This document shows positions 1-64,000 of a stretch of DNA of 64,000 nucleotides, piece by piece. A program made the translations under genes and the position numbers. How positions within the stretch are numbered: the first letter of the stretch is position 1; every line of letters begins with the position of its first letter. The stretch is from Saccostrea cucullata (lineage: Eukaryota). The stretch lies in the NCBI RefSeq assembly GCF_032062105.1, contig NW_026936290.1, positions 434,001 through 498,000 of the forward strand, given 5' to 3'. Below the pieces are notes generated by a model that saw only the letters and a list, made by a program, of their open reading frames with translations, did no database searches and had not been told where the DNA came from.

Positions 1-12664: not shown

Positions 12665-13319
12665 TACGATATATATCTTGGTGAGCTTGAGATAAAAGAT
12701 ACCACAGAGTCTGACACATCTGTTTTATATTTGGATATTTTACTTGAAAAAGATGTTAATGGTGATCTAACAACCCGGCTCTGTGAAATACGTGATGACT
12801 TTTAACTTTTCTATTGTCAACTTCCCTTATTTATGCAGTCACATACTTTCATCACCTGCATATAGAGTTTATATATCTCAGTTGATTCGATACGTAAGAG
12901 CATTCTCTACGTATGAACAATTTCTAAAAGGAGGTAAATACTAAGTAATTGACAATTATGTTGATGAAACAAGGATATCAGCAGTCTCGGTTAAAGTCAT
13001 CATTTAGTAAGTTCTATGGTCAATACAATGACCTTCTCAGCAAATACAATTTATCTTTGAGAGAAATTTTAACGACATTTTTCATACTAATTGTTAATCC
13101 ATTATTTATACACTAAATTGACGACGTTTTTCCCGTTATTTTCCGATCATGACAAGGAGCTCACGGCTGGTGTGGCCGGTCAGCAGGGGATGCTCACTCC
13201 TCTATGACACCTGATCCCATCTCTGATGTGTTGAAGGTCCGTTTGGGCTCTGCTCCTATTTTGTATTGTTTTATGGACTTTTGATCTTGAATACTATTCG
13301 TTATCTCCATATGTTTCAT
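12665..13319 (+). mobile_element. Penelope-like (Naiad-type) retroelement 3' fragment, decayed RT thumb + 3' UTR
   Basis: ELEIKDTTESDTSVLYLDILLEKD..IVNFPYLCS..SPAY.VYISQLIRY..; shared 3' end ttgaatactattcgttatctccatat. Confidence 0.9.
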
Positions 13320-15362
13320 CAATTAATTTATGTAACCTCGATATATCCAAGGGTACTCTAAATGAAAAGGGAACACCGTACAGTTTACTGCATATAAACG
13401 ATAAGGTAAAAGTAGCAACAAATAAAATTCAGCAAAATTTTCCAATGCCTTATTTTTTGCGAGATTGTTGTATTGAAATTAAAAGCGAGATAAACTTTTC
13501 ACGCATTCTGGTAATTGTTCCATTTAGTCTTTTTAAATAATACATTGTATACGAAAATAGGGGAGAAATTTCTTGCAAATAAAAGGTAATTTTCAATTAT
13601 TTGCAGATACAGTTTTGTATTCATTTGAAGGAGAATTTGACCAAAATCTTATACGTGAAAATCAATTGGTATGAAAGTGACAGCCAAAATACAACAATGA
13701 TAGGTAATATTTACTATCAAGATTCTTTATCTACTATACAACTTACGAGATACTGACGTAAAACTAGGTTATTGAAATCACTGTAACATCGACGTAGACC
13801 TGTGTCAGTTGCCTGTCCCGTTTCAGAACTGAACGCTCGGAGTACTCTTTAGTTGAGTATATGAAGTAAGCTGTGAAAAGTAAACACCATATACAGGTAA
13901 TATAGGATATATAACTACCTAAAATAGGGGAAGATGACGTTAGAAATTATCTCGTTTTTCATACAGTTTAGATGGGCATTATCACCAGAAAAGTATCCAA
14001 ATATAAAATATACGTGACAGACTCGTACTTATCAGTAGAATTTTTAAATCTATGTGTCCAAGTAAAACTTTTTATATTAAATTTCACATACGAACGTCAA
14101 TGACATGAAGATTCCTCGCCCAATAATTCAAAAAGTATAAAAAGACTGTTATTATAGATTTATCATAAAACAGACAGTAAGCTGGTTATTTGATCTATTT
14201 AACGTATTTTTTCCTCGTAAACTCCCTGTGTAATAATCCATGGAGAGATAAAAACTTTGTCAATTTGGAAGGAGGTACTCGTAATGGAAAGTACATATAT
14301 AGAGAAAGTCATTACATGAAGTATCAATTTATATAGAGAGTCACAACCTAATTTCCACATGAACAAAACGATCAAATCGATATGGACAATATTGCTTCAT
14401 TCTAAAACTCTTTAAGCGGTTAAGTGTTTGTATCATCTATTTATTCAGTGGTCAATTGCAAGAAACAATTTTACATCATTGGAACACACTACTTTCTTCC
14501 TAAATCCTTAAACAAAAATATTGCCTCGACAATTATGATTCTTATGCAAAAGTTTCGGGAAAATGCTGAAATGTATGGGATTGTTTCTCCTGTGATTTAC
14601 ACACCAATAACTCACGCAAAACATTCCTTAAATATCTTTACTTGAGCGAATAAACTGAACCAGAACCGACTCTCAACTGAAGTAAAAGTAAGTATCTGTT
14701 GAGAGCATTTTAAAACTTTATTTTCCCCTTACCACGAACCATATATCTGATATGAATTGAAACTCATTTGCATTCCATTAAAATGTTTCTTCAGCCGGTG
14801 GTGTGGAAACAATGGCGACTTCAAGGAACAGTCTCTGTTTTTAATATCTCACTAGGACCAGGTCGCCATATAAAAAAATTACGTTATCGATTCCTCGACA
14901 AATCTACAGCTAATCTATGGCAAACTCAGCATATTAATGGATATAGAAGAAAGAAAGTCGTGGATTTGATTTTCTTTATTCATGATACATGAACTTTTCA
15001 TAAAAATAAAATTATAATTATATATTTTTGCCATTCTCAACATGTACAGATAATATATACTTTCATTTTGTTTTAACAATACAGAAAACACGTGTACTAC
15101 AAGAAGCGAATGGTGAGGGACCACTGATACGTCCACAGTAATAACCGGTGAACGATACGTCAGGTCGATAAATAACAGGGTTACATTCAGTATCACAATG
15201 GATAGAAGGCAAGTACTGGCACACACTATGACACAAACATCACTTTAATATTTAAAAAATCTTTCGCAAGATGGGATATGAAATCACTCTTCATAAAGCA
15301 CTTTTCTTTTTATGAATGAGATAAAAAAACAAAATTATGATAAAGGGTGGAAAACAAAAAAA

Positions 15363-15670
15363 TTATCGTCTGTAAAGGTGTTGCCACATCGCCATGGACT
15401 TCCGGTGGTTATTTAGCATGTCATTCCAATGTTTACCTTCCGCTTCCGGTCTGTTTGGTCCTATAATACACCGTCCAACAAATTCACCGTGACCTATCAG
15501 GTCATGGTCAAGCACCGTGACCTCAAGGTTACACTTTGCCAACATGTCTGCTGAAATGTTAAAGGTCAGAGCCTCGTTCCAGACAGGAGCTGTTGTGCTT
15601 CTTTTGACAGAAGTTTTCTTTCTTTTGACTTTTTTGCCGTCCACGACGAGTGACACCCGAACGTACGGGT
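15363..15670 (-). CDS. Syt: Synaptotagmin last coding exon (C2B core, stop TAA)
   Basis: tttcag|ACCCGTAC; DPYV, polybasic KKVKRKKT, PVWNEALTF, HWNDML. Confidence 0.96.
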
Positions 15671-18600
15671 CTGAAAAGGAAAAGTTATTTAATTTAGAGG
15701 GTGTTAAATTGTTCTTCACATATTCACCACTAAAATATTTCAAACGTTAAATAGCATGTTTTTCCTTCTCTAAGACATTATAGATGAACAGAATTAATTA
15801 AATACTGAGTATATTGAGATAAAGAACATTATTCGAGCTCAGAAGTTCATTAAACAATACAAAATAGGAGCAGAAAAAACACGGACCGCTACAACATCTG
15901 AGGTCAGATCAGGTACCATTGAGGAGTGAGCATCCTCTGCCAACATTACTCACGTATTAATGAAAGTTGTGATTAATGAAGACAAAGTGTTGACGACTAA
16001 ATCTTAGATTAAGAAATAATTTAGAATGTATGAGTTATTTTTATATAACGTACCACAGGATCCGCCCGCCGCGGTCATCACCAGCTCTGTAGCTTTTAAC
16101 ACGACTACCGTAAGTCTCTCTGCCGTGGGGAGATAACTCAGGGATAATAAAATTTCACCCATGTCATTGTGCTGTAAAAATAAAACAGCATTTCATATCA
16201 CGTGTCAAAAGAGTCTGTCAAATACCTCCACCTGTTGAGCTCAGCTCAGACATACGTTTTTACACATTTCAATGTAAAAACAAAAGAAAACAGACAAAAG
16301 AAAAACAAAAAAAAATAATGATTAATATGTCATGACTTATATTTCTACGAAGTATGTTATGAAAATAAATTAAAACTAAGCAAAAATACGTTAGAATTCA
16401 AAAAGTCTGAATTATGTATGATATTTATAATTATTGAAGTACCTGACTTTGCTTTTGAATGTCGCACCACATTTCTACGCTGTTTGTAACGTCAACTTGA
16501 CCCAAATTGACACTAACTTCTCCTAGTGTTTTATGGCGGGAAAATTTATCAAAGTCAAAGACCTGGAAAATCAATGTCCGCTCTTTCACTTCATCAAGTG
16601 TCACCGGGAACTTAAAGAATTCATTATAAAACGGATTGTGGGTCCGGCGTTTGACGGATGATTGTCGTATTTTCTCGTCGACTTCCGGAACCATACTAAT
16701 CCGGATGTAAGGATCGCCAAATCCTCCTTCTTGATCGAGCGATCTGTCCACCACAAGATCTTGAGCTGAAAAAAAAATCCAAATTTAGTTTTTAAAAAAT
16801 CTCTATCGAGCAGATGGTCCTGTTATTTGAGTTCGATGGATGTTTATAATCCAGTCGGAAATGATGCCAGTCGGAAATGATGAACATAATGTTTACCGTA
16901 ATGACACTATTTGGAAGTAAACAGAGTAATTCTTTTGATAAGAAAAAAATCATTTGATATTGCCATAAATTGAATGATTGACAGTTATTAAACAATTATT
17001 ACTGAGTTTTTATTCCACGTGTACGTCATTTTGCTATATGTGTCATTCCAGATTTAATAAAAAGGAAAAACTTCATGGCAATATAAGTATCCGTTTAACT
17101 TTTAATAAGTTTTTATAAGTAGAGCACACCAAAGTTCAAGTGTATTCATGTTAATTTACGATATGTATTCTGCGCACCGATTCAGTTAAGTCGGTCGTCT
17201 CACCTTCAATAAGATGAACGAGGACATCTGAGGTCCGGAAATCGTATTTGATTCGGATATGAAGTTTCCCCCGGCCCTGCTCCACAGAGGACTGCTGGAG
17301 AACTGCGTCCTTCCGGGGATAAAGATCCGGTCTTATAGCACCTGCAGAAAGGTGGATTTGATTTTCTTATCAAACGAAAAATAAATGGATTGGGCAGCAG
17401 GTATATTGGCTATGTAAGCCCTCTCAAATGAAAAGTTCCTGAATGTTAAACAATTTTTTCAAAGCAATTTTATGTAAATTTCATTTTTGATACATTCTTC
17501 CGTTTATTGAAAATCATTATCGTTGATAAATGTCACACAGAGATGATGGGTATTATATTATAAATAACACATCGCTTTCTACTGAAAACAAAATCCTCAT
17601 ATTCCAGTGATATTCATTCACAAGACTGCTGAGATAAATTTAACTTTTTATTGTCAGGATCTATTTATTATAATAAATGTAGTATTCTTATCTTTCATTT
17701 TTTTTTGTAAATTCGACACTTGATTAAGTGCTACTGACATCAAATTATAGCTTACATTCTTTTTTCTATTGCATGAGAGAACAGGGAATTGATATTATTT
17801 CATATTATTATTATATTATTATTTGATATTATTTTATTGAAATATATGGATATCAGGAACAGTATTCAAACTCTATAGTCCATAAAACAATACATAATAG
17901 AAGTAGAGCAAAAACAGACTTCCAAAACATCAGAGGTGGGATCATGTGCCATAGAGGAGTGAGCGTCCCCTGCCGACCGGTTACACCCGCCGAGTGCTCC
18001 TTGTCATGTACGGTAAATAACGGAAAAATCCATCGTCAATTCAGTGTAACAATAAGTATGAAAAACGTTAGTCAGCATTTGACTCAATGATAAATTGTAT
18101 TTGCTGACAAGGTCATTGTATCGACCATAGCTTAAAAAATGATGCATTTTAACGAGACTGTTGATATCCTTGTGTCATCAACTTATTTGTCAATAATTTA
18201 CCTAGTTTTAGAAATTGTACATACCGGTACATAGAACATGTTCTTGCGTATCGAATCAGTTGAGAAATATAAACTCCGTATGCCCGTAATGAAGGTATAC
18301 TGCTGTATAAGTAAGGAAATTTTACGATTGAAAAGTTAAAGTCAACACGTTTATAATAGAACTTGGTTGTTAAATTATCTTTAAGGTCTAATTACCATTA
18401 GTGACCCTTAATAAATAAAACGATTCAAAATATAAACAAGAATAGATATGGGTTACCCCATATCCAAAGATATTCGACTTTTAGATTTAATATGCTTATC
18501 AGTGTTTATAATGACGTTAATAAAAAAACTGTCATGTCTAGTTACGGAACTGGTGTAAATTTCGTGAGGTCACCCAGTCTCCTAACAAACGGTATGTGTA

Positions 18601-21600
18601 CACATAGGCCTACATGAACCTGTGTCCGCAAGACCAACATTAGCTCGATCTAAACACGTGCGATGGAGCTGTTAAACGCATCCGGCGAGCTCGGAGAAAC
18701 ACGTTTTTTTTGCCGAGAAGTTACGATAGCAGACAAAACTTTTCTTTTCTTAATTAGATCATATGAATATGAATTCTGATTAATAAAAATTATACAATCC
18801 CTGTTGAACTATATATAGTTTGTTCTAACATTTGCATCTGCAACAACTTGTGTTTAAAATGGCCGTGTTAGGAAAATCAAGACCAGATCGGAAAATTCTA
18901 AACTGAAAACCGTTTTTGTTTTGAAAATTACTGAAATATACTAATTAATGTATTTGTCGCAGAAATTACTTACATTATTCAAGTTCTATATAAAATGGTA
19001 GGCCTATGCTGAACTTCAACACGAACCCGAATGTCCGACCCAGTTCTCGTTTTGCTAGCACATTGTTTACAAAGTGTACACACGTGAGCAGAATCCAGCC
19101 AGGGATTGAAAATTCCGTCATTTAATAATATACACACACAGAATGATTATTTTTTTCTTAAAAGGAAATTGTATGATAATTAACAGACTATAAACATGTA
19201 CTTAATACAATTGTTGATATAGTATTATCAATTCATCGGTGAAAAAATATGAATCGAAGAATGACCTAAATATTCTCTATTATCAAACATGTAAAAAAAA
19301 AAAAAAAAAGGCTGAGGAGGGAGCGAGCGTAGGAATATTGATATTTTTTATTTGCATTTCGGGGGGAAAGTGATTTTCTAATAATATTTTGACGTTATTT
19401 TTTATTTCTTTAACGTATGAAATACACAACTTTACTCTTATCATGAACAATAATGTTGTATCTACTTAATCATGATGGAACTATTTTGGTCGGACCAATT
19501 TGTGTGAGCTGCCGCTAAAAACAGTAATATATCTTGCATTAATAGTATGAATTGATCGAATATATTAAAAAAAAGCTTGAAATGCCCTGTTTGTTAGAGA
19601 GAAGGCCGCTTTTCTGTATAGTTTTGATAAAATTTTGAGAAATGTAAAAGGGTGCCCAATTGTATGATTTTGAAAACTAATCACCAAAGTTAGGATCAAA
19701 TATGAGACTATCTGCGCTGGTGTCGCTGCGGGCGCTTATGCTGCTGGTTTCCTCCGTGAACGGGTCACTTTTGATGCTGCCCCTGGACATCGTGGAGATG
19801 CTCCCCCGGGACTGGGGACCTGTGGAGGGTTGGACTGGGCGGTGCTCCTTTGTCATAAACGCTTCCTGTTAATATAAACATAAAAACGGTTTATATTTGG
19901 AGAATAGACACATGCTTCGTTTGATTACTATTCCTATAAAAGCTCAAGAGTGAAATAACATGACCATTCACATTTTTGCATCAAATTATGTTTTACCCCC
20001 TAAATAGTTTTATTTGATGGTGACCTAGACAGATAATCAAAGGCCAATGCCCGACCTACATACACATGGAAACTGGGACATAAAGAGGAGTACAAATCTA
20101 TGCGGGTCTGTACTTATTTCGCAATCAACAATTAAACGCATTATCTGAATCATAGTAATGACATTTGTAAAAAATTAACCGTCTTTGACTTCATGTAAAT
20201 CGAACTAACACTATTACTGAGTCATCTGGGTGACATTTCAATGACAAGTAACACAAAATGTCAATTAACTTCGACCACTTAGCTACTCATGAACTGTTAA
20301 TTGTCGATGACCTGTACCTAATTCAGCGTGCACTCGGACAGTTTTGCTTAACAGTCCCTTATTTAGTACATACACTGGTCAAGTGTAATCTGGTTGTCTT
20401 TAAAACTTCAAAAGGCCACAATTCTGACAAAATTCATTAAAATGGAGCAAAATACAATCTTGATCTTAAATTCATCAAGGCACTATCATATATTAAAAAT
20501 CTCAATGTCCGCATCCTGCACGAGTTCAGGAAAAAAGCGCTAAAAATCAAGTGTGAAGACTGAGAAAGAGAGAGTGGCTGATAATCAATCAGACGAGGAG
20601 GAAACAAAGTCGCCTCCGAATTCATTGTTATGGGACGAAATTAAGTATCCATACATATATTTGACCACGGTTTGTGTATTGTCATAACTTGAAGGAGGGT
20701 TTAGCTTTCAGAATAACGGTCATCAAAATATTGACCTATACTTGAATCAGAAAGAGTAAGAATTGCGATTAAACATTGATCATTCATTTATCAAACTTTG
20801 AAATCTTTTTTTTTTACCCCCCACTGAAATTTCAGAGACACACCGAAGTCTGGGATTCCATGTCCATCATGTATGTTCTAAAAGATAAATACTGTTCATG
20901 TTAAATACCCGATTCCTGTCACCCTCTGCTGAATAAATACATGCTTTTGCCCACCTTTCTTCTTTTATAGTATTTTGTGATGTCCTTTGCTGTATTCATA
21001 TATATGCTTATACTCACATTTCTCCTTCTATAATATTTTTTTTCATATCCTTTACTGTATACACATACCTTTCTCCTCCTATAATATTTTGTGGTATCCT
21101 TCATGCCAATGTGACTTAGTTCTGAACCCATGGCGTAACAACAAAATACTGTCTGTTATAGCCAGGCAGTTATTGGATATATAGTTAGTATTGTTTTGAC
21201 ACGTGGGAAGAGAGAAAATGGTATACGTGTAGAGAGGCATGATATATCAAATGTAAGCTTGTATCCAAACATGAAATGTCAACAGGATCAGGATTTCTTA
21301 CCAAACACCGGCAAAATGAGACAAAATGAGACACTAAAGATAAACAGAAGTGTCGGGTGTGAAAGAATTCAGACCAGCCAACACCAAAAAACGGATCTAA
21401 ATCCAATCCTTGAGCTATATATTGTATTCTGTAAAAAAAAAAATGTTACACGATTCATAATCTGTTTGTTGACACTTTTCAGTGAATAATGTTAAAAGGA
21501 TGAATGTCTACAGAATCGCAATTCAGTACTCTGAAAATTATTCTTCCCAGTTATACTCTGAAGTTTACTCTTAAAAAGATTTGTGCAGTTCCTAATTTAC

Positions 21601-24600
21601 AACATCCACAGAGTCTTTGGAGGCCATGACTTCTTTAAAAATGTTGAAATATTGATAGACATTAATTGTGCTCCTTAGCTATCCATCTGACTTACATACC
21701 CTTGATGCAGGATTTATGCAAAAAATATGCAAAATAATTTACACAACAATTCCGTCAATAAATTTTGAACGATGGATCCTTTGCCTAAAATCATTTACAA
21801 AATAAAATTGGTGAGTTGTGAGTTGATGCCGAGGAAGAAGGGGTCTTCAGTTATTAAATTAAAAAAATTCTTTTGTTCCCTCATCCTTCATCTAAGAATT
21901 GTAGAAAAGAAGTTGTAGATGATTATAGGTTTCGAAAATTGTATGTCCTAGACTGGGGTTTTTCATCAATACAAAAATCACATTGAATGTAATACAAATG
22001 CAACTCTTAATGTATAAGTTCAATTATTTAAACTACATTTTCATGACCAAAATTTTTAAATAAGAATAAAATGCTGACTGACGTTTTTCATACTAATTGT
22101 TAGTCCATTATTTATACGATGAATTGACGAAGGATTTTTTAGTTATTTCCCGATCATGACAAGGAGCACACGGCGGGTGTGACCGGTCAGCAGGGAATCC
22201 TCACTCCTCTATGGCATCTGATCCCACCTCTGATGTTTTGGAGGTCTGTGTCTGCTCTGCTCCTATTTTGCATTGTTTTATGGACTTTGATATTGAATAC
22301 TGTCCGTTATTTCCATATCCTTCATGCATAAAACAACCAAATACATTTTCATACTTCAATATTACTGATTCTCTCCTTCTGTCAATTGATTTGAGGAAAT
22401 AAGGGCACTCAAACAAACAAATAGGCAGAAGCGTGCTTGGTATTTTAACAAAGAGAACACTGCTATTCAATTTGTTGTTGTAACCTCCACCCCCAACCCC
22501 TTCCATTGCAACAAACACAGAACAACCAAAATTATTTTCTTAGTTGTTTTGTTTTAGTAGAAAAATTCATAACTCAATTTTTAATATATCATAGAGTTTA
22601 TGTTACGTTAAACTAATTATCTAATTTTGTTGTGTTTACGTTTACTTTTACCTAGTGTTATCCGATTAAACTTGCGCATTCAGATACTAATGCATTGAAA
22701 AAGAGTACTAATAGTAGTATGCCTAGCTGGTGGTAATCCTTAAAGTGATAAATATTTTAAACCCAATCCTATAACTCACAGTTTCCTATTTTTTTTCGTG
22801 ACTCTAACAAAACTGTGTTAAACACTAACAGTGATCAAATTCGTATTATCACACGTGTTGTAGTAACCACATGTTTGATTTTTAATGCTTCTCGTGACTT
22901 ACATAGGTGGGATACCATTTTAATACTGAAATATTTGTGATTGAAGTAGATTTTATCTTATTAAAGGCGTGTAGACACTGTTAAAAATGCATTTTAAGAT
23001 ATTTAATAAAATATTATAAAGGTCTGCTTTAAAAGCTCTTTAATAAGGAAGTTATCAAAACTATGGATTTCGGGACATATATTCTTGCACTTTCACGAAG
23101 TAAAATTTATCCGAAACAGTTTAGGGAAGTAGAACTAAAGAAATGATATAACAATTTTAATCCTGAAACTTCAGAATAAAAAGTCTGGAAAGTCTGGAAA
23201 GCTAGGCAACTCATCAAATTTAATTGTCCGTGCTCGGTGATGTATGCAGTTTAAGCAAATTAACAAATTACAAAACACAGATGTTTGACGTGATGAGATG
23301 TCATTGTGAATTTTAATAATATTCATAATAATATTCATGTAAGTTCAATTCATTCATCTCAATTTTCATGACTAAAATTTCATAGATGTATTGATAAATT
23401 TAAAAGTACAAAAGAAAAGTTTGATGTTATATACCCCTCTAATGCTTAGTATAGAATATATTTCCTTCTTTTGTTCTAACAAAAACGTTAGGGAGAAACA
23501 AAATTTTTGTCATTATTGTAGGAATACATGTATGTGTTTTTTATCCAATTAAGGACATACGCAAGGTACCTTACCTACTGATAATTTTTCAAGATATTCT
23601 TAATTTAAACTTATGATACCATTACATGTTCTTAGACAAAAAATCAGCATGTGTTACCAGGGGTTTTGAAAAGATATCAAGTTTTGAAAAAAATTTCATT
23701 AATCAAAGAAAAATGTACAAAAATTACAAAACATAAATTCCAGATTTTTTTTCATCAAAAATTGTTTTAGAAGAGGTGTACAGATCCATATACAGACATA
23801 AAAAATATTGCACACAGGTCCTTCATTTAGTGGAACTCTTCAACTCCAGGGAAGAACCCAATAAAGTTCAAACTACGTTGCGTATGACCTTAACTGTAAC
23901 TCAGAACATGCTATAAAAATTACCCTTTTTAAAATTCCCATTTATTTCTAAAAAAAACTAAATTCTCGTGCACAGCCTTTAAAATCTCCACTTCATTCAT
24001 ATTTTAGTGTGAGGATAATGAATTGGAAAGAGTTGGCTGGGAACATGACTCTGGTGTGATTACCTGTCAAGTTATCTTATTCTGAATACAGTTTTATTTT
24101 TTATCCATCATAATACTAGTCAAAACGTGATAAACAATGGGTTGTGGTGTTATGTTTTGGTGGTATAAAAGAATTTGGAAAACACATAAGGCCTTTTAAG
24201 TTTAAGTACAAGTTTCTTATTAACCACTTGTTTCGTTCTACACTAGATGTAGCTTACACTCGTTGATCTTGATATTTGCAGACAAAAATTAATTAATAAA
24301 AAATTAACATGTTTAAATCCGAACAAGACAAAGATGCAAATTAATTGTTTGATTTTGTGGAAGTTAAGTGTAATATATGGAAATAACGAACAGTATTCAA
24401 ATACTCTGAAGTTGACATCAAAAAAGATACCTGAGTTTCTGATTGACAATATCTATGTGGTTTTTGGAGACCAGTTCTTCCAACAATCTATTGGAATTCC
24501 AGTGGGTACAAATTGCGCTCTGTTATTAGCAGGTCTGCTTTTATATTCATATGAAGCAGAATGTGAAAACACTGTCTGTGGCCTTCAACTCATTATTTTG

Positions 24601-27600
24601 ATATATCGACGACGTATTGTCAATTAACAATGGCAATTTCCATTCCTATGAAGATACGATATATCCTGGTGAGCTTGAGATAAAAGATACCACAGAGTCT
24701 TACACATCTGTTTCATAGTTGGATATTTTACTTGAAAAAGACGATAATGGTAATCTAACAACCAAGCTCTATGACAAACGTGATGAATTTTACTTTTCTA
24801 TCGTCAACTTCCCTTACAATGTACTTATGCAGCAATATACCTTCATCACCTGTATACGGCGTTTATATATCTCAGTTGATTCGATACGCAAGAGCATGCT
24901 CTACGTATGAACAATATCTAAAAAGAGGTAAATTATTGACAAACAAGTTGATGAAACAAGAATATCAGCACTCTCGTTTAAAGACATCATTTCGTAAGTT
25001 CTTTTGGTCGATACAAAGACATTGTCAACCAATACAGTTTATCATTGAGTCAAATGCTGACTGACTTTTTCATATCAATTGTTAGTCCATTTATACACTG
25101 AATTGACGACGGATTTTTCCGTTGTTTCCCGATCATGACAAGTGGCACACGGCGGGTGTGACCTGTTAGCAGGGGATGCTCTCTCCTCTATTGCACCTGA
25201 TCCCACCTCTGATGTTGGAGATCCGTGTTTTCTCTGCTCCCATTTTGTATTGTTTTATGGACTTTAATATTGAATACTGTTCGATATCTCCATATCCTTC
25301 CATCAAGCTCAAAAATCCATCAAACAATACAAATTTTGACGCAGAGCCGGACCTCTAAAACGTTAGAGGTTGGATCAGGTGCCATTGAGAAGTGATCATC
25401 TTCTGCAGATTATTCTATAAGCCCCTCTTTCTTTCTGTAACATACCTGTTGTAAATCATAGAACTTTAAGGTCCATTGATTCTCTAGCAAGAGATAACTC
25501 TTAATGACATATATAATTGCCTATAGTTTTCAAAGCTGAGCCACTTTTGACCGAATTTGATCAGCTAGTTATTCTACAATAGCTTTTATTTACTTATATA
25601 ATACATTCTTTTGAAGATCATGAGATACAGCAACATTTTTTTTTTGAATGAGCAGAGGGTTTTTGATTTTGAAGCGATAAAAAGAGAGATTTTGATTGTT
25701 CTATGCATTTGTCCCTCCTATCTTGACTTTCCAGAATAAAATATAATTTAATTCTAATTTAGAAAACAACTACGTATTATGCAGTAAATTATCGCAATAT
25801 GTCTGTAAACAAATTATTATACCAATTAGTTTTAAATAAAACATACTGTTGTTTATGGAAATCATACAACAAGAAACAAAGAGAATGGTGACTGAGATCT
25901 TTGAGTTAAAATGAAATAATTGGAGATAATGAAGTTTCTGAGCTCAAAAATCTATAAAACATTACAAAACATAAGCAGAAGAAACACGGACCTCTAAAAC
26001 ATCAGAGGTTGGATTAGGTGCCATAGAGTGAGCATCCCCTACCAACCGGTCACACTCGCCATGTGCTCCTTGCCATGTTCAGGAAAAAAACGGAAATGTC
26101 CGTAAACAATTCAGTGTGTAAATAATGGCCTAACAATCAGTTTATGAAAAAGTCAGTCAGCATTTGGCGTATACTCTTGGATTGTGTTTGCTGACAAGGT
26201 CTTTGTATCGACCATAAAACTTACGAAATAATAACTTTAAACGAAAACTGCTGATATTCTTGTTTCATAAAATTGTTTGTCAATTACCCCGTTTTAGAAA
26301 TTGGTCATACGTAGAACATGCTCTGTGTTTCGAATCAACTGAGAGATATAAACTCAATATGCAGGTGACAAGGGTGTTGCGTAAGTAAGGGAAGTTGACG
26401 ATTGGAAGTTAAAGTCATCACGTTTATCATTAGCTTTGTTGTTAGATAACCATTGACGTCTTTTTCTAGTAAAATACCACAATATGAAACATATGTGTCA
26501 GACTCTGTGGTATCTTTTATTTCCACTTCACCGGGATATATCATAAGAATGGAAATAGTAATTGACAATACCTCGTCGATAAAAAAAAACATTGTTCTTT
26601 TAATAGGCAACCGAATATTGGTTTCAAGTTTTCAAGATAAATATTTGGCAATTTTTTCCCAAATATTGAGTTTCAGCTAGATAATTTGTGAAATGTTGAA
26701 TTAATACGAGAGCTTTTTGAAATAGTTGTATTATCAATTTGTTTGTAAATAGATTTCCTGGTTTTTTTCCTTTTTCTTTTTTTTTTTTGGAAAATTCGTA
26801 CGTAGAAAATATTCTTGTTCATAAGTAAAGTGGGCGCAATGAACTCCATATGCACTTAAGAAATGTTATATACATGTAATACATAGAAATATTATATAAA
26901 ATAAACAAAGGGAGTTTATTTATATTCAGATTTATGTAAAAAGTGTGTTGTCATATTACAAGCTGTTTGTTTGTATGTTGTGTAAGGTCACTCTTGAGAA
27001 TTTTTCACACATGTGGAGACGCCACCACTTGCCGGTGGAGAGCTGCAAATTTTGTCCTTTACTCGGAACAAATGGCCATTGAGCAGGGAGAAATCTTTTC
27101 CTGCCAGTGCCTACTTCGACACGGGACCTCGGTTCATACGGTCTCATCCGAAGGACCGGTCTCTTCGTCCCATAGTGAGGATCTACTTTGCCACTCCAGA
27201 ACAGACTCTATAAGCACTGCGCCACGCAGGAGACGATTTTCCAAGTAAATTATACATTACATGAAACAAATGTGTGAGACTCTGCAGTTTCTTTTATTTC
27301 GAGTTAAAACAGAAATATTAATTGAATTAATGTTGGAATGAAAAGGAATATGGAAAATTGATAAAACGTCGTCGATATATCAAAATATAGAGCTGGAGGT
27401 CAAAGCAAGACACCTGATTTTCATGTGGAAGTATTTGAATGAGGTATTTTTGTGAACGTTTTCAGATATTAAAGTCAGTATAATTTGGCCTCCAAAGACA
27501 GCAAAGATATCCAAGCAACCTTTGAAAATTAACTTCGGGTACGTAACTGTACAATCAGAATGTATTTAAACAAAATAATTTGCCAATAAACACAGACAAG

Positions 27601-28729
27601 GTATTTAAATTCAATGGTTCCACATTTCGATAAAAAAAACAACAGCTGACTTTGGAATTCAAAATCCTGATGGAATTTAATTTATTCGTGGCGAAATGAT
27701 TGTTTGGTTTGGAGAGAAAAAGCGGGCGGTGAATGCAGAATCATCCCTAAAGTCGCTTTGCCTGTTGCAAAATGTATATGACATTGCTCCAAAATTGAGC
27801 AAGACCAAGGTCTTTTCAGAGTTTGATGCTAGCAATGTATTCGGGTCCCCCTAGCTCCAGAGAGTTGTCACCTTTCTGTATTCAATACTCCTTTATGACG
27901 ATACTGATTTTAGTGGGTATCTTTCGGAATATTTCAGCTCTTGAAATATTTCATCAACCTTCTTAATCTCGCATGTTCGAGATATAAATTGATAGAGCAG
28001 TCATATTTCAGCACCCATTAACACTTAAACTGTAGATAGGACTAAGGAACCATCATCTTCTGCAACTTGCTACGAAACAAAGCAATCAGGAAGAATTTCC
28101 ATTCTAAGTTGTAAAATTTTTATGCAAGATTTTTAGCTTATTAAGCTAATTAGTACCAAGGTTGGAATTTTTTTACCTATAGAGAATATAATTTATATGA
28201 AGATCCAAGATGCTTCAAGAGAATAACTTACCTTTGACACTTTAATCATTGTATATTAGCTAGACTTAAGGTCATCATTAAATTGTGATGCTTTAAGAAT
28301 CATAAGTATTTGTTCGTCTTTCAGAACCAATTATCAAACAAAACCACTGTATTCATTCAAATAACCTTACAGGTGATAGACGTTCTGCCATCTCAAAGTA
28401 ACTTACTCCTAGAGAATCTGAGGAAGCTGATTATTAAAGGAATTGGGTTTTTGTGAAGCTTTAGGGATCGTCAACCTGTTTCTGTTGTGTTCTGTTGCTA
28501 TATGACATAAGTAACTAAATCTTATAGCGTGTTCAATTACCTGGGAGGCGGTAGAAATGGACATCAGAGATGGTGGTTTGTAGTCTCCAACAGCGTCATA
28601 TCCGTTGAATGACGTAATATTTTGCCTGTGTTTCCTGTTCCGGTACACTCTACACAATACAAAACAGACCACGCCCGCTACAACACCAGCCAGACCCAGG
28701 ACGACGCCGAGAACGACGGCGGTTGTCAT
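15363..28729 (-). CDS. Syt: Synaptotagmin (N-terminal TM, tandem C2A/C2B), Syt-beta-like; join(28541..28729,19685..19865,17204..17341,16443..16765,16054..16171,15363..15670), 1257 nt, 418 aa
   Basis: All introns are GT..AG and the exon phases are compatible (0,1,1,0,1). An in-frame TAG lies two codons upstream of the ATG. TM VVLGVVLGLAGVVAGVVCFVLC; C2A GKLHIRIKYD..EGGFGDPY..FDFDKFSRH; C2B GEILLSLSYLPTAERLTVVV..KKVKRKKT..HWNDML..MW. EGGFxDPY/PEVD resembles Drosophila Syt-beta (from memory; paralogue not verified). Confidence 0.95.
15812..15941 (-). mobile_element. PLE 3'-end fragment in last synaptotagmin intron
   Basis: Reverse complement of the PLE 3' UTR (gaggtcagatcaggtaccattgaggagtgagcatcc). 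Confidence 0.8.
16054..16171 (-). CDS. Syt: Synaptotagmin coding exon 5 (HNDMGEILLSLSYLPTAERLTVVVLKA...; start of C2B)
   Basis: ttacag|..TGTG|gtacg, 118 nt; canonical C2B opening motif. Confidence 0.95.
16443..16765 (-). CDS. Syt: Synaptotagmin coding exon 4 (C2A core)
   Basis: tttcag|..CAG|gtact, 323 nt; DPY, NPFYNEFFKF, FDFDKFSRH. Confidence 0.96.
17204..17341 (-). CDS. Syt: Synaptotagmin coding exon 3 (AIRPDLY...GKLHIRIKYDFRTSDVLVHLIE; start of C2A)
   Basis: tgcag|..GAAG|gtgag, 138 nt; IxPDLY motif and first C2A strands. Confidence 0.93.
17838..18378 (-). mobile_element. PLE 3' fragment
   Basis: Reverse complement of 12760-13319. Confidence 0.9.
19685..19865 (-). CDS. Syt: Synaptotagmin coding exon 2 (Ser-rich linker EAFMTKEHRP...DPNF)
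   Basis: GC-rich island, aacag|GAA..TTTG|gtga, 181 nt, open in the frame required by both neighbours. Confidence 0.88.
21069..21131 (-). CDS. Putative alternative first coding exon of synaptotagmin (MGSELSHIGMKDTTKYYRRRK; myristoylation motif + polybasic patch); further in-frame donors after 21018 and 20955
   Basis: tacgccATGG context; AAG|gtatgt donor in phase 0, matching the exon starting at 19865; strong upstream acceptor (T-run)acag| at 21428. Confidence 0.6.
22068..22325 (+). mobile_element. PLE 3' fragment
   Basis: atgctgactgacgtttttcatac..gatcatgacaaggagcacacggcgggtgtgaccgg.. Confidence 0.9.
23553..23889. mobile_element. Kolobok-type MITE (TTAA TSD, GG termini), 337 bp
   Basis: TTAA-ggacatacgcaa..ttgcgtatgacc-TTAA. 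Confidence 0.78.
24372..25410 (+). mobile_element. PLE RT fragment (24402-25302) flanked on both sides by inverted 3'-end pieces
   Basis: FLIDNIYVVFGDQFFQQSIGIPVGTNCA, YIDDV, LYDKRDEF, VYISQLIRYARACS with frameshifts; inverted tails at 24372-24401 and 25303-25410. Confidence 0.92.
25915..26582 (-). mobile_element. PLE RT/3' fragment
   Basis: IDEVLSI..IYPGEVEIKDTTESD..; reverse-complement 3' UTR. Confidence 0.9.
26960..27200 (-). mobile_element. SINE-like copy (same family as 4806-5055)
   Basis: ggagacgccaccacttgccggtggagagctgcaaat..ggtctcatccgaaggaccg. Confidence 0.8.
28541..28729 (-). CDS. Syt: Synaptotagmin coding exon 1 (start + TM, MTTAVVLGVV...STASQ)
   Basis: Acceptor ttacag| opens the exon at 28739, ATG at 28729, donor CAG|gtaatt after 28541; 63 codons, phase 0. 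Confidence 0.9.
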
Positions 28730-30613
28730 CGTCTACTTCCTGTAACACAATCGTAGAACGCTTGTTTACTGTATACTGGCAAATACCCGGTAATTTACTG
28801 AGGGCTTTCAGTATAATGATATTTGATTATTATTTGCATCGATACACCATCCCGATTTCATAGATTTTTTTTTAGAATAGGGAAATATCTGTAAACATAT
28901 TATGGTACTTATCAACTTTCTGAAGAAATGAATCTTTTATAATTAATAAGAGATGATATATTCTTCGAGCTACTGGTTCAATCTTTTGAATTCATTTCTT
29001 TCTTTTCACTTCTTATAAATAACAGCTTTTCGGCCAGCTATAAAAATTGTGTTGTCACAAAATTACAGAGAACTGATTCCCAATGTACTGCATGTACTCC
29101 TTTGTAGCATCAAATTAGAACCAATTTATACAGTATATACAGAAAATATTGGAAAAAATTAGACGAAGGCCTACAATAGAAGGAAATTCTATGAAAGACT
29201 TTAATTCATTTTTTTTACCTAAAATAATTCACATGGTACATTGCAATGTAATTGCAAAATTGTTCAACAATGACTGTTTTGTTACCTTTTTGATAAAATC
29301 TTCGTTTTATGGAATCACTAAGCTTTTGTTACTCTAAATCAAAGTAAACAATCATTTTTATGACGCTATTATTAACATGTCGTATGTCGTATCCTGTTTA
29401 TGTTCTTTGGAAACCACGAACTCTCTGTTTATGAATTCTAGATCTGGCTATAAATAGACCGTAAAATGGCGCCAGTCCTTCCTGTCCAACGAGTCCGTTT
29501 CCTTCACGTAATTGACATGATCACAAACTCCAGAATAAAGGATTGGATATAAAGTGATCACAGTTTCTATGTACCAACAATCGTTTGATTTATTTGATGT
29601 GCGTTATTCTTTTACTTGATAAACCCATGACTTTATTATTGTTTTTGAACAACATGAAAGGAACATTGACATCGATAACGAAGGGTAGTGCACCGCCGTA
29701 GATATAATCGTTATTTTATTTTATAAGATGTCGTTATTGGTATGGCTTTTCCATTCATTCTTTTCAAAGCTATAGAAAGGGCAACATTATAATTTGATAA
29801 TGAAAATTGTGCATTAAATAACGTAACATAATGATTAATTGGGCATGGGTGATGGGAAATTACTTTCGACAAAACTGCATGTTTCTTTTAATTTTCTCTT
29901 GTGTGCATATCTGTGTAACCAAATGCAAGAATTGGGGACGGGTTTTGTTAAAAACAAGTAAGTAGGGGCTGCCCCTCTCAACCCGGATACTACATGCAGG
30001 TGCGTAAAAATGTTATACCCTGAGTCTGTGGAAGATAAAAAAGACAAATTTGAATTTTGTTAAATGAAAACATTTTTGGGGTCTTGAAAAACAAGAAAAG
30101 TGGACAACAAGTATAAGATGAACGAACACCAGAGAAAATAATATGTGATAGAAATAGGTTAATAGCCGTTTGAGCAAACCTTTTTTAATTACATATAGGT
30201 ATATACATGCATGTATATAAAAATGAAGCATATTCAAAGAGGTATGTTGGAAAAAAAAACATGTATTCTTGTCAGAAATATTCAACAGAGGACCATATGC
30301 CAAACTGTCAGCTTTAAAACATTTAATGTTAAATGAGATAAAATAATTCAATCTTAATTTTTGAGTATTTTTCCCCTTATACTTGATATACTTATCATAT
30401 ACTATTACATTAAGAACCTAGAAAAAATTTAATTCGGGTCTCAGTTCATTTTTATCGAAAAAGGATGCTTTTTTATCAGTTCTATTTGATTACAAATAGG
30501 TTCCCATTATTGAATATCAACTTTTCAGACCAAAAATATATACCTTGATCACACTCAACCTTCATTTCCGGAAAAGTTCTAAAACGGAAGTAATCCGAAA
30601 AAGGTCGATTTAA

Positions 30614-31806
30614 GGGGGGACCTATGTCGTTTTACGTCAAAGCAGCGTTATTTGACGTCACAATAGCGACGTTTTTTTTACCGCTGACTTTTGCAACTGT
30701 GATTATAGGCATAACATTGTTATTAATCAGTAACGTACACAGTTTACAAAAAGAAATTTTTTCATGTATTTATGACAGTTTTATTTGATTTATGAAGATT
30801 GTTAATATTAGAATTCCATTCCTTTGGTTGATAATTCATAGCAATTTCAGTTGTGAAGAAATACCTCCGTGATATGCTGATATAAAAATGCAAAAAATAT
30901 AAGATAAAATTTAGCAAAGACAGCGGCATCAGGGAAATATGTTTAATTTTTTTATTACCATTAATTGTATTTTCTGCATAAAACTAAGAAAAATTAAGAA
31001 ATGTACTTGTACCTATATTTAATTACTGATTTATAGTGTATGTAGATTTTATTGTATAAAGTCATTCCTAGGTTCTATTAGGTGTTGGTTGTTGATGGGA
31101 AAAAAGGGGGGGGGGCAGAATGATTAGAATGAAGAAGAAAAAAGTTTATCTATTTAAATTATTTATTATCAAAACAAAATAATCGTTTTTGCAAAATAGT
31201 TTAATATTCAGATGTTTGTCAGTGCTAACTTACTTTTTTTTAGTGCAGAAAGGTCAATATTCATTACAGAAGAGTACAAAAATAAAAGAAAACGTCATAT
31301 TTCTCGTTTATTTTATCATAAAGGTATACTTTTTTCTTTGTTAGAATATTGAGAGGGGTCATGTCTTTCAAAAAATATGAATTACAACATTTTCACACAA
31401 AGACTTTTTAAGATATTACCTGTTACGCATGTCGGAATTGTAAAAAATACGACAAGAAAAACGGGGTGATACTTACATTGTGCTTCTTGATAATTTTTCA
31501 TGCAAGATGAATTGCAATGATTTTGCCTTCATTTTAAAGATACAAGTCATATAAATTAAATACATGTTGATTTCGAATGTGATTTGACATTTTTGATTCT
31601 TTTTAGCGCATATTTGGAGTAGAACAATAATGTCTGAAAATAATCTATTTTTAGCATTTCACACTGTTTTTCCACGTGCTCCTGTGTAAAAATAAGCATA
31701 TAAAGGTATTGTTTTTAATACCTTAAAAATAAAAGGAAGTGGTCAGGAAAGAGATGTCAAAGTTTTGAAAATTTCACACAAAGACTTTTCGGACATAGGT
31801 CCCCCC
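30614..31806. mobile_element. Kolobok-type non-autonomous element, 1193 bp
   Basis: TTAA-ggggggacctatgtc..gacataggtcccccc-TTAA; perfect 15-bp TIR. Confidence 0.88.
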
Positions 31807-32770
31807 TTAATATCAATGGCTTCTGTTCATGATTGACAAGAATTAGGTTAGACCCTGGAACATCATCCAGGCTTTTACAGCTCTCTTGCACACACAAGGC
31901 TTTGTGTATTGGGAAAGTCATTCTAATTGTAAATCAGTCAAGGTGGGAGTGGTCTCCCCTGATCTTATAACAAAACTATGTTGACCTTATGGCCCTGTTT
32001 TTCTTTCTTCCAGATAAGATCCCCCAAATTGTATAAAAAATAATTTTCTTTTATTAAAAAAGTGATGGACTTAAGATCAATATACAAAAAAAAAATTTGA
32101 CAACCTTAACTTATTTTCCTTCTAGAAATAACTATTGATATCAAACATTGTTTTGAATTTCAGTTTTATATTGGTCTACTTAATATAGCTATACATAATA
32201 TGCATGATAGATTTTTAACATTAACGTGAGAATATATTAATGGATTTGACATGATTTTAATCCACTTTATATGTGACAGATTATGAATGGAACATTTCTG
32301 TGGAGCTATTAAATTTCGCAGCAGTTGATTAAGCAGAAGCCGATCGAAGTGGTGTACATCTCTCACGCGCTGTTGTAATAGAGATTTTGTCCCCGGAAGG
32401 CGAACATCAGTCGTCCTTCGCTGCGGACATTATTCGTAATTTGTCAGAGCTTTACATTGGGGAAATGGACCGAAGCAAATGCGTTTAAATGATGCAGAGA
32501 GATTTACAAATAAACCAGCTTCCAACAGCTCTTCCGAATAATGTATTCTCAATGTTATTAACAAAATTTACAAACAAACAAAATAGAGAGAAAAAGATAA
32601 AATAAAAAGATTTTTAAAAAATACAATGATGTTGTATCAATCACTGAATGGAATTTAACAATCAGAGAATCTGATATCATAATTCAGATTACTCCAAAAG
32701 AGTGCCTAATTACTAACACGTAAGAAGTCAACATGGTAAAAAATAAACCCCTCTTCAGACTGTTTCTTAC

Positions 32771-33173
32771 CTTTGTTTACCTGAATAAATCCTGGGAATC
32801 ATTTCCTCCACCACAAAGCTCAAAATCTCGAATATCAAATCTCGAGAGAATTCATTATCACGTACACAAGTACATGACGTGGGGAGACCGAAAGGAAATG
32901 CCAATTGATAACTCTTTCTTCAGCATCCAGGTGAGTCGTATCTTGCTCTACGTGATATAAAATCTGAAGACTCCTGTCGACATGAAGTCGGCTTGGTCGG
33001 CTAAGAGCAGCCCCTGTGAAGACCGCCTATAGAAGCTGTCGTTAGCGAGTGGGCATTGAATCAATGACAAGTCTTTGTGCGGATCGGTAGCGATGACTTC
33101 GCTACATTGGCACCTCTTCCATTCGTATTACCACGCACCGAAGGCCTTTGCCCCCCAAAGAACAAATATACAC
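32771..33173 (-). other. Probable non-coding 5' UTR exon of synaptotagmin
   Basis: Locally GC-richer; acceptor ttttacag| at 33173; tandem donors CAG|gtaaac (32781) and AAG|gtaag (32771); stops in all frames; a further donor CAC|gtgagt at ~33347 upstream. Confidence 0.45.
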
Positions 33174-34528
33174 CTGTAAAAATGATATTAAGTAATTCTT
33201 TTAATGAAATTAAATTCTTAACAGTATAAATCAAAATTTGCATTTACTATGAAAGTGTTCCATTCTATGAATTTTAATTGTTTTTCAAATTTATTTCCAT
33301 AACCGCTTGATGCTGTATTAAATGCATTGATACATATGTCCACTCACGTGTGTTGACGGTCAGGGTTTACGAGCATTCACACTTCTGTTAAATCCAATTC
33401 ATTCACAGCATCAATCGTTTGACAGACCTTTCTTGGTTTCTAGGCTTTGCTAGTCGATGGGTCGATCGCAGAATGCCAGGTTTAATGTCCGCACCACGTT
33501 ATTATCAGCTCTTACTAGTTGGAGCTAAAGGAGATCATTATACACCAGTTGATTGTAACATCGCAAAAACCACTAGTCTCTACACGCTTTATTTCTCAAA
33601 CAACTGCTCTGCCATCTGTGGTCAGTTCATTTATCTGATTTTGTTTCAATTAGTTTTCAATCACTCAACAAACACAATGAAAGAATTTCTGTCCAAAAAT
33701 TTTTTTTTAATTTTTTTTATTGAATCATTGATTATTGATATTTGTTCCAAATTGCACTTAAGATTAAGAACAAAAAAAGAAGAAAGGTCAACGGCAAACA
33801 GAAATAGCAGTTCTCAGAATAAGAGACAATGAGGCATATAAGAAACCAAATAATTATACAATATGTATTTCAGTACACCTACGATTTAATTATCCTTTGC
33901 ATAAAATCCTCTTTATTGAGCGTATAATGGCTTGGTTGTAGCATGAAATCTGACGACTTGTATGTCTGTTAATTACATCATCCTATACATATAGTTATTG
34001 ATTACCTTTCAAAGGTGTAAATGAAAAAGATGGATTTCATGAGCAGTGTGAAGGCTACCTATTAGAACCAATATTATCAGATTATACTATGACAACTGGG
34101 ATCGTTGCCGAGAATAATGAAGCCCTCTTTAGTTGTAGAAAGGTTTCTGCTGATCATAATGCAACACAACCCCCAACACCCATCAACATTCCTCTTAAAA
34201 TGATTAATTTGAGTAATTATGTAACGATTAAAATGCATATTTTATATACAGAATATAAAAAATTATTATATTTTGTTTCGTCAGCAGAATCTAATTGACA
34301 CGGTAAATATAACTAATACTAGTATTCTTAATTTAAAAAAAAGGTCCAGTCTCATAATTTGCAACCATATTTCACACTGGTGTCCACACCATGTATTCCA
34401 TTAATTAATAATTAATTCAGAAAAATTAATAATTTAATTAATTAATTAAATAATCGGCTTTTGTTTCCAAGTTTTTTCATTGAAAAGAAAAAGGACAGAA
34501 CCTCTACTTGACATTTGATTTTCTAACC

Positions 34529-35336
34529 TGAAATATATGGAGATAAAGAACAGTATTCAAGATCAAAAGTCCATAAAACAATACAAATTAGTAGCATAAC
34601 AAACACTGACCTCCAAAACACCAGAGGTGGGATCAGGTGCCATGGAGGAGTGAGCATCCCCTGCATACCGGTCACACCCGCCGTGTGCTCCTTGTCATGA
34701 TCGGAAAATAACGGAATCGAATTACTCAAAAGTACAGAGAGCCGGGCTCATTTACAGAGTAAAATGAATTTCTTACATGATCATACGTTTATATTGTATT
34801 AACAGATAAATAACAAGAATATCAGATTAAAAATTCTGATGAAAAAATTATTTTAAAACTAGCAATAAAAATTATAAGACACTGACAGTGAGTTTTCGAT
34901 TCAAATACCACGGTCCGATTTTGTCAGAATCAAAATTTATCTGGTACTACGGCTGAATGTAAACAAACAGGCCAGTCTGGTTCGAGCCCTCTCCTGTTTT
35001 TCCTCGTTAGTGTAGAGAACTACAAAAACACTGATTATCAGAAATCCTTACGCTAATAAACTATGTTCTTTGACTTAAGACTGAATTTTTCGAAGTCATT
35101 ACTAATAATGTTTATTTATTTAGATAAAACTTCGTTTTATTTATGTTGCTTTATTTAGCGTTTGTATTATCTCAGAAGCGGTTGAGAGTAAGAACTATAT
35201 TTTTACACGTAACTTTAAAATGGCGACTATATATGGGGTTGACATCCTGTCATAAGCCCGGCTAAAAATCTGTCGTCAATTCAGAGTATAAATAATGGAC
35301 TAACAAATAGTATGAAACACGTCAGTCAGCATTTGT
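34529..35336 (-). mobile_element. PLE 3' fragment split by a TIR insertion
   Basis: 34529-34716 and 35264-35336 are contiguous in the other copies. Confidence 0.82.
34740..35263. mobile_element. 524-bp TIR element nested in a PLE
   Basis: agccgggctcatttacag..ctgtcataagcccggct imperfect TIR. Confidence 0.65.
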
Positions 35337-36394
35337 CATGAAAAAAAATCCTTGACATGATAGTACAATGTATGTGATTTGAGGAGAATGAAAACCAAAT
35401 ATTCCTCTGTCTCCAATAATTCAGCAATGAAATTTAAAGTAGAATGATGAATTAAACGATCAATGTCTACTGGACCCAGTTGTAAAAGCATTTAACAATA
35501 TTAACTTTGTGAGGTTCATTATTTTAAACTTTTTATATTAGAGGATCTGAAATATAATTTTGAAATTGATAATCAAAATCATACACACAGCTACCTTTCT
35601 ACGGAGAAAAGTCTTCAAACTCTTATGACTGTTTTAAATATTTTCAATATTCCCATCAATCAAATTAAATGTGAATAAAAAGATCTGAACTCGATTAAAC
35701 TACATTAAATTACTACAGACAAATATAGATATCGAGTTAAGAAAAAAATACACTAAAAGTAGTGTACTATTACTTAAAAAATCTAAGGATCTCTAGGAAA
35801 ATTTTAACTCACAAAATTGTGCCAAAACTAATAACATTTTATTATTCAATTATATGCAACCATTCCCAAGATAAAATCTAATAAATATAAGTCCGGGTAT
35901 TGGGATATTGAGACATCTTCAACAACTATGTTTTCCACTAAAATGGAAATCTTAAATTCACTTACCTTTTCATTAGTGGCTTTAAAACTATTTTGAAAAA
36001 AGAAAACAATCTGATTGTACATACATATTCCGAAGATGATATTCCAAAATAGACACCTCAACTCCAGCATTTAAAAAAAATATAGTACCTCAACGAAGAA
36101 TCAGAATGGTTTAAAAACTAAATTTTCTAGACGACCATTCATACTATTTAATAAATTAATTTTATAGGTAAGCTAAAACAAAGCTTGAAAATTAACAGTT
36201 GTTCAATAACCAGCATCCCTGAATTGTAATCGATCTTCGATTTACAATATTAAATTGCTTGTGAGTAATCATGAATGATTCCAGACTGTACACTTGGGAA
36301 GAAGTCTAAATTCTATGGAATAAAAATTTTTTTTTATAATATTATACATATACATACTGAATACGTATGGCATTTCAAACATTGCAATAAATGA

Positions 36395-36890
36395 CCTTTT
36401 CAATTTCTATTGTATAATTTTCTTTTTGTATTGTAAAAGTTTTATTCATATTCAATAATTTTCCATTTATATTGTATAATTTTAAATTTGTATTGTATAA
36501 TTTTCCATTTTGGATTATGCATTTTTTCTATAATTTTCAATTGTATTGTATGATTTTCCATTTGAATTGTATGATTTTCCATTTGTATCGTATGATTTTT
36601 TTCATTTGAATTGTATGATTTTTCATTGGGTTTGTGTTTTTTCTATCTGTATTCTATAATTCCCTATTTTCTATTTGTATTGTAAAAAATCATTTGTATT
36701 GTATAATTTTTATTCGTATTCTATATTTTCTATTTGCATTGTATAACTTTTACTGGTATTCTATATTTTCCATCTGCATTGTTTAATTTTTATTTGTATA
36801 TATTTTCCATTTGCATTATATAATTTCTTATTTGTATTCTATAATTTCTTATTTGTACTCTATAATACCTTATTTATATTTGATTATTTT
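36395..36890 (+). repeat. Degenerate AT-rich ~21-bp minisatellite (ttgtattgtataattttccat), ~22 units
   Basis: Direct periodicity. Confidence 0.88.
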
Positions 36891-50982: not shown

Positions 50983-51044
50983 CAAAGAAAAAAAGTTATT
51001 CCTTCGGATCTGAAGTTTCCAATTTCCATAATTCCCACAACCTG

Positions 51045-52921
51045 CACTGAAAACATAAATTTGTCACGTTGACCAGATTTGAAGTCATTTTCTTCCGTTC
51101 AGTTAGTCAATACATAATGTGACTAAGTCTCTGGTCAACTTTGACTAACTGGTCATTTTGTTTATATTTATTGGCGGGAAGAAACAGTAGCGTCGGTCGC
51201 CATTTTCATCCCAGGAAAACTGCATGGAAGTCATGGTATGTCATGTTTTGTTGTTTTCTTGTTTTAGACAAATAATTCTATAAAAAACTTATTCAAAAAA
51301 TGTTCTACAGAGAAATAATGTTGTAATAAACAAAGTACTCGATATTTTTCCTCAATAGTTGTTGTATTTTACATTATTATGATACATGTAGGTTACGATG
51401 TGGGTTGATTGTGTTCAAGCAGATTTTTGCATATTCACTTAATGCAAACAGCTCTAATCGAACTTGGTCTAAAATTAAACAATTATTACTTAGGTATTAT
51501 TCTTTTACAACTCACAGTATGGCATGGACTCTCAACTACCACTGAATGGACAAACAAATCAAAATACAATACCTTGTTACGAATATAGACAAGATGAAAA
51601 CCACATTAGGTACACGAAGATGTTACCATGAATAGAAAAAATAAGGTAGGATTACACGTACTGATAGCTTATATTTTCAGTATAATGGTGATTTACATCG
51701 AACTTGTTATTTTTTAACATTCTATTTTATAAAAGAAAATACAAATCGACTAGTCCCTAATGTGCATGTACTAACTCTCCACTTACTATACTGGCCTGCT
51801 TCACCAAATATTATTCGTATTTTTCCATTTTTTTGTTTATAATTACATGTATATGTTAAATGCATTTAAAATAAAATCACAATGGTTTGTAGTTAACCCA
51901 TTTCTGACGAAAACAGCCAAACAAGAAGAAACAGAACTGATGATGATTTCATGCACATGTGCCATGTTTGCTAAGGTAAACGTAATTTTTTAGTCATTTT
52001 AATTGTATGTATTAAACGACTAAAGGTACCCGTTATTTTCTTCTTAATACTGCATAAATAGCTACTAGTATTTAACTAAAGTTATATCTTGATTTCCTTT
52101 CAGCATAAATAAATTTTGTTTTCATATACTTTACTTTTGCTTTCAAGCAACTTAAATACGTAAATTAAGTAAATTATAAAGACTATTTTTCATTGCAGGA
52201 CCTGTGAAAAAGAATTTGTAATGATCAAAGAAGAAACAACCAGTAAATATATTCCTCTGAGGTAGGAAAACAAAGAAACAACTAAAAGTGTGCAACGAGA
52301 GACTGTTTCCTGAAGTTATTTCTTTGATTGATTAGAAATCATTTACAAACAGTAAAACTAATTTGCTTGAAAATATATAAATATCTATGTATGCTATATA
52401 TGAAGGTGTCTGTCTCTTTTAAATTTTAACAATGTCTTTATGCAAATCTTATGTTTTTTAAGATGATCAGTTTATTATTTGTGTATATTTGGTGCATGAA
52501 ATAACCATATTTATGAAGTTTTATAATAAATAGTTCAAATTTTAGTCGTATAATTGTTATATTTTGTATCTGAAGGGCATTGATGCGTTATAATCAAAAT
52601 GATCTGACGCGCATCGTCATCATGATTTCCAATATCGTCAAAATGCCTAGAAATATAACTAATTGACAGTCATTTTGATATGAAATGATAATCACTTTGA
52701 ATATCGGAATCTATCATTATGACAAGAATACAGTCAAATAAAATCGCTATAGTGTACTCATTGACTTTCAATTAGTCAAGGTACACTATCGAGTTAGTTA
52801 TGATGTTTCTCGAGTCGTCAAAATTCAACACATCGTCTAATTGACTAACTGCACCCTCATCCGGAGGACAATCAATCTGATTATTTTTTTAGGTCATGGT
52901 GACTAACTTAAATTTTCAGTG
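51045..52921. mobile_element. Non-autonomous EnSpm/CACTA element (CACTG termini, 2-bp TG TSD), 1877 bp
   Basis: TG-cactgaaaacataaatttgtcac..gtgactaacttaaattttcagtg-TG; subterminal tgactaa/ttagtca repeats at both ends. Confidence 0.85.
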
Positions 52922-54971
52922 TGGTTAAAGAAGGAAATGTATCTGAAATAAGGGTTTGTCCAGATAGAAAATATTAACTTTTATTTTTGTTTCACGACAT
53001 CAATACGTAGGTTCTGCAAACCGTCCATCCTCTTGATTTACCTTTGACATTTATTGATTTTCAATTACAACACTAATGAAACACTGAATATTGTGTGCTT
53101 GTTGTTACGAAAGGTGGTAATACATGTATTAGTTATTTATTTATTTAGCTGTTCAAAACACTTTGCAGAACATTGTGCATAAGGAAATGTTCATTTCCAT
53201 TCAAGCACAGACACAAAAACATGGAATAACGTCAAGGATTGCATAAGTGACAATTACGTCGCAGAATCACATGAACGGCTTCCTTCGGAGACATAGTTCG
53301 TTGAACTTTCTGTCAAGATGTAAAACCATTCACCTTAACGTCATAGCAGCAAATGATTAAGGAATGGACAATAACATCATATTACTGATATAATTAAAGA
53401 ATATACAGCTGTAATAATGTGGTACCTCATATTATCATGGTACATCTGTGACTCCTTAAATTAGTTATTCATTCAAAAGTGGAAATCATTATTTCAAAAC
53501 ACGTCTTGTTGATCAAATCAACAGGGGCATCATATGATTCCATCATATTTCAAACTAATATTTTAAATTTCATCCCTGTATTTCCCACTAATATACACCG
53601 ACCGTTGCTTCCAAACTTTTTAAAAACAGAAAACTCGACAAAGCTTGGATATCGAGCATCTGATCCCACCTCTTATATTTTGGAAGTCTGATTGCTCTGC
53701 TCCAAATTTGAGTTATTCAGACGACTTTGAGCTATATCTATTATCTATATTTTTTATATAATTTATCTATATTTTATCTGTATCTTTTCTCTATATATTT
53801 CACAAAATACCTCATTTTGTTAGTATTCTTCACAGAAAAAATAATTATGTCTCTACTGTAATTACTCTATATAAAATTAATACCATAAAACTGTCTATTT
53901 CCCCGAGAAGAGACTATTTCCCTCATCTGAAGACTACTCCCTGGAAAATCAGAGCTATATGTACTCCCTGGGACTATTCCCTTCTGAATATTTATTAATT
54001 ATTTTAACCAATCAAGGTATTCAGTGACGTCATGTTATTAGCAATGTAACTATGACTTCGCTAATAAAGCAGCTACTAGTAACAACATTGTCTTGGTATG
54101 TCTCATTGTTTTATATATACATTTGTGACGTCATTATATAAACATAGCAATATAACTATGAGTTTTTGCTGATATCACAGCATAATATCTACCTGTACAT
54201 CAATATGAAATGACTTGCTCTACATGTATAAAAAAATGAACAAAATAAGCAAGTAAAATAATAATTATTTTATTTACATGATTTACAATGTAAACAAGTA
54301 TTTCAAACAGTTTTTGATTATCGATTTAACCTGTGTATATAGAGAATATATACCGACAGAAACTAGATCTAGCCTTTGTAAGTTTGTTTACAAGTTTTAT
54401 GTCACTTTTGTCAGCTGCACAGTCGCTAACGTTTATTCTTATTTTTTTGGGTAGACCTTAAGTTAAATCTTCATGATAAACTATATTTTTTTCAATAAAT
54501 TCTACTCACGATAAATGTGTAATTTTGTTTTTCCGAACAGCTGATAAACACGGTGTTGTCGTATCAATGTAAATTTGATTACATCATAATTATCATACAT
54601 AGTTATTATCAAATTTTAGATTGACTAACTGGCTCGGTAAAATCGGATCCATCCCTCACTTTCCAGCGACCGAAATTCCTCCAACTTTTTATCATCGATC
54701 TTCAGACGTGTTTCTTGTTTCTTTTCAGCATTGATTATCCATTTTCACGAATAAAAATATTCCCAGACAACAATCTTTTCACTAGTACTGATCACAAGTA
54801 GCCTTTCACAAAATATTCCCTTCGAAATAGAATCCTTTGCCTGATGAATTCGAAGCGTAACCGCCAGTCAAGCCTATTTACACCTTGCGTCATTTTTCGA
54901 AATCTACGACGTACGCTTAGTGCAATATTTAATATTCGAAAATATTCAATTGTCTGTCTCAAATGTATATA

Positions 54972-55114
54972 TAAGTAATAAATAACAAGTTTATAAACTT
55001 CAATGGGAATTGAAGTGGGTCGGAAGTGATCAAATCTTCTGAGAAGGATTTGATGTGCAACGATGTATTCGACTTCAATATTGCAAAGTTTATAAACTTG
55101 TTATTTATTTCTTA
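54972..55114. repeat. 143-bp hairpin element
   Basis: aataaataacaagtttataaactt..ttgaagt..atcaaatcttct / agaaggatttgat..acttcaa..aagtttataaacttgttatttatt. Confidence 0.85.
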
Positions 55115-55169
55115 AATAATGTATATTGTTTTTAGAAGACCTTGGACTTATTCTACAAGTTGTAATACA

Positions 55170-56617
55170 ACGTATGAACATAGCTCCCTTTATTTTTCAG
55201 AAATGCTTCAAAATGAATTTGAATTATCATATCTATATTGGATTCCTAAAAGTCATAAAAATCCTTATAATGATAATACATTACATAGCGGGTTCAAGTA
55301 AATGTTCTACCTAGATTCTTTCTATAATCCTCACTAAAATATTAAGACCCGAGAAGGACAAGCATTTGGAGTACTGTGCAACATGTATTCGAGAAGTAGT
55401 GCAAATCAGACGTAGATACACGAAATTCAAAGGAACATTGCGAAAAATTTGAAGTGACAAAATTTTACTAACATCAATAACACCAAAATACACTACCATT
55501 CAATACTGATATACATTCGCCACTATCAGTTAAAGTCAGGCTTTTTGACATCATAGCCAGCTGCTTTTTGCAAGTAAAATTGTAGCTATTTATTTTACTT
55601 CTCATTGGTCATTGCAACACTATTTTGTTAAAAAACACTCTGATTGTACACTTAAGTATTTTGAAGTTGATATTTAAAAAAAATGTTTGAGTTTCTAATG
55701 GAAAATATATGTCATTTTTGAAGACTAAACAATCTGTTGGAATTTCTATGTTTACCGATTTCGCCCCGTTATAAGTAAAATTATTGTTTGTATTCATATG
55801 AATACTTTAAATAGCCTTCAATTCAACAATTAAATAAATCAACGACGTATTATCAATTATCAATAGCTATTTACATTCATACATCCACACGCTATATCCC
55901 GACGAGCTTCAGATAAAAGATACCACATAGACTGACACATCTATTTCATAGTTGGAAATTTTACAAGAAAAAGACGTTAATGGTTGTCTAAAAACAAAGC
56001 ATTACGATAAACGCGATGAATTCAACTCTTCAATCGTAAACTTCCAAAACATTACTTATGCAGCAATGTACCTTCATCACCTGCATACATTTTTTTTATA
56101 TCTCTCAGTTGCTTCAATACGCCAGAACATGCTCTACGTAAGTACAGTTTCTAAAACGAGGCAATGTATTAACAAACAATTTGATAAACAAGAGAAGCAA
56201 TGTTCTCGTTTTAAGCATTCGTTTCGAAAGTTTGATACAATAACATTGTCAGCGAATACAGTTTATCATTGAGTTAAATGCTGACTGACGTTTCGCATAT
56301 TAATTGTAGAATAAGGATCAATGACTGATCTCTATCAAAAACACAAATCTGTAAATAGTGTGCAAAAACACAGACCTCTGGGAATATATTTTCATAAGTA
56401 TTTATACACTGAATTGACGAAGGATTTTTCAGTTATTTCCCGATCATGACAAGTAGAACACAGCAAGTGTGACCGTTCGGCAGAGGATGCTCATTCCTCC
56501 ATGGCACCCGATCCGACCTCTGATGTTTTGGGGATCCGTGTTTGCTCTGCTTTTATTATGCATTGTTTTATGGACCTTTGATCTTGAATACAGTTTGTTA
56601 TCTCAATATGTTTCATT
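55170..56617 (+). mobile_element. Longest PLE copy: decayed RT with no downstream endonuclease (Naiad-like layout)
   Basis: YLYWIPKSHKNPY..YIAGSSKCST, KQSVGISM, INDVLSI, YPDELQIKDTT, YDKRDEFN, then the common 3' UTR; many stops and frameshifts. Confidence 0.88.
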
Positions 56618-57627
56618 CCTTCTTCTTATCAAGCAGTATTCGTAATACAAATTTCAACTGCACGTCAAAATTAAATTATGAGATTTTATAACATGATTAT
56701 TCTCAAGCAACTACATGGTAAGACGTGACAATGTCTTTAGTTTCTAAAACTAATTGTGATCAACAGTGCATCACGGACCAACAATACAGTCAGAAATATT
56801 CAAAGTTCTTTAATTTCAAATGAAGCAACATAAATATATCAGACACATTCCATATACGCATTCTCCTCTCTCTTTCTTTTAATTCTCAACAGTAATTTGT
56901 TGGATAATTCTTATGTTCAGACTGTACAAAGAGTTCTGAGAAAAGATTAAAAAGTTTACTGACTACACATTAAAATAAATCACCCATGTGTCTTTAAATC
57001 TGAGTTATATACTATAAATTCTAAAGCATATACATTTTTTTACAGTGAACACTGCCGATACTGATACTAAAACAAAGACTAGTCTATTCAAGTTCATATG
57101 TTTAATTTATTTCAATATGTATTCTAAACAAAAGATTATCAATTTTTTCATGATTCAATGATTTGTATACATGGCTTGAATCATAGTACAAAATGTATTT
57201 CACAATTTCACAAAACTGTGTCACTCATATACCGTAAATTTTTTTTAAAAAGCATATTAGTCTCATTTGAAATTTTGAAAAAGGGAAAGTCCATGAGAAG
57301 ATACACCTACGATGATAATTTGAGACTCAATACTTAGTTACACAGTAACTGTATTTGATTATAAAAATACATACATGTGAAATACTTACAAACCTATAAC
57401 TGAATAAGATTAATATTACATATTATATCCCTTTTTAAATTTTGAATTTTGTAAGATTAAAGTATGAGTACAAATAATAGAGCAGAAATGTAAACATGAG
57501 ATTGAATGAAAGTTAAAATGCACTAGAAAACACATGTGATTTATCTACATAGTATGTTTAAGTAATTTCATTCTATCCTTCCCCTTTTGTTGTCACTAAC
57601 TAGTACTAATTGATATCACTTTTGATT

Positions 57628-57766
57628 CTACAGTGGCTGGTTAATATCACTTTTGATCAGGTCGGCAGCTTTCTCTGCTATCATGATCGTCGCTGCGTTT
57701 GTATAGTCTGTTATTTCTGGTATAACGGATGCGTCAGCAACACGTAGACCACTTACGCCCTTTACT
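57628..57766 (-). CDS. GMC oxidoreductase last exon ([13 protein letters not shown]...[16 protein letters not shown])
   Basis: ttacag| acceptor; hallmark C-terminal GMC motif; stop TAG. Confidence 0.94.
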
Positions 57767-59603
57767 CTGTAAAATTAGAAAAGAATCCATGAATATTGAA
57801 TTTTACATTAAAGTTAAATTTCTTTGTGGCATGCACTTTTAAATATACAAAGTGTTACAGTGAATACATTTTAAGCAACATAGACTCAAAGAACTGTGTA
57901 TAGAAATCCCAAGAAGTGTTGATCAAATGTCAAAATTCAAACACTTAAATACATTACATCAACGTATCTAAGTCGAAATCAAATTGCCAAAAGGCTTCAT
58001 GAAATTCAGAGTTGGTTTTTGCTTATTGTAATTGCATGCATTGTTTCTTTCGGGAGTGAAAAGGAATCACAACCCTTTGTTTATTTCATTTCCATTTACA
58101 GAATGTGAAAATGCCAAGAAGGATTGCTCAGACAAGTATAACATATAATTAACAAAAATAATTTTACAAGAATACTTGCAAATGTTACACATGTTTAAAA
58201 ACTTAGTAATTTAAATTAAAATAATGTTTGAAATACCATATAACAGACATCAGAAGATTAAAACCTTTAACTAACATACTTTAAATCTGGACCAACAACT
58301 GTTGAACCGTCGTTGACGGAACCCATTTTATTTGTTGAGACAGCGTTGTGTCCTGGTTCCATGAAGTGACGTATATAACAATCCCAGTAGGCATCAGAGT
58401 TACGTGCATGATGTAGACAACCCGAAAACGAAGGACCTAAAGAAGCTTTCATTTCCTGAAACTCGGGCGTTTGTATCAGTGCCTGGGCTTTCCTGATTCC
58501 TGTAAGTAAACAAAACCACTGTACAGGCAAGAGAAAACAAAACCAATCTTTTTATCCAATTCTTTTGGAAAAACTACTATAAACAAACTATTTTCCGCGT
58601 TTGTCTTTTCTTGAAAGAATAAACATTCTATATAAAAAGATTTGAACATTATTTAATAGATCGCTGCGAAGAATATTGGCAAGTATGAGAAGATAAAAAA
58701 AATCGCAGATAATTCTCCTAGGGGAATAAAAGATTGTCAACTGCGATTAGTTATACCTTTTATTAACACTCTGATATCACCAGGAGATGATAAATAGGCC
58801 GGGTCGATGACGGGGGGAACCTTGGGGTCCAAACTATTCAATGTTAAAGTCCCCCTACTGGAAGGGTGCAACAGTTTGATGTTGAGGGTTATTCCATCTC
58901 TGCCCCTCGCCAAGGAGTACCAAGATTTTATAAACTGTAAATTAATGGAGAATTTGAGAAAAATTTAAGATTTTATTGAGTTTTGATCTTTATTTCTTGT
59001 AATAATTATTGGTTGAATGGAAAGCTGATATTTATACTTGGTTCTTACTTAATAACCATAGGATTAAGATTGATTTTACTTACAGAGACATTTTTATTTC
59101 CTACATAGTCAATCATTGGGTCATGGTCACCTAGGGAACTTGTAAAGGTTATCTGAAGGTCGGGATAAGCGATGATAGAGGTCGGGTCAGATTGGAAGGT
59201 CAAAAGAGCCTCAGTTCCACGAAGTTCTGCTAGCATTCCTGAAATTATCATATTGTATATATAGTATATATATTATTAAATTTGACAAAAAAGGAAGATT
59301 ATTTCCTTAAATAGACATATCAAGAGTCCCCTGCAACAGAAGAATTTTGTATTTAAATTATAAGACATATTTACAAAGGTTTAAATTTAAATACAGAAAG
59401 ATTTTATGAACACTGAGATCATGAGAATTAGTGACAAAATGTGATTACTCGTTACCTGTTCTCTGAAACAGATACTGGTTGTTCTTCACCTGATCAGCTA
59501 TAGCGTGTGGCTTGATGGTTGGTTGCTGAACAAGAACTCTAAGACTGACCGTAGGATGGTCTTGAAGAGATTCCCCGACTGGTACCAAAGAGATGGGTGG
59601 TAC
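57628..59603 (-). CDS. GMC oxidoreductase (glucose/choline dehydrogenase-like), 3' part; join(59456..59603,59084..59238,58757..58934,58280..58499,57628..57766); 5' exons not found in window
   Basis: GT..AG introns with consistent phases; motifs [94 protein letters not shown]. Confidence 0.93.
58280..58499 (-). CDS. GMC oxidoreductase exon (IRKAQAL...[11 protein letters not shown]...GPDL)
   Basis: ttacag|..TTAAA|gtatgt, 220 nt. Confidence 0.92.
58757..58934 (-). CDS. GMC oxidoreductase exon ([12 protein letters not shown]...PVIDPAYLS)
   Basis: ttacag|..AAAG|gtata, 178 nt; GMC C-terminal domain motif. Confidence 0.92.
59084..59238 (-). CDS. GMC oxidoreductase exon ([10 protein letters not shown]...YPDLQITF...NVS)
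   Basis: tttcag|..TCT|gtaagt, 155 nt. Confidence 0.88.
59456..59603 (-). CDS. GMC oxidoreductase exon ([17 protein letters not shown]...QRT)
   Basis: ttacag|GTA..ACAG|gtaac, 148 nt. Confidence 0.9.
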
Positions 59604-62600
59604 CTGTAACACAAAAGACACCCTAATTCACAGTTTATCGAGGAAACAAAAGCTTTATTGGAATTTATTTTATTATTTCTCTAAAACATTCCCGAAGGGA
59701 TTTTAATATTTTATACCCTTCCATGGTTACATGATTCCACCTTTGATATTTTAGCTTGCTCTGACTTTTTGTTTGAAAGGAGCTTTGAGCTTGAATATTC
59801 GTTTTCTCTATATATCATGCATACCTTTATACATAACAAAAGACTGAATGTGAAAAAGCATTACAGGAATCGTAGAGGGAACAGCTTAAGTTTTTAAAGT
59901 ATAAAAATGCTTATTCTAGTATTTTGATTGGAAGCTTTAACGAAATTCCCTACTTTAAGCCTTTTTGTTGCCCGATATTTGTCTTTGGATTCCAATCTTT
60001 AGTTGTTTAAGTCCCAATTAAACAACTTTAATTAAGTAATTCGGCATCCATAGAACGATGTTCCTTGATAAGATAACATCTTCATTTGATATAGCAACAT
60101 GCTCCCTTCAATGAACTTGCAAACAATTTGATATGTGACATGTGATAATGAAATTTTTGATCGATTCTTAAAGTTCCGTTTATATTTAAAAAGCAGTTAA
60201 AACGACAATTGCAAGTCTTTCAATGATTTTGAGTATTGTTGTTTTAAGTATTGAAAAATCATATTTTTATATTATTGATTTGGTAAATTTTGTAATGTTA
60301 TATTTTCTAAAAGTTCTTTGAAGTATTTTTAAGTGACTAAACTTAATTAAACCTTTTCTTATTCGCTGTTTCACAGTACTACTGGAGTTGTTCCGTAACT
60401 CCTGTTCGTAATGAGTAAAGAAAAAAGCTTGTTAGATTTTTATTATCTTATACTAGATCCTAGATGTACATTGATATGTTATTACTCTAGCAAAAATATT
60501 ACTAATACATGGTGATGCAAAATTCGGCGTTTCCCTTTAATTCCTCATTCATCTTTACAAGACTTGTTTTTCGATATGAATTGATTTTAACATTTTGCCA
60601 TACTCCAAAATTCGTAACTGCAGTTGACAATGTTCTAAAAATAAATGTATGACATTACCGCTTTTGGAATCAACAGCTGATGTGAAGACATTTGGTAGAG
60701 ACAGACTAATAATGAGCTGACAAAAGCAGCTAGTTTAGCTTTACAGAACGGCCTTCTGTTTGACTCGAGTAAGCCACAATCGAAACTATCTTTAACTGAT
60801 ATAAGGAGATTACAGTATCGGTTAATCTTCTATAACTGCCTTTTGTTCTTCTGGTTTAGGGCATAATCGACAATCGTTAATTGAATATTGAGAAATGGAG
60901 CACATTAACCATTTTCCGATACATACGACGCAGAAAAAGGGGAAAATGTAATTTTATTTAAAATAACTGGCCTTCATGGATACAAATATTTCTCAAAAGC
61001 AAGCATCCATTAGGAAAAAAATATATAGAAAATATCATATCCACCATATATTATATCTCTATCAAAATTTACCCAAAAAACATTCTATGACAAAATCAAT
61101 AATACTAGACACTGTATGTCAATCCTTAATTAATACTCGTTAGATGTGAACAAAAGAACTGACGATTACATTTTCAATGAACTGCTAAAAATGACAAAGT
61201 GCATTCATCTTAATTCAAACAATGACTTAATGTTTGTTTGCTTTTTTTAAGATTGCATATTTTAAAAGATTTGTTACGTAATGATCGACATTAAAATTTC
61301 ATGCACCCTTATGGACATAACATTCTTATATGTTACTTTTTAACTTTTTTATATTTCTTCGAAGAAAACAGCTCATCAACATAGAAATTAAACATATACA
61401 TGTACACAGTTGTTAATCAGTACAGCCCCCTGTCTGACAATGCTAGCTTGTTGTTGCTTTTAACGTGCGTCTGTATGTAGACAACAAGAAGTTGGATCAT
61501 GCGAAGTCAAACGTTAGGTATATGTTTATCAAATTAAGAACTTCATCAGAAAAATTTTTCCCGAAACAATCCATGTGAATAGTTTAGAAAACATTTTTTA
61601 AAAGGACAAGAATTGTATATTAATAGATAAAAAGATAACAAGTTGTTCTAATGAAAGGAAATTTCCGAATCTAATATTATAAAGGTTCTACTTGTCAGAT
61701 TTATCTTCCTTTATTCCTTCACAACAAATCATAATCTTCTAGAGCCATACAAGGGTTTTCGGTCTGCTTCGCTGGGAGGTAGGCGGGCCATCCTTGGCTT
61801 ACAAATACTTATACATATATTTAGTAACTTTAAAGGAGTTCATTGAAAACAAGCAACGAATTTAAAATATTTAGAAATACATTTAATGTAAAGTTTGTTT
61901 CGATGGCTTGAGTTTAATTATGAATTAAAATTTATATATCTTCAAACAAATTAAACAAAATAAAATAATTTGTGTCCATCACATTTTTTACCAAAGAAAA
62001 TGTTTTCAGCAAGGATTTTCTTCAGTGGAAATAATGAGAATAAGAGTGATTTTACATGCACTTCATATGGTGTCCTATATCTCAATTCTCAACTGAAAAC
62101 TGTCTTCATGTCTATTGTTCACCCTAAATCCTTCGATGTGATCGCTGTTTTGGTTTTACATTAAATGTTGTAAAGAATCAGGGATCTCTTTAACAACAGA
62201 ATTTACAACTTCAACAAAATATATTTTTGACTTGTTTCAATTTTATTTCTATTTTTTAAAAAATAAATAAATAATTTGATAACATTTTTTTATTTGAAAA
62301 ATCTTAAAACTTATCAAAATTATCTGGTAGGCAAGATATTAGAAACGGATAAAAATTTTGGTCTTCAGCCCTGAATTGTACTGCATTCATATTTTCAATA
62401 ATAAGAACTCAGACACGTAGAAACCAAACACACTATGTTGTTTGTTTAATAGATTTCAAAACTTGTGTTATATTGAGTCAATAAAGGAGTAGATAATGTG
62501 CAAGGGTTGATCTAAAAAATTCCAAAAACAATATATTTAAATCTGTGAAGAGTGAATAAACAGGGAACCCTGGAAATGAATTTCAGAGGTGAGATCAGAA

Positions 62601-63039
62601 GAGTGGGAAGAGTATGCATTTCCTATAGATCGATCCCACTCGCTAAGAGCTCTATGTATTGAACAGGTAGACGTGAAATTTCGTAGTCGAAATTAGTACA
62701 AAAACAAAGGCATAAGAACTGATATAAAATTGAACCTGAAGATAGATTATATTTGCAAAACTGGTCATTTAAACGACGATAATAATATTTAAGAAATGCT
62801 TGAAATGTTGAAATCCTAGTAATTTTAGCTTAGTTGTAAATAGTCTGTCTCGGTTTAAAAATGATATTACTCGGTACATGCTCTTAGATTCAAGTAATTT
62901 GGCAAATGTTAACATCAAATGGCCGACTCTATTGTTTCTTTTATTTCAATTTCATCTTGCTATATAGAATCGACATACGATTGGAAGTAATTATAGCTAA
63001 TTAATAATAGATCATTATTATGGTTATTTCAAATCTTAT

Positions 63040-63690
63040 GATATATCCCGTTGAGCTTGAGATAAAAGATACAACAGAGTCTGGCACATCTGTTTCATAT
63101 TTAGATATCTTACTTGAAAAAGAGGTTAATGGTAATATAACAACCAAGCTCTATGATAAACGTGATTAGTTAAACTTTTCAATCGTCACCTTTCCTTTCT
63201 TTGCAGCAATATACCTTCATCACCTGCATAGAGAGCATATATATCTCTTTATTGATTCGATTCGCAGGAGCTTGTTCTACGCATGTCCAATTTCTAAAAG
63301 GGGGTAAATTATTGACAAACAAGTCAATGAAACAAGAATATCAGCCGTCTTGTTTAAAGTCATCCTTTCGTTAGTCCTTTGGTCGATACAATGACCTTGT
63401 AAGCAAACACAATTTATCATTAAGTCAAAGGCTGACTGACGTTTTTTCATACTAATTGTAAGTCCATTATTTACACACTGAATTGATTACGGATTTTCCC
63501 GTCATTTCCCGATCATGACAAAGAGCACACGCCGGGTTTGACCGTCGACAGGGGTTTCTTACGCCTCCTCGATATGGCACCTGAACCCACATCTGATGTT
63601 CCAGAGGTCCATATTTGCTTTGCTCCTGTTTTGTATTGTTTATTTGACTTTTGAGCTTGAATACTGTTCGTTATCTCCATATATTTCATG
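63040..63690 (+). mobile_element. PLE RT thumb/3' fragment (older inverted copy at ~62560-62885)
   Basis: IYPVELEIKDTTESGTSVSYLDILLEKEVNG..LYDKRD*; common 3' UTR. Confidence 0.9.
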
Positions 63691-64000
63691 TCGGTATTTT
63701 AAAATGTTGAATTAAAGACCGAAACAAATGTTTTAGTCTTTTTACATGTACGTATAAGTTGTTAAATAAATTTGTCTAATAATAAAAGGCGCATCGGAAC
63801 ACATGAAAAATCCACGAAAACTCAAAAATGAAAAAAATACAAACAAAATATGAAAGAACTACTTAAGCTAGACAATCTGTATGCATAATATATTATAGCA
63901 GAAAACAAAATCATCATCATTAAATGTACTTTAAAGAATGAAATTAAGTGGCATTTAATTCAAATTAAGTATTAGGAATATAAATACATTGCTATAAATG

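Follow-up and report, generated by a model that had tools for sequence, protein, structure and literature searches.

A conserved alternative first exon of bivalve synaptotagmin-beta replaces the transmembrane anchor with a predicted acylation signal

Can one synaptotagmin locus of the oyster Saccostrea cucullata supply both an integral membrane protein and a form held to membranes by a lipid? The question arises from a short open frame within intron 1 of a tandem-C2 gene, which an initial annotation of the sequence had proposed as a hidden alternative first exon exchanging the transmembrane (TM) segment for a myristoyl plus polybasic anchor. We analyzed the whole 64,000 nt stretch around it (contig NW_026936290.1, positions 434,001 to 498,000), hereafter the window, in whose coordinates all positions are given unless stated otherwise. 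The gene lies on the minus strand and its six coding exons join into one open frame of 418 aa, the TM form, identical to RefSeq X1. Its parts are as follows:

32771..33116 (−): non-coding first exon of the TM isoform, matching the 5′ UTR of Crassostrea TM mRNA contigs
28541..28740 (−): TM exon, acceptor 28740, ATG 28729, 63 codons, phase-0 donor; the model equals XP_062583561.1
21069..21131 (−): alternative first exon, coding part, 21 codons MGSELS...YYRRRK; the joined model equals XP_062583563.1 and orthologues exist
21069..21131 (−): features of this exon: Gly2/Ser3/Leu5/Ser6, basic run, phase-0 donor AAG/gtatgt
19685..19865 (−): shared exon 2, Ser-rich linker
17204..17341 (−): shared exon 3, pre-C2A motif and start of C2A
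16443..16765 (−): shared exon 4, C2A (Pfam C2, E 9e-19)
16054..16171 (−): shared exon 5, start of C2B
15363..15670 (−): shared exon 6, C2B and stop (Pfam C2, E 1e-20)

The non-coding first exon, whose 5′ end is not fixed and whose donor at 32771 is putative, is conserved in S. echinata, O. edulis and C. virginica. An exon-3 acceptor at 17365, 24 nt upstream of 17341, in frame and adding 8 aa, was considered and set aside, the annotation and relatives using 17341. Elsewhere in the window, exons of a GMC oxidoreductase-like gene are found at 57690-59700 on the minus strand (open frames 58964-58740 and 58551-58270), and positions 1350-2130 are occupied by a tandem repeat in which each strand carries long open frames. 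Downstream of the gene, both Crassostrea loci have an opposite-strand neighbour with a phytochelatin synthase domain (locus positions 19626-20603 and 18425-19416), in place of which S. echinata has a Mutator-like gene.

The gene is synaptotagmin-beta, Craxton's 'invertebrate Syt13'. A tandem of C-terminal C2A and C2B domains is present, Pfam C2 being matched twice and Syt1 C2AB aligning over residues 105-373 (E 5e-64), and a single N-terminal TM helix is found in the TM isoform (19-residue hydropathy 2.8) and not in the alternative one (0.1). Beyond molluscs and other lophotrochozoans, the best homologues are arthropod proteins named 'synaptotagmin beta' together with deuterostome invertebrate proteins. 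In a quick tree of the C2AB region, built without bootstrap, with unnamed outgroup rows and leaving out rows with partial C2AB, lophotrochozoan and arthropod Syt-beta form one clade apart from other synaptotagmins (SH-aLRT 98), which includes a dipteran protein bearing the N-terminus of Craxton's Syt13 variant 2. Syt15/Syt17, our first guess at identity, was dropped on the homologue list and this tree. Ca2+-sensing synaptotagmins carry five acidic ligands per C2 domain, a set that is incomplete here: compared with Syt1, the fifth Asp of C2A is a Lys and the first lies within an inserted loop, while in C2B the first Asp is an Ala and the fifth a Glu. These changes in both domains suggest that Ca2+ binding and sensing may be weakened in oyster Syt-beta, whereas insect Syt-beta is reported to keep some of the ligands lost here.

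Within intron 1, on the gene's strand, tacgccATGG at 21131 opens 21 codons that end in phase 0 after 21069; joined to exon 2, which begins at 19865 in the same phase, they form an open frame of 376 aa. All of this had been stated in the initial annotation and was reproduced, as was its reading that the segment is usable only as an alternative start: entered from the TM exon through an acceptor at 21428, the frame meets a TGA after 19 codons, and the segment thus cannot be a coding cassette. What did not hold is that the exon was hidden, since the 376-aa model shows no differences from RefSeq X2 (XP_062583563.1). RefSeq also lists an X3 of the same gene, whose start lies within exon 2. Models of this collection are normally RNA-guided. 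The layout of TM and TM-less first exons was moreover described for arthropod Syt13 in 2010 (Craxton, PMC2823689), and the architecture is therefore known.

An ATG-GGN frame with Ser/Thr6, a phase-0 donor and at least five K/R occurs once in the whole window, considering both strands, and arises in 0.1% of 2000 shuffled versions of the 8.7-kb intron; this pattern was set only after the exon had been seen, so the chance figure is a rough guide and conservation the stronger test. The exon is single-copy in the assembly, both as DNA and as peptide, and is accordingly not a repeat or mobile element. Other parts of the gene's introns (24250-25350, 17850-18400, 22070-22330 and 26340-27250) hold repeated remnants resembling retroelement fragments, pieces of which recur elsewhere in the window and in the introns of S. 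echinata and O. edulis.

All 13 bivalve taxa examined have an orthologous phase-0 exon within intron 1, which answers the search of other bivalves' introns that the initial annotation had proposed; the MG..S start and the donor, which it had expected to persist in related oysters, are kept in all of them. Genomic loci showing the exon with its phase-0 donor come from S. echinata, O. edulis, C. virginica, C. angulata, Pinctada and Pecten. A scan of intron 1 of the genomic loci for ATG-GGN frames returned the exons already annotated in O. edulis and C. virginica and, ab initio, those of S. echinata, Pinctada and Pecten, where only the TM form is annotated. Annotated TM-less isoforms spliced to this same exon 2 come from C. 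gigas/C. angulata, C. virginica, O. edulis, Mytilus, Mizuhopecten, Mercenaria, Ruditapes, Mya and Dreissena. With S. echinata 18 of 21 residues are identical and the codons differ by six silent and three replacement changes (pN/pS 0.14, Fisher p 0.002); pN/pS is 0.32-0.55 in nine other oyster pairs, with silent sites near saturation. Outside Gly2, both length (20-34 codons) and sequence vary among bivalves. O. edulis also has a truncated second copy (XP_056016869.1) that keeps the MG first exon and C2A and is devoid of C2B, and two loci are listed in Mercenaria and Dreissena as well.

Beyond bivalves, no MG exon was found in the stretch of Lingula scanned, and in gastropods, a nemertean and insects the TM-less exons have starts other than MG, often basic or Cys-bearing, which indicates that myristate is not a universal need. 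Gastropod starts are, for instance, MMQLSKFL and MFCLRC, and the clams Dreissena, Mya and Mercenaria have a third TM-less first exon, basic and lacking Gly2. Molluscs have several independent TM-less N-termini.

Transcript data are available from Crassostrea; for S. cucullata, a look-up of 20950-21430 listed no RNA run. Two alleles of its 376-aa protein are represented by 29 Logan RNA contigs (23 and 6), each allele as one unbroken frame, and one contig mapped to the C. angulata locus jumps from the alternative exon to exon 2. The TM protein is found on 309 contigs, so that the TM form is probably the commoner. Among ten contigs of a 330-aa fragment, two begin at 'ag' plus exon 2, the fork common to both first exons, as expected if both forms occur in one sample. 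The proposal that an alternative N-terminal exon replaces the TM exon is therefore borne out by RefSeq X2, spliced Crassostrea RNA contigs and oyster-wide conservation: this is a real, conserved and already annotated alternative first exon of known architecture. That it might be a chance open frame within an AT-rich intron is refuted by annotation, conservation, purifying selection and spliced contigs in relatives, and we give this reading practically no weight.

How the exon is reached is a separate matter, which concerns two features upstream of the ATG:

21132..21300 (−): probable short 5′ UTR and intronic promoter, placed from Crassostrea contig starts
21429..21445 (−): poly-T plus ACAG, probably an unused acceptor; AG missing at the aligned S. 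echinata site

The initial annotation had assigned the exon a strong acceptor, and as sequence it exists: a good-looking poly-T/ACAG ends at 21429, and an exon entered through it would start at 21428. If used from the upstream non-coding exon, it would make the exon an internal one, with mutually exclusive second exons under a single promoter, a layout implied by the coordinates of the initial annotation, and it lies in a block (21066-21478) that is 78% identical in S. echinata. Yet the AG is not conserved at this very site in S. echinata, so the acceptor probably does not belong to the exon, and its use would place ATGs at 21272 and 21240 upstream of the start, the frame of the latter overlapping it out of frame. 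In addition, each of the 14 Crassostrea contigs inspected has its 5′ limit 27-59 nt upstream of the ATG, and seven of them, when compared, ran colinearly with the genomic sequence, none including the upstream non-coding exon of the TM mRNA; contigs cannot prove a transcription start and these come from another genus. CACGTG and TATATAT, about 74 and 52 nt before the ATG, are common to S. cucullata and S. echinata. Taken together, the contig ends, the missing AG, the upstream ATGs and these shared motifs make an intronic promoter the better reading: the exon is probably the first of its transcript, with a promoter of its own and a short 5′ UTR, and splicing into it from upstream appears doubtful.

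The 3′ side of the exon raises another alternative, as 21101-20947 consists of three degenerate copies of the exon end (pairwise alignment scores 37-46, background maximum 24), a triplication that pairwise alignment detected and Tandem Repeats Finder did not:

21010..21052 (−): second degenerate copy of the exon end, in-frame donor after 21018, from pairwise alignment
20947..20987 (−): third degenerate copy of the exon end, in-frame donor after 20955, from pairwise alignment

Both extra donors, already pointed out in the initial annotation, are indeed in phase 0 and would give 393 and 414 aa. Were all three donors used, the protein would carry one, two or three basic runs (with Cys after the first), a species-specific charge rheostat. 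The repeat spacings of 51 and 63 nt both keep the frame without a stop, the donors match the consensus at 8, 8 and 7 of 9 positions, and most of the differences between copies 1 and 3 are silent. These silent differences, however, are largely ancestral states common to S. echinata; copy 2 bears a 2-nt insertion; 21069 is the only annotated donor; and the triplication is absent in S. echinata, O. edulis and Crassostrea, no relative having the repeats. The same gene of C. virginica has about ten 59-nt tandem copies of another exon end, the 3′ end and donor of the C2A exon, arranged out of frame (locus positions 12755-13470), which shows that such repeats arise without selection on frame. The triplication is most likely a neutral local duplication, and graded use of three donors seems improbable.

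What, then, would hold the TM-less form to a membrane? Gly2 is invariant in all 13 bivalve taxa, and all four Gly codons are used among the seven genomic loci. The five oysters begin with MG(S/T)(E/Q)(L/Y)S and have 4-7 K/R in 20-21 residues, while the eight other bivalves begin with MG(I/L/V)CL(N/H/A)(R/K), without Ser6, a start of the myristate-plus-palmitate type. N-myristoyltransferase (NMT) favours Ser at position 6 and, less strongly, at 3, together with a hydrophobic position 5; myristate has to be paired with a second signal, either palmitate or a basic cluster (PMC5170614). Favoured residues of the window exon are Ser3, Leu5 and Ser6, and an NMT gene is present in the assembly. Glu or Gln at position 4 and His or Gln at 7 are not classic best residues for the enzyme. 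Judged by its residues, the oyster start fits the NMT rule exactly, and the two bivalve start types would match the two second signals. Ser6 is fixed just where Cys4 was lost, but the swap from Cys to a basic run is not clean, as clams carry both. There are 6 K/R against 2 D/E in the 21 residues of S. cucullata and 4 against 1 in C. gigas; oyster net charge is +3 to +5, with an acidic residue after the basic cluster. The RefSeq X2 model of C. virginica is initiated 11 codons further upstream, at an in-frame ATG whose use would hide Gly2; in C. angulata the corresponding frame has two codons. Of the myristoyl plus polybasic anchor originally proposed, the Gly2/Ser6 motif stands as conserved in oysters, the basic cluster proves modest and lipidation is a prediction, though we consider myristoylation of Gly2 in the TM-less form quite likely.

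The exon could also be real and its product soluble, or bound only electrostatically, with Gly2 kept for the start context (+4 G) or for N-end stability. Soluble TM-less splice forms are common among synaptotagmins (PMC2823689), orthologous exons outside bivalves do without Gly2, and the RefSeq X3 form could be read in the same sense. A +4 G, however, would also permit Ala, Val, Asp and Glu, and Gly is nevertheless the residue in 13 of 13 taxa, accompanied by an equally invariant Cys4 (8 taxa) or Ser6 (5 taxa); we therefore hold a soluble product to be unlikely, and a predicted acyl anchor remains the preferred reading. A more elaborate version, in which oysters exchanged palmitate for a basic run as the second signal and the three S. 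cucullata donors grade membrane affinity, possibly with a phosphorylation-driven electrostatic switch, seems improbable.

First-exon switching of lipid anchors is common, as in c-Abl 1a/1b and PKA C-alpha1/2. Nor is this a new kind of system, given that the isoform is in RefSeq and TM-less first exons are known for the gene. Craxton's alignment of Syt13 (PMC2823689) comprises arthropods only, and the arthropod TM-less exon (MSGLGPAACW... in Drosophila) has no Gly2, unlike the bivalve exon. The RefSeq X2 forms of this gene and of C. gigas, C. angulata, O. edulis, Mytilus, clams and scallop are the same protein or use the orthologous exon, under the automatic names synaptotagmin-C/1/5/6/10-like and with no mention of lipidation. 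Src-family SH4 anchors offer a parallel in form, with Gly2 combined with Ser6 and a basic run as in oysters or with a Cys near the N-terminus as in other bivalves (Src: myristate plus basic residues; Fyn/Yes: myristate plus palmitate; PMC5170614). The proteins are unrelated, however, the bivalve Cys is at position 4 rather than 3/6, and the oyster basic residues are mainly at 11-21. Syt17 (B/K), which the initial annotation had invoked, likewise has tandem C2 domains but no TM and is anchored through N-terminal fatty acylation (PMC10404969), and the parallel holds as an analogy; Syt17 is nonetheless the product of a separate gene with an S-acylated cysteine cluster and no TM alternative, whereas the oyster exon has no Cys and its gene also makes a TM form. 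Craxton's Dblc2 are TM-less double-C2 proteins whose listed N-termini are MG with Ser/Ala at 6, but have no TM form, and Syt6 delta-TM is a TM-less splice form of a TM synaptotagmin not reported as lipid-anchored in the same work (PMC2823689). Our literature search, made mostly without subscription papers, returned no myristoylated synaptotagmin isoform, no oyster Syt13 study and nothing on the acylation motif. An acylation signal on bivalve TM-less Syt-beta, in two versions, thus appears to be a new reading.

As a whole, the locus is probably best explained by two promoters yielding a TM form and a TM-less, probably lipid-anchored form with the same C2 tandem. From the upstream promoter, the non-coding exon would be spliced to the TM exon and exon 2 to give integral synaptotagmin-beta of 418 aa. 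A second promoter, of putative position in intron 1, would precede a short first exon that carries ATG 21131 and is joined through donor 21069 to exon 2, giving 376 aa without TM; annotation and the RNA contigs of relatives show this form, which keeps the same linker and C2A-C2B. A lipid-anchored product would bypass the ER insertion route and may occupy the cytosolic side of plasma or Golgi/endosomal membranes, binding reversibly, so that the same C2 tandem could work from a membrane other than that of the vesicle-borne TM form. Of the claim that one locus makes integral and lipid-anchored proteins, the two forms are confirmed and the lipid anchor stays predicted.

The TM anchor is treated as central in synaptotagmin work, and fast release was not supported by a Drosophila Syt1 in which a myristoylation motif takes the place of the TM (PMC8164606). 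Few studies deal with Syt-beta itself, and no mutants had been described as of a 2021 review (PMC8164606). The present analysis puts a name to an orthologous group that mollusc annotations mis-label, and contributes an exon missing from the annotation of each of three taxa (S. echinata, Pinctada and Pecten). A gene that keeps a TM form and an apparently myristoylated one across bivalves would be a ready test of what the anchor decides.
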